DNA from: Escherichia coli
GTDB taxonomy: Bacteria > Pseudomonadota > Gammaproteobacteria > Enterobacterales > Enterobacteriaceae
NCBI RefSeq assembly: GCF_050920415.1
Contig: NZ_CP169309.1
Length of the DNA stretch: 64,000 nt
Strand: one strand, 5' to 3'
Part shown: in pieces, positions 1-64,000 of the stretch
How positions within the stretch are numbered: position 1 is the first letter of the stretch
How the letters are laid out: each line of letters opens with the position of its first letter
Made by a program: the position numbers and the translations under genes
The notes under the pieces: model-generated
Databases searched by the model: none
Seen by the model: only the letters and a program-made list of their open reading frames with translations
What the model was told of the DNA's origin: nothing

Positions 1-235
1 AGCGAAAACGCCAGCGCGTCACATCATGATAAATCTCGGGTTCCGCTTCCCGTACCGCCTGACGCAGACGTTGCAGATCTTCATTCTGGAAGCTGCGCAG
101 CGCCGGATGGTAATTTTGCACAAAGGTAAGCGCCTCCTGCTCAGTGCGCAAAATCACCGGACGGTTATCGTAAAGGGTATCATCCAGGTCAAAGGTGAGC
201 GCCGAGATGCGCCCCAAAGGCCGGTAAAAACGCAT
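1..235 (-). CDS. yigB: HAD-family phosphatase YigB, N-terminal part only (3' end lies beyond window start)
   Basis: Reverse-strand translation from ATG at 235..233 gives [38 protein letters not shown]..., which I recognise as YigB; ATG overlaps xerC stop (TAATG). Confidence 0.85.
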
Positions 236-1131
236 TATTTCCCCCGTTTGGCGCGTGGATGCGCCGCATCGTACACCGAGGCAAGGTGTTGAAAATCAAG
301 ATGAGTATAGATTTGCGTGGTAGAAAGGTTCGCATGACCCAGCAGCTCCTGCACACCACGAAGATCACCGCTCGACTCCAGCATATGCGTAGCGAACGAG
401 TGACGTAATTTATGCGGGTGAACGTGATTATTCAGCCCTTGTTTGATGCCCCATTCGGCAAAGCGTTTCTGCACATTACGCGCGGAGATACGCTTGCCCA
501 GTTTCGACAGAAAAAGCGCGTCGTCTTCGCTACCAAACAGGTCGCGCAAATCAAGCCAGTGCTCAATCCACGCCACAGCGTTGCGACCAATCGGCAGGCG
601 GCGCTCTTTGCTGCCTTTCCCCATCACCCACACTTCACCGGACTCCAGGTCGAGGTGTTTGATATCAAGCCCCACCAGTTCGGAAAGACGCAGACCCGCG
701 CCGTACATCACTTCCAGCATTGCCCGATCGCGCACGGCGAGGGGATCGTTGATATCAATATCCAGCAGCCGATTTATATCATCGACGTCGATATTTTTCG
801 GCAGATGACGCGGCGCTTTCGGTGCCGAAACACCTTTCGCCGGGTTGGCTTTAAGTTCGTTCTGGCTGACCAACCAGTCAAAAAAGCTACGTAGCGCAGA
901 GAGGCGTAATGCGAGGCTTGCCGCGCCAAGCCCTTTACGGCGACTGCGTACAGCGAAATTGCGCACCATCGCCGCATCACATTGCTGCCAGCTTTGCAGG
1001 CCGTTTTCGCTGGCAAAATTGATGATCGCCTCAAGTTGGCGCTGGTAGTTAAGCAGGGTTATCGGGCTAAGCTGGCGCTCCACGCTCAGATAACGTAGGT
1101 AGCGTTCTACATCGGTGTGTAAATCGGTCAT
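235..1131 (-). CDS. xerC: Tyrosine site-specific recombinase XerC (chromosome dimer resolution)
   Basis: 298-aa [35 protein letters not shown]..., C-terminal HxxR...Y recombinase motifs; conserved yigA-xerC-yigB context. Confidence 0.95.
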
Positions 1132-1835
1132 ACGCGTTCAATCCAACGCTCCAGAAGCTCCGGCAACATCAGCGCAATTTCATGAAGTAACTGCGTTCCC
1201 TGCCCTTGTTGATAGTGACTGGCATCGCGGCTGGTGAACAGCACGACACCCAAATCAGCATCGCTTCCCAGCATCGACATCGCCACCGATCCCACCGCTT
1301 TCGCTTCCGGTAGCACCACCAGCAGCTCCGGTCCGTTAAGCGGCCCAAGATAGTGCTGTTCCTGCCCCAGACGCTGAATACGCAGCGGTTCGAAAGACTG
1401 ACGGCTTAATGCGAGATGAGTGTAGTTTGACGGCGCACCTAAGCGCCAGCGATCCGGAAACAGGCGCAGACTCGCACCTGCCAGGCCGAGATCGCGCGCC
1501 CAGCGGTGAAAACGCATCAGCATATCGTCGAGACTGCTGGCGGCGGTGAGACTACGCTGCAGGTAAAGTAAGCGATAGAACAAGCCTTCGTTGGCGATAG
1601 CCTGTTCCATCAACAGCGCCATGTTCTCTTCCAGAACATGAATATGATGACGTGCGCGGGCCATGTGCCACTCGACCAACGAAACGGTGCCGCGTACCGG
1701 ATGCGGCACACGTATCGCTTCTACTGCGCGCGCATTGCGGATAAAAAACTCAGGATTTTTAATCAGATAATCGACAACCGCCCGGTCATCTAGCTCCGTG
1801 AGTGTTTCCTGCAGTTCTTCCCCTGGTTGCTTCAT
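1128..1835 (-). CDS. yigA: DUF484-family protein YigA
   Basis: 235-aa ORF, 4-nt overlaps with dapF upstream and xerC downstream, as in the dapF-yigA-xerC operon. Confidence 0.9.
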
Positions 1836-2656
1836 AGATGAATAAATCCGTCGTAGACATGTACCGCCGGCCCCGTCATATATAAGGGGTGACCCGGACC
1901 TTTCCAGGCGATATCAAGACGACCGCCGGGGAGTTCCACGCGTACTTCTTCGGCCAGCAAACCTTGCTGAATCCCTACCGCCACCGCCGCACACGCGCCG
2001 CTGCCGCAGGCCTGGGTTTCTCCTGCCCCACGCTCATAAACGCGTAAACGAATATGTTCGCGTTTAACCACTTGCATAAAACCGATATTGGCGCGCTCCG
2101 GAAAACGTTCGTGGCTTTCCAGAACAGGACCAAGCGTTTCTACCGCCGCAGTATCGACATCATCAACCTGAATCACGCAGTGCGGATTTCCCATCGACAC
2201 CACGCCGCATAAGATTGTCTGCTCGGCGGCGCGCATAATATAGGTCTTTTCCGCTTTGTTAGCGCGAAATGGCACGGCAGAAGGTTCGAAGTTGGGTTCG
2301 CCCATATTTACGCACACCAGATCGTCATCGGTGACGGTCAGAACCATCCGCCCGTTGGCAGTACTGACGCGGATATCGCGCTTATTGGTCAGCCCTTTCA
2401 GACGCACAAAACGGGCAAAGCAGCGCGCGCCGTTGCCGCACTGCGCTACTTCACTGCCATCAGCATTGAAAATGCGATAGTGAAAATCCAGTTCCGGATC
2501 ATACGGTGGCTCAACCACCAGCAGTTGGTCAAACCCTATCCCCAGGTGCCGATCCGCCAGGCGACGAATCAGTTCTGGTGAAAAAAAGACATTCTGCGTT
2601 ACCGCGTCGACGACCATAAAATCGTTGCCAAGGCCATGCATTTTCGAGAACTGCAT
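1832..2656 (-). CDS. dapF: Diaminopimelate epimerase DapF
   Basis: [22 protein letters not shown]...; start taken at second Met to give the canonical 274 aa; GNDF and catalytic Cys motifs present. Confidence 0.95.
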
Positions 2657-2692
2657 CATTTACTCCAATCACGCGGGTACAGAAACTGACTT

Positions 2693-2896
2693 TTAGTAAT
2701 TCACCTGGGATGGACCATCGCCAGTGGCGCGATCGTTTTTATCCGGCACCGTGGATTGCGTTTGCGTCTCTACCGGTTTGGTCGGTGGCGGTGCGTTTTT
2801 ATCTGCAGGCGGGAAATAGAGCGGACCTTTCAGACCGCAGCCCGTCAGGCTGAAGAGAGTAAGTAATACAGTGAGTGCCTTAAACACGTTTTTCAT
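2693..2896 (-). CDS. yifL: Small lipoprotein YifL
   Basis: 67-aa ORF with signal peptide and lipobox LTGC (MKNVFKALTVLLTLFSLTGCGLKG...), 36 bp upstream of dapF. Confidence 0.85.
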   Translation of the reverse strand: MKNVFKALTVLLTLFSLTGCGLKGPLYFPPADKNAPPPTKPVETQTQSTVPDKNDRATGDGPSQVNY

Positions 2897-3084
2897 TATG
2901 GATTGCCTGTAAAGTTCATCGCTTTCTGCTTTCTATCATCGCAGGAGAAGACGTAAAAGCAAGCGTTTAGCGACTCTTTATGAAGTCTGAAAAATGAGGA
3001 ATTGCTGCGAGTATAACGCTTACACGTGGGGATTTATGTTTTGCTGGTAGTTTCGTGATCGGCACCTCGCGCCAGGATGGCTTT

Positions 3085-5112
3085 ATGCACTATCGCAATG
3101 TGGTTTGTTTGTTGTCTTTTTTAGTTCCGTCAGCGTGGGGATGCTCGCTCGGTGAACCTGATCATAATATTTACCAGAAACAGGGAAAAGGCGTGGTATA
3201 CCTGCGCCCTAATGAAGAGACAAATCTTTCGTTACCGGAAGTAAATTACCAGCGACTGCGTCGTTTACCTGATTTATTCATTGCTCCTGACACCCAGGAC
3301 GATGGGGAAAAAGAACCGCCGTTAAACGACCTTACCACCGATTATATTGATCAGGGCGCATGGGCCTGGTATCCAAATTATGCTTACTTTAGCGATGGCC
3401 GTTTTGTCATTTATGCGGGCAAGATTGTACAAAATCCATCTGGTTATCCACCGGTCGATGTAGCCTCGTTCCATTCATGGGGCGATTTTGCCGTCGATAA
3501 AAACAGCATTTATTACAAAGGCCAACGGACAGATGAAAATGGCGGCAAGCAACGCGTCGATGAAAAAACGCTGCGCAAAGTAGGATTAGGTAGCCGTTGG
3601 ATGCCTGATCGGCTGGGATTGGTGCTACGTGACGCGCATTTTCTTTATATCGATGGGCACCGTTTTGATAACCCAGAGAGTTTTTCCGTGATCGCGCAAA
3701 AATCCTGGGGTCAACAAGGGAAATTCGCTTCAACGTTTTTTCCCTGCATTGCCTACCCCTTTGGCCCGTGGGATATGCTTACCCGCACACGAACAAAGTT
3801 GCTGATCAATGGAGAGCAACTGGATGCCGATCCGGACAATTTTTCTGTCGTTCGCTGGATGCCCGGCACCCTGTTTAGCTGGCGTGATAAACACGGCGAG
3901 CATCGTAAAGTCATTGATCAGGTTCGTTTGGCAAGGAATGAAGATATATCCCGGCAATGTGACAACTTTACGCTGTTAGAAAAAAAGGTGTTCTGGCGCA
4001 AGGGGCCAGATTGTGAGCAGGAAGAATTACCCAGTCTCGACCCGGAGCAGTTTCACCCGATCAGTGACATCGTGGCGCAGTATCAGGACAAGTTGTATGC
4101 AATCAGTAAGACCCCCTTCGGTGAAAATCAGTTGGAGATCATCACCCTGGATAACCCGAATCTGATCATCAATAAACGTTTTAATGCAGGAAGGCATCAT
4201 GGCTATTTACTCACCCGATCAACAAATTGGGACGGACATGAGAAAGACGGTTTACAGGTGTTTGAATCCGTTGGCCCACTGATACTGCTGGACTACCGTG
4301 TGCCGAATGAAGCAGATGCACACCGTGGCAATAACCCGCATTACAAAAAATGGTTTGCTCGCGACGATCGTTACGTTTATGCATTCGATGGTGCGCAGCT
4401 TTGGCGTTACCCTACGCAATATCCCAAAGCGGCACGTATCAAAGCCGCTAAAGACGACTGGCTGAACGTCAGCCTTAGCCAGTTGGACGGTGAGATAATG
4501 AAAGATGGCTCATTTACTCCCACTGGCATCAAGCACACATCCTCTTTAAAACCCGCCAAGGCATACGAAGATGGGGACAATGAATCTTCATTTATCGTAA
4601 ATAAATCGGGAGTAGGCTGGCGAAAAGCGCTTTCACCCGACCTGCAATGGAGTGAGTGGCATTACCTGGAAGGCATTGATCCAAAAAAGTTTCATCTGAT
4701 TACCGAACGTATTGCACAGTACAAAAACCAACTCTACGTCGTCAGGCGCTCGCATTTTGGAGAAGATCGGCTCGAAATCATAGAGTTGGAGTCATCTTTG
4801 CCCATCAAAAATAAACCGATAAATACGGGCAAGGAGCGTCATTACTTTCTGCAAAGTACCCGACAAAAACAGGATGTGCAGGTATTCACCAGCAGCGGTG
4901 CGCTGATAGCAACGGAGCGCTTTGCTTATGACGATAGCTATGTCTACACCTGGATTGACGATCAGCTTTATCGCACACCCTCCCCCTGCCCAGCGAAAAC
5001 ATACGTCAGAGAAAAGAATGTCCGTGAAATTCATAACAGCGACATTATTATTCCGGTGACGGAGGAATCGTGCCGGAACGCAGCAGCAGACGGGCAAACT
5101 TTGAAGCCCTGA
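3085..5112 (+). CDS. Hypothetical secreted/lipoprotein-like repeat protein (675 aa from ATG 3085; 685 aa if the in-frame GTG at 3055 is used); strain-variable gene absent from K-12 at this locus
   Basis: Uninterrupted ~2 kb ORF; AGGA Shine-Dalgarno 8 nt before ATG 3085; N-terminus MHYRNVVCLLSFLVPSAWG|C looks like a signal peptide with possible lipobox Cys; internal ~110-aa tandem duplication and recurring D-x-x-SF...W-G / DKNSIYY / DDRYVY / DDSYVY motifs; host-like codon usage by eye. Confidence 0.75.
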   Translation: MHYRNVVCLLSFLVPSAWGCSLGEPDHNIYQKQGKGVVYLRPNEETNLSLPEVNYQRLRRLPDLFIAPDTQDDGEKEPPLNDLTTDYIDQGAWAWYPNYAYFSDGRFVIYAGKIVQNPSGYPPVDVASFHSWGDFAVDKNSIYYKGQRTDENGGKQRVDEKTLRKVGLGSRWMPDRLGLVLRDAHFLYIDGHRFDNPESFSVIAQKSWGQQGKFASTFFPCIAYPFGPWDMLTRTRTKLLINGEQLDADPDNFSVVRWMPGTLFSWRDKHGEHRKVIDQVRLARNEDISRQCDNFTLLEKKVFWRKGPDCEQEELPSLDPEQFHPISDIVAQYQDKLYAISKTPFGENQLEIITLDNPNLIINKRFNAGRHHGYLLTRSTNWDGHEKDGLQVFESVGPLILLDYRVPNEADAHRGNNPHYKKWFARDDRYVYAFDGAQLWRYPTQYPKAARIKAAKDDWLNVSLSQLDGEIMKDGSFTPTGIKHTSSLKPAKAYEDGDNESSFIVNKSGVGWRKALSPDLQWSEWHYLEGIDPKKFHLITERIAQYKNQLYVVRRSHFGEDRLEIIELESSLPIKNKPINTGKERHYFLQSTRQKQDVQVFTSSGALIATERFAYDDSYVYTWIDDQLYRTPSPCPAKTYVREKNVREIHNSDIIIPVTEESCRNAAADGQTLKP

Positions 5113-5129
5113 CACCATGCCGCTATACT
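5101..5129 (+). promoter_or_regulatory. Putative sigma70 promoter for cyaY (TTGAAG-N17-TATACT); -35 overlaps last codons of the upstream accessory ORF
   Basis: Hexamers read directly from sequence: ttgaag at 5101-5106, 17-nt spacer, tatact at 5124-5129, about 30 nt before cyaY ATG (5160). Not experimentally known to me. Confidence 0.35.
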
Positions 5130-5159
5130 GCCGCCATCACTTAAAAACAGGATACAACA

Positions 5160-5480
5160 ATGAACGACAGTGAATTTCATCGCCTGGCTGATCAACTGTG
5201 GCTGACCATTGAAGAGCGTCTGGACGACTGGGATGGCGACAGCGATATCGACTGCGAAATCAACGGCGGTGTGCTGACCATTACCTTTGAAAATGGCAGC
5301 AAAATCATTATCAACCGTCAGGAACCGCTGCACCAGGTTTGGCTGGCAACCAAACAGGGCGGCTACCATTTTGATCTGAAAGGTGACGAATGGATTTGCG
5401 ACCGTAGCGGTGAAACCTTCTGGGATTTGCTGGAACAGGCGGCAACGCAGCAGGCCGGTGAAACAGTCAGTTTCCGCTAA
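5160..5480 (+). CDS. cyaY: Frataxin homologue CyaY (iron-sulfur cluster assembly)
   Basis: 106-aa [76 protein letters not shown]..., recognised as CyaY. Confidence 0.95.
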
Positions 5481-5519
5481 GATTGCATGCCGGATAAGCC
5501 TCGCTGTCCGGCACGCTCA

Positions 5520-8066
5520 TCACGAAAAATACTGCTGTAATAGCGGCGTGTCGTGATCCTGATTGGCAGGCGGCATGTTACCGATAGATTTGGTGCGGAA
5601 CGGAATCACCTGTTCACGACCATCAACCTTCACAATCTGATAGAACTGCGGCAGGTTGAAGTTGATGAAGCTTGAGCCGTAGGTAAAACGGTCGTGCGAT
5701 GACGAGTAGAAGCGACTGACGTCACGCACCAGCTCCTCTTTGCTGCCTTCGCAGTGGTGATACACCTCAACCCGGTTGCTTTCGTCGAGAATGTAGATAT
5801 TAAAGCCATTCTCGTCTTGCGTTTCTTCGAAGAAGAACTGGATGATCCCTTCGCTGGCAAAGCCGTCCACCACCGCCGGTAATTTGACGTGATTGGTTTC
5901 AACCTGCACTGACAGGCCGTGCAGTTTGTTATGCGAAATAGCGCCATAAAACTCGATGGCATTTTCCAGTTTCTGTACCGATACATTCAGCCGTTCGAAG
6001 AACAACCCCCAGGTTTGACCAGAAACGCGCAGCGCCTTGAAGCGCCCTGTTTCCTGACGGGTGCTGGACAGACGCAGTTCAATACACTCAGAAACCAGTT
6101 GCTGCACGCGAGTACGGATTAATCCGCGCAGATGCTGGCTGTAGCAGAAGACTTCCACGCTATCTGGCGGTGCGGCGTCCTGATGCATTTTGCCGAGAAT
6201 AGTTTTCAGGGCTTCGATCATCGATTGCTCGCCGTTGAAGTGCAGCGTACGCACTTCGTTCCACGAGTTGCGGTACAGCAGGTCCACGCTACCTACCAGG
6301 CAATTTTGGTTTTCGCCAAAGCTGAAGACGTCCAGCTTACGGAAATCAAAATGCACCACCTGATTGCGGAACGCAGCTGTCGGGTCATATTCCAGGTTAA
6401 CGATAATCGCCAGATGGCGAATTTCACACGGGCTGTAGAGCGCTTTTGGCGTCGGTGCAGGCAGGCGCAGCGGGAAATGGTGCGACACATCGGCGACCAT
6501 CTCCTGCAACTTAGGCAAATCGACAATGCCGTTGCCTTTAATATACAAGCGGGTGCGCGAGGTCAGCAGGCCGTTAAACCATGCCCACGCCACCAGTTTA
6601 TTAAGGTAACGGTTATATTCCAGCGGCTGATGGCTGATGATCGACTCAATATTTGGCGCGCGGTTATACAGATACCAACCTGAACGGTTAGCCCGGCCCG
6701 GCGGCACATAAATAAAGGTCAGATTCGGTTCCGAGAGATCGGGCGAAATCTGCGGGTTTACCAGCGTCACTTTACCTGGCAATGCTTCAAACGCGGCGTA
6801 CAGTTTACGCGTCAGCACGCCGATATCCTGCGGACTGGCAGAGACGCTAAGGTTATTGCGACGCGCAAAGCGGATCAGATTGCGGTAGCTCTGCATCATT
6901 GCATCGAGCAGTTCGTTGTGCGCCTCGCGCACCTGATCAATCTTCCAGTTAGCGCGGTTATCGAGCATTGCCAGACGAGCATCGTCCCATTCCCACTCTT
7001 TCACTAACTGGGTTAGCACTTCACGACGCCAGCCTACACAGGCGCGTTCACGGCTGAGTTTTTCGCACACTTTTAAATAGAAGCAGCGACGCACTAAATC
7101 CAGACGGGTGAAATCTTCAATCGCCGTCAGGTACTCAGTAACACGCTCCAGCATCATGCAGTACGGATCGAGACCAAACGATACAATCTCGCCGTCGTGC
7201 AAACGCTGTTTGATATCTTTCGCCAGCAGACGTGGGTTCGGGTATTCCCAGGAATAGGCTTCCAGCAGTAGTGTTTTCAGCACCGCTTTGTATGGGGAAT
7301 CGATACTCTTATAGAGCTGCCAAAGGCTGGCACCAAAGTACTCTTCGGCAGAAAGTGAGCTTAAGCCGCCGAGATCCAGCCATTCATTAGGAGTAAGCAC
7401 GCCCTGCGCGTAAAGCGTCATCACATAGTCGTCGTAATGCTCTTCTTCGTCACACGGCACCATATTCCACAGAATACGTTTACCGGCGAGACGCACGGCG
7501 GTACGATAAAATTCGTCAAGCAGCAGTATATGCTGGGTGGAGCCACAATCTTCGCCCCCCAGGCTGCCGCTTTCATTATGACGGAAGCGATTTTCATCAA
7601 TCAGGAAGAAGCTAACTTCCACGCCCAGCGAGGCGGCCCAGCTTTCCAGCAGGCTGCATTTACGTTGTAGTAACTGGCGCTCTTCGCTATCAAGCCAGGA
7701 TTGATGACAGACCCAGATATCCAGGTCAGAGGAACAACTTTGCCCTACGGACGAGGTGCTGCCCATGGTGTATACACCAGTAATTGGAAGCTCACCTTTC
7801 GGCGGATCCTGTACTGACATTCCACGATACAGTTCAAGCTCGTTCAGGTAGTGGCGTTGAGTTTCATCAGGCGTGTAAAGGCAAATGCCTTTGGGAACGT
7901 TACCATCAAGGTAGCCCGGCATTAGCGGATGGTGATAGTGCAACAATGTCGGCAGTAGACTGTAGACCTGTTGGAATGCAGGCCCCATAGCAGCAAGCGC
8001 GCGATCCACACGCAATTGATTTATGGCATCCAGTCTCTGTTTCAGAGTCTCAATATAGAGGTACAA
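5520..8066 (-). CDS. cyaA: Adenylate cyclase CyaA (class I), TTG start
   Basis: 848-aa [38 protein letters not shown]...; start codon is TTG (plus-strand caa at 8064-8066), as known for cyaA. Confidence 0.95.
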
Positions 8067-8452
8067 GACGTATCGCCTGATTTGCTACCCGTCATGACTG
8101 TGATTCCGCCAACATCAACGGTAACACGCGGCATTCGGGATATTTCGTATGTCAAAGGTAACCGTTACCACTTTTCGCGCCTGGTTTTTTTAGTTTCACG
8201 ACGAAAAAATGGTCTAAAACGTGATCAATTTAACACCTTGCTGATTGACCGTAAAGAAAGATGCGCTACATACAAGTGTAGCACCGTTTATTCTCTGTAA
8301 ATTCCTTATTACGACGGCGTGAAACGCCTGTCAGGATCCACTGCCAGACCTCATTTTTCGGTTTGCGCAGGCGTCTACGTTTCACCACAACACTGACATC
8401 GCTCTGGCAAGGATGTTAGGATGGACCACGGATGATAATGACGGTAACAAGC

Positions 8453-9394
8453 ATGTTAGACAATGTTTTAAGAATTGCCACACGCCAAAGCCCACTTGCA
8501 CTCTGGCAGGCACACTATGTCAAAGACAAGTTGATGGCGAGCCATCCGGGCCTGGTCGTTGAACTGGTACCGATGGTGACGCGCGGCGATGTGATTCTTG
8601 ATACGCCGCTGGCGAAAGTAGGCGGAAAAGGCTTATTTGTAAAAGAGCTGGAAGTCGCGCTCCTGGAGAATCGCGCCGATATCGCCGTACATTCAATGAA
8701 AGATGTGCCGGTTGAATTCCCGCAAGGTCTGGGGCTGGTCACTATTTGCGAGCGTGAAGATCCTCGCGATGCATTTGTGTCCAATAACTATGACAGTCTG
8801 GATGCGTTACCGGCAGGCAGTATCGTCGGGACGTCCAGTTTACGTCGCCAGTGCCAACTGGCTGAACGCCGCCCGGATCTGATTATCCGCTCCCTGCGCG
8901 GCAACGTCGGCACTCGCCTGAGCAAACTGGATAACGGCGAATACGATGCCATCATTCTTGCCGTAGCCGGACTAAAACGTTTAGGTCTGGAGTCACGCAT
9001 TCGCGCCGCGTTGCCACCCGAGATTTCTCTTCCGGCGGTAGGACAAGGTGCGGTCGGTATTGAATGCCGCCTTAATGATACTCGCACTCGCGAGCTGCTT
9101 GCCGCGCTGAATCACCACGAAACTGCACTGCGTGTTACCGCCGAACGCGCCATGAATACCCGTCTCGAAGGCGGATGTCAGGTGCCAATTGGTAGCTACG
9201 CCGAGCTTATTGATGGCGAAATCTGGCTGCGTGCGCTGGTCGGCGCGCCGGACGGTTCGCAGATTATTCGCGGTGAACGCCGCGGTGCGCCGCAAGATGC
9301 CGAACAAATGGGGATTTCGCTGGCAGAAGAGCTACTGAATAACGGCGCGCGCGAGATCCTTGCTGAAGTCTATAACGGAGACGCCCCGGCATGA
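8453..9394 (+). CDS. hemC: Porphobilinogen deaminase HemC
   Basis: ORF contains [23 protein letters not shown]...; start set to give 313 aa; divergent from cyaA with a 386-bp intergenic region. Confidence 0.95.
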
Positions 9395-10131
9395 GTATCC
9401 TGGTCACCCGCCCGTCTCCCGCAGGAGAAGAGTTAGTGAGCCGTCTGCGCACACTGGGGCAGGTGGCCTGGCATTTTCCGCTGATTGAGTTTTCTCCGGG
9501 TCGACAATTACCGCAACTTGCTGATCAACTGGCAGCGCTGGGAGAGAGCGATCTGTTGTTTACCCTCTCGCAACACGCGGTTGCTTTTGCCCAATCACAG
9601 CTGCATCAGCAAGATCGTAAATGGCCCCAACTACCTGATTATTTCGCCATTGGACGCACCACCGCGCTGGCACTACATACCGTAAGCGGACAGAAGATTC
9701 TCTACCCGCAGGATCGGGAAATCAGCGAAGTCTTGCTACAATTACCTGAATTACAAAATATTGCGGGCAAACGTGCGCTGATATTACGTGGCAATGGCGG
9801 TCGTGAGCTAATTGGGGATACCCTGACGGCGCGCGGCGCTGAAGTCACTTTTTGTGAATGTTATCAACGATGCGCAATCCATTACGATGGTGCAGAAGAA
9901 GCGATGCGCTGGCAATCCCGCGAGGTGACGACAGTCGTTGTTACCAGCGGTGAAATGTTACAGCAACTCTGGTCGCTGATCCCACAATGGTATCGTGAGC
10001 ACTGGTTACTACGCTGTCGACTTTTAGTCGTCAGTGAGCGTCTGGCGAAACTCGCCCGGGAACTGGGCTGGCAAGACATTAAGGTCGCCGATAACGCTGA
10101 CAACGATGCGCTTTTACGGGCATTACAATAA
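9391..10131 (+). CDS. hemD: Uroporphyrinogen-III synthase HemD
   Basis: 246-aa ORF overlapping hemC stop by 4 nt (ATGA). Confidence 0.93.
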
Positions 10132-10152
10132 CTCTCATAACAGGAAGCCATA

Positions 10153-11361
10153 ATGACGGAACAAGAAAAAACCTCCGCCGTGGTTGAAGAGACCAGGGAG
10201 GCCGTGGACACCACGTCACAACCTGTCGCAACAGAAAAAAAGAGCAAGAACAACACCGCATTGATTCTCAGCGCGGTGGCTATCGCTATTGCTCTGGCGG
10301 CGGGCGTCGGTTTGTATGGCTGGGGTAAACAACAGGCCGTCAATCAGACTGCCACCAGCGATGCCCTGGCTAACCAACTTACGGCACTGCAAAAAGCCCA
10401 GGAGAGCCAAAAAGCCGAGCTGGAAGGCATTATCAAGCAACAAGCTACGCAGCTTGAACAGGCGAATCGTCAGCAAGAAACGCTGGCAAAACAGCTGGAT
10501 GAAGTCCAACAAAAGGTCGCGACTATTTCCGGCAGCGATGCTAAAACCTGGCTGCTGGCTCAGGCTGATTTCCTGGTGAAACTCGCCGGACGGAAGCTGT
10601 GGAGCGATCAGGACGTCACGACCGCTGCAGCGTTGCTGAAAAGTGCAGATGCCAGCCTGGCGGATATGAATGACCCGAGTCTGATTACCGTTCGTCGGGC
10701 AATTACCGATGATATCGCCAGCCTTTCTGCGGTATCGCAGGTGGATTATGACGGCATCATCCTTAAGCTGAATCAGCTTTCTAATCAGGTAGATAACCTG
10801 CGTCTGGCCGATAATGACAGCGATGGTTCACCAATGGATTCCGACGGTGAAGAGCTTTCCAGTTCCCTCAGCGAATGGCGTATCAATCTACAAAAAAGCT
10901 GGCAGAACTTTATGGACAACTTCATTACGATTCGCCGTCGTGATGACACCGCCGTACCACTGTTAGCACCGAATCAGGATATCTATCTGCGCGAAAATAT
11001 TCGCTCCCGCCTGCTGGTCGCGGCACAAGCCGTACCGCGTCATCAGGAAGAGACTTATCGCCAGGCGCTGGAGAATGTCTCCACCTGGGTACGTGCTTAC
11101 TACGATACTGATGATGCCACCACCAAAGCGTTCCTCGACGAGGTGGACCAGTTAAGCCAGCAAAATATCTCGATGGATCTCCCGGAAACTCTGCAAAGCC
11201 AGGCGATGCTGGAAAAACTGATGCAGACGCGCGTGCGCAATCTGCTGGCGCAACCAGCAGCAGAGGCTAAACCTGCACCTGCACCTGCACCTGCACCTGC
11301 ACCTGCACCTGCACCTGCACCGCAAGCTGATACTCCGGCAGCCGCGCCGCAAGGAGAATAA
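10153..11361 (+). CDS. hemX: HemX (putative uroporphyrinogen-III C-methyltransferase-like inner-membrane protein) with C-terminal Pro-Ala repeat
   Basis: 402-aa [27 protein letters not shown]..., one TM segment, coiled-coil region, C-terminal [31 protein letters not shown]. Confidence 0.9.
11275..11316 (+). repeat. Perfect tandem hexanucleotide repeat (GCACCT)x7 inside hemX, encoding (Ala-Pro)n
   Basis: Seven perfect gcacct units counted directly, flanked by imperfect units (aaacct upstream, gcaccg downstream). Confidence 0.95.
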
Positions 11362-11363
11362 CC

Positions 11364-12560
11364 ATGCTAAAAGTGTTATTGCTCTTTGTGTTGCTGATTG
11401 CGGGGATCGTGGTCGGCCCGATGATTGCCGGTCATCAGGGTTACGTGCTGATCCAGACCGATACCTACAATATCGAAACCAGCGTCACGGGCCTGGCGAT
11501 CATTTTGATTCTGGCGATGGTAGTGCTGTTTGCCATTGAGTGGCTACTGCGGCGGATCTTCCGCACAGGCGCACACACCCGTGGGTGGTTTATCGGACGT
11601 AAGCGTCGCCGTGCCCGTAAGCAGACCGAACAGGCGCTGCTGAAACTAGCGGAAGGCGATTATCAGCAAGTTGAAAAGCTGATGGCGAAAAATGCCGATC
11701 ACGCTGAACAACCGGTGGTGAACTATCTGCTGGCTGCCGAAGCCGCGCAACAACGCGGTGATGAAGCACGCGCCAACCAACATCTGGAACGCGCAGCGGA
11801 GCTGGCCGGCAACGACACAATTCCGGTAGAAATCACCCGTGTACGTCTGCAACTGGCCCGTAATGAAAACCATGCAGCACGTCACGGCGTTGATAAGCTG
11901 CTGGAAGTTACGCCACGCCATCCGGAAGTATTACGTCTGGCGGAACAGGCGTATATCCGCACTGGTGCATGGAGTTCGCTGCTGGATATCATCCCATCAA
12001 TGGCAAAAGCCCACGTTGGCGATGAAGAGCATCGTGCAATGCTGGAACAACAGGCATGGATTGGCCTGATGGATCAGGCGCGTGCCGATAACGGTAGCGA
12101 AGGTTTGCGTAACTGGTGGAAAAACCAAAGCCGGAAAACGCGTCATCAGGTGGCGTTACAGGTGGCAATGGCGGAACATCTTATTGAATGTGACGATCAT
12201 GATACTGCCCAGCAAATTATCATCGACGGCCTGAAACGCCAGTATGACGATCGCCTGCTGCTGCCGATCCCGCGTCTGAAAACCAATAACCCGGAACAGC
12301 TGGAAAAAGTGCTGCGCCAACAGATCAAAAACGTGGGCGATCGCCCGTTGTTGTGGAGCACACTGGGTCAGTCGCTGATGAAGCACGGAGAATGGCAGGA
12401 AGCATCGCTCGCCTTCCGCGCAGCGCTGAAACAACGTCCGGACGCCTACGATTACGCATGGCTTGCCGACGCGCTGGACAGACTGCACAAGCCGGAAGAA
12501 GCCGCAGCGATGCGTCGCGATGGCTTGATGTTAACGTTGCAGAACAACCCGCCACAGTAG
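11364..12560 (+). CDS. hemY: HemY (TPR-like protein of the hemCDXY operon)
   Basis: 398-aa ORF with two N-terminal TM helices (MLKVLLLFVLLIAGIVVGPMIAG...), immediately after hemX. Confidence 0.92.
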   Translation: MLKVLLLFVLLIAGIVVGPMIAGHQGYVLIQTDTYNIETSVTGLAIILILAMVVLFAIEWLLRRIFRTGAHTRGWFIGRKRRRARKQTEQALLKLAEGDYQQVEKLMAKNADHAEQPVVNYLLAAEAAQQRGDEARANQHLERAAELAGNDTIPVEITRVRLQLARNENHAARHGVDKLLEVTPRHPEVLRLAEQAYIRTGAWSSLLDIIPSMAKAHVGDEEHRAMLEQQAWIGLMDQARADNGSEGLRNWWKNQSRKTRHQVALQVAMAEHLIECDDHDTAQQIIIDGLKRQYDDRLLLPIPRLKTNNPEQLEKVLRQQIKNVGDRPLLWSTLGQSLMKHGEWQEASLAFRAALKQRPDAYDYAWLADALDRLHKPEEAAAMRRDGLMLTLQNNPPQ

Positions 12561-12607
12561 CTCTTTCTCACCCGGAGGCAAGCACCTCCGGGACCTTTCT
12601 GATATAT

Positions 12608-12814
12608 AAAAAAACGCCTGCTCTTATTACGGAGCAGGCGTTAAAACAGGTCTGTATGACAACAAGTGGGTGCTTCACTCAACGTTGTGTCCATGGTGTC
12701 TGATGAGGCATAAGCGACATCTGTCAGTGGACGATAAGCACCGTAAACGGCTCTGCGTCATTCCGGAGTTTATGAGGCACTAAGGCGAACATAAGAGATG
12801 GAATGAGCATCTAC
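12608..12814 (-). ncRNA. glmZ: Small regulatory RNA GlmZ (activator of glmS translation)
   Basis: Reverse strand reads GUAGAUGCUCAUUCCAUCUCUUAUGUUCGCCUUAGUGCCUCAUAAACUCCGG... and ends in terminator AACGCCUGCUCCGUAAUAAGAGCAGGCGUU + U7; matches GlmZ as I recall it; located between hemY and aslA as in K-12. Confidence 0.85.
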
Positions 12815-13238
12815 TCGTTTATTATGCCACAGAGAACCGTGAAATAACATCCCTTAACACTTGTTATGAGATAATTCTGTAATCCTCTTTGCTTCCTGAG
12901 TAATAACTTCCTGAGTGAATATTTCTCCTGCGCACGATTCTACACATATATATAATGAATAATAAAAGTCATTCAATTAATAACATATATATTAATTGCC
13001 GTTAAAACTAAAAACAGCATCAATAATCAACGCGATATAACATCACCGCCTTACATATCACCTGCGCCAGAGGTAGGATTGAAAACGCTCTCCTGATTTT
13101 CCAATTCATTATCTGTATAAATAAATAATTTATTTTCATCACTATTATTTATGCAATCATCCTGTCAGGGAGAGGGATCTCAATTATCAATGCTTAATTA
13201 CGTCAACATTTTGACGACATGAAACCGGAGCATTTTGC

Positions 13239-14894
13239 ATGGAATTTTCGTTTTCACCCAAACTTCTTGTTGTGGCTGTCGCCGCCGCTCTTCCACTCAT
13301 GGCCAGCGCAGCAGATACCCCGTCAACCGCCACCGCACGCAAAGGCTTTGCCGGATACGATCACCCAAACCAGTATCTGGTTAAACCGGCGACCACTATT
13401 GCCGACAACATGATGCCGGTGATGCAGCATCCTGCACAAGACAAAGAAACCCAGCAGAAGCTGGCAGAACTTGAGAAAAAAACCGGTAAGAAACCGAACG
13501 TGGTTGTTTTCTTGCTGGATGATGTGGGCTGGATGGATGTTGGCTTTAACGGCGGTGGCGTGGCGGTGGGTAACCCTACACCAGATATCGACGCCGTTGC
13601 CAGCCAGGGGCTGATTTTAACTTCGGCGTATTCTCAACCGAGTTCTTCCCCAACCCGCGCCACGATTCTCACCGGACAATACTCCATCCACCACGGCATT
13701 CTGATGCCGCCAATGTACGGGCAGCCGGGCGGTCTGCAAGGGTTAACCACGCTGCCACAGTTGCTGCACGATCAGGGCTACGTCACCCAGGCTATCGGGA
13801 AATGGCATATGGGGGAAAACAAAGAGTCGCAGCCGCAGAACGTTGGCTTTGATGATTTCCGCGGCTTTAACTCGGTATCTGATATGTATACCGAATGGCG
13901 TGATGTTCATGTCAACCCGGAAGTCGCCCTGAGCCCGGATCGTTCTGAATACATCCAAAAACTGCCGTTCAGCAAAGATGACGTTCATGCCGTGCGCGGC
14001 GGTGAACAGGAAGCCATTGCCGACATTACGCCGAAATATATGGAAGATCTGGATCAACGCTGGATGGAATATGGCGTTAAGTTCCTCGACAAGATGGCAA
14101 AGAGCGATAAGCCATTCTTCCTCTACTATGGCACTCGCGGCTGTCACTTCGATAACTACCCGAACGCCAAATATGCGGGTAGCTCTCCGGCGCGCACCTC
14201 TTACGGCGACTGCATGGTGGAGATGAACGATATCTTCGCCAATCTGTATAAAGCACTGGAGAAAAACGGTCAGCTTGATAACACGCTGATTGTGTTCACC
14301 TCTGATAACGGTCCGGAAGCTGAAGTTCCGCCGCACGGTCGCACGCCGTTCCGCGGTGCGAAAGGTTCTACATGGGAAGGCGGCGTTCGTGTGCCAACCT
14401 TCGTTTACTGGAAAGGGATGATCCAACCGCGTAAATCTGACGGTATTGTCGATCTGGCGGATCTCTTCCCTACGGCGCTGGATCTGGCAGGACATCCTGG
14501 AGCGAAAGTGGCGAATTTAGTGCCGAAAACCACCTTTATTGATGGTGTGGACCAGACATCTTTCTTCCTGGGAACAAATGGTCAGTCTAACCGTAAGGCC
14601 GAGCACTACTTCCTCAACGGCAAACTTTCTGCTGTGCGTATGGATGAGTTTAAATATCACGTACTCATCCAACAGCCATACGCTTATACCCAGAGCGGGT
14701 ATCAGGGTGGATTCACCGGCACAGTAATGCAAACGGCGGGATCGTCGGTGTTTAACCTGTACACCGATCCGCAGGAAAGCGACTCTATCGGCGTGCGCCA
14801 TATCCCAATGGGTGTACCGCTACAGACCGAAATGCACGCGTATATGGAGATCCTGAAAAAATATCCGCCGCGCGCGCAGATTAAATCTGATTAA
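13239..14894 (+). CDS. aslA: Arylsulfatase AslA (sulfatase family, periplasmic)
   Basis: 551-aa ORF with signal peptide and sulfatase signature C-H-F / [12 protein letters not shown] context. Confidence 0.92.
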
Positions 14895-14930
14895 GCCGGC
14901 GCTATCGCTACATCGGGCCACACTGACCTT

Positions 14931-15034
14931 GCCGGATGCGGCGTGAACGCCTTATCCGGCCTACAAGCCTTGCAAATTCAATAAATTGCAGCGTCCTGTA
15001 GGCCGGATAAGATGCGTCAGCATCGCATCCGGCA
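14931..15034. repeat. Pair of inverted REP (repetitive extragenic palindromic) elements forming a BIME between convergent aslA and aslB
   Basis: gccggatgcggcgtgaacgccttatccggcctaca (14931-14965) and inverted copy tgtaggccggataagatgcgtcagcatcgcatccggca (14997-15034). Confidence 0.85.
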
Positions 15035-15068
15035 ATCAACCGCAGGCGGCCACAAAATGGCTGCTTTT

Positions 15069-16304
15069 TTACTTATTCACCACCATCAAATGCGCCTGCA
15101 TAATGTCGCTGGCCGGGCGACCGTGCGCCAGCAAATCAGCCATTGCTTTAAGATATGGCGGTAGATAGCGGAAATAACGCTGATACCCGGCACACAAATA
15201 ATTCAGCCCCGGCTTACCGCTGGCATCGAGCATAAAGCGATGTTTCGGGCAGCCTCCCCAACATGCTTTTAACACGTTACAACTGCGACACTGCGCCGGT
15301 AACAGCTTAAATTTATCTTCTCCAAACACCTGCTGCTGCGGGGAATCTACCATTTCTGCAATTGTTTGCTGAAGCATATTCCCCAGTCGATATTGCGGAT
15401 AAACATAGTGATCGCAGGCGTAAACGTCGCCGTTGTGTTCGACAATCACCGAGCGTCCACAAGTCGGCTGATGATGGCAAACCGCACCCGGCGCACCGAC
15501 AAAATTGGCAAACGCCCATTCGATATTCATCACGAAAATCTTGCCGACGTCACGTTTGATCCAGTGGTCAAAAATTGCCACCAGAAACTCACCGAACTCA
15601 TCGGGGCGCACCGACCATTCTGTCAGTTCCCCCTGAATATCACCAGGCGCATGTAATTTCAGTCCATTGCGGGCAGCTGTTTCATCAGCCAGGCGCTCCA
15701 CCACCGGAATAAACTGGATAAACTCAACGCCTGCATTGCACAAAAAATCATAAACCTGTAACGGTTGCTGCGCGCTGGTGCGGTTGACACAGACCAGCAC
15801 GTTATAGTCGACATGATGTTTTTGCAGGAGCGTCAGGGCACGCATCACCAGCTTATGCGTGGGTCTGCCACCTTTGGTCACGCGATAATGATTGTGGATC
15901 TCAGCCGGACCGTCCAGCGATAACCCAACCAGAAAATGATTTTCTGCCAGAAATGCACACCATTCATCATCGAGCAGCACACCGTTAGTCTGAAAGCTGT
16001 TACTTATCTTCCTGCCAGCACCATATTTCGCCTGTAGCGCCACGGCACGTCGGTAAAAATCCAGCCCGAGTAACGTTGGTTCGCCGCCCTGCCAGGTAAA
16101 AGCCACTTCGTTTTGGGGTTCGCTGGCGGCGATATAGTGACGGACATACGCTTCCAGCGTGTCATCGTCCATATGCGCAACTGGCTTTTCGCGGTAAAGG
16201 GATTGTTTTTCGAGATAAAAACAGTAGTCACAGTTCAGATTACAATCGGAACCGCTTGGTTTCGCCATCACATGAAAAGCACGCGTTGGAACCTGTTGCA
16301 GCAT
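15069..16304 (-). CDS. aslB: Anaerobic sulfatase-maturating enzyme homologue AslB (radical SAM)
   Basis: ORF with CNLNCDYC radical-SAM cysteine motif; start set at MLQQVPTRAF... (411 aa); the ORF track extends 10 codons further upstream. Confidence 0.9.
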   Translation of the reverse strand: MLQQVPTRAFHVMAKPSGSDCNLNCDYCFYLEKQSLYREKPVAHMDDDTLEAYVRHYIAASEPQNEVAFTWQGGEPTLLGLDFYRRAVALQAKYGAGRKISNSFQTNGVLLDDEWCAFLAENHFLVGLSLDGPAEIHNHYRVTKGGRPTHKLVMRALTLLQKHHVDYNVLVCVNRTSAQQPLQVYDFLCNAGVEFIQFIPVVERLADETAARNGLKLHAPGDIQGELTEWSVRPDEFGEFLVAIFDHWIKRDVGKIFVMNIEWAFANFVGAPGAVCHHQPTCGRSVIVEHNGDVYACDHYVYPQYRLGNMLQQTIAEMVDSPQQQVFGEDKFKLLPAQCRSCNVLKACWGGCPKHRFMLDASGKPGLNYLCAGYQRYFRYLPPYLKAMADLLAHGRPASDIMQAHLMVVNK

Positions 16305-16424
16305 GGTCGCTCCTTGCCCGAAGTCATCCTTCAATACGTTAAGGGCGAAATCATACCGTGTAGCAATGAGTGATTACGGGCGTTTATTGCGAAGGGAGAG
16401 TGATGAAATGCACAGAAAACAAAA

Positions 16425-16449
16425 AACCCCGCCGAAGCGGGGTTCAAAA
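16425..16449 (-). terminator. Rho-independent terminator of the argX-hisR-leuT-proM tRNA operon
   Basis: Reverse strand: CCCCGCUUCGGCGGGG stem-loop followed by UUUUUUGUUUU, directly after the proM 3' end. Confidence 0.8.
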
Positions 16450-16450
16450 T

Positions 16451-16527
16451 TGGTCGGCGAGAGAGGATTCGAACCTCCGACCCACTGGTCCCAAACCAGT
16501 TGCGCTACCAAGCTGCGCTACTCGCCG
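16451..16527 (-). tRNA. proM: tRNA-Pro (CGG)
   Basis: Reverse complement gives CGGCGAGUAGCGCAGCUUGGUAGCGCAACUGGUUUGGGACCAGUGGGUCGGAGGUUCGAAUCCUCUCUCGCCGACCA. Confidence 0.95.
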
Positions 16528-16569
16528 AAATACTGCTTTTTGAATTTTTAGTTCAATTCTTTAAAGTCG

Positions 16570-16656
16570 TGGTGCGAGGGGGGGGACTTGAACCCCCACG
16601 TCCGTAAGGACACTAACACCTGAAGCTAGCGCGTCTACCAATTCCGCCACCTTCGC
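16570..16656 (-). tRNA. leuT: tRNA-Leu (CAG)
   Basis: Reverse complement gives GCGAAGGUGGCGGAAUUGGUAGACGCGCUAGCUUCAGGUGUUAGUGUCCUUACGGACGUGGGGGUUCAAGUCCCCCCCCUCGCACCA (long variable arm). Confidence 0.95.
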
Positions 16657-16676
16657 ATTGTCACAACTTCTAATAA

Positions 16677-16753
16677 TGGGGTGGCTAATGGGATTCGAAC
16701 CCACGACAACTGGAATCACAATCCAGGGCTCTACCAACTGAGCTATAGCCACC
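16677..16753 (-). tRNA. hisR: tRNA-His (GUG)
   Basis: Reverse complement gives GUGGCUAUAGCUCAGUUGGUAGAGCCCUGGAUUGUGAUUCCAGUUGUCGUGGGUUCGAAUCCCAUUAGCCACCCCA; ends approximate to +/-1 nt. Confidence 0.93.
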
Positions 16754-16810
16754 ACTACAAATCTTGTTACGCGGTATTACTACCACCGCAGCTCAAGCGC
16801 CGGGACTAAA

Positions 16811-16887
<77 letters not shown>

Positions 16888-16989
16888 TTAGCGCCGTTGC
16901 GGGGGTGGATAATACGGACTTCCCACCCCTCTGTCTAGTCCCTTTTTAAATAAATTGCGCGTTTGGTTACGGTTTGTGCGTTTTGCTGC

Positions 16990-18375
16990 TTATTCCTCCA
17001 GTTTATGCGCTTTACCGTGGCGATTAAGCCCAAAAACTTTATAAATTGCCGTCACCGCCAGCATAAAGATGATGCCGACAAACAGCGACATACGCGTATC
17101 TTCATTAAAGTACATGCCGATCAAAACGCAAATCAGGAATGCCATTGTTACGTAGTTGGCCCACGGGAACAGGATTGAGCGGAACGGATGGCTGGCAATC
17201 GCCGCTTTATGCGCACGACGAAAACGCAGCTGGCTTATCAATATCACAAACCATGGCACCATCCCCGGAAGCACGCTGGCACTGTAGACATAGACAAACA
17301 CACGCTGTGGATTGGGAATGATGTAGTTCAGGCATGAGCCAATTAACAGAATAGCAATTGATACCGCCACGCCTGCAACCGGAACACCTTGACGGGAAAC
17401 TTTCGCCATTGCCGCCGGTAACTGACGGTTTTTCGCCAGTGCGTAGAGCATACGTCCACAACTGTACATGCCGCTGTTACAGCCAGAGAGCGCAGCCGTC
17501 AGTACCACAAAGTTGATAATACCCGCCGCTGCGGTAATGCCGATTTTGGCGAAAGTCAGTACGAACGGGCTGCCGTTACTGCCTATTTCATTCCACGGGA
17601 AGATGGTGACGATAACGAAAATCGCGCCTACGTAGAAAATCAGGATACGCCACAACACCTTGCCTACGGCACTGCGCAGCGTCACCTGCGGATTCTTCGC
17701 TTCACCGGCAGTAATGCCAATCAGCTCCACGCCCTGGTAGGACGCCACCACAATACACAATGCGGTCAGGAACCCTTTCCAGCCACCCGCAAAGAAACCG
17801 CCATGCTCTGTGAGATTGCTAAAACCAATCGACTGCCCGCCATTGCCAAAACCAAAGAAAATTACGCCCAGGCCAATGACAATCATCACGATAATCGTGG
17901 TGACTTTGATCATCGCGAACCAGAACTCGATTTCGCCGTACAACCGCACTGCCGCCAGATTCGCCAACGCCACCAGCGCCACCGCGATCAATGCGGGTAT
18001 CCACTGCGCCATCTCCGGGAACCAGAACTGGACATAAACGCCAATGGCGGTGATTTCTGAGATCCCCACCGCCATCCACATAAACCAGTAAGACCAGGCG
18101 GTGAGATAGCCAAAAAACGGGCTCATATAACGATGCGCATAAACGGCGAACGAACCGGTAACCGGTTCGAGGAACAACATTTCGCCCATTGAACGCATGA
18201 TGAAAAAGACGAACAGCCCGGCGATGATATAGGCCAACAATACGGATGGCCCGGCCCATTTCAGGGTACTGGCGGCCCCCATAAACAGGCCGACGCCAAT
18301 GGTGCCCCCCAGGGCGATGAGTTCGATATGTCGAGCTTCCAGCCCACGCTGTAGCTCTGGTTTGTTATCTGCCAT
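16990..18375 (-). CDS. yifK: APC-family amino acid permease YifK
   Basis: 461-aa polytopic membrane ORF ([33 protein letters not shown]...), adjacent to the tRNA operon as in K-12. Confidence 0.92.
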
Positions 18376-18565
18376 AAATCCTCGTGTTGTGTTTGCATGC
18401 TTTCCGGTGTTACCGGTTATCGTTATGGGTACATCGAGTGTTGCGAATGTTTTCGTAATTCAGGAGAAATGGCAAATAAAGCATTAAAAATTTGAATGCT
18501 TTGTGTAATAAAAAGACAGGCAGGCGACGAAGTGACCACTCCGTCGCTTTACAGAGAGAGGAAAA

Positions 18566-19306
18566 TCAGAGGTTGCCGGTGTAATGCCAGCGTAAATAAC
18601 GCAGCAAACGAAGCTGACGCTTAATGCGGCTCGGCTGCGAAAGCAGGCGGTAGAGCCACTCCAGCCCCAGCGTTTGCCAGATTTTCGGTGCGCGTTTCAC
18701 GTGACCGGTGAAAACATCGTAAGTCCCGCCAACGCCCATATACAGCGCTTCTGGATGCACCAGACGGCAGTCGCGCATGAAGATCTCCTGCTTTGGCGAT
18801 CCCATCGCGACGGTGACGATTTGCGCTCCGCTGGCATGAATGCGTTCAAACAGCGCCTGACGCTGCTCGGGTTTAAAATAACCATCCTGACTGCCAACGA
18901 TATTCACATTCCACTGATTGCGCAGTTTAGCTTCAGTTTGCGCCAGCACTTCAGGTTTACCGCCCACAAGAAATACCGGCGTCCCTTCTTTGCCTGCGCG
19001 CGCCATCAGCTCTTCCCAGAGATCGGCCCCGGCAACGCGGGAAACCTGCGCCTGCGGGTACTTTTTACGTACTGAACGTACAACGCTGATGCCATCAGCA
19101 TATTTAAATTCGGCAGCATTAATTAACTCCCTGACCTCGGCGTTATCTTCAATGGTCAGCATTTTTTCGGCATTAATGGCAACCAGCGTTCCCTGCTTAA
19201 GCTGCCCGTCAGCAAACAGATAATCGAGGGCGTGCTGCATATCACGCCAACCAATCAACTGTAAGCCACGCAGCGTATAGGTCGGTGCTGTGGTGTTGTT
19301 ATTCAT
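18566..19306 (-). CDS. wecG: UDP-ManNAcA transferase WecG (RffM), ECA biosynthesis
   Basis: 246-aa ORF, last gene of the wec cluster; WecB/TagA/CpsF glycosyltransferase family by sequence and context. Confidence 0.9.
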
Positions 19307-19308
19307 TG

Positions 19309-20661
19309 TTATCCTTCAACCTGCGTCCGGAGCGATGATTTTGTACGTTTATGAATGAGTCCGGCGCTTTCAAAAAGCCAGTACAACAGTTTTGCGATCA
19401 TCAGACATGCGCCGAAGACCACGATAAAAAAGACCACGCGTGAGACAAACGAATCCAGCCCTTCACGCGCCAGCACGATCATATTGAAGATCGCCCCGAA
19501 GCAGAAACTGTGCAATATCGCAGCCTTATAGCGATTAGTTTCGCGATTGCCCAGTTCATACAGCCAGTCGAACCATTTGATGATCAGTCCAACCACAATC
19601 GCCCCGAGCGGGATGAACAACGCGCCGCCCATAACAACCAGTGAGCCTATAAGAGTAGGCGAGATCGCCAGCCCGGAGTGGTTATTCAGCACTTCCCAGG
19701 TAAAGTAGTTGGCGGAGTTCAGTACCATACTCGGGCGACCCGGCCACAGCCAGGAAGGGATAAAGACATAGAAATCGCGGACAATGGGAGCCAGGCCCTG
19801 GAAGTCGATGTTGTCGTAGTTCTGCAACAGCAATGCCAGATTCTCCCACGGCGAAAAGGTATCGCGGGTGAGATAGAGAAACGTATAGAACGCTTCATCG
19901 CCGCTCACATTCATTCCATAGCGTTTTAGCGCCAGCCAGAACATGCCCACAATCCCCAGCACGCCCGCCGCCGCCAGCATCCACAACGAAATCCAGCCGC
20001 GAATAATGCCAATAAACAGGAAGATAGCGAATGCGATGATGATATTGGCGCGAGTGCCGCCGACAATCATATAAGTCAGCAAGCCAAAGGCGACCGTGCT
20101 GACGAGGAAAAACAGCCACGCTTTGCTGTCCTGGCGCAGAAAATAAACCACCAGCATCGCCGGGATGAAAAAGTAAAAGAAACGTTTTAACGCCACGCCG
20201 GAGACTTCACTGGAGAAGATCTGACTGTAGGAGTTAAGACGGAACAGCAAAAAACCGTTGTGCATGAAGAAGATGCCGACGCTTACCAACGCAATGCCCA
20301 TCAGGATCACCCACGTGAGATTGGTCTCCACGCGGTTCATGGTAAACAGCGGACGGCGCGGTACATCAGCAACGCGTTTGCGTAGGCGGGTTTTGTAGGT
20401 GACATAGTAAACCGCGTAGAAGCAGCCCGCAGAAAGCAACGCCTGCAACAAGATTTCTGGCGGCGCAACACCAACATCAAAGCGAAATACCAGCACGCTG
20501 GTCAGCGGAAAGCCGAAGAAAAAGGTGAGCAAAAACAGCAATGAAAAGAAGACATTGAAGTTAAAGCGCACACGGCGAAACTCAAACCAGGTCAGCGTGG
20601 CAATAAACAGCGTGCAGAGCAGCCAGACAACAAACAGGCCACTGAATTGCAGCAGACTCAT
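19309..20661 (-). CDS. wzyE: ECA polymerase WzyE
   Basis: 450-aa polytopic membrane ORF between wecF and wecG. Confidence 0.9.
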
Positions 20662-21737
20662 GCGACCTCCCCGGCGGCAATCGCCAATGCCCGCTGCCAG
20701 CCTTGCAGATAGTTCGGGCTAAAGAAGGCAATGGTGTTTTTATCCACCGACGCCAACTGGCGCTGCGCTTCACGCACAATATCCTCGTTGAGATCGTCGG
20801 TAGTAAACAGCACCGGCAAATGCTGTTCCGTCATATCCTGCCAGAACGGATTTTCCCGGTTAAGCACACAAGGAATACCCGCCTGAATCAGTAAGCACAG
20901 CGTACCAATGCCCTGCTGGCGGGCAAAAATAAAGTAACCGAGATCGCACTGACGAAGTAGCGCCAGATAGGCATCAAATTCCAGTTTTTCGCTCAGAACT
21001 TGCAGATTTTCTTCGCTGAATAACGCCAGCCCCGCCTGGCGAACTTCATTGATATATGCATCGTTATTGGGTGGATATCCCATAGGCACCACGACTTTTA
21101 CCGTATCGCCAAATTGCTGATGAACGGCGCGTAAGGCGGCGACATGCTCATTGCTGCGGTCACCGGAGTTCCCCACCAGAATGGTCATTTTCCCTTCACG
21201 TAGGCGATCGTTCGCCATCGTATTGAGAGAAGGGTCCATCCGCGTCGGGAAGTACAGCAGTTCGCCCCGCACCTTTGGATGCGTTTTGGCAAAAAAACTC
21301 AAATCACCGCGGGTGGCAAATACACAGCCGACTCGCTTTTGCGCCAGACGGCGCAGCGGATAAAAAAGCTTATATCTCAAGCCACTGGAAAGCTCATACA
21401 GGTCTGCCCCCCAGATATGCCAGAAAAACTGGCTGGGCTTAATGCCACCACTCAGCAGAGCCAGCCACAGTTTGGGATTGAACTGACCGTGGAAAAAAAA
21501 TCGCTGCTGACGGTTAGCTTTTGCTTTCGCGATGACCGCTTCCGCCAGCGATTTTTTCCCAGGGAAAAATTGCACAGAAAGCGCCGGACAGCTATCACTT
21601 AAGCCGTCGTCCTTGCCAACAACCATAAACTCGCGCGCGTGCTCGCTCGTCGCGGCCAGCGCGTCGTTGAAAAACCGCAGAACGGTTTGGTTATGGTGAG
21701 GGATATCCGATCCCAGTACGTGAATCAGTACAGTCAT
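20658..21737 (-). CDS. wecF: TDP-Fuc4NAc:lipid II Fuc4NAc transferase WecF (RffT)
   Basis: 359-aa ORF, 4-nt overlaps with neighbours in the wec operon. Confidence 0.9.
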
Positions 21738-46917: not shown

Positions 46918-48560
46918 GATAATTTCTCCAACATTTCTGAATTACTGGCGCCAGGCGGCACCAGCGGCCAGACGTTCTCAAGTTCGTCGATTGAGACATG
47001 AAGCAGGTATGGCCCATCACTGTTCAGCATGGTGTCGAGTGCCGCTTCAACCTGGTCTTTACGGGTGATGTGTTGGCCAGGGATGCCGAAGGCGCTGGCT
47101 AACATGAGGAAATCGGGATTATCGGTAAGGGTGGTTTCGCTATATCGTTCCTGGAAAAACAGTTGCTGCCATTGTCGAACCATCCCTAACCGTTGGTTAT
47201 CGAGTAAGACGATTTTCAACGGTAACTGCTTGCGTTTTACGGTGCCCAGCTCTTGCACATTCATCATGAAAGAGCCGTCACCGGAGATACAGACGACGGT
47301 ATCGTTCGGTCGCGCAACTTGCGCACCAACCGCTGCCGGTAAACCAAACCCCATGGTGCCTAATCCGCTTGAAGTGATGAAATTTTCCGGGCGAGTGTGG
47401 ACGATGTGCTGCGCGGCCCACATCTGGTGCTGCCCTACATCTGTGGTTACTACACAATCTTCAGGTTTACGATCCGACAGTTGTTTTAACAACAACGGCG
47501 CGTAGATAGCATCACCGGGATGGTCATAACGCCAGGCGTGTTCACTACGCATTTGTGCGCAGTGTTGCTGCCAGTCATTGATATTTAACGGCTGCTGTAA
47601 CGCAGGCAACAGCGTGTTTAAATCACCCTGTAATGCCACATGTGCCTGACGCAGCTTGTTCATTTCTGCCGGGTCAATATCCATATGGATAACACTGGCG
47701 TGTGGTGCGAAGGTGTTCAGTTTGCCAGTTACCCGGTCATCAAAACGTGCACCCACGGCGATCAACAAGTCACATTCCTGCACCGCAAAGTTCGCCGCTT
47801 TGGTGCCGTGCATCCCCAGCATGCCCAGATAGTACGGATAATCCGCATCAACTGCGCCAAGTCCTTTCAGCGTGCAGGTGGCAGGCATTTTTGTGGCAGA
47901 GAGAAATTCTCGTAATGCAGGAACTGCCTGCGCCATACCCACGCCACCGCCAACGTACAGCATCGGTTTTTGCGCTTTTGCCAACATCTGGCGCGCTTGC
48001 TCGACTTCGGCATGTGGGAAAGTCACTTCGTTTTCAACGGTGGTGAACCAGGGTTCCAGATCGCCGCTGGCTAACTGGATATCTTTTGGGATATCGACCA
48101 AAACCGGACCGGGACGACCTGAGCTGGCAACTTCGAATGCTTCAGCCATGATGCGCGGCAACTCTTCCATAGACTGTACGAGGAAGCTGTGTTTGGTACA
48201 GGCTAATGACAATCCCAGGACATCAACTTCCTGAAATGCGTCGGTGCCGATGAAGGGAGCGGACACCTGACCGGTGATGGCAACAACAGGGATGGAATCT
48301 AACAGTGCGTCCGCAAGCCCAGTTATCAGGTTGGTTGCGCCCGGACCAGATGTGGCGATACATACGCCAGTTTTGCCGGTAGCACGGGCATAACCGATAG
48401 CCGCCATTGCCGCGCCCTGCTCATGCCGGCACAGCAAGTGCTCCACGCCGCCGTCATACAATGCATCGTAAACCGGCATAATTGCGCCACCCGGATAACC
48501 GAAAACGGTATTCACACCTTGTGTCCGCAACGCATGTACCACCCACTGTGCGCCATTCAT
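46914..48560 (-). CDS. ilvG: Acetolactate synthase II large subunit IlvG, intact reading frame
   Basis: Uninterrupted 548-aa [66 protein letters not shown]...; no frameshift seen. Confidence 0.95.
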
Positions 48561-48640
48561 AGTTAGTTCCCCGTCCTGAATCTTGAGAAACAGAATTTTG
48601 TGCTGTTATTCATTGTCTGCTCCTCGGTTATGTTTTTAAG

Positions 48641-48676
48641 GTCAAAAAAAACCCCCGGACCTTTCGGTGCGGGGGT
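48641..48676 (-). terminator. ilvLGMEDA attenuator (rho-independent terminator of the leader)
   Basis: Reverse strand: CCCCCGCACCGAAAGGUCCGGGGG stem-loop followed by U8, between ilvL and ilvG. Confidence 0.85.
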
Positions 48677-48699
48677 CTTAGTTCGTTAAGGCTTGATCT

Positions 48700-48798
48700 C
48701 TAAGCCTTTCCTCGTCCAAGTGCAGCCCCGCACGGTGGGATAATAATCACCACCACGCTAATCACGACCAGGCTAATCACTCGTAGAAGGGCTGTCAT
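48700..48798 (-). CDS. ilvL: ilv operon leader peptide IlvL (Ile/Leu/Val-rich attenuation peptide)
   Basis: Reverse-strand ORF reads MTALLRVISLVVISVVVIIIPPCGAALGRGKA-TAG (32 aa), 15 of 32 residues are branched-chain. Confidence 0.9.
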   Translation of the reverse strand: MTALLRVISLVVISVVVIIIPPCGAALGRGKA

Positions 48799-49149
48799 TT
48801 TGTCTTTTCTTGCATCTTGTTCGAAGGAATGCCTAAAGAGTTACCATAGATTTTGCGAATAGCACAAGATATTTTTTGGCCGATTTTTATGATGCCTTTA
48901 ATAATTTCAATAGAAATTGTTGTTTTTTAAAAAGAAAACAGTGAGTGAAAAAAATTCAATTTCAGTATGAATGTTGTTCCCTTCTTCGTAGTTAATCCTT
49001 TGTCCACTGCATTTTGCGAGCATCGTTCCACCGCCAGAACAACTCAACTTCACTTGCACAAATAAACAGGAATCAGCCACTAAAATTCACGAATTAGCGG
49101 GCTACAGCAGCGATATCTTATGTACATAATGGCGACTCAAGGAGGGCTT

Positions 49150-50670
49150 ATGTCACTGTCAATTGTTCATACCCGCGCAGCCCTGGGAGTAAATGCGCCC
49201 CCAATCACTGTTGAGGTACATATCAGTAAAGGTCTACCAGGCTTAACGATGGTGGGCTTACCAGAAACAACGGTAAAAGAAGCTCGCGATCGCGTGCGCA
49301 GCGCCATTATCAATAGCGGATATGAATATCCGGCGAAAAAAATCACCATCAACCTTGCTCCAGCCGATCTGCCAAAAGAAGGGGGACGATATGATTTGCC
49401 TATCGCTATTGCGTTACTGACGGCCTCAGAACAGCTTACAGCCAATAAGTTAGATGAATATGAATTAGTCGGAGAACTGGCGCTTACAGGCGCTCTGCGT
49501 GGCGTTCCCGGTGCAATCTCCAGTGCAACTGAAGCTATTAAGTCGGGCAGAAAAATTATCGTCGCGAAAGATAACGAAGATGAAGTGGGGCTAATTAACG
49601 GTGAAGGATGCCTGATAGCCGATCATCTGCAGGCTGTCTGCGCGTTTCTGGAAGGTAAGCACGCTCTCGAACGTCCGAAACCAACTAATGCAGTATCCCG
49701 GGCGCTACAACATGATCTCAGTGATGTTGTCGGTCAGGAGCAAGGAAAGCGAGGACTGGAAATTACCGCCGCTGGCGGGCACAACCTTTTACTGATTGGA
49801 CCGCCGGGAACAGGTAAAACAATGCTCGCCAGCCGTATTAATGGCCTGTTGCCAGATTTAAGCAATGAAGAGGCACTGGAGAGCGCTGCGATATTAAGTC
49901 TGGTAAATGCTGAATCAGTACAAAAACAATGGCGGCAGCGCCCGTTCCGCTCACCTCATCACAGTGCGTCGTTAACTGCGATGGTGGGCGGTGGTGCAAT
50001 TCCAGGGCCTGGTGAAATTTCGCTGGCGCATAACGGCGTGCTTTTTCTTGATGAGCTACCTGAATTTGAACGGCGTACACTGGATGCCTTGCGAGAGCCG
50101 ATTGAATCCGGGCAGATCCATCTTTCACGCACGCGAGCAAAAATAACCTATCCAGCCCGTTTCCAGCTTGTCGCGGCGATGAATCCCAGCCCTACCGGAC
50201 ATTATCAGGGAAACCATAACCGCTGCACACCAGAGCAAACGCTGCGTTATCTCAACCGGCTCTCTGGTCCCTTTCTCGACCGCTTCGATCTCTCACTGGA
50301 GATCCCATTACCGCCACCCGGCATTTTGAGTAAAACGGTAGTGCCGGGAGAAAGCAGCGCCACCGTTAAACAACGCGTAATGGCCGCCAGAGAGCGCCAA
50401 TTTAAGCGGCAGAATAAACTGAATGCCTGGCTGGATAGTCCGGAAATACGCCAATTCTGCAAGCTTGAGAGCGAAGATGCGCAGTGGCTGGAAGAAACGC
50501 TGCTTCATCTGGGGTTATCGATTCGTGCCTGGCAGCGGTTACTTAAAGTTGCACGAACCATTGCTGATATTGATCAGTCTGACATTATTACACGTCAGCA
50601 TTTGCAGGAGGCTGTTAGCTATCGTGCTATCGACCGCTTGCTCATCCATTTGCAAAAACTGCTGACATAA
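49150..50670 (+). CDS. yifB: Mg-chelatase-like AAA+ ATPase YifB (ComM family)
   Basis: ORF from MSLSIVHTRAALGVNAPPITVEVHISKGLPGLTMVGLPE... with aaggaggg Shine-Dalgarno; Walker A GPPGTGKTM; divergent from ilvL. Confidence 0.92.
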   Translation: MSLSIVHTRAALGVNAPPITVEVHISKGLPGLTMVGLPETTVKEARDRVRSAIINSGYEYPAKKITINLAPADLPKEGGRYDLPIAIALLTASEQLTANKLDEYELVGELALTGALRGVPGAISSATEAIKSGRKIIVAKDNEDEVGLINGEGCLIADHLQAVCAFLEGKHALERPKPTNAVSRALQHDLSDVVGQEQGKRGLEITAAGGHNLLLIGPPGTGKTMLASRINGLLPDLSNEEALESAAILSLVNAESVQKQWRQRPFRSPHHSASLTAMVGGGAIPGPGEISLAHNGVLFLDELPEFERRTLDALREPIESGQIHLSRTRAKITYPARFQLVAAMNPSPTGHYQGNHNRCTPEQTLRYLNRLSGPFLDRFDLSLEIPLPPPGILSKTVVPGESSATVKQRVMAARERQFKRQNKLNAWLDSPEIRQFCKLESEDAQWLEETLLHLGLSIRAWQRLLKVARTIADIDQSDIITRQHLQEAVSYRAIDRLLIHLQKLLT

Positions 50671-50695
50671 AAAAAGGGCATTTCGCCCTTTTTAT
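50671..50695. terminator. Bidirectional rho-independent terminator between convergent yifB and yifE
   Basis: aaaaagggc-atttc-gccctttttatt palindrome with A-run on one side and T-run on the other; overlaps the yifE stop codon. Confidence 0.75.
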
Positions 50696-51033
50696 TAATC
50701 GTCGGAATCGGTGTAGTCTTCAGCACCTTCAACCTGCGGTTTACCGCCGGAAAGGGTGTGAAAACGTTTTGGACGCTTGATACGCGTCATATACTTGGAC
50801 CACACGCGTTCTGCTTCTGTCACTGGCTCACGTTCGCCACGGCATACTGCTACGAAGAGTTTCTCTTCCTCGGTAACCGGCTCGCGTTTGCCGAGATCCA
50901 GCTCATTGAAGGCATAACCATGACGCTCAAGCAGTTGTGCCTCTTTGATGGTGAAATCACCATGACGAGAGAATCCACGTGGATAATGTTTATTGTCGAA
51001 ATATCGATTAGTCGTCGTAAAGCTTTCCGCCAT
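50695..51033 (-). CDS. maoP: YifE / MaoP (macrodomain Ori organisation protein)
   Basis: 112-aa [63 protein letters not shown]... Confidence 0.9.
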
Positions 51034-51151
51034 CCTGCACGCTCCTAATTCTTTGACCGAGCTAGTTATGGCGCGGAGTATTAGTTACGCTTGACAGAGT
51101 GTAAAACAAAACATTTAAATCATAACGACAAATAATTTTGCGGAGAGCACT

Positions 51152-51991
51152 GTGGATACGGAATTGTTAAAAACTTTCCTGGAAGTTAGCCGAACGCGTC
51201 ACTTTGGTCGAGCTGCTGAATCGCTCTATCTGACCCAGTCAGCAGTGAGCTTTCGAATCAGACAACTGGAAAATCAACTGGGTGTGAACCTTTTCACCCG
51301 CCACAGAAACAATATCCGTTTAACCGCTGCCGGTGAAAAACTACTGCCTTACGCAGAAACGCTCATGAGTACCTGGCAGGCCGCCCGTAAGGAGGTGGCG
51401 CATACCTCACGACATAATGAGTTTTCTATCGGTGCCAGCGCCTCGTTGTGGGAATGTATGCTTAATCAGTGGTTGGGACGCTTGTATCAAAACCAGGATG
51501 CCCATACAGGTTTACAGTTCGAAGCGCGAATTGCCCAACGGCAGTCTCTGGTAAAACAGCTGCATGAACGCCAGCTTGATCTTCTTATTACTACTGAAGC
51601 ACCCAAAATGGACGAATTTAGCAGTCAGTTGTTGGGGTATTTCACTTTAGCGCTTTATACCAGTGCCCCTTCTAAACTAAAGGGAGATCTAAACTATCTG
51701 CGATTAGAGTGGGGGCCAGATTTTCAACAGCATGAGGCAGGTTTGATCGGTGCTGACGAAGTTCCCATTCTGACAACGAGTTCAGCTGAACTGGCACAGC
51801 AACAGATTGCGATGCTTAATGGTTGCACCTGGCTACCAGTCAGCTGGGCGCGTAAAAAAGGCGGTCTGCATACCGTTGTCGATAGCACAACACTTTCACG
51901 GCCGCTTTATGCTATATGGCTGCAAAATAGCGATAAAAATGCGTTGATTCGTGATCTATTGAAAATTAACGTGCTGGATGAAGTGTATTAA
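51152..51991 (+). CDS. hdfR: LysR-family regulator HdfR (flhDC repressor), GTG start
   Basis: 279-aa ORF (M)[47 protein letters not shown]...; initiates at GTG 51152. Confidence 0.92.
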
Positions 51992-52051
51992 TCAGAATGA
52001 CTGGCAAGGATGCCGGTGGAAAGATTTACTTCGGAGAGGGTTATTACAGAC

Positions 52052-52080
52052 AAAAAAAATCCTTAGCTTTCGCTAAGGAT
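52052..52080 (-). terminator. rrnC operon terminator (rho-independent)
   Basis: Reverse strand: AUCCUUAGCGAAAGCUAAGGAU hairpin followed by U-run, just distal to trpT. Confidence 0.8.
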
Positions 52081-52086
52081 GATTTC

Positions 52087-52162
52087 TGGCAGGGGCGGAG
52101 AGACTCGAACTCCCAACACCCGGTTTTGGAGACCGGTGCTCTACCAATTGAACTACGCCCCT
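52087..52162 (-). tRNA. trpT: tRNA-Trp (CCA)
   Basis: Reverse complement gives AGGGGCGUAGUUCAAUUGGUAGAGCACCGGUCUCCAAAACCGGGUGUUGGGAGUUCGAGUCUCUCCGCCCCUGCCA. Confidence 0.95.
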
Positions 52163-52170
52163 AATTAGGG

Positions 52171-52247
52171 TGGCGGAACGGACGGGACTCGAACCCGCGA
52201 CCCCCTGCGTGACAGGCAGGTATTCTAACCGACTGAACTACCGCTCC
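52171..52247 (-). tRNA. aspT: tRNA-Asp (GUC)
   Basis: Reverse complement gives GGAGCGGUAGUUCAGUCGGUUAGAAUACCUGCCUGUCACGCAGGGGGUCGCGGGUUCGAGUCCCGUCCGUUCCGCCA. Confidence 0.95.
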
Positions 52248-52299
52248 ACCGAATTCTTTTACAACCACCGGTTTTATGACCGGCTTACTGCTTAATTTG

Positions 52300-52419
52300 A
52301 TGCCTGGCAGTTCCCTACTCTCGCATGGGGAGACCCCACACTACCATCGGCGCTACGGCGTTTCACTTCTGAGTTCGGCATGGGGTCAGGTGGGACCACC
52401 GCGCTAAGGCCGCCAGGCA
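52300..52419 (-). rRNA. rrfC: 5S ribosomal RNA
   Basis: Reverse complement reads UGCCUGGCGGCC...GGUGGUCCCACCUGACCCCAUGCCGAACUCAGAAGUGAAACGCCGUAGCGCCGAUGGUAGUGUGGGGUCUCCCCAUGCGAGAGUAGGGAACUGCCAGGCAU. Confidence 0.95.
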
Positions 52420-52513
52420 AATTCTGTTTCATCAGACCGCTTCTGCGTTCTGATTTAATCTGTATCAGGCTGAAAATCTTCTCTCAATCCGCCAAAACAC
52501 CTTCGGCGTTGTA

Positions 52514-55414
<2,901 letters not shown>

Positions 55415-55607
55415 TCACAACCCGAAGATGTTTCTTTCGATTCATCATCGTGTTGCGAAAATTTGAGAGACTCACGAACAACTTGCGTTGTTCAGTGTTT
55501 CAATTTTCAGCTTGATCCAGATTTTTAAAGAGCAAATATCTCAAACATCACCCGAAGATGAGTTTTGAGATATTAAGGCAGGTGACTTTCACTCACAAAC
55601 CAGCAAG

Positions 55608-55683
55608 TGGCGTCCCCTAGGGGATTCGAACCCCTGTTACCGCCGTGAAAGGGCGGTGTCCTGGGCCTCTAGACGAAGGGGAC
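55608..55683 (-). tRNA. gltU: tRNA-Glu (UUC), 16S-23S spacer tRNA
   Basis: Reverse complement gives GUCCCCUUCGUCUAGAGGCCCAGGACACCGCCCUUUCACGGCGGUAACAGGGGUUCGAAUCCCCUAGGGGACGCCA. Confidence 0.95.
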
Positions 55684-55768
55684 GTATCAGTCTGCTTCGC
55701 AAGACGCCTTGCTTTTCACTTTCTATCAGACAATCTGTGTGAGCACTGCAAAGCACAGTTCTTTAAGG

Positions 55769-57310
<1,542 letters not shown>

Positions 57311-57479
57311 AAAAGTTTGATGCTCAAAGAATTAAACTTCGTAATGAATTACGTGTTCACTCTTGAGACTTGGTATTCATTTTTCGTCTTGCGACGTTAA
57401 GAATCCGTATCTTCGAGTGCCCACACAGATTGTCTGATAAATTGTTAAAGAGCAGTGCCGCTTCGCTTTTTCTCAGCGG

Positions 57480-57520
57480 CGCGGGGTGTGCATAATACGC
57501 TTTCCCGCTTCAGAGTCAAG
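57480..57520 (-). promoter_or_regulatory. rrnC P2 promoter
   Basis: Reverse strand reads CTTGACTCTGAAGCGGGAAAGCGTATTATGCACACCCCGC (-35 TTGACT, -10 TATTAT, GC-rich discriminator). Confidence 0.8.
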
Positions 57521-57600
57521 CATTTTTTTGCTTTTCTCTGTCGAGATTCTCAGAAGAATCTCGCTGACCCGGCGGCGTGTTTGCCGTTGTTCCGTGTCAG

Positions 57601-57660
57601 TGGTGGCGCATTATAGGGAGTTATTCCGGCCTGACAAGAGGAAATTTAAAATAATTTCCC
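57601..57660 (-). promoter_or_regulatory. rrnC P1 promoter with upstream A/T-rich UP element
   Basis: Reverse strand reads TTGTCAGGCCGGAATAACTCCCTATAATGCGCCACCACTG (-35 TTGTCA, -10 TATAAT, GCGC discriminator), preceded by aaatttaaaataatttcc; Fis sites expected further upstream (57660-57780) but not individually mapped. Confidence 0.85.
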
Positions 57661-57789
57661 GACCGCGCATTTTTTCAGCAAAAACCCCGTTAATGTGCCA
57701 TAAAACAAGCAATTTGCCGTTTTTGCAACCGTAATCACACTTCCTGGTGGCATACTAAAGAGGAATAAAAAGAAAAAGGAAAATTAGTA

Positions 57790-58482
57790 ATGCCTTTAAG
57801 CGCACAACAGTTAGCTGCACAGAAAAACCTTTCGTATGTTCTGGCTGAGAAGCTGGCGCAACGGATCTTAAAAGGTGAATATGAACCCGGCACCATTTTG
57901 CCTGGTGAGATTGAGCTGGGCGAGCAATTTGGAGTGAGTCGTACAGCGGTACGCGAAGCGGTTAAAACGTTAACGGCAAAAGGGATGGTTTTACCGCGAC
58001 CACGAATTGGTACCCGGGTCATGCCACAATCAAACTGGAATTTTCTTGATCAGGAATTGCTTACCTGGTGGATGACAGAAGAGAACTTTCATCAGGTCAT
58101 CGATCACTTTCTGGTTATGCGTATCTGTCTGGAGCCGCAAGCTTGCCTACTGGCTGCAACGGTTGGCACCGCGGAACAGAAGGCGCATCTCAATACGTTA
58201 ATGGCCGAAATGGTGGCATTAAAAGAGAACTTTCGCCGTGAACGCTGGATTGAGGTCGATATGGCCTGGCATGAGCATATCTATGAAATGAGCGCCAATC
58301 CGTTTTTGACCTCATTCGCCTCGCTCTTCCATTCGGTTTATCACACTTACTTCACGTCAATTACCAGCGACACAGTGATAAAGCTGGATCTGCACCAGGC
58401 GATTGTTGATGCGATTATCCAAAGCGATGGCGACGCGGCATTTAAAGCTTGTCAGGCGCTGCTACGCTCACCTGATAAGTGA
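57790..58482 (+). CDS. yieP: GntR/FadR-family transcriptional regulator YieP
   Basis: 230-aa ORF with N-terminal winged HTH (GTILPGEIELGEQFGVSRTAVREAVKTL) and FCD-like C-terminal domain. Confidence 0.9.
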   Translation: MPLSAQQLAAQKNLSYVLAEKLAQRILKGEYEPGTILPGEIELGEQFGVSRTAVREAVKTLTAKGMVLPRPRIGTRVMPQSNWNFLDQELLTWWMTEENFHQVIDHFLVMRICLEPQACLLAATVGTAEQKAHLNTLMAEMVALKENFRRERWIEVDMAWHEHIYEMSANPFLTSFASLFHSVYHTYFTSITSDTVIKLDLHQAIVDAIIQSDGDAAFKACQALLRSPDK

Positions 58483-58504
58483 CACCCCGATAACAGGACA
58501 TTGA

Positions 58505-59932
58505 ATGAGCGATAAAAAGAAGCGCAGTATGGCGGGTTTGCCGTGGATCGCGGCGATGGCCTTCTTCATGCAGGCACTTGATGCCACTATTCTGAATACC
58601 GCCTTACCCGCAATCGCTCATAGCCTTAATCGTTCTCCTCTCGCGATGCAATCAGCCATCATCAGTTACACGCTGACGGTGGCGATGCTTATTCCGGTAA
58701 GCGGATGGCTAGCCGATCGCTTCGGTACGCGTCGCATATTTACCCTTGCCGTGAGTCTGTTCACATTGGGTTCTCTGGCCTGCGCACTTTCTAACTCGCT
58801 ACCACAGCTGGTTGTCTTCCGGGTTATTCAGGGGATAGGTGGCGCAATGATGATGCCTGTTGCTCGGCTGGCCTTACTGCGTGCTTATCCTCGTAATGAG
58901 CTTCTTCCTGTATTGAATTTTGTCGCCATGCCGGGTCTGGTGGGGCCAATTTTAGGCCCCGTACTTGGCGGCGTGCTGGTCACCTGGGCAACCTGGCACT
59001 GGATATTTTTAATCAATATCCCCATAGGTATTGCCGGCCTTCTTTACGCGCGCAAACATATGCCCAATTTCACCACCGCACGACGCAGATTCGATATCAC
59101 TGGCTTTTTGCTGTTTGGCCTCAGCCTTGTTCTCTTCTCAAGCGGAATAGAGCTATTCGGTGAAAAGATTGTCGCCAGTTGGATTGCCTTGACGGTAATT
59201 GTCACCAGCATCGGGTTACTGCTTCTCTATATTCTCCATGCACGACACACGCTAAACCCATTAATTTCATTAGATTTATTTAAAACCCGCACTTTCTCGA
59301 TCGGTATAGTAGGCAATATTGCAACCCGTCTGGGGACCGGCTGTGTACCGTTCCTTATGCCATTGATGTTACAGGTAGGATTTGGTTATCAGGCGTTTAT
59401 TGCCGGCTGTATGATGGCACCGACAGCATTAGGTTCCATTATTGCAAAATCGATGGTTACCCAAGTCTTACGTCGTCTGGGCTATCGCCATACGTTAGTG
59501 GGGATCACGGTAATTATTGGGCTAATGATCGCTCAGTTCTCTTTGCAATCACCAGCAATGGCGATATGGATGCTGATCTTGCCGTTATTTATATTAGGGA
59601 TGGCTATGTCGACGCAATTTACCGCGATGAATACCATCACACTTGCCGATCTGACCGATGACAACGCCAGCAGCGGTAACAGTGTTCTGGCGGTCACGCA
59701 GCAACTGTCTATCAGTTTAGGCGTTGCTGTAAGTGCGGCCGTCCTTCGCGTTTATGAAGGGATGGAAGGCACAACGACTGTCGAACAATTCCACTATACG
59801 TTTATCACAATGGGCATTATTACTGTTGCTTCAGCAGCAATGTTCATGCTTCTGAAAACAACCGATGGTAATAATTTGATCAAAAGACAGCGTAAATCTA
59901 AGCCGAACCGCGTTCCATCAGAATCGGAGTAA
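58505..59932 (+). CDS. hsrA: MFS transporter HsrA (YieO), putative drug:H+ antiporter
   Basis: 475-aa 14-TM-type MFS ORF immediately after yieP. Confidence 0.9.
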
Positions 59933-60890
59933 GTTGTAATCGTTGTTGCTGAAGGGTCGGCTGGGTTATCCGATGGATGAGTACATCAATCGCCAGCTCC
60001 CCCAGTTCATCTTTCGGTTGATGGATAGTGGTTAATGGTGGCGTCATAAAGCTTGCCAGTTCGATATCGTCATAGCCAATCACCGCGATATCCTGCGGAA
60101 CCTGTAACTCTGCCTGATATAGCGCCTGGTAAACGCCAACAGCCATAGCGTCATTTCCGGTAAAGACGGCCTGAGGACGCAGCGGATGTGATAACAGTTG
60201 GCGCATAGCGTCAAACCCACCGTTAAATTCAAAATCACCCGTAACTTCATAACCATCGGGAATGTTGAGACCAGCTCTCTTCATCGCCGCCCGATAACCT
60301 TCTAACCGCAGGCGCGCCGGTGTTTTATCCAGCGGGCCAGTAATACAAGCAATACGGGTATGACCTTTATCGATCAGATATTGCGTTGCTAAGTCTCCGC
60401 CCAGCAACGAGTTATCCTGAATAAGATCGCTGTCGCCGTCGAACGGTGCCCAGTCCATCATCACGGTAGGCACTGTCGGATAACGTTGCATGATTTCACG
60501 CGAAGGCTGATGCGTTTCGGTGCACAGTAACAGCAAGCCATCAACGCGTTTTTGCATCAGCGTTTCCAGATTGCGATTCATCCGCTGTTCATCGCCTTCG
60601 GTATTGCAAAGGACAAGACTATAACCGCGTTCGAAGCAGCTGCGTTCAACGCCACGCACCAGTTCAGAATAGAAAGGATTGGTACTGGCAGTGATCAACA
60701 TGCCAATAGTATGTGTTTGATTGAGTTTGAGGCTACGCGCCAGAGCTGATGGCGCGTAATTGAGTTCTTTAATCGCCGCTTCAACTTTGGCGGTAATCGC
60801 TTCACTGACGAAGCGATCTTTATTGATAACGTGAGAAACTGTTGAGGTAGAAACGCCCGCCAGGCGGGCAACATCTTTCATTGTAGCCAA
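59898..60890 (-). CDS. rbsR: Ribose operon repressor RbsR (LacI family)
   Basis: 330-aa [58 protein letters not shown]...; 3' end overlaps hsrA 3' end by 35 bp. Confidence 0.95.
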
Positions 60891-60893
60891 GCG

Positions 60894-61823
60894 TCACCTC
60901 TGCCTGTCTAAAAATGCGTCGATCTCTTCACGCCACGGTACGGAAGGTTGTGCGCCTTTACGTGTTACGGCAATCGCAGCGGCGGCATGGGCAAAACGAA
61001 TCGCCTCTGGCAATGGTTTTTCTTCCAGCAACGCCGTGATTAACGCGCCGTTAAAAGTATCTCCGGCAGCAATGGTATCGACAGCCTGCACCCGGAATCC
61101 AGGAACGCGCTGACCTTCACCATTCACGCTAGCCCACACACCACGACTTCCTAAGGTGATCAGTACGGTACGGATACCTTTTTCATGCAGTACCTGCGCG
61201 GCCTTCGCTGCATCTTCATCATTTTCAACGCGAATACCGGTGAGCTTTTCTGCTTCCGTTTCATTTGGCGTAATAATGTCCACCAGAGCCAGCAGTTCGT
61301 CAGGAAGTTCACGAGCCGGAGCTGGGTTAAGCGCAACGATAGTCTTATTTTGATGGGCGATTTTCGCCGCTGCCATCACACTTTCGAGTGGTGATTCCAG
61401 CTGCATTAATAATGCCGATGCGTTAGCAATACGCTCACGTTGCGCCTCCACCAACGCAGGGGAAAGGGCTGCGTTAGCGCCGGCATGAATACCAATGACA
61501 TTCTCACCTTCGCCATTAACAAAAATCAGCGCCACACCTGTTGATTCGCCTTTGATCACGCTCACCGGAGAAATATCGATGTTATCAGTGGCGAGCTGCT
61601 GGCGAACGCTCTCACCAATACTGTCATCACCCGTACAGGCAATAAACGCGATATTCGCACCGCTACGCCCAGCAGCCACAGCCTGATTAGCGCCTTTGCC
61701 GCCAAATGCAACCTGATAGTGATTACCGGTTACGGTTTCGCCTGGAGTAGGAAAAGATTGAAGATTAAGAATGTGGTCAGCATTAATGCTGCCAAGAACA
61801 ACGAGGCTGCCTGCGTTTTGCAT
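60894..61823 (-). CDS. rbsK: Ribokinase RbsK
   Basis: ORF contains MQNAGSLVVLGSINADHILNLQSFPTPGETVTGNHYQVAFGGKGANQAVAAG...; start set to give 309 aa. Confidence 0.95.
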   Translation of the reverse strand: MQNAGSLVVLGSINADHILNLQSFPTPGETVTGNHYQVAFGGKGANQAVAAGRSGANIAFIACTGDDSIGESVRQQLATDNIDISPVSVIKGESTGVALIFVNGEGENVIGIHAGANAALSPALVEAQRERIANASALLMQLESPLESVMAAAKIAHQNKTIVALNPAPARELPDELLALVDIITPNETEAEKLTGIRVENDEDAAKAAQVLHEKGIRTVLITLGSRGVWASVNGEGQRVPGFRVQAVDTIAAGDTFNGALITALLEEKPLPEAIRFAHAAAAIAVTRKGAQPSVPWREEIDAFLDRQR

Positions 61824-61948
61824 ATTCGGGATGTCCATAAAATGCGCCACCGTGTTAGGGTGGCGCGTGCCCTGCTTTTCTTTATTTTACACGTTCATCT
61901 GTCGATGACGTATTTATGTCACCATCAGGTCATACAACCTGATTAAAA

Positions 61949-62839
61949 CTACTGCTTAACAACCAGTTTCAGATCAACCGGATACTTAGCCTGAACTTTC
62001 TCGCCTTTCAGCACTTTATCGGCGGTTTCGACGCCTTTCGCGCCAATCTGATCGGGTAGCTGAGCGATAGTCGCTGCTAGTTTGCCATCATTCACCGCTT
62101 TTTCGCCATCCGGTGTACCGTCAAATCCGACGACCATCACATCCGATTTACCAGCAGTTTGCAGTGCGCGCAGCGCGCCCAGCGCCATTTCATCATTCTG
62201 CGCGAACACAGCCTGAACATCCGGATGAGCGGTCAACAGGTTCTGCATTACGTTCAAACCTTTGGTGCGGTCAAAGTCCGCTGGCTGGCTGGCAAGAACA
62301 TTAAACTTGTGAGCAGCAACGGCCTGCTGGAAACCTTCGCCACGCTCACGAGCTGCGGAGGTACCGGCAATGCCTTGCAGCTCGATAACTTTGGCACCTT
62401 CACCCGCTTTCTTCGCGATATAATCACCCGCGATTTTGCCGCCCAGTACGTTATCAGAAGCAATGTGGCTCACCACTTCACCTTTCGTGGCCTGGCGGTC
62501 AAGAGTGATAACCGGAATGTTCGCCTGGTTAGCCATCTTCACAGCATTACCCACTGCGTCGGAGTCGGTCGGGTTAATCAGCAGAATTTTGGTGCCGCGA
62601 ACAGTTAAGTCCTGCACGTTCGCCAGCTCTTTCGCCGGATTGTTCTGGGAGTCCAGCACCACCAGGTTATAGCCGAGTTTATCCGCCTCTTTCTGCGCAC
62701 CATCTTTCAGCGATACAAAGAACGGGTTGTTAAGCGTGGAAACCACCAGCGCGATGGTGTCTTTTGCCATCGCATTCGCACTGACGGTGGCGCTTAGCGC
62801 AACAGCGGAAACCAGGGTAGCCAGTTTTTTCATGTTCAT
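61949..62839 (-). CDS. rbsB: Periplasmic ribose-binding protein RbsB
   Basis: ORF contains [78 protein letters not shown]... Confidence 0.96.
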
Positions 62840-62863
62840 ATTCAAGATGTCCTGTAGTCGTTA

Positions 62864-63829
62864 TTACTGTTTTTTGTTGTCTACCAGCACCGCCAGCAAA
62901 ATCACCACCGCTTTGACGATCATCTGGTAATAGGAGGAAACACCTAACAAATTCAATCCATTATTAAGGAAGCCAAGAATTAATGCGCCGATCAACGTCC
63001 CAACAATGCGACCTTTTCCGCCCGCCAGACTCGTACCGCCCAGAACCACCGCAGCAATTGCATCCAGCTCATAGCCAGTCCCCGCCGTGGGTTGTGCGGA
63101 GGAGAGACGCGCCACTTCAATGATCCCGGCCAGCGATGCCAGCAGACCACAAAGAGAATAGACGATGATTTTGATTTTATTGACGTTGATACCAGAAAGA
63201 CGCGTAGCCGCTTCGTTGCCGCCCAGCGCGTAGATGTAACGCCCCAAACGTGTGTGATGCAGCATGTACCAGGCCGCGAGGAACACAATCCCCATGATCC
63301 AGACTGGCGTCGGTACGCCCAGCGGACGACCAATACCAAACCAGCCGAACAGATCGGCGTTCTCAGTAAAGCCGGTATTCACTGGGCTACCGTTGGTATA
63401 AACCATGGTCACGCCGCGCAGTAAAAGCATCATAACCAGCGTAGCGATAAACGCCTGGACGCGACCTTTCGCTACAATCACCCCGGTTACCGCACCAATA
63501 GCGGCACCTAACGCGAGAGCGGCAGCGACAGCCACCAGCGCATTGACTTCAATGCCGACGATAGATGCAGCTACTGCGCCAGTCAGCGCCAACAGAGAAC
63601 CTACTGACAAGTCGATGCCCGACGTCAGGATCACCAGCGTCATCCCGACCGCCATAATGGCATTCACCGAGGTTTGCTGGAGAATATTGAATAAGTTATT
63701 GATGGTGAAAAAGTTCGGGCTTAACGTCGAGACAATCGCGATCAGCACCAGCAGAGCGATAAGCGATTTCTGCTCCATCAGCCACGCTTTCGTGAAATAA
63801 CGGCGACCAGAGACAGTCTGGGTTGTCAT
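62864..63829 (-). CDS. rbsC: Ribose ABC transporter permease RbsC
   Basis: 321-aa polytopic membrane ORF upstream of rbsB. Confidence 0.95.
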   Translation of the reverse strand: MTTQTVSGRRYFTKAWLMEQKSLIALLVLIAIVSTLSPNFFTINNLFNILQQTSVNAIMAVGMTLVILTSGIDLSVGSLLALTGAVAASIVGIEVNALVAVAAALALGAAIGAVTGVIVAKGRVQAFIATLVMMLLLRGVTMVYTNGSPVNTGFTENADLFGWFGIGRPLGVPTPVWIMGIVFLAAWYMLHHTRLGRYIYALGGNEAATRLSGINVNKIKIIVYSLCGLLASLAGIIEVARLSSAQPTAGTGYELDAIAAVVLGGTSLAGGKGRIVGTLIGALILGFLNNGLNLLGVSSYYQMIVKAVVILLAVLVDNKKQ

Positions 63830-63833
63830 TTTT

Positions 63834-64000
63834 TTACTCCTGATTCACGCGATTAAGCTTGCCCACAGCGGCAGCCATTAACACTTCCTGGGTGGCCTGC
63901 TCACGAGTAAATTCCCCGCTGAGATGCCCTTCATGCATGACGATGATGCGATCGCTCATGCCTAATACTTCTGGCATCTCCGATGACACCAGAATGATGC
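63834..64000 (-). CDS. rbsA: Ribose ABC transporter ATP-binding protein RbsA, C-terminal part only (5' end beyond window)
   Basis: Reverse-strand frame ends ...[37 protein letters not shown], 5 nt before the rbsC ATG. Confidence 0.85.

Follow-up and report, generated by a model that had tools for sequence, protein, structure and literature searches.

The DNA analysed here, referred to below as the window, is a stretch of 64,000 nucleotides from the chromosome of Escherichia coli, and over positions 2600-5600 it is 100% identical to strain MFDS1022581. The genes along the locus are arranged in the order xerC, yigA, dapF, lptM, an accessory open reading frame (ORF), cyaY, cyaA and hemC, with lptM and cyaA on the minus strand and the accessory ORF and cyaY on the plus strand. 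The lptM gene (also named yifL; 2693-2896, minus strand), recognised as an ORF and from the lptM annotation in the identical RefSeq record, forms the conserved left flank and is divergent from cyaY. The cyaY gene (5160-5480, plus strand) begins with an ATG at 5160 and encodes the frataxin homologue of 106 aa. At its other end, the stop codons of cyaY and cyaA converge across a gap of 39 nt (5481-5519), and the inverted repeat found in this gap, GCCGGA (5489-5494)/TCCGGC (5508-5513), has no T-run and, on its sequence alone, the appearance of a REP-like hairpin.

The accessory ORF (3085-5112, plus strand) encodes a protein of 675 aa, or of 685 aa if translation is counted from a GTG at 3055, and is annotated by PGAP as the hypothetical protein WP_001361096.1. 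The protein carries an N-terminal signal-like segment and internal repeats and is predicted to be mainly beta-strand. It shares a DKN-x-x-YY-like motif and a weak profile match with the DKNYY family (PF13644). However, its score of 18.2 bits is below the gathering threshold of 25 bits, whereas three paralogues from other E. coli strains reach 25.1-26.5 bits; the family name is applied by PGAP to some of the paralogues, while the window protein itself stays under the threshold. Searches with the accessory ORF against NCBIfam, PADLOC and the PDB sequences gave no match. The AF2 model of the protein is poor (mean pLDDT of 65, pTM of 0.49), and a Foldseek search of PDB with it returned only repetitive beta-rich proteins, at a TM score of ~0.1 and an rmsd of >18 Å, so that these matches carry no information on the fold.

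Among complete E. coli genomes, the single-ORF allele of the window is rare, and only 5 of 5,426 cover at least 80% of a 3-kb query, while one or more full-length genes are present at the site in about one quarter to one third of the genomes, as estimated from spread samples. Most intact alleles carry a tandem pair of paralogues, of 489-502 and 437-438 aa. The ORF of the window aligns to the N-terminal ~440 aa of the first gene and the C-terminal ~165 aa of the second gene of such a two-gene allele, and similar long single genes, with 60% identity over the full length, were found in E. albertii and Pseudocitrobacter vendiensis. In some of the E. coli alleles, a DUF3304 gene is also present, upstream of the DKNYY genes (locus L003, 1147-1701; L087, 1102-1656; L086, 1-404); the window allele is without it. 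DUF3304 is the domain of the Tli1 immunity lipoproteins, which act against the Tle1 phospholipases of type VI secretion (T6SS), and its presence in some alleles is a hint that the products of the block are periplasmic or orphan-immunity proteins.

The accessory DNA is absent from relatives in which both flanks of the lptM-cyaY spacer are conserved, as is expected of an accessory insertion. The G+C content of the block, 47-49% compared with 53-55% in the flanks, is only mildly lower, and no integrase or transposase ORF was found among the ORFs of the block. A pair of candidate direct repeats at the island ends (2971-2991 and 5096-5114) was rejected, because its local alignment score of 6.0 stood against a mean of 5.9 in shuffled sequences.

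The promoter in front of cyaY

The stop codon of the accessory ORF is separated from the ATG of cyaY by a gap of 47 nt (5113-5159). Reading of the sequence and a consensus scan both place a sigma-70-like promoter across this junction, on the plus strand. Its -35 hexamer, TTGAAG (5101-5106, 4/6 matches to the consensus), consists of the Leu (5101-5103) and Lys (5104-5106) codons of the ORF, whose C-terminus reads ...Q-T-L-K-P*, and the TGA stop codon of the ORF (5110-5112) lies within the spacer of 17 nt (ccctgacaccatgccgc, 5107-5123). The -10 hexamer, TATACT (5124-5129), matches the consensus at 5/6 positions and is followed by a G+C-rich discriminator, GCCGCC (5130-5135), which shows 1.1-1.5 bits of conservation across species. 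The predicted transcription start is the A at 5136, 7 nt past the -10 hexamer and 24 nt 5' of the ATG, at the position that corresponds to a 5' end at -24 in K-12; a Shine-Dalgarno sequence, AGGA (5149-5152), can be read 7 nt 5' of the ATG. The positions that a preliminary description had assigned to TTGAAG-N17-TATACT, to the ORF stop codon and to the 47-bp gap were all found to be exact when the sequence was read again.

The base preceding the -10 hexamer, at -13, is a C (GCTATACT, 5123-5129), the base that sigma-S prefers there, and among 80 anchored sequences this position is occupied by T in 44 and by C in 31. A search of Rfam with 2600-5700 revealed no RNA-element match at E <= 1. Another candidate, GTGAAA-16-TATTAT (5024-5051), was rejected as a conserved promoter: its -35 lies inside the segment deleted in K-12, and its -10 reads CATTAT there.

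TATACT has the A at position 2 and the T at position 6 that are expected of a sigma-70 -10 hexamer, TTGAAG lies within the spacing of 16-18 nt, and the combination scored 9/12 matches in the consensus scan. Over the 3.1 kb of 2600-5700, 4 promoter-like sites were observed and 3.7 +/- 2.0 were found in shuffled sequences, which is the level of chance. Because the bare motif occurs at chance frequency, the case for a promoter rests on other evidence, namely where the motif lies with respect to cyaY, a 5' end published for K-12, and conservation.

The published 5' end comes from Mendoza-Vargas 2009 (PLoS One 4:e7526; PMC2760140), in which Table S1 lists a 5' end of cyaY at -24 in K-12 MG1655. The row gives the method as HTPS (454) and the class as 10/35_S70, which attributes the promoter to sigma-70, assigns tgcaAACTTTGAAgccc as the -35 and tgccGCTATACTgccg as the -10, and is marked 'New'; the paper states that its data entered RegulonDB. 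The matrix used in that study sets the -35 one nt leftward, as TTTGAA with a spacer of 18. Position -24 in K-12 is the A seven nt after TATACT, which is 5136 in the window. Thus, the start that had been predicted near 5136 in the preliminary description agrees with the K-12 end, to which the same boxes were assigned. The method of that study does not distinguish primary from processed 5' ends, and we take the value of 1 in the count column for cyaY (3 and 5 in two cyaA rows) to be apparently a single read. In the searchable parts of the transcription start supplements of Ettwiller 2016, Yan 2018, Kim 2012, Cho 2014 and Cervantes-Rivera 2020 (Shigella), no match to cyaY, b3807 or the coordinate was present, and the sole match in Romero 2014 was an unrelated coordinate and not a cyaY start. 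In addition, a lacZ fusion to the cyaY promoter shows activity in K-12 BW25113 (PMC11302051), with the fragment described only as the 'cyaY promoter region'.

These data identify the promoter of the window as the already known, ordinary cyaY promoter mapped in K-12. The window and K-12 MG1655 share the -35 box, the -10 box and the start position at -24, which in the window is a predicted one. They differ upstream of the -35, where K-12 has a dead remnant of 77 nt and the window has the 3' end of an intact ORF of 675 aa. Unlike in MG1655, the -35 of the window doubles as coding sequence, and transcription from upstream could enter the promoter.

The deletion in K-12-type strains

K-12 (C600 and MG1655) aligns to positions 2600-3235 and 5036-5600 of the window and to nothing between them, as revealed by blastn against C600 and a base-by-base check of the junction. 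The segment missing in K-12-type strains (3236-5035) is internal to the ORF, and the deletion joins position 3235 to position 5036. K-12 retains ~180 nt of the 5' end of the ORF, annotated by PGAP as a frameshifted 'DKNYY family protein' pseudogene, and the last 77 nt (5036-5112, plus strand), kept as non-coding DNA 5' of cyaY. Since these last 77 nt were kept, the whole promoter was retained: 65 nt separate the end of the deletion from the -35 downstream of it, both hexamers are identical to those of the window, and the spacer shows a single difference, A5115C. The deletion junction is present in at least 2,485 of the 5,426 complete E. coli genomes.

The lptM-cyaY spacer of K-12 is therefore a deletion scar and not the uninserted state. 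Relative to K-12, the ORF of the window is not an insertion; it is K-12 that carries an internal deletion sparing both ends of the gene. The preliminary description had offered, as the first of two alternatives, that the boundary of an indel preserved the cyaY promoter. This alternative holds, with the boundary 65 nt upstream of the -35 and the hexamers kept. The junction alignment that it had asked for located the exact boundary at 3235/5036 and did not place the K-12 cyaY promoter elsewhere.

The deletion also touches yzcX (b3808, 161 aa; NC_000913.3, 3993850-3994335), which is antisense to the 5' half of cyaY and its promoter. In a paper from 2025, the pair cyaY-yzcX is given as a 'divergent excludon'. 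In K-12, yzcX crosses the deletion junction (~3994183/4), and this form is confined to strains that bear the deletion; in the window, the same frame (5031-5369, minus strand) reaches a stop at 5031 and encodes 112 aa. Since the scar lies within yzcX, the form of 161 aa is probably artefactual and due to the deletion.

Conservation and variation across Enterobacteriaceae

The cyaY loci from 80 Enterobacteriaceae species were compared. An exact TATACT was found 27-31 nt (38 nt in one case) 5' of the ATG in 79 of the 80 species, and GCCGCC-A is conserved directly after it across species. The A at the predicted +1 occurs in 74 of 80 anchored sequences (79 species and the window) and is the best-conserved base outside the hexamer. 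The sequence 5' of the -10 hexamer is not conserved family-wide. In 50 of the 80 species, lptM and cyaY are separated by only 135-139 bp, and the short-spacer species carry CTGCAA (3/6 matches) in 33 cases and CTGCGC (2/6 matches) in 9 at the position of the -35. When the window is aligned with the short spacer, the homology of the flanks stops at ~2973 and restarts at CGC-TATACT, at ~5121. Because the homology restarts only there, the -35 and the spacer of Escherichia are located in DNA absent from the short-spacer species, and the older boundary, relative to genera without the gene, is by this alignment no more than a few nt away from the -10 hexamer. Besides Escherichia, DKNYY-type genes or their remnants were detected in the spacer of Pseudocitrobacter vendiensis, Citrobacter sp. 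FP75, Phytobacter diazotrophicus, Kosakonia sp. S29, Superficieibacter and Atlantibacter hermannii.

Among the species that share the right end of the block, TTGAAG or TTGATG is present at exactly 17 nt from the -10 in 9 of 9. The mean pairwise identity of 9 island alleles is 0.46-0.75 in the last 130 nt of the ORF compared with 0.91-0.92 from ~5100, and from there through the leader it resembles that of cyaY itself. The conserved block (5094-5159, plus strand), which runs from GGGCAAACTTTGAAG to the end of the 5' UTR, has an identity of ~0.91 among these alleles. Within E. coli, the promoter and leader of 68 nt are identical in 4,495 of the 5,426 complete genomes and show 1-3 mismatches in 926 more; this species-wide identity mostly reflects recent common ancestry.

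These patterns bear on the idea that TTGAAG/TATACT is a chance motif and that the conservation of 5094-5129 results from constraint on the coding of the C-terminus or marks a recombination breakpoint. The motif is as dense in shuffled sequences, the conserved block begins inside the ORF, and the step in identity could mark a conserved flank that was exchanged together with cyaY. However, TATACT is found in 79 of the 80 species, most of which are without the ORF, and the block is unchanged in K-12-type strains, which have only a pseudogene in place of the ORF. The ORF of Phytobacter ends at 3926, and downstream of its stop, in non-coding DNA, TTGATG-17-TATACT is found. In addition, the mapped 5' end is exactly 7 nt after the hexamer. 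We therefore consider a chance motif to be highly improbable.

A different question is whether the -35 matters at all. The promoter could be driven by its -10 or depend on an activator, with TTGAAG carried along as a passenger. The short-spacer species have only CTGCAA or CTGCGC at this position, and unrelated DNA extends up to the -10 in both Klebsiella michiganensis and E. coli 23CRST031. The latter strain carries an extra gene for a hypothetical protein of 141 aa (L086, 3529-4010) after two DKNYY genes, and its similarity to the window begins exactly at TATACT, which makes it a natural variant without TTGAAG. In 23CRST031 and ~17 other genomes among the 5,426, the -35 segment is missing and the -10 is kept, so the -35 may be dispensable. 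Nevertheless, the -10 is not of the TG extended type, since CGC, CGT or GGT precedes TATACT, and TTGA(A/T)G has been kept at exactly 17 nt across island lineages with differing spacers and coding ends. A passenger -35 thus appears unlikely, though less so than a chance motif.

Taken together, it is very probable that 5101-5129 is the core sigma-70 promoter of cyaY; its -35 lies in the end of a variable gene, and the K-12 deletion spared it. RNA polymerase would recognise the -35 TTGAAG and the -10 TATACT and would start at A5136, giving a leader of 24 nt in which AGGA would serve for ribosome binding. Ancestral Enterobacteriaceae sequence makes up the -10, the discriminator rich in G+C and the leader, while the -35 and the spacer belong to the terminal ~30 nt of the variable DKNYY-type block of Escherichia and a few other lineages; this location of the -35 explains its overlap with two of the last sense codons of the gene. 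K-12-type strains have lost the interior of the gene, 3236-5035, and kept its last 77 nt. We infer that the same start, 5136, is used in the strain of the window, that the promoter owes part of its strength to the -35, and that the discriminator plays a role in regulation.

Upstream cargo and transcription of cyaY

In strains with an intact ORF, cyaY might be expressed mainly from read-through transcripts that originate upstream, and the TTGAAG/TATACT promoter would then be minor or occluded. The ORF and cyaY lie on the same strand with a gap of only 47 nt, in which a scan detected no terminator-like site (5113-5159), and 5060-5175 folds as RNA no better than shuffled sequences do (z = +1.14), with no stable hairpin. 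In addition, every cargo gene at this site in 12 species is co-oriented with cyaY, and in K. michiganensis the -35 that follows the cargo is poor. On the other hand, the promoter is intact in the window, and its hexamers equal those of K-12, for which a 5' end at -24 is mapped although the ORF is defunct; moreover, the scan gave no promoter-like site between lptM and the start of the ORF. Read-through as the main source of cyaY transcripts is thus possible but rather less probable than the alternative of a working promoter at 5101-5129. Co-transcription of the ORF and cyaY in island-bearing strains would be plausible, and read-through and the internal promoter are not mutually exclusive and may coexist.

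The cargo at the lptM-cyaY spacer differs between lineages. In K. michiganensis (L058, 610-3956) and K. spallanzanii (L064), the spacer holds two genes for MFS transporters; the homology to the short-spacer K. oxytoca restarts in both at GCGC-TATACT, 4 nt before the hexamer, and no good -35 follows the MFS cargo. The cargos that end within a few nt of TATACT therefore comprise DKNYY genes with or without DUF3304, two MFS transporters, and the 141-aa gene of 23CRST031. Because they end so close to TATACT, each would replace the -35 and may add read-through, and by this means frataxin dosage could vary between strains according to the upstream cargo. It is a tentative and somewhat doubtful proposal that the spacer is a hotspot of cargo swapping, with selection at the cyaY -10 holding its right edge in place and with frataxin dosage varying.

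Hybrid promoters are known from insertion sequences: with elements such as IS1, IS2 and IS10, a -10 that was already in place acquires its -35 from the end of the element that has inserted. The cyaY promoter resembles these in that its -10 is an old resident and its -35 lies in DNA absent from the short-spacer genomes. Unlike in the IS cases, this site contains neither an IS nor a transposase, an integrase or a significant terminal repeat, and the block, which is ancient, is spread widely through Escherichia by vertical descent.

For work on these strains, a deletion of the DKNYY gene or of its K-12 remnant should leave a minimum of 20 nt in place at the end of the ORF, because the -35 of cyaY would otherwise be lost. 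For the biology of E. coli, the finding is that the annotated cyaY promoter of K-12 is intact where the full upstream gene is present, which matters little. What is added is only descriptive: the K-12 scar spared the promoter, and the -35 of Escherichia lies in variable DNA that abuts a deeply conserved -10.

What the first reader, a model, noticed from the sequence alone, without database searches (positions are those of the whole stretch)
11269..11322. Hexanucleotide microsatellite (GCACCT)n in the 3' end of hemX encoding a Pro-Ala repeat
Seven perfect plus two imperfect tandem GCACCT units encode [20 protein letters not shown] near the HemX C-terminus. Such in-frame repeats are slippage-prone, so repeat number (and HemX length) probably varies between strains; this allele is 402 aa versus ~393 aa that I recall for K-12. 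The opposite strand yields a spurious CRCRCR ORF (11152..11352).
Basis: partly seen in the sequence, partly recalled or inferred. Interest (0 to 1): 0.35.

Follow-up and report, generated by a model that had tools for sequence, protein, structure and literature searches.

The report
Known hemX hexanucleotide VNTR (CVN014)
This is a real, perfect six-base tandem repeat near the end of the E. coli hemX gene whose copy number differs widely between strains, but it is already a routine strain-typing marker (MLVA locus CVN014), so it is ordinary.

Summary
Window 11271-11321 holds 8.5 perfect copies of ACCTGC, in frame in hemX (10153-11361, 402 aa), and encodes K(PA)8PQ.

The predicted length polymorphism is confirmed. 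In a systematic sample of 58 of 5,425 complete E. coli genomes, the tract runs from 2 units (K-12, 20% of the sample) to 19, in 12 alleles, with Nei diversity 0.88. I also found an allele with 23 units. O157:H7 genomes alone range from 7 to 18 units.

The nearest genome, MFDS1022581, differs from the 64-kb window by a few point differences and one 12-nt gap, which is two repeat units.

The locus is already known. The published primers for CVN014 of the generic E. coli MLVA scheme (Lindstedt 2007) flank exactly this repeat. The published size formula returns my unit counts, and the literature calls CVN014 the most polymorphic locus of the scheme.

- The 9-aa excess over K-12 is +6 PA units minus a separate 3-codon (GTT) deletion just upstream.
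- That deletion is carried by only 3 of 5,426 genomes. It removes the CVN014 reverse-primer site, so this strain should type as a null allele.

The unit is 6 nt, so slippage never shifts the frame. This is a length polymorphism of a low-complexity C-terminal tail, not a phase switch.

The parts
10153..11361 (+). hemX coding sequence (402 aa), between hemD (9391-10131) and hemY (11364-12560)
   Evidence: ORF list. Pfam HemX PF04375 covers aa 130-363, E=3.4e-108. NCBIfam PRK10920 equivalog, 718 bits. RefSeq annotation of the co-linear genomes.
11271..11321 (+). Perfect hexanucleotide tandem array (ACCTGC)8.5, equivalent to (CCT GCA)8 CCx in frame. It encodes (Pro-Ala)8-Pro, residues 374-390. This is VNTR locus CVN014, allele 8.
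   Evidence: TRF: period 6, 8.5 copies, 100% match. 0 of 100 shuffles contain it. Copy number runs from 2 to 23 in other E. coli.
11257..11270 (+). 5' flank carrying the rare 9-nt deletion. K-12 reads GCAGCG-GGGACAACG-GAAGCTAA and the window reads GCAGCA-GAGGCTAA, so HemX reads AQPAAEAK instead of AQPAAGTTEAK. This is where the CVN014 reverse primer GCAGCRGGGACAACGGAAGC should anneal.
   Evidence: DNA and protein alignments. The primer has no match in the window at up to 3 mismatches but matches K-12, O157 and STEC1589 exactly. The junction sequence is found in only 3 of 5,426 genomes.
11383..11406 (-). Binding site of the CVN014 forward primer TCCCCGCAATCAGCAAMACAAAGA, in the first codons of hemY
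   Evidence: Exact match. Primer sequence from Table 1 of PMC8143711.
11353..11366 (+). hemX/hemY junction: GGAG Shine-Dalgarno for hemY inside the last hemX codons (CAA GGA GAA), hemX stop TAA at 11359-11361, hemY ATG at 11364. All repeat alleles keep this frame and junction.
   Evidence: Read directly from the sequence. The terminal QGE is invariant in 39 Enterobacteriaceae HemX sequences. hemX ends 2 nt before hemY in all annotated genomes.
11152..11352 (-). Antisense 66-aa ORF (TTG start) containing (CR)n. It is a by-product of the repeat and is judged spurious.
   Evidence: ORF list. The same antisense frame is open in 6 other strains, with (CR)n tracking the repeat number. It lies wholly inside hemX. 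No test of expression was possible.

Best explanation
The feature is a coding microsatellite (VNTR) in the 3' end of E. coli hemX. It is the locus used as CVN014 in the generic E. coli MLVA typing scheme.

Mechanism (inferred, not shown): the perfect (ACCTGC)n tract gains and loses whole 6-nt units by replication slippage (slipped-strand mispairing).

Consequences, read directly from the sequences:
- The unit is two codons (Pro-Ala), so every change is in frame.
- The HemX domain is kept in every allele examined, and so are the conserved C-terminal ...APQGE, the hemX stop and the overlapping hemY ribosome-binding site.
- The only product-level effect is a longer or shorter Pro-Ala stretch in a low-complexity tail that lies after the conserved HemX domain.

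The tail length is most likely tolerated, near-neutral variation (inferred). That would explain the broad allele spectrum (2 to 23 units) and why nearly identical strains differ.

This window carries allele 8 on a rare flank haplotype that lacks three codons (GTT) immediately upstream.
For: Repeat and frame:
- The array is perfect and in frame.

Polymorphism across E. coli:
- 5,425 of 5,426 complete E. coli genomes have the locus. A systematic 60-row sample gives hit spans of 424 to 526 nt in strict 6-nt steps. That corresponds to n = 2(x12), 3, 4(x5), 5(x8), 6(x9), 7(x6), 8(x6), 9(x4), 10(x3), 11(x2), 13 and 19, with diversity 0.876.
- Direct sequence reading in 13 genomes confirms that the span differences are whole ACCTGC units: n = 2, 3, 3, 6, 7, 9, 13, 18, 19, 23.
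- O157:H7 genomes range from 7 to 18 units.

Rapid change and assembly reliability:
- MFDS1022581 matches the whole 64-kb window with 4 mismatches, six 1-nt indels (mostly in the rrn operon) and one 12-nt gap at the repeat, giving n=6 against n=8.
- Two independent assemblies of strain T28R give the same span, which argues against an assembly artefact.

Identity with CVN014:
- The forward primer matches hemY at 11383-11406.
- The reverse primer matches hemX directly 5' of the array in K-12, O157 and STEC1589.
- The published formula (PS-111)/6 gives exactly 2, 7 and 19 for those genomes.
- The literature reports CVN014 as the most polymorphic locus: 9 alleles, range 4-15, Nei 0.83 (PMC3519732), and the largest variation in the Swedish set (PMC5217547).

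Position in the protein:
- The Pfam domain ends at residue 363 and the repeat occupies 374-390.
- The tail after [13 protein letters not shown] is a variable P/A/E/T-rich segment in 77 Enterobacteriaceae species, whereas the terminal QGE is invariant.
- The model shows no secondary structure and pLDDT below 50 for residues 368-402, but the whole model is weak.
Against: - Slippage itself was not observed. It is inferred from the perfect units and the 6-nt steps.
- Neutrality is not tested. The excess of n=2 and the hump at n=5-8 could reflect either mutational dynamics or selection.
- Expansion of the same unit in three Citrobacter species and, more modestly, in Raoultella could mean the Pro-Ala tail has some use.
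- The 2-unit difference from MFDS1022581 could in principle be an assembly error in one of the two genomes. No reads were available.
- The population counts rest on hit spans for a sample of 58 genomes, not on all 5,425.
Confidence: 0.93

Rival explanations
1. Functional length tuning. The Pro-Ala tract would act as a semi-rigid spacer whose length sets how far the conserved HemX C-terminus (…APQGE) reaches from the membrane-anchored helical domain. Slippage would then give E. coli a heritable, reversible way to adjust an envelope interaction, with alleles under diversifying or lineage-specific selection.
For: - The terminal QGE is invariant and a P/A-rich tail is present in all 77 Enterobacteriaceae species read.
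- The same GCACCT unit is independently long in three Citrobacter species, at 61-89 nt.
- From general knowledge, Ala-Pro-rich segments are extended spacers in TonB, the OmpA hinge and the E2p lipoyl linkers.
- HemX has reported envelope partners YhcB/ZapG and YciS (PMC8163987).
Against: - Only 12 residues follow the tract, so there is no downstream domain to position.
- The conserved QGE codons also carry the hemY Shine-Dalgarno sequence, which by itself can explain their conservation.
- Allele number varies within a single clone (O157:H7 7-18 units; window vs MFDS1022581), as expected for drift at a fast locus.
- Most genera have short, impure tails.
- No phenotype data exist.
Confidence: 0.05
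2. Phase-variable (contingency) switch. Repeat slippage would turn hemX, or the translationally coupled hemY, on and off.
For: The tract is a perfect short-unit repeat inside a gene, 40 nt upstream of the hemY start, and hemX and hemY are separated by 2 nt.
Against: - The unit is 6 nt, so no unit change can shift the frame.
- Every allele read (n=2 to 23) keeps hemX open to the same stop and keeps the same hemY junction.
- The only disrupted case, P276M, has an interrupted array together with a frameshifted hemY containing internal stops. That points to a poor assembly.
Confidence: 0.01
3. Artefact. The copy number in this window, or its difference from MFDS1022581, would be an assembly or sequencing error rather than biology.
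For: The window and MFDS1022581 also differ by six 1-nt indels in the rRNA operon, so at least one assembly carries some errors.
Against: - A 51-nt tract is spanned by single short reads.
- Variation in 6-nt steps is seen across thousands of independent assemblies and in PCR fragment sizing in the MLVA literature.
- Two assemblies of strain T28R agree.
Confidence: 0.03

Closest known systems
CVN014, VNTR locus of the generic E. coli MLVA scheme (Lindstedt et al. 2007, J Microbiol Methods 69:197; extended by Lobersli et al. 2012)
   Same: It is the same genomic locus. The published primers bracket this array (forward primer in hemY, reverse primer in hemX just 5' of the repeat). The unit length is 6 bp. 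The size formula (PS-111)/6 reproduces the unit counts read from genomes (2, 7, 19). The allele range and diversity I measured (2-23; 0.88) agree with published values (4-15; 0.83; 'most polymorphic locus').
   Different: This window's allele sits on a rare flank haplotype (3 of 5,426 genomes) in which 9 nt of the 20-nt reverse-primer site are deleted. The standard assay should therefore fail, or give an off-ladder size, for this strain. None of the MLVA papers I read names hemX as the host gene. The link was made here by primer mapping.
Other in-frame coding VNTRs used for typing enterobacteria, e.g. the 6-bp STTR5 in Salmonella Typhimurium (cited from PMC5183578 and general knowledge)
   Same: Short units that are a multiple of three, lying inside an ORF. 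They change by slippage, have high diversity, are used as epidemiological markers, and have no known phenotype.
   Different: Different gene and organism. The hemX tract encodes a pure Pro-Ala dipeptide repeat at the extreme C-terminal tail.
Ala/Pro-rich extended spacers in E. coli envelope and multienzyme proteins (TonB, OmpA hinge, E2p lipoyl linkers; general knowledge, not tested here)
   Same: Composition (alternating Pro/Ala) and predicted lack of secondary structure.
   Different: Those segments join two folded domains. Here only 12 residues follow the tract, so a linker role is not evident.
Phase-variable simple-sequence contingency loci (Haemophilus, Neisseria, Campylobacter)
   Same: A perfect short tandem repeat in a gene, with slippage as the mutational engine.
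   Different: Contingency loci use units that shift the frame or alter promoter spacing to switch expression. The 6-nt unit here cannot shift the frame, and all alleles stay open.

Membership tests
VNTR / coding microsatellite | Head-to-tail copies of a short unit, far beyond chance | tested here: met
   8.5 perfect copies of ACCTGC. 0 of 100 shuffles contain a 24-nt stretch of it.
VNTR / coding microsatellite | Copy number differs among strains in whole units | tested here: met
   Hit spans of 424-526 nt in 6-nt steps in 58 sampled genomes. n = 2, 3, 6, 7, 9, 13, 18, 19, 23 read directly from sequence.
VNTR / coding microsatellite | Changes faster than surrounding sequence | tested here: met
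   The window and MFDS1022581 differ over 64 kb by 4 substitutions, a few 1-nt indels, and 2 repeat units. O157:H7 ranges from 7 to 18 units. No mutation rate was measured.
MLVA locus CVN014 | Both published primers flank the array | tested here: inconclusive
   The forward primer matches the window exactly at 11383-11406. The reverse primer matches K-12, O157 and STEC1589 at the homologous site but not the window, because of the 9-nt deletion. So the locus is the same, but this allele lacks one primer site.
MLVA locus CVN014 | 6-bp unit, and a 111-bp offset reproduces the allele numbers | tested here: met
   In-silico amplicons of 123, 153 and 225 bp give (PS-111)/6 = 2, 7 and 19, equal to the counted units.
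HemX family (Pfam PF04375 / NCBIfam PRK10920) | Significant match to the family model above the curated cut-off | tested here: met
   PF04375: 361 bits against a cut-off of 25.9, aa 130-363. PRK10920 equivalog: 718 bits against a cut-off of 313.
HemX family (Pfam PF04375 / NCBIfam PRK10920) | Uroporphyrinogen-III C-methyltransferase activity, as the product name implies | not testable with these tools
   The name is marked 'putative' in Pfam. The papers read describe HemX instead as a distant Mic60 homologue and a YhcB/YciS partner. No enzymatic evidence was seen.
Phase-variable contingency locus | Unit changes shift the reading frame or switch expression | tested here: not met
   The unit is 6 nt. 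hemX stays open with the same stop in all alleles read, n=2-23.
Inter-domain Pro/Ala linker | Connects two folded domains | tested here: not met
   Only 12 residues ([12 protein letters not shown]) follow the tract. The Pfam domain ends at residue 363.

The most novel reading that the evidence does not exclude
The Pro-Ala tract could be a slippage-adjustable molecular spacer. Its length (4 to 46 residues in nature) would tune an envelope interaction of the conserved HemX C-terminus, making CVN014 alleles functionally non-equivalent rather than neutral typing marks. Parallel expansions in Citrobacter would then be convergent.
Probability: 0.05. Interest if true: 0.45.

Novelty: already known. 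Interest (0 to 1): 0.1.

Why it matters
It matters little for biology. The locus is a textbook coding VNTR that has been used since 2007 for E. coli strain typing.

Two practical points come out of the check:
- The host gene and exact anatomy of CVN014 are now explicit: the hemX C-terminal tail, (Pro-Ala)n, always in frame, with the hemY ribosome-binding site preserved.
- A rare flank haplotype, carried by this window and 3 of 5,426 complete genomes, deletes the reverse-primer site. It should give a null or off-ladder CVN014 result in PCR-based MLVA.

For annotation, HemX length differences between strains (393 to 435 aa or so) should be read as repeat polymorphism, not as errors.

Tried and rejected
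- Hairpin or other unusual DNA structure in the tract as a driver: folding either strand as DNA gave energies no better than shuffles (z = -0.37 and -0.06). Rejected.
- Divergent species or cryptic clade as the reason no E. coli genome matched the 451-nt query at 99% or better: rejected. The neighbouring 24.4 kb is 100% identical to E. coli MFDS1022581. The low identity came from the repeat gap plus a rare hemX 3' haplotype.
- Phase variation: rejected on unit length and on the open frames in all alleles.
- Structure prediction of HemX from a 39-sequence alignment gave a weak model (mean pLDDT 52). It is used only as soft support for a disordered tail, and I ran no fold search on it.
- Literature search for 'hemX' together with tandem repeat / VNTR / MLVA found no paper naming hemX as a VNTR host. 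The link to CVN014 came from mapping the primers.
- The antisense CRCRCR ORF was considered as a possible gene. It is nested in hemX, has a TTG start, and its content is just the complement of the repeat. Rejected as spurious, though expression was not testable.

Full report
**1. The observation**

The sequence at 11269-11322 reads AAACCT, seven GCACCT, then GCACCG. Tandem Repeats Finder reports one array at 11271-11321: period 6, 8.5 copies, 100% matches, unit ACCTGC. It is by far the strongest tandem array in the 64-kb window. A 24-nt piece of it never appears in 100 dinucleotide-preserving shuffles.

The array lies in frame in the ORF at 10153-11361 (+), 402 aa, flanked by hemD (9391-10131) and hemY (11364-12560). 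The ORF is HemX:
- Pfam PF04375, E=3.4e-108, covering residues 130-363.
- NCBIfam PRK10920 equivalog, 718 bits.

The encoded peptide is K373-(PA)8-P390-Q391, followed by [11 protein letters not shown]. The antisense ORF at 11152-11352 with (CR)n also exists.

**2. Is the copy number polymorphic?**

A 451-nt query spanning the repeat hit 5,425 of 5,426 complete E. coli genomes. I took 60 rows at even steps down the ranking. Full-length hits spanned 424, 430, 436, 442, 448, 454, 460, 466, 472, 478, 490 and 526 nt, which is strict 6-nt steps.

Reading the sequences directly confirmed that the differences are whole ACCTGC units:

| Genome | Units (n) |
|---|---|
| K-12 BW25113 | 2 |
| UID2404240036 | 3 |
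| O157:H7 F3113 | 7 |
| 95JB1 | 13 |
| 2009C-4687 | 18 |
| STEC1589 | 19 |
| 2017.20.01CC | 23 |

Converting spans to unit numbers for the 58 interpretable rows gives this distribution:

| n | 2 | 3 | 4 | 5 | 6 | 7 | 8 | 9 | 10 | 11 | 13 | 19 |
|---|---|---|---|---|---|---|---|---|---|---|---|---|
| genomes | 12 | 1 | 5 | 8 | 9 | 6 | 6 | 4 | 3 | 2 | 1 | 1 |

That is 12 alleles with Nei diversity 0.876. Within the O157:H7 clone alone, spans correspond to n = 7 to 18. Two independent assemblies of strain T28R give the same span.

**3. A near-isogenic comparison**

No genome in the collection matched the query at 99% or better, which at first suggested a divergent species. It is not one. The adjacent 24.4 kb is 100.0% identical to E. 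coli MFDS1022581.

Aligning the whole window to that genome gives 4 mismatches, six 1-nt indels and a single 12-nt gap:
- Five of the six 1-nt indels and two of the mismatches lie in the rRNA operon.
- The 12-nt gap falls exactly in the repeat, giving n=6 in MFDS1022581 against n=8 in the window.

Outside the rRNA operon the two sequences differ by two substitutions in about 59 kb, yet by two repeat units. This is direct, though not read-level, evidence that the tract changes much faster than its surroundings.

**4. The 402 vs 393 aa difference**

The alignments show that the window and K-12 differ in two ways:
- The window has six more PA units (+12 aa).
- The window lacks 9 nt just 5' of the array. 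K-12 reads ...GCAGCG GGGACAACG GAAGCTAA and the window reads ...GCAGCA GAGGCTAA, so AQPAAGTTEAK becomes AQPAAEAK (-3 aa).

The net difference is +9 aa. A 44-nt query across this junction finds the deleted flank in only three of 5,426 genomes. Those three are MFDS1022581 (n=6), 2020CK-00188 (n=9) and N96 (n=3). Together with the window (n=8), all four carriers of the rare flank have different unit numbers.

**5. It is a known marker**

Table 1 of PMC8143711 lists the primers of the generic E. coli MLVA of Lindstedt et al. 2007 (reference confirmed).
- The CVN014 forward primer, TCCCCGCAATCAGCAAMACAAAGA, matches the window exactly at 11383-11406 (-), in the first codons of hemY.
- The CVN014 reverse primer, GCAGCRGGGACAACGGAAGC, matches K-12, O157:H7 and STEC1589 immediately 5' of the array.
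- In-silico amplicons of 123, 153 and 225 bp, put into the published formula (PS-111)/6, return 2, 7 and 19. These are exactly the counted units.

The MLVA literature describes CVN014 as the most polymorphic locus of the scheme. PMC3519732 reports 9 alleles, a range of 4-15 and Nei 0.83. PMC5217547 reports the largest variation at this locus. Both agree with my genome-based figures.

The reverse primer has no match in the window even with 3 mismatches, because the 9-nt deletion removes half of its site. This strain is predicted to give a null or off-ladder CVN014 result.

**6. How it most likely works**

Shown directly:
- The array is perfect in every clean allele read.
- Changes are in whole 6-nt units.
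- hemX stays open to the same stop in all alleles.
- The hemX stop (11359-11361) lies 2 nt before the hemY ATG (11364), and the hemY GGAG sits inside the last hemX codons.

Inferred:
- Units are gained and lost by slipped-strand mispairing during replication.
- A 6-nt unit is two codons, so the locus cannot act as a frameshift switch. It only lengthens or shortens a Pro-Ala stretch.

The tract lies after the end of the conserved domain (residue 363). Across 77 species representatives of Enterobacteriaceae, the segment after [13 protein letters not shown] is a variable P/A/E/T/S-rich tail of roughly 20-45 residues. The final QGE, by contrast, is invariant.

Long perfect GCACCT/ACCTGC runs occur in only a few lineages:
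- Escherichia: E. coli lineages, E. albertii (n=6) and Escherichia sp. E1V33 (n=7).
- Three Citrobacter species, with runs of 61-89 nt.
- Raoultella ornithinolytica, more modestly, at 24 nt.

Other genera have short, impure PAPAP motifs.

An AlphaFold2 model from a 39-sequence alignment is weak overall (mean pLDDT 52). It shows no secondary structure and pLDDT below 50 for residues 368-402, which is consistent with a disordered tail but is not strong evidence for one. DNA folding of the tract is no better than shuffled controls, so no special secondary structure is needed to explain the instability.

The + strand has negative GC skew across the whole window and the rRNA operon is on the - strand. 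hemX therefore lies on the lagging strand, head-on to replication. This is context only, and I draw no conclusion from it.

**7. Rival explanations**

- A functional spacer whose length tunes a HemX interaction cannot be excluded. The conserved terminus, the parallel Citrobacter expansions and the reported HemX partners YhcB and YciS all speak for it. Against it, there is no downstream domain, the terminal codons are also constrained by the hemY ribosome-binding site, and variation within clones looks like drift.
- A phase-variation switch is contradicted by the unit length.
- An assembly artefact is unlikely, given PCR-based MLVA data and thousands of concordant assemblies.

**8. Verdict**

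The finding is ordinary. It is the established VNTR CVN014, here as allele 8 on a rare primer-site-deleted haplotype. The function of HemX itself remains poorly defined. The 'uroporphyrinogen-III C-methyltransferase' name is only putative, and one preprint treats HemX as a distant Mic60 homologue. The repeat adds nothing to that question.

Noticed in passing
window 3085-5112 (+): A 675-aa ORF lies between lptM and cyaY, with no Pfam or PADLOC match. A full-length copy is present in only 5 of 5,426 complete E. coli genomes. Other strains carry different genes at the same spot (DKNYY family, DUF3304, other hypotheticals), so this looks like a hypervariable accessory slot.
   Followed up: partly
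window 38803-39252 (+): An intact 149-aa PemK/MazF-family toxin gene lies between rep and ppiC (Pfam PF02452, E=7.5e-11; annotated as such in MFDS1022581). I did not look for a partner antitoxin.
   Followed up: partly
window 52687-56638 (rRNA operon, - strand): Most of the remaining differences between the window and its nearest genome MFDS1022581 cluster in the 23S and 16S genes (1-nt indels and 2 substitutions). This is probably assembly noise or differences between rrn copies rather than real divergence.
   Followed up: no
window 11248-11270, and loci L002, L009-L013: The short segment just 5' of the repeat is itself indel-prone across Escherichia: PAAGTTEAK (K-12), PAAGATEAK, PAARATEAK, PAAPATEAK (E. 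albertii), PAAAEAK and PAAEAK (window). The CVN014 reverse primer therefore sits on unstable ground.
   Followed up: partly
L025, L026, L028 (Citrobacter spp.) and L081 (Raoultella ornithinolytica), hemX 3' ends: The same GCACCT unit is expanded to 61-89 nt in three Citrobacter species and to 24 nt in R. ornithinolytica, at the homologous position. This could be parallel expansion or an ancestral proto-repeat. These may be usable VNTRs in those genera.
   Followed up: no
L093 (E. coli P276M, NZ_CP044293.1) 1500-1950: This genome has an interrupted repeat array (…ACCTGCTGCACCTGCACCACCTGC…) next to a hemY annotated as frameshifted with internal stops. This most likely reflects a low-accuracy assembly rather than biology.
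   Followed up: partly

What the first reader, a model, noticed from the sequence alone, without database searches (positions are those of the whole stretch)
12608..12900. GlmZ sRNA gene with intact terminator and upstream promoter region in the hemY-aslA spacer
The reverse strand encodes the ~207-nt GlmZ RNA (5' GUAGAUGCUCAUUCC..., 3' terminator hairpin + U7), with a candidate -10 (CATAAT/TAATAA) just upstream at ~12820-12830 and an A/T-rich upstream region (12830-13230). GlmZ is known, so this is not novel, but it is an RNA gene that an ORF-only view would miss and that explains the otherwise empty 680-bp spacer.
Basis: partly seen in the sequence, partly recalled or inferred. Interest (0 to 1): 0.2.

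Follow-up and report, generated by a model that had tools for sequence, protein, structure and literature searches.

The report
Known GlmZ small RNA gene, intact
This is the ordinary, fully intact Escherichia coli glmZ gene, a well-studied small regulatory RNA that switches on the cell-wall precursor enzyme GlmS; it is correctly identified but not new.

Summary
The finding is confirmed and is already known. Rfam's GlmZ_SraJ model matches window 12608-12814 (minus strand) end to end at 218.4 bits, against a threshold of 60. All 207 nt are identical to glmZ of E. coli K-12 and start at the same base. The gene lies in the 678-bp hemY-aslA spacer, convergent with hemY and divergent from aslA.

It belongs to the published Escherichia sigma-70 promoter ATGTTA-N15-tggCATAAT, which is present here exactly. 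The terminator is an 11-bp stem followed by U7.

- **Conservation:** the gene is at least 99% identical in 5424 of 5426 complete E. coli genomes, while the flanking spacer varies. Against K-12 there are 0 differences in 207 gene positions and 32 in 471 flanking positions.
- **Structure:** 92 enterobacterial homologues support the three stem-loops with compensatory changes.
- **Target:** the linker pairs by 15 bp with glmS -40 to -22.

Corrections are minor. The A/T-rich DNA upstream of -40 is dispensable for glmZ, so the sRNA and its promoter explain only about 250 bp of the spacer. There is no sigma-54 promoter and no GlrR site, as expected for Escherichia.

The parts
12608..12814 (-). glmZ gene: the 207-nt primary GlmZ sRNA, with +1 at 12814 and the 3' end at 12608
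   Evidence: Rfam RF00083 at 218.4 bits, model 1-214 of 214. 207 of 207 bases are identical to K-12 MG1655, with the same start as b4456. At least 99% identical in 5424 of 5426 complete E. coli genomes. The 207-nt primary transcript length is from the literature (PMC4152352).
12821..12829 (-). Extended -10 element TGgCATAAT; the hexamer CATAAT is at 12826-12821, i.e. -12 to -7
   Evidence: Read directly from the sequence. It matches the published Escherichia promoter 'ATGTTA-N15-tggCATAAT', and mutating the -10 abolished expression in K-12 (PMC3045617). Identical in K-12, E. albertii and Escherichia L026.
12845..12850 (-). -35 element ATGTTA, 3 of 6 matches to TTGACA, 18 bp from the -10 hexamer
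   Evidence: Sequence. PMC3045617 names this hexamer; deleting it or mutating its three consensus bases strongly reduced expression. The simple promoter scan missed it because the -35 is weak.
12750..12814 (-). Stem-loop 1 (GlmZ nt 1-65)
   Evidence: Rfam consensus structure mapped onto the sequence. RNAalifold on 93 sequences recovers the lower stem, with compensatory U-A to C-G changes in 14 sequences and C-G to U-A in 4. The apical part is poorly supported in the Rfam register.
12669..12742 (-). Stem-loop 2 (GlmZ nt 73-146), the central stem-loop that RapZ binds according to the literature
   Evidence: The outer helix is 100% paired across 93 sequences, with U-A to C-G in 37 sequences at one pair. 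The inner helix is 92.7% paired, with 7 double changes. RapZ binding to the central stem-loop is from PMC4152352; it was not tested here.
12646..12665 (-). Single-stranded linker carrying the glmS-pairing bases (GlmZ nt 150-157 and 163-169). The RapZ-directed RNase E cut falls at about nt 151-155 (12664-12660).
   Evidence: RNAduplex gives 15 bp with K-12 glmS -40 to -22 at -19.2 kcal/mol; 25 of 2000 shuffled linkers do as well. The glmS segment from -47 to +10 is invariant in four E. coli strains, including the window's closest relative. The 15-nt site, and cleavage 6-7 nt after stem-loop 2, are from the literature (PMC4152352; PMC6602413).
12608..12642 (-). Intrinsic terminator (stem-loop 3): an 11-bp stem with an 8-nt loop (12642-12613), followed by a U7 run that ends at 12608
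   Evidence: Terminator scan and inverted repeat I2, 100% complementary. 8 of its 11 pairs show compensatory changes among 93 homologues.
11364..12560 (+). hemY, the flanking gene convergent with glmZ
   Evidence: A 398-aa ORF, 397 of 398 residues identical to K-12 HemY. Same synteny as K-12 and strain MFDS1022581.
13239..14894 (+). aslA, the flanking gene divergent from glmZ
   Evidence: A 551-aa ORF, 544 of 551 residues identical to K-12 AslA. Synteny as.

Best explanation
Window 12608-12814 (minus strand) is the glmZ gene of an Escherichia coli strain. RNA polymerase with sigma-70 starts at G12814 from a weak -35 (ATGTTA) and an extended -10 (TGgCATAAT), and stops at the 11-bp hairpin plus U7, giving a 207-nt RNA with three stem-loops. 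Full-length GlmZ, helped by Hfq, pairs through its linker (nt 150-169) with the glmS 5' UTR (-40 to -22). This opens a hairpin that hides the ribosome-binding site and raises GlmS synthesis when glucosamine-6-phosphate is scarce. When the metabolite is plentiful, the adaptor RapZ binds the central stem-loop and directs RNase E to cut inside the pairing site, at about nt 151-155, which inactivates the RNA. The paralogue GlmY acts as a decoy for RapZ.

Shown here: identity, boundaries, structure conservation, promoter and terminator sequences, target complementarity, synteny, and absence of sigma-54 and GlrR elements.

Inferred from published work on the identical K-12 sequence: transcription, Hfq and RapZ binding, RNase E cleavage, and the regulatory outcome.
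For: Rfam GlmZ_SraJ scores 218.4 bits over the full model and beats the same-clan overlapping match, which was suppressed. All 207 nt are identical to K-12 glmZ with the same +1. The promoter matches the published ATGTTA-N15-tggCATAAT exactly, and that promoter was validated by deletion and mutation (PMC3045617). The terminator is present. Against K-12 there are 0 differences in 207 gene positions and 32 in 471 spacer positions, Fisher p = 1.2e-5; hemY differs at 47 of 1197 nt and aslA at 103 of 1656 nt. The gene is at least 99% identical in 5424 of 5426 genomes, whereas the whole spacer reaches 99% in only 412. In 93 sequences from many enterobacterial genera, 88% of cells pair in the Rfam structure against 35-39% when partners are slid. 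Compensatory changes occur at 11 pairs in that structure and at 12 pairs in the independent RNAalifold fold. The linker forms a 15-bp duplex with glmS -40 to -22, at the published site (PMC4152352), and the target is invariant in the closest relative. Synteny with hemCDXY is as published.
Against: Nothing in the data argues against it. Limits remain. Expression in this strain was not observed. glmS, glmY, rapZ and hfq lie outside the window, so the partners were checked only in K-12 and in the closest complete genome. Two substitutions relative to K-12 lie in the promoter spacer (-26 C to A at 12840, -23 A to G at 12837), and their effect is unknown. The duplex energy alone is only modestly better than shuffles (25 of 2000). 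The apical part of stem-loop 1 in the Rfam register pairs poorly (26.6% for that helix).
Confidence: 0.98

Rival explanations
1. The locus is the paralogous decoy sRNA GlmY (same Rfam clan), not the base-pairing GlmZ.
For: GlmY and GlmZ belong to one Rfam clan (CL00011) and share overall architecture. A lower-scoring overlapping match from the same clan was suppressed.
Against: Clan competition kept GlmZ at 218.4 bits. The linker carries the 15-nt glmS-pairing site, which GlmY lacks (PMC4152352). The sequence is identical to K-12 glmZ b4456. The synteny is with hemY and aslA, whereas glmY lies next to glrK and purL (PMC3045617).
Confidence: 0.005
2. The locus is a silent or decaying copy of glmZ (a pseudogene), with the gene body intact but no longer transcribed in this strain because of promoter changes.
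For: Two substitutions relative to K-12 fall between the -35 and -10 boxes, at -26 and -23. A natural E. coli strain exists in which IS1 and a deletion removed the promoter and nt 1-6, so loss is tolerated.
Against: The -35, TGn, -10 and +1 bases and the 18-bp spacing are all unchanged. The substituted positions are not promoter-contact elements, and they also vary in E. albertii and Escherichia L026, which keep the same boxes. The gene body has no changes although neighbouring DNA diverges 4-7%, which indicates continuing selection.
Confidence: 0.01
3. The conservation reflects a protein-coding ORF on either strand, for example the 116-aa GTG ORF at 12353-12703 (+) that overlaps the hemY 3' end and runs antisense to glmZ.
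For: The mechanical ORF list contains 12353-12703 (+), 116 aa.
Against: That ORF lies mostly inside hemY in another frame. No RefSeq annotation places a CDS on glmZ, and the one 'hypothetical protein' seen overlaps glmZ by only 2 nt and is an inserted gene absent from this window. The variation among 93 homologues consists of paired compensatory changes and loop indels not in multiples of 3, which is an RNA-structure pattern and not a codon pattern.
Confidence: 0.005

Closest known systems
GlmZ (SraJ/RyiA) of Escherichia coli K-12, gene b4456; Rfam RF00083 GlmZ_SraJ
   Same: All 207 nt are identical, with the same +1, the same -35/TGn/-10 boxes, the same terminator and the same hemY/aslA context.
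   Different: Only the flanks differ. There are 27 substitutions upstream of +1, of which two lie between -35 and -10 (-26 and -23) and the other 25 lie upstream of -110, plus 5 substitutions downstream of the terminator. K-12 RefSeq annotates only 172 nt, whereas Rfam and the literature give 207 nt.
GlmZ of Salmonella, Citrobacter and Enterobacter (group II) and of Yersinia, Serratia and Proteus (group I), following Gopel et al. 2011 (PMC3045617)
   Same: A homologous RNA with the same three stem-loops, the same invariant 5' end GTAGATGCTCAT and the same AACGTTGAGTGA motif, and a conserved linker and terminator architecture.
   Different: Those genera have a sigma-54 promoter, TGGCAC-N5-(G/T)TGCA, with the GG at -26/-25 relative to +1, plus GlrR sites TGTC-N10-GACA at about -150 and -214. 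Group II additionally has an overlapping sigma-70 -10 box. In the window the -24 element is absent (CACGGT), the -12 GC has become GG, and no GlrR site with at most 1 mismatch lies in 12815-13238. This is the sigma-70-only Escherichia arrangement.
GlmY (Rfam RF00128, same clan CL00011)
   Same: A paralogous sRNA with similar stem-loops 1 and 2; it binds RapZ (PMC4152352).
   Different: GlmY lacks the glmS-pairing linker, sits at a different locus, and acts as a protein decoy rather than by base-pairing. The window sequence scores as GlmZ and carries the pairing site.

Membership tests
GlmZ_SraJ (Rfam RF00083) | Covariance-model score at or above the curated gathering score, over the full model | tested here: met
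   218.4 bits against a gathering score of 60, model positions 1-214 of 214, E = 3.4e-56. Repeated on 12400-13400 with E = 5.3e-58.
GlmZ_SraJ (Rfam RF00083) | Scores better as GlmZ than as the paralogue GlmY of the same clan | tested here: met
   Clan competition kept GlmZ, and the lower-scoring same-clan overlap was dropped.
GlmZ_SraJ (Rfam RF00083) | Three stem-loop architecture (SL1, central SL2, terminator SL3) maintained by compensatory changes among homologues | tested here: met
   In 93 sequences, 88.2% of cells pair, against 35-39% when partners are slid. 11 pairs show double changes, and 0 of 500 shuffles reach the observed covariation score. An independent RNAalifold fold recovers the same helices, with 12 compensatory pairs. 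The apex of SL1 is not supported in the Rfam register.
GlmZ (functional definition: base-pairing activator of glmS) | Single-stranded linker between SL2 and the terminator that is complementary to the glmS 5' UTR around -41 to -19 | tested here: met
   15 bp between GlmZ nt 150-157 and 163-169 and glmS -40 to -22, at -19.2 kcal/mol. The target is invariant in K-12, MFDS1022581, N96 and IAI39. glmS itself is outside the window.
GlmZ (functional definition: base-pairing activator of glmS) | Hfq-dependent activation of glmS translation; RapZ binding and RNase E cleavage at about nt 151-155 | not testable with these tools
   Inferred from 100% identity to the K-12 RNA in which these were shown (PMC4152352; PMC6602413).
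GlmZ locus synteny | Lies next to the hemCDXY cluster, convergent with hemY | tested here: met
   hemY is at 11364-12560 (+) and glmZ on the minus strand 48 nt downstream. Published synteny is in PMC3045617.
Escherichia-type (group III) glmZ promoter, sigma-70 only | ATGTTA-N15-tggCATAAT placed so that transcription starts at the G of GTAGATG | tested here: met
   Exact match at 12850-12821, with 6 nt between the hexamer and +1. The motif is quoted in PMC3045617.
Escherichia-type (group III) glmZ promoter, sigma-70 only | No sigma-54 -24/-12 element and no GlrR sites (TGTC-N10-GACA) upstream | tested here: met
   No site with at most 1 mismatch lies in 12815-13238. The -27 to -22 positions read CACGGT instead of TGGCAC, and -14/-13 read GG instead of GC.
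Independent transcription unit | Actual transcription and 3' end formation in this strain | not testable with these tools
   Only sequence signals were examined. Function was shown for the K-12 promoter fragment -40 to +32, which differs from the window at -26 and -23.

The most novel reading that the evidence does not exclude
The least ordinary reading not excluded concerns the strain-specific flank. It includes the two substitutions inside the promoter spacer (-26 and -23), the conserved tandem 15-nt repeat at 12892-12921, and the A/T-rich 385 bp shared with aslA. This flank could give glmZ, or divergent aslA, some regulation that the 'constitutive, unregulated' K-12 promoter was not seen to have. 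The RNA itself is certainly the known GlmZ.
Probability: 0.04. Interest if true: 0.2.

Novelty: already known. Interest (0 to 1): 0.06.

Why it matters
It matters mainly for annotation. GlmZ controls synthesis of GlmS, the first enzyme of the amino-sugar pathway for cell-envelope synthesis. Yet most RefSeq E. coli genomes carry no feature here, and K-12 RefSeq lists only 172 of the 207 nt. An ORF-based reading therefore leaves the spacer looking empty. Nothing here changes current understanding of GlmZ.

Tried and rejected
- **Simple promoter scan.** The sigma-70 scan did not report the real promoter because its -35 matches only 3 of 6 bases. The two sites it did report (13183-13156 and 13168-13141, minus strand) lie more than 300 nt upstream of glmZ. 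They were not pursued as glmZ promoters.
- **Whole-molecule RNAduplex.** Folding full-length GlmZ against the glmUS spacer gave a meaningless end-to-end duplex that was worse than shuffles. I replaced it with a linker-restricted duplex.
- **First sigma-54 pattern.** The regular expression TGGCA[CT]-N5-TTGC matched nothing, because the -12 element of glmZ promoters reads GTGC or CTGC. I read the printed promoter sequences directly instead and confirmed them by alignment.
- **TGGCA as a sigma-54 relic.** I considered that TGGCA in TGTGGCATAAT might be a leftover -24 box. The alignment shows it is positionally homologous to the -12/-10 segment TGTGCAATAAT of other genera, not to the -24 box.
- **'Hypothetical protein' under the match.** I suspected that some RefSeq genomes mis-annotate glmZ as a CDS. 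In fact it is a separate inserted 196-aa gene that overlaps glmZ by 2 nt.
- **Permissive Rfam search.** A search of 12400-13400 at the E-value threshold found only chance-level extra hits (ncr1175 and SNORA68, E = 0.15-0.2, far below their gathering scores).
- **Position-by-position comparison with strain MFDS1022581.** This failed over 6.7 kb because of indels in hemX. I used the K-12 protein comparisons instead.

Full report
**Observation.** Read on the minus strand, window 12814-12608 begins GTAGATGCTCATTCC. It ends in the hairpin AACGCCTGCTC-N8-GAGCAGGCGTT followed by T7. The terminator scan reports this hairpin at 12642-12613, with 11 pairs of which 7 are G-C. The repeat finder reports the same arms as 100% complementary. 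A gathering-threshold Rfam scan of the whole 64-kb window places RF00083 GlmZ_SraJ at exactly 12608-12814 (-). It covers model positions 1-214 of 214 at 218.4 bits against a gathering score of 60, E = 3.4e-56. A permissive rescan of 12400-13400 adds only chance-level hits, and it again drops a lower-scoring overlapping match from the same clan. The feature is therefore real, sits at the stated coordinates, and is far beyond chance.

**Identity and context.** The flanking ORFs are 11364-12560 (+), 398 aa, and 13239-14894 (+), 551 aa. They are 397 of 398 and 544 of 551 residues identical to K-12 HemY and AslA. The K-12 record shows the same order, aslB-aslA-glmZ-hemY-hemX-hemD, with glmZ opposite to both neighbours. 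The spacer is 678 bp. Aligned to K-12 it has 32 substitutions and none of them falls in the 207-nt gene. The G annotated as the first base of b4456 aligns with window 12814. The split is 0 of 207 against 32 of 471, Fisher p = 1.2e-5. For comparison, hemY differs from K-12 at 47 of 1197 nt and aslA at 103 of 1656 nt. Across 5426 complete E. coli genomes the 207 nt are at least 99% identical in all 5424 that have it. The whole spacer reaches 99% in only 412. The RNA is thus under much stronger constraint than the DNA around it. K-12 RefSeq lists glmZ as 172 nt.

**Promoter.** Six nucleotides upstream of +1 lies CATAAT (12826-12821), preceded by TGg (12829-12827). ATGTTA lies at 12850-12845, 18 bp from the hexamer. 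Gopel et al. give the Escherichia and Shigella glmZ promoter as 'ATGTTA-N15-tggCATAAT', which is an exact match. They show in K-12 that sequence upstream of -40 is dispensable and that removing the -35 abrogates expression. Mutating the three consensus bases of the -35 strongly reduces expression, and mutating the -10 abolishes it. GlrR does not bind the fragment, and neither glrR nor rpoN deletion affects it. They call it a single, constitutive sigma-70 promoter (PMC3045617). The window differs from K-12 inside this fragment only at -26 (C to A, 12840) and -23 (A to G, 12837), between the two boxes. The consensus promoter scan missed this promoter because of its weak -35.

**Comparison with other genera.** A pattern scan of one genome per species returned 120 stretches. 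Of these, 92 carry the GlmZ 5' motif at the right distance; the rest are chance matches in unrelated phyla. Most genera show TGGCAC-N5-(G/T)TGCAATAAT before +1, a sigma-54 -24/-12 promoter. In the Salmonella/Citrobacter/Enterobacter group it overlaps a sigma-70 -10 box. These genera also carry TGTC-N10-GACA sites at about -150 and -214. In the window and in other Escherichia, the -27 to -22 positions read CACGGT or CCCGA instead of TGGCAC, and the -12 GC has become GG. The upstream DNA is not alignable to the other genera. No TGTC-N10-GACA with at most 1 mismatch lies anywhere in 12815-13238. The TGGCA inside TGTGGCATAAT is positionally homologous to TGTGCAATAAT of other genera, so it is not a displaced -24 box. 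The window therefore has the published group III arrangement.

**Structure.** The single-sequence fold gives -60.8 kcal/mol, z = -3.3. I mapped the Rfam consensus structure onto a 93-sequence alignment. In it, 88.2% of cells form standard pairs, against 35-39% when partners are slid by 1-3 columns. Eleven pairs show changes on both sides, and 0 of 500 shuffles reach the observed covariation score.

- The outer helix of stem-loop 2 is 100% paired, with a U-A to C-G switch in 37 sequences.
- The terminator has double changes at 8 of its 11 pairs.
- RNAalifold, run independently, recovers the same helices and 12 compensatory pairs, including two in the lower stem of stem-loop 1.
- The apex of stem-loop 1 is not supported in the Rfam register. 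An invariant UAUG/CAUA helix fits better.

**Mechanism.** GlmZ nt 150-157 and 163-169 (window 12665-12658 and 12652-12646) form 15 base pairs with K-12 glmS -40 to -22, at -19.2 kcal/mol; 25 of 2000 shuffled linkers do as well. [quoted passage not shown] The glmS region from -47 to +10 is invariant in K-12, in MFDS1022581 (whose spacer is 100% identical to the window), and in two divergent strains. RNase E, directed by RapZ bound to the central stem-loop, cuts 6-7 nt after stem-loop 2, inside the pairing site. Hfq protects the site and assists pairing, and GlmY titrates RapZ (PMC4152352; PMC6602413). These biochemical steps are inferred from sequence identity and were not tested here. glmS is not in the window.

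**Verdict.** Three points need correcting.

- The A/T-rich DNA from about 12855 to 13238 is not needed for glmZ. It is better regarded as the aslA upstream region, so the sRNA and its promoter account for about 250 of the 678 bp.
- TAATAA is not the -10 box.
- The promoter is of the extended -10 type.

The feature is already known and ordinary. Its only practical value is as an annotation point, since most RefSeq E. coli genomes carry no feature here.

Noticed in passing
window 12571-12592 (+): A perfect 8-bp G+C-rich hairpin, CCCGGAGG-N6-CCTCCGGG, lies 11 nt after the hemY stop codon. It is followed by ACCTTTCT rather than a proper T run, so the terminator scan did not call it. It probably ends or stabilises the hemCDXY transcript, facing the glmZ terminator.
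   Followed up: partly
window 12892-12921 (+), i.e. -78 to -107 of glmZ: A tandem 15-nt direct repeat, CTTCCTGAGTAATAA / CTTCCTGAGTGAATA, in the divergent aslA-glmZ region. It is conserved in K-12 and only partly in E. albertii. It lies upstream of the -40 limit of the glmZ promoter, and its role is unknown.
   Followed up: partly
L001 3433-3604 (K-12 NC_000913.3 3986432-3986603); L002: K-12 RefSeq annotates glmZ as 172 nt, stopping before the terminator. PGAP-annotated genomes, including the 100%-identical strain MFDS1022581, have no feature at all at this locus.
   Followed up: yes
L124 2598-3747 (E. coli O9:H10 Res13-Lact-PEB21-38-A): In this strain an IS1A element with an adjacent deletion has removed most of aslA, the whole glmZ promoter and glmZ nt 1-6. 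The rest of the gene is intact. It is a natural promoterless glmZ allele.
   Followed up: partly
L125 806-1396 (E. coli BroCaecum-55); hits H22-H24: Some E. coli strains carry an extra 196-aa 'hypothetical protein' gene between the glmZ terminator and hemY, overlapping the glmZ 3' end by 2 nt. It is absent from the window.
   Followed up: partly
L007, L038, L039, L047, L057, L120 (promoter regions printed): Several non-Escherichia genera also lack an intact TGGCAC at -27 to -22 of glmZ: Superficieibacter, Pseudocitrobacter, Citrobacter youngae, Phytobacter and Kluyvera genomosp. 3. Phytobacter still keeps TGTC-N10-GACA sites at -213 and -150. Loss of the sigma-54 promoter may have happened more than once.
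   Followed up: no
window 48580-48869 (-), 33472-33571 (-), 55422-55530 (-), 52090-57310 (-), 16454-16887 (-): Other Rfam hits above their gathering scores: Rev39_5p_UTR (157 bits), TrxA 5' UTR thermometer, StyR-44, a complete rRNA operon (16S, one spacer tRNA, 23S, 5S, then two more tRNAs downstream at 52090-52247), and a cluster of four tRNAs. All are on the minus strand.
   Followed up: no

What the first reader, a model, noticed from the sequence alone, without database searches (positions are those of the whole stretch)
14895..15068. Inverted REP pair (BIME) between convergent aslA and aslB
Two REP palindromes in opposite orientation occupy the 174-bp convergent spacer. They are common but strain-variable genome punctuation and potential gyrase/IHF binding or mRNA-stabilising sites; they are a frequent source of local assembly differences between strains.
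Basis: seen in the sequence. Interest (0 to 1): 0.15.

Follow-up and report, generated by a model that had tools for sequence, protein, structure and literature searches.

The report
Flipped REP-pair repeat between aslA/aslB
The spacer between the convergent E. coli genes aslA and aslB holds an ordinary, well-known kind of palindromic repeat (a REP pair, or BIME); its one unusual property is that in this strain the whole 107-bp repeat sits upside-down compared with E. coli K-12.

Summary
The 174-bp aslA/aslB spacer (14895-15068) contains two REPs in inverted orientation, at 14929-14965 and 14997-15035. They flank a 31-nt linker and are the only REPs in the 64 kb.

The left REP matches the published E. 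coli REP (Y) consensus at 34 of 34 positions. The linker is the IHF-site-bearing "L" linker of BIME-1. The right REP is not the Z1 unit of canonical BIME-1. It is a 36-nt unit with the length and fold of Z2 and a Y-like stem. That combination is found only at this locus, so the element is an atypical single-copy BIME (a REPIN).

A separate + strand intrinsic terminator (15044-15070) overlaps the aslB stop codon.

The locus is highly polymorphic among 5,426 complete E. coli genomes:
- about 2,229 carry the BIME in the K-12 orientation;
- about 21 carry it in the orientation seen here;
- 404 and 852 carry single-REP excision footprints;
- 1,727 carry an aslA deletion that ends at the REP.

The window's BIME is 93.5% identical to the reverse complement of the K-12 BIME and 77% identical in direct alignment. 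This is an in-situ inversion bounded by the 12-nt outer arms.

Overall the feature is of an ordinary, known kind and of low interest. The flip is a modest curiosity.

The parts
13239..14894 (+). aslA (arylsulfatase) CDS, the upstream convergent gene
   Evidence: ORF list; annotation of the 100% identical record NZ_CP169399.1
14895..14928 (.). Left flank between the aslA stop codon and the BIME. This is the 'long' haplotype. It may be a decayed REP remnant.
   Evidence: Alignments show two flank haplotypes that differ by an 8-nt indel. The Rfam naRNA4 alignment matches it weakly to half of a Y REP.
14929..14965 (+). Y-type REP in the CTAC (iREP) form on the + strand; core 14931-14964
   Evidence: 34/34 identity to the published consensus; identical to the Y units of about 70 BIME-1 copies; hairpin -21.3 kcal/mol, z -4.6
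14966..14996 (+). L-type linker. Its core TGCAAATTCAATAAATTGCA lies at 14971-14990, and an IHF-consensus-like ATTCAATAAATTG lies at 14976-14988.
   Evidence: The core is shared exactly with about 80 Y-L-Z BIMEs of Escherichia and Pseudocitrobacter. The Rfam ES036 model, which corresponds to this linker, scores 29.7 bits here, below its threshold of 37.6. The IHF consensus match alone is at chance level.
14997..15035 (+). Z2-like REP in the GTAG form on the + strand: a 36-nt core with a Y-like CCGGAT stem
   Evidence: It aligns over its full length to the Z2 half of Rfam naRNA4, with compensatory pair changes; naRNA4 consists of Y, linker l and Z2 (PMC4550694). Only the aslA-aslB copies combine L with this REP. 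Hairpin -22.0 kcal/mol, z -5.3.
15044..15070 (+). Intrinsic terminator for the aslA transcript: a 9-bp stem, a 5-nt loop and a T-run. It overlaps the aslB stop codon.
   Evidence: Terminator scan. Fold -12.9 kcal/mol, z -2.7 on the + strand; no significant structure on the - strand. Half of the stem is removed by a 9-bp deletion in K-12 and some other strains.
15069..16304 (-). aslB (anaerobic sulfatase maturase) CDS, the downstream convergent gene
   Evidence: Annotation of the identical record; ORF list

Best explanation
The feature is a single-copy, atypical BIME, also called a REPIN (REP doublet forming a hairpin). It consists of a consensus Y REP, the IHF-site-bearing L linker, and a Z2-like REP in inverted orientation. 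It sits in the shared 3' region of the convergent genes aslA and aslB.

Shown here:
- its identity and anatomy;
- its homology to the Y-L-Z BIME family;
- that it is one long quasi-palindrome. As RNA the spacer folds at about -90 kcal/mol on either strand. As single-stranded DNA the BIME alone folds at -38 kcal/mol;
- that in this strain it is inverted in situ relative to K-12, with breakpoints inside the 12-nt outer arms.

Inferred from what is established for the family:
- It is a non-autonomous repeat, spread and processed by the REP-associated Y1 transposase (TnpA-REP, also called RAYT).
- Both convergent mRNAs run into it, so its hairpins act as 3' barriers to exonucleases and attenuate read-through.
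- aslA transcripts then end at the separate terminator at 15044-15070. aslB has no convincing terminator of its own.
- As DNA, the L linker offers an IHF site.

Both REPs lie 33-36 nt from the stop codons. The translation-coupled effect reported for REPs within 15 nt of a stop codon is therefore not expected here.

The inversion and the single-REP footprints are best explained by the element's unusually perfect inverted arms. These would promote hairpin or cruciform formation, and either RecA-independent strand switching or TnpA-REP cleavage at the REP edges.
For: Anatomy.

Consensus identity.

Family census: of 87 L-core sites, 66 are Y(34 nt)-L-Z1(29 nt). Only the four aslA-aslB copies pair L with a 36-nt REP bearing a CCGGAT stem.

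Z2-like shape of the right REP.

Folding.

Inversion:
- 93.5% identity to the reverse complement of the K-12 BIME, against 77% in direct alignment. The 77% equals the element's own self-palindromy of 76-78%.
- Strains 2018-05-2CC and LHM10-1 share both flanks (3/134 and 0/106 differences). Their BIMEs differ at 3 positions when one is reverse-complemented and at 17 in direct alignment.
- Both orientations also occur in other Escherichia species: E. whittamii and E. coli E69 have the window's orientation, and Escherichia sp. E1V33 has the K-12 orientation.
- The junction of the L linker with the Z2-like REP occurs only at this locus, once per genome, so an ectopic donor is unlikely.

Excision footprints: 404 and 852 genomes. 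Their form matches the 'symmetric excision' of REP doublets described in PMC3337134.

Family properties (IHF at the L linker, mRNA stabilisation, TnpA-REP cleavage at CTAC): PMC3333891.

Control: the canonical BIME-1 between fepA and entD is present in one orientation in 5,345 of 5,426 genomes. It has much weaker inverted arms, 8 nt against 11 + 15 nt, and folds at -23.6 against -38.1 kcal/mol.
Against: No expression, 3'-end, IHF-binding or TnpA-REP data were examined for this locus, so every functional statement is by homology.

The IHF consensus match itself (8 of 9 specified positions) is at chance level in this window: 52 sites found against 47 expected.

The L linker scores below the Rfam ES036 threshold (29.7 against 37.6 bits).

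The evidence for recurrent flipping could also be produced by homologous recombination between old A and B haplotypes, with crossovers next to the BIME.

No flip was seen at the two other BIME loci sampled, so the process is not general or frequent.
Confidence: 0.9

Rival explanations
1. [quoted passage not shown]
For: A Y REP, an L linker with the family's IHF-type core, single copy, and a location at the 3' ends of genes (PMC3333891).
Against: The second REP is 36 nt with a CCGGAT stem. It is not the 29-nt CCTGAT Z1 unit found in 66 of 87 family copies. The conserved outer flanks of canonical copies are absent. The linker scores below the Rfam ES036 threshold, whereas a canonical copy scores above it.
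Confidence: 0.07
2. It is a BIME-2-type strong gyrase site that relieves the positive supercoiling produced by convergent transcription.
For: It contains a Y REP, the unit that gyrase cleaves preferentially, and a Z2-like REP. It lies between convergent genes (PMC6379681).
Against: Gyrase enrichment is reported for BIME-2 elements (PMC6379681), which are described as short-linker, multi-copy tandem arrays (PMC3333891). Here there is one pair separated by the long L linker.
Confidence: 0.05
3. The 107-bp segment is a programmed invertible switch (an inverton) that toggles expression of a neighbouring gene.
For: Both orientations exist between identical inverted arms. They occur within E. coli and in other Escherichia species, and interior haplotypes do not sort by orientation.
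Against: No promoter-like site lies inside the segment. The element is nearly symmetric, so both orientations give almost the same RNA structures. The window's orientation is found in only about 21 of 5,426 genomes, together with derived deletions, which looks like rare mutation rather than switching. The neighbouring genes are a sulfatase, its maturase and tRNAs, and no recombinase gene lies next to the spacer.
Confidence: 0.02
4. The spacer encodes a small RNA gene of the naRNA4/CssrE or ES036/CssrF type, rather than being a passive repeat.
For: Matches to both Rfam families. REP-derived RNAs are reported to be transcribed and to bind HU (PMC4550694).
Against: All matches fall below the gathering thresholds: 40.4 against 59.5 bits, and 29.7 against 37.6 bits. 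They reflect only shared REP and linker sequence. No promoter-like site lies in the spacer.
Confidence: 0.05

Closest known systems
BIME-1 (RIB/RIP elements) of E. coli: Y REP, L linker, Z1 REP
   Same: A consensus Y REP. An L linker with the same 20-nt core and IHF-type motif, in the same polarity relative to Y. A single pair with the CTAC/GTAG ends facing inward. A location at the 3' ends of genes (PMC3333891).
   Different: The partner REP is a 36-nt Z2-shaped unit with a CCGGAT stem, not the 29-nt CCTGAT Z1 unit. The conserved outer flanks of canonical copies are missing. The inverted arms are far more perfect, 12 + 15 nt against 8 nt.
[quoted passage not shown]
   Same: It combines Y, L and a Z2-type unit, which is the definition of a chimera of BIME-1 and BIME-2 motifs.
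   Different: Atypical BIMEs are described as multi-copy tandem arrays, whereas this is a single pair. The Z2-like unit also carries two compensatory stem changes relative to the Z2 consensus.
REPINs (REP doublets forming hairpins) and their RAYT transposases (Bertels & Rainey, PMC3337134 and PMC3116915)
   Same: Two inverted REPs plus a spacer fold into one long hairpin. The single-REP alleles have the form of the 'symmetric excision' footprints (long palindromic REP singlets) described for Pseudomonas REPINs.
   Different: Enterobacterial REP pairs are asymmetric (Y differs from Z). The REPIN papers read here (PMC3337134, PMC8049555) do not mention in-situ inversion of a REPIN.
The same locus in E. 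coli K-12 MG1655 (aslB-aslA spacer, 158 bp)
   Same: The same element at the same junctions, 93.5% identical once reverse-complemented.
   Different: Opposite orientation. An 8-nt shorter flank on the aslA side. A 9-bp deletion that disrupts the terminator hairpin on the aslA-sense strand.

Membership tests
REP (repetitive extragenic palindrome), E. coli Y type | Match to the consensus GCCGGATGCGGCGTGAACGCCTTATCCGGCCTAC, including the GTAG/CTAC tetranucleotide | tested here: met
   14931-14964 is 34/34 identical
REP (repetitive extragenic palindrome), E. coli Y type | An imperfect palindrome that folds into a stem-loop with an internal mismatch | tested here: met
   -21.3 kcal/mol, z -4.6, with a bulged position in the stem
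REP (repetitive extragenic palindrome), E. coli Y type | Extragenic location and many copies per genome | tested here: met
   Lies in the aslA/aslB spacer. The query finds a median of 39 places per E. coli genome, capped at 40 pieces per record.
BIME (bacterial interspersed mosaic element) | [quoted passage not shown] | tested here: met
   Inverted repeats I1 and I2 with a 31-nt linker
BIME-1 (RIB/RIP) | A long L linker that carries the IHF-type site | tested here: met
   The 20-nt L core is an exact match to the family. IHF binding itself was not tested.
BIME-1 (RIB/RIP) | The partner of Y is a Z1 REP | tested here: not met
   The right REP is 36 nt with a CCGGAT stem. Z1 in 66 of 87 family copies is 29 nt with a CCTGAT stem.
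BIME-1 (RIB/RIP) | Occurs as a single copy at its locus | tested here: met
   One pair only
BIME-1 (RIB/RIP) | Specific binding of IHF to the linker | not testable with these tools
   The consensus match of 8 of 9 specified positions is at chance level. A footprint or ChIP experiment is needed.
BIME-2 | Y and Z2 REPs separated by a short S linker, in tandem arrays with s, l or r motifs | tested here: not met
   The linker is L (31 nt) and there is no tandem repetition
Atypical BIME | A chimeric combination of BIME-1 and BIME-2 motifs (y, z1, z2, L, S and others) | tested here: met
   Y plus L plus a Z2-shaped unit
Atypical BIME | Occurs in multiple tandem copies | tested here: not met
   Single pair
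REPIN / RAYT system | A REP doublet that forms one hairpin as a single strand | tested here: met
   The minimum-free-energy fold pairs the two REPs with each other, as RNA and as DNA
REPIN / RAYT system | Mobilised or processed by a cognate RAYT (TnpA-REP) | not testable with these tools
   The excision-type footprints and a deletion endpoint at CTAC are only consistent with it

The most novel reading that the evidence does not exclude
The aslA-aslB BIME is a natural 'flip-flop'. Its unusually perfect inverted REP arms let the whole 107-bp element invert in situ, probably more than once in Escherichia history. The same REP edges also serve as breakpoints for excision footprints and for a 1.6-kb aslA deletion carried by a third of E. 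coli genomes.

In-situ inversion would then be a mode of BIME/REPIN polymorphism that I did not find described. Its cause would be either RecA-independent strand switching at a quasi-palindrome or TnpA-REP cleavage and rejoining.
Probability: 0.4. Interest if true: 0.35.

Novelty: already known. Interest (0 to 1): 0.17.

Why it matters
As a REP pair the feature is routine genome punctuation, and confirming it changes nothing.

Its small added value is as a clean natural example of what a near-perfect quasi-palindrome does to a bacterial locus. One 174-bp spacer exists in at least five structural alleles among complete E. coli genomes: two orientations, two excision footprints and a REP-bounded gene deletion.

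This matters in three practical ways:
- for alignment, pan-genome graphs and variant calling, because a flipped BIME looks like a cluster of 15-20 SNPs;
- for tools that call invertons from inverted repeats;
- for anyone who uses this spacer or aslA as a typing marker.

It also offers a tractable locus for testing whether TnpA-REP or replication template switching causes BIME rearrangements.

Tried and rejected
1. A fixed-spacing REP pattern found nothing because the spacing was specified wrongly. It was replaced by the tail motif and a regular expression.

2. I looked for REP or RIP repeat_region annotation in NC_000913.3. The held RefSeq copy has none in a 50-kb stretch, so there is no curated name for this element.

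3. Bachellier 1997 (PMC1207841) and Boccard & Prentki 1993 (PMC413762) are not held. The Z1/Z2 labels used here rest on Nunvar 2010, Table 1, the naRNA4 paper and my own census.

4. Generality of flipping:
- The E69 locus L049 was useless because its flanks are absent from complete E. coli genomes.
- uvrD-yigE is polymorphic, but no flip was seen in the sample.
- fepA-entD is fixed in one orientation.

5. A - strand terminator-like site inside the aslA 3' end (14881 to 14863) was rejected as chance: -7.3 kcal/mol, z +0.39.

6. The IHF consensus scan is uninformative on its own.

7. The microRNA-family Rfam hits are generic long-hairpin matches far below threshold.

8. The small ORFs in the spacer (14908-15039 on the - strand, 14986-15168 and 15012-15164 on the + strand) overlap the REP palindromes, the terminator or the aslB 3' end. 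They were not pursued.

9. Literature searches for aslA/aslB with REP or IHF found nothing relevant.

Full report

Yes. The window carries aslA (13239-14894, +) and aslB (15069-16304, -) as convergent genes. Both are named from the 100% identical RefSeq record NZ_CP169399.1.

Inside it lie two REPs:
- TTGCCGGATGCGGCGTGAACGCCTTATCCGGCCTACA at 14929-14965
- TGTAGGCCGGATAAGATGCGTCAGCATCGCATCCGGCAA at 14997-15035

They share perfect inverted arms of 12 nt (outer) and 15 nt (inner), and each is itself a palindrome.

The REP tail motif occurs only at these two sites in 64 kb, against 0.22 expected. A head-to-tail REP expression finds only these two units. The left unit is 34/34 identical to the published E. 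coli consensus (PMC12306157). Each unit folds significantly better than shuffles (z = -3.4 to -5.3). The whole spacer folds at about -90 kcal/mol on either strand (z = -7.8 and -5.8), with the two REPs pairing with each other into one long hairpin.

**2. What exactly is it?**

The 31-nt linker (14966-14996) contains TGCAAATTCAATAAATTGCA. I scanned one genome per bacterial species for this core, written as TGCAAATTCAATAWATTGCA to allow the family's A/T variant. The scan returned 86 stretches, almost all in Escherichia species and Pseudocitrobacter.

Aligned, these define the canonical family: a Y REP of 34 nt, the L linker, and a short Z1 REP of 29 nt with a CCTGAT stem. The linker always has the same polarity relative to Y. 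Sixty-six of 87 usable sites have this exact architecture. [quoted passage not shown]

The window's element shares Y and L, but its second REP is 36 nt with a Y-like CCGGAT stem. Only four copies in the census have that combination: the window, E. coli E69, E. whittamii and Escherichia sp. E1V33. All four lie between aslA and aslB.

The Rfam naRNA4 model consists of a Y unit, linker l and a Z2 unit (PMC4550694). Its Z2 half aligns to this REP over its full length, with compensatory pair changes. The best label is therefore an atypical, single-copy BIME: Y, L and a Z2-like unit. In the other nomenclature it is a REPIN.

It fails the Z1 criterion of BIME-1. It also fails the short-linker and tandem-array criteria of BIME-2. 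All Rfam matches fall below threshold. The ES036/CssrF model turns out to be the BIME-1 L linker: a canonical copy scores 40.5 bits and the window scores 29.7, against a threshold of 37.6.

**3. Surroundings**

Downstream of the BIME on the + strand is a canonical intrinsic terminator: stem 15044-15066, then a T-run to 15070. It folds at -12.9 kcal/mol with z = -2.7. Its T-run overlaps the aslB stop codon. On the - strand this sequence has no significant structure.

A - strand terminator-like site inside the 3' end of aslA is at chance level. The aslA transcript is therefore expected to include the whole BIME and end at 15070. For aslB, the BIME is the only strong structure downstream.

The REPs lie 33-36 nt from both stop codons. 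That is outside the 15-nt range reported for translation-coupled REP effects (PMC12306157). No promoter-like site lies inside the spacer.

**4. Strain variation**

Among 5,426 complete E. coli genomes:

| Allele | Genomes |
|---|---|
| Full BIME, all | 2,250 |
| Full BIME as in the window (≥91% identity, full length) | about 21 |
| Single-REP allele, Y type | 404 |
| Single-REP allele, Z2-like type | 852 |
| 1,579-bp aslA deletion | 1,727 |

- The single-REP alleles lack the CTAC/GTAG tetranucleotide. They are hybrids of one REP and the far outer arm, produced by deletions between the short direct repeats ATCCGGC or CGCATC. They have the form of the "symmetric excision" footprints of REP doublets described by Bertels & Rainey (PMC3337134).
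- The aslA deletion joins aslA nucleotide 139 to the CTAC tail of the aslA-proximal REP.
- By contrast, the canonical BIME-1 between fepA and entD is intact and in one orientation in 5,345 of 5,426 genomes.

**5. The inversion**

The remaining full-BIME genomes, about 2,229, match the window at only 83-85%. The reason is orientation. The window's 107-bp BIME is 93.5% identical to the reverse complement of the K-12 BIME and 77% identical in direct alignment. The 77% equals the element's own self-palindromy of 76-78%.

The junctions with the flanks are the same in both orientations, so the breakpoints lie inside the 12-nt outer arms.

Orientation can be separated from flank haplotype. Strain LHM10-1 has the window-like long left flank but the K-12 orientation. 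Strains 2018-05-2CC and LHM10-1 share both flanks (3/134 and 0/106 differences). Their BIMEs differ at 3 positions when one is reverse-complemented and at 17 in direct alignment.

Both orientations also occur outside E. coli proper. E. whittamii and E. coli E69 have the window's orientation, and Escherichia sp. E1V33 has the K-12 orientation. Interior haplotypes do not sort by orientation.

The junction of the L linker with the Z2-like REP exists only at this locus, once per genome. Conversion from an ectopic copy is therefore unlikely.

At least one in-situ inversion is demonstrated. Recurrent inversion is suggested, but it could also be mimicked by recombination between old haplotypes.

The arms are far shorter than a sequencing read. 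The allele recurs in about 20 independent complete genomes and in two other Escherichia genome assemblies. Misassembly is therefore not a credible explanation.

**6. Mechanism**

Identity and anatomy are shown. The functional roles are inferred from the family: an mRNA 3' barrier and attenuator for both convergent transcripts, an IHF site in the linker, and dependence on TnpA-REP (RAYT). The sources are PMC3333891, PMC2817692 and PMC6379681. The IHF consensus match alone carries no weight, since 52 such sites were found against 47 expected.

For the rearrangements, the likely cause is the element's unusually good quasi-palindrome. It has perfect arms of 11 + 15 nt, against 8 nt in a canonical BIME-1, and its single-stranded DNA hairpin folds at -38.1 against -23.6 kcal/mol.

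Short inverted repeats are known, from my own recollection of the plasmid work of Bi and Liu (1996) and not checked here, to mediate RecA-independent inversion by strand switching. TnpA-REP cleaves within CTAC and at the REP feet (PMC3333891). That is where the footprints and the aslA deletion end. Which of the two mechanisms acts here is untested.

**7. Comparison with what is known, and novelty**

REPs, BIMEs and their strain polymorphism are textbook E. coli biology, and the K-12 counterpart of this element sits in the best-studied bacterial genome. The feature is therefore already known in kind and ordinary.

I found no description of in-situ BIME inversion in the papers I could read. The key 1997 polymorphism paper is not held, so I claim no priority. 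No flip was seen at two other BIME loci.

**8. Verdict**

Interest is low at 0.17.

The most novel reading that remains open is that this is a recurrently flipping, excision-prone quasi-palindrome that also bounds a common aslA deletion. I give that a probability of about 0.4 and, if true, modest interest of about 0.35.

Noticed in passing
window 15044-15071: A + strand intrinsic terminator lies here, and its T-run overlaps the aslB stop codon. K-12 and several other strains carry a 9-bp deletion that removes half of its stem, so termination of aslA may differ between strains.
   Followed up: partly
window 13239-14965, compared with L008 and L009: 1,727 of 5,426 complete E. coli genomes carry a 1,579-bp deletion of aslA. 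It joins aslA nucleotide 139 to the CTAC tail of the aslA-proximal REP. The endpoint lies within 1-2 nt of the reported TnpA-REP cleavage site in CTAC.
   Followed up: partly
window 13347-13360: The aslA coding sequence contains TTGCCGGATACGAT, a 13/14 match to the REP outer arm plus loop start TTGCCGGATGCGAT. It lies just upstream of the left breakpoint of the common aslA deletion.
   Followed up: no
window 14895-14928: The flank between the aslA stop codon and the BIME aligns weakly to half of a decayed Y REP in the Rfam naRNA4 alignment. It exists as two haplotypes that differ by an 8-nt indel. It may be a remnant of a once larger REP cluster that reached the aslA stop codon.
   Followed up: no
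L082 388-982 (Escherichia sp. MOD1-EC7003): Five Y-L-Z1 units occur in this one stretch, spaced 115 or 230 bp apart (four steps: 115, 230, 115, 115), although BIME-1 is described as occurring in single copies. Canonical copies elsewhere also carry conserved outer flanks (CAAAGTGCGCTTTGTTCA and ATTTTGCGTTTGTCATCAGTCTCA), which look like remnants of the linker between units.
   Followed up: no
L025, L083, L084, L054: Perfect E. coli-type BIME-1 sequences sit on tiny contigs (261-720 nt, and 3.9 kb) in assemblies labelled Desulfosporosinus, Methylobacterium, Alkalicoccobacillus and a Collinsella MAG. These are most likely enterobacterial contamination.
   Followed up: no
L104 200-241 (fepA-entD spacer); window 14965-15005: The Rfam family ES036 (CssrF sRNA) corresponds to the BIME-1 L linker plus the GTAG/CTAC feet. 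A canonical copy scores above the gathering threshold. That family is therefore in effect a model of a repeat.
   Followed up: partly
L014 40147-40292, compared with L101, L102 and L103 (uvrD-yigE spacer): A second BIME with an L-like linker lies in the neighbouring K-12 region. It is also polymorphic. Many strains have a SAM-hydrolase gene in place of yigE and only a single, perfectly palindromic REP after uvrD. No orientation flip was seen in the sample.
   Followed up: partly
L026-L042, L085-L088 (Pseudocitrobacter): Pseudocitrobacter species carry many canonical Y-L-Z1 BIMEs with the exact Escherichia L core. No Salmonella, Citrobacter or Klebsiella genome was among the returned matches. 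This is an odd phylogenetic distribution for the L linker, although the scan appeared incomplete.
   Followed up: no

Follow-up and report, generated by a model that had tools for sequence, protein, structure and literature searches.

The window analyzed here, a 64,000-nucleotide stretch of an Escherichia coli genome (contig NZ_CP169309.1 of RefSeq assembly GCF_050920415.1), carries, in this order, rrnC on the minus strand, yieP and hsrA on the plus strand and the rbs operon on the minus strand, the latter being represented in the part examined by rbsR, rbsK, rbsB, rbsC, and the end of rbsA (Table 1). The gene yieP lies upstream of hsrA on the same strand at a spacing of 22 nt, and both genes probably form one operon. 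The genes hsrA and rbsR converge and share 35 bp at the 3′-ends of their coding sequences, as had been proposed by a sequence-only reading of this DNA and was confirmed by the sequence itself, the list of open reading frames and the RefSeq annotation. The figure of 35 bp includes both stop codons, namely TAA at 59930-59932 (+) for hsrA and TAG at 59898-59900 (-) for rbsR, and amino acids are specified by both strands over 29 nt. Read in its own direction, hsrA ends with the codons ...AAG CCG AAC CGC GTT CCA TCA GAA TCG GAG TAA and rbsR with ...ATT CTG ATG GAA CGC GGT TCG GCT TAG. The two frames are arranged in phase (123:132), with hsrA codon position 1 facing rbsR position 1, position 2 facing position 3 and position 3 facing position 2, which is the commonest phase among convergent overlaps of at least 5 nt (49%; PMC2174442).

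Table 1. Positions in the window of the genes and features discussed in the text.
Feature	Position	Strand	Description and source
yieP	57790..58482	+	GntR/FadR-family regulator; open reading frame, Pfam GntR and FCD, annotation
hsrA (yieO) coding sequence	58505..59932	+	475 aa, ATG start; open reading frame list and annotation
Convergent hsrA/rbsR coding overlap	59898..59932	both	35 bp; from sequence
p19-captured RNase III duplex	59897..59920	both	22 bp, 2-nt 3′ overhangs; PMC7373196 Table S3
Latent CTAA tetramer	59898..59901	both	+1 frame would end hsrA with a 4-nt stop/stop overlap
HsrA residues 466-475	59900..59929	+	C-terminal extension; antisense of rbsR codons 321-330
Putative Rho loading/termination zone of hsrA read-through RNA	60033..60194	+	antisense to rbsR
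rbsR coding sequence	60890..59898	-	330 aa, TTG start; open reading frame list and NCBIfam equivalog
Early-rbsR Rho-dependent region	~60730	-	PMC7815308 Supplementary files 1-3
Term-seq 3′ end	60792	-	98 nt into rbsR, 4 nt after hairpin 60817-60796; PMC7815308
Intrinsic terminator/attenuator between rbsB and rbsK	61839..61866	-	8-pair stem (7 G-C), then ATTTTAT

Both reading frames are well anchored by homology. HsrA is a DHA2-type MFS efflux transporter with a Pfam MFS_1 match over residues 17-406 (E = 6e-47) and an alignment to NCBIfam NF007799, the MdtD/HsrA subfamily, over residues 13-465 (457.7 bits), by which its frame is fixed up to residue 465. Since the subfamily profile covers residues 13-465 alone, the last 10 residues of HsrA are, judged from these profile comparisons, a lineage-specific add-on. 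Neither the wider family nor related genera have this tail, and RbsR keeps its frame unchanged, as in C-terminal extensions that arise by overprinting. RbsR, the LacI-family repressor of the ribose operon, matches NCBIfam equivalog NF007743 over its whole length (1-330/330, 697 bits) and has the same sequence as the chain of 330 residues in PDB 9ny7. PurR can be aligned to RbsR through residue 329, and the overlapped rbsR codons therefore belong to the conserved LacI-family core. Apart from this, all E. coli genomes looked at carry the RefSeq/PGAP label 'mdtD: multidrug transporter subunit MdtD' for 58505-59932, a name that derives from NF007799, whose cutoff of 426 bits HsrA passes narrowly with its 457.7 bits. 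The gene is hsrA/yieO, which lies beside yieP, and not mdtD of the mdtABCD-baeSR operon.

With regard to the extent of the overlap, a frame analysis revealed that a plus-strand reading entering the end of rbsR would overlap it by 4, 35 or 42 nt, depending on which of the three frames is used. Stops in the frame of hsrA occur on the antisense strand of rbsR once per 12.7 codons on average, so that a run of 11 codons is typical and the overlap length of 35 carries no special meaning.

Within E. coli the junction is highly conserved. The sequence-only reading had regarded the overlap as probably the normal arrangement and had proposed a comparison with the reference annotation; in line with this, the identical 35-bp overlap is annotated by RefSeq/PGAP both in a K-12-type genome and in a strain that is 100% identical to the window. 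Of 5,426 complete E. coli genomes, 5,424 gave a match to a 2.6-kb query, with a coverage of at least 80% in 5,402 of them, and for the 95 bp centered on the overlap the identity was at least 99% in 3,636 of 5,414 records and 95-99% in the remainder. The region 58400-61000 as a whole is about 98% identical to most E. coli genomes, with at least 99% identity in 6 records only and 100% in one strain, MFDS1022581 (Korean food), which implies that the window comes from a less commonly sequenced E. coli lineage. A disrupted version of the junction is found in E. coli 1162C (NZ_CP051659.1; locus 3557-4805, approximately window 59930), where the IS3-family element ISEc52 is inserted in the overlap, and hsrA ('mdtD') and rbsR are both annotated as pseudogenes without C-termini. 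A single insertion at this place thus disables two genes.

The comparison was extended to 80 Enterobacteriaceae loci, with one genome per species. In all 80, hsrA and rbsR are convergent and abutting, and the junctions fall into classes with either a gap of 1-2 nt or an overlap of 4, 9, 24, 35, or 53 nt. The 35-nt overlap is present in Escherichia, Salmonella, Citrobacter, Enterobacter, Leclercia, and Intestinirhabdus, the 53-nt overlap in Lelliottia and Huaxiibacter, the 24- and 9-nt overlaps in Kosakonia and allies, the 4-nt overlap in many genera including Franconibacter, Siccibacter, Buttiauxella, Trabulsiella, Yokenella, Pluralibacter, and Pseudescherichia, and the 1-2 nt gap in Kluyvera, Phytobacter, and Atlantibacter; 39 of the 80 species loci have a 35- or 53-nt overlap. 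Alignments of the protein tails and of the junctions showed that the RbsR end ...LTPxLxxRGS[AV]* and the position of the rbsR stop are constant, and that in HsrA a variable tail comes after the conserved core, whose last residues are ...KDGRNLIKE[RK]H. In genera whose overlap is at most 4 nt, HsrA ends at about ...KDGRNLIKERH(K..) and lacks the E. coli-type tail. The 53-nt genomes (Lelliottia, Huaxiibacter, and one metagenome-assembled genome labeled Enterobacter) have additionally lost the rbsR stop and carry 6 extra RbsR residues (S/L-A-G-G-x-L), which are read on the antisense strand of hsrA. In the window, loss of the rbsR TAG would likewise add 6 codons, giving exactly the 53-nt class. 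One further enterobacterial hsrA-rbsR locus was encountered under the name 'Chryseobacterium sp. 18061' (CACSKA010000004.1); it hardly differs from the locus of 'Citrobacter sp. 18056', which belongs to the same project, and the assembly is probably mislabeled or contaminated.

Regarding the history of the junction, the 4-nt class in many genera uses TTAA or CTAA at the junction, and the distance from the conserved hsrA core to the rbsR stop leaves a remainder of 2, 1 and 0 on division by 3 in the 4-nt, 35-nt and 9-nt classes, respectively. As these distances differ modulo 3, the classes appear to be separated by frame changes in the A-rich hsrA tail and not by stop mutations alone. In a midpoint-rooted neighbor-joining tree of the single gene rbsR, restricted to Enterobacteriaceae and calculated with the overlapped end left out, sequences of the 4-nt class are spread over the tree as a paraphyletic assemblage. 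Those of the 35-nt class fall into two cohesive clusters, one of which contains the 53-nt class as a nested group, and the 9- and 24-nt classes make up one clade. The distribution of the classes, this tree and the family profile favor the 4-nt junction as the ancestral state and the 35-nt junction as the derived one.

Next to its distribution, the overlap was analyzed for signs of constraint on both coding strands, using the mean pairwise diversity at rbsR third codon positions in 11-codon windows. For the 39 sequences that overlap by 35 or 53 nt, diversity over the last 11 codons amounted to 0.251, which is below all 129 upstream 11-codon windows in the same set (minimum 0.305, mean 0.461). 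For the 41 sequences with an overlap of at most 24 nt, the corresponding value was 0.488, with a mean of 0.490. The conserved rbsR sites are those that determine, in the HsrA tail, the residues K, P, P, S, and E as well as the stop. The respective Leu codon of rbsR is CTT or CTC in all 39 overlap-bearing sequences and never CTG or CTA, by which the hsrA stop is kept, and the Thr codon is ACT in 38 of 39; in the group with at most 24 nt, Leu is encoded by CTG, CTC, or CTT and Thr by ACG, ACC, or ACA. Given this reduced synonymous diversity, both frames appear to be translated across the overlap in the overlap-bearing lineages. The same comparison, for a sample of 11 codons, speaks for translation of hsrA up to the annotated stop and for some purifying selection on its tail, with the reservation that the constraint on synonymous rbsR sites might conceivably be exerted on the RNA instead of on the HsrA tail.

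These data bear on the question whether the HsrA tail (K-P...P-S...E) is functional and whether selection on it fixes the 35-nt form. The strong conservation of rbsR synonymous sites opposite hsrA second positions, seen in the overlap-bearing lineages only, and the retention of the hsrA stop position in 39 of 39 overlap-bearing sequences would fit such a function. However, the test spans 11 codons only, several residues of the tail vary freely (N/S/T, R/H/P, E/K, S/Q/P), other genera have tails of quite different sequence and length, and the tail lies outside the transporter family profile. A functional tail that fixes the 35-nt form is regarded as less likely than not. The idea that the overlap is an annotation artefact, with one of the stops mis-called or one of the genes untranslated to its end, was rejected and is given practically no weight: the two annotated stops are both the first to occur in frames fixed by strong homology, which for hsrA secures the frame to residue 465, PDB 9ny7 comprises the same 330 residues of RbsR, and the dual-coding signature is present. 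Accordingly, hsrA and rbsR are a convergent overlapping protein-coding pair, i.e., genuine open reading frames on opposite strands with shared 3′-ends, conservation and constraint.

In addition to the coding sequences, the region was analyzed for signals at which the two transcripts might end. In a scan for intrinsic terminators, neither strand had a stem-loop followed by a T-run up to a distance of 400 nt from the junction, the nearest terminator-like match being located at 59516-59537 (+), upstream of the hsrA stop. The predicted folds of the junction RNAs of both strands have the same energies as shuffled controls (z = 0.00 and 0.04), and no Term-seq 3′ end was reported at the junction (Adams et al., 2021; PMC7815308). 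Convergent genes of E. coli are often separated by bidirectional terminators (bioRxiv 10.1101/2022.10.23.513370), and a hidden intrinsic one in or beside the overlap might end both transcripts. A G+C-rich stem-loop with flanking A-tract and T-tract was, however, not found at the junction, and together with the results of the terminator scan, the fold analysis and the Term-seq data this makes such a terminator very improbable. Without a spacer or a hairpin terminator, both transcripts have to end within the respective partner gene.

For hsrA, published data point to the place where this may happen. Window positions were related to K-12 coordinates as window = 3999117 - K-12 coordinate. A Rho termination region termed 'antisense rbsR' was reported at K-12 3938923 (-) with a Rho score of 2.78 and p = 7.6e-6 (PMC7815308, Supplementary file 2). 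This position maps to approximately 60194 (+) in the window, 262 nt past the hsrA stop, at a resolution of windows of about 800 nt and with modest significance. In 78-nt windows, C/G ratios of 1.2-1.5 were determined for the stretch 100-240 nt past the hsrA stop, just upstream of the mapped Rho position, and a ratio of 2.25 for 280-380 nt, an enrichment of C over G that is modest and of a kind that is common on the antisense strand of genes.

For transcripts from the rbs side, no 3′ end of a full-length rbsR mRNA was reported by Adams et al. (PMC7815308), and the signals found lie further upstream. The terminator between rbsB and rbsK has the sequence GCGCCACC-CTAACAC-GGTGGCGC followed by ATTTTAT (feature within 61839-61874, stem 61866-61844), and the very abundant Term-seq 3′ end at K-12 3937278 (PMC7815308) maps into its U-tract (61839, -). 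This terminator limits how much transcription arrives at rbsK and rbsR. The Rho region and the hairpin-associated 3′ end within the first 160 nt of rbsR suggest polarity or attenuation at the entry to this gene. Owing to the rbsB-rbsK terminator and the early-rbsR ends, much of the rbs transcription never reaches the overlap. As to the neighboring gene starts, the TTG start of rbsR is located 3 nt after the rbsK stop, and about 15 nt separate the end of the rbsB-rbsK terminator from the annotated ATG of rbsK (61823). The open reading frame list extends rbsK to a GTG at 61850, inside the terminator hairpin, which is probably not a real start.

Scans for further elements gave no result at the overlap, neither for promoters (junction and 57300-62000, nothing relevant at the overlap) nor for Rfam families (57300-64000, no match in or near the overlap). 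At the other end of the region scanned, 57432-57682 (-) gave a sub-threshold Rfam match to the Yersinia sRNA Ysr197 (78 bits versus a gathering score of 167, E = 1e-17). This region lies upstream of the rrnC 16S gene and contains two strong sigma-70-like promoters at 57637-57610 and 57519-57492, presumably rrnC P1 and P2, and the Ysr197 'sRNA' family probably models the rrn leader.

Full-length mRNAs of hsrA and rbsR are complementary at their 3′-ends. That the two mRNAs would necessarily be antisense there and might form duplexes sensitive to RNase III had also been put forward by the sequence-only reading; the first statement follows from the sequence, and both have counterparts in published surveys. 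As a further possible consequence, that reading had named transcriptional interference. Using ExcludonFinder, rbsR-hsrA was listed among 165 convergent excludons present in at least 50% of 58 MG1655 transcriptomes (PMC12288877, Table 1). With overlapping coding sequences, any full-length mRNAs satisfy the coverage criterion of this program. Furthermore, Huang et al. (2020; PMC7373196, Table S3) reported under 'hsrA rbsR' a perfectly paired 22-bp RNase III product, AUGGAACGCGGUUCGGCUUAGA / UAAGCCGAACCGCGUUCCAUCA, which was captured with p19 from both strands and was represented by 158 and 232 reads, corresponding to 1.85 and 2.72 RPM. Its strands match the window exactly, the rbsR-sense strand at 59918..59897 (-) and the hsrA-sense strand at 59899..59920 (+). 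The duplex was assigned to the exponential-phase sample, as the ratio of reads to RPM fits that sheet. Its abundance is near the listing threshold of 1 RPM, in a data set in which double-stranded RNA reaches 1 RPM or more for 87% of genes (PMC7373196).

These observations raise the possibility of a functional convergent excludon, in which induction of rbs would lower hsrA and vice versa, through collision of polymerases and cleavage by RNase III. The pair belongs to the ExcludonFinder core set, an RNase III duplex was captured in the overlap, pairs of this kind show higher synteny (PMC12288877), and the convergence without a spacer, kept in 80 of 80 species, could reflect selection for coupling. 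On the other hand, the duplex was recovered at 1.9-2.7 RPM only, overlapping coding sequences suffice for the coverage criterion, overlap length and phase vary freely between genera, most rbs transcription stops earlier, at the rbsB-rbsK terminator and in early rbsR, and ribose repression and HsrA have no known functional link. Taking both sides into account, we consider reciprocal regulation of this type unlikely. The chances are slimmer still for a combined scenario, in which ribose-induced rbs transcription would tune yieP-hsrA via Rho, RNase III and collision and the HsrA tail would be functional as well.

All these observations make it quite probable that hsrA/rbsR is an ordinary, though genuine, case of two translated genes overlapping tail to tail, with double-stranded RNA as a by-product. 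The ancestral junction would have been the common 4-nt CTAA/TTAA stop-on-stop overlap. A length change of one base in the A-rich, Lys/Arg-encoding tail of hsrA may then have shifted its frame past the stop tetramer, whereupon translation of hsrA would have continued for about 10 more codons along the antisense strand of rbsR, to the first stop of the new frame. The new HsrA tail seems to have been kept since, with the synonymous sites of rbsR beneath it constrained. Each transcript would end inside the partner gene, that of hsrA probably via Rho about 260 nt into antisense rbsR, as suggested by published bicyclomycin data, and the complementary 3′-ends would form a little double-stranded RNA that is cut by RNase III. 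As both genes are presumably weakly transcribed here, duplex formation and polymerase collisions would be by-products that hardly affect regulation, if at all. For the 3′ extension of hsrA, the best explanation is that it is neutral or weakly selected.

The overlap as such is already known from the reference annotation and from genome-wide surveys of transcript overlaps and of RNase III-dependent double-stranded RNA. What the comparative work adds is a small example of how a convergent overlap may arise and then become constrained by dual coding, with a frame change past a shared stop tetramer placing new tail codons on the antisense strand of the partner gene. Its importance is low, and only a demonstrated reciprocal regulatory effect would raise it.

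Among known systems, the closest resemblance is to the convergent overlaps described by Lillo and Krakauer (2007; PMC2174442), who counted 58 convergent coding overlaps in E. coli, with tetramers of the CTAA type as the modal form, and attributed such overlaps to stop loss and 3′ extension (see also PMC2716372). As in their cases, two real genes share their 3′-ends in phase (123:132) after extension past a stop, and any terminator must lie inside the partner gene. The pair departs from them in no essential respect, although the hsrA stop was apparently bypassed by a frame change of one base and not by a point mutation of the stop codon. The 4-nt stop/stop overlaps (CTAA, TTAA, CTAG, TTAG) occur at this same junction in many Enterobacteriaceae genera, and the tetramer CTAA persists in E. 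coli at 59898-59901, but hsrA of E. coli reads it in another frame and ends 31 nt later. Excludons were originally described in Listeria. With the convergent excludons of more recent work (PMC12288877), where the pair is listed by name, rbsR-hsrA has in common the adjacency on opposite strands, the overlapping transcripts and the recovered double-stranded RNA of RNase III type, but its overlap is forced by the overlapping coding sequences and not by long UTRs. Finally, Conway et al. (2014; PMC4161252) reported 3′ overlaps, with a mean length of 286 nt, for 276 of 370 convergent operons of E. coli. The read-through of hsrA, which would extend about 260 nt into its neighbor and be ended by Rho like the antisense read-through RNAs of Adams et al. 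(PMC7815308), is of a typical size in this comparison, with the difference that hsrA read-through leaks past no intergenic terminator, as no intergenic region exists between the two genes.
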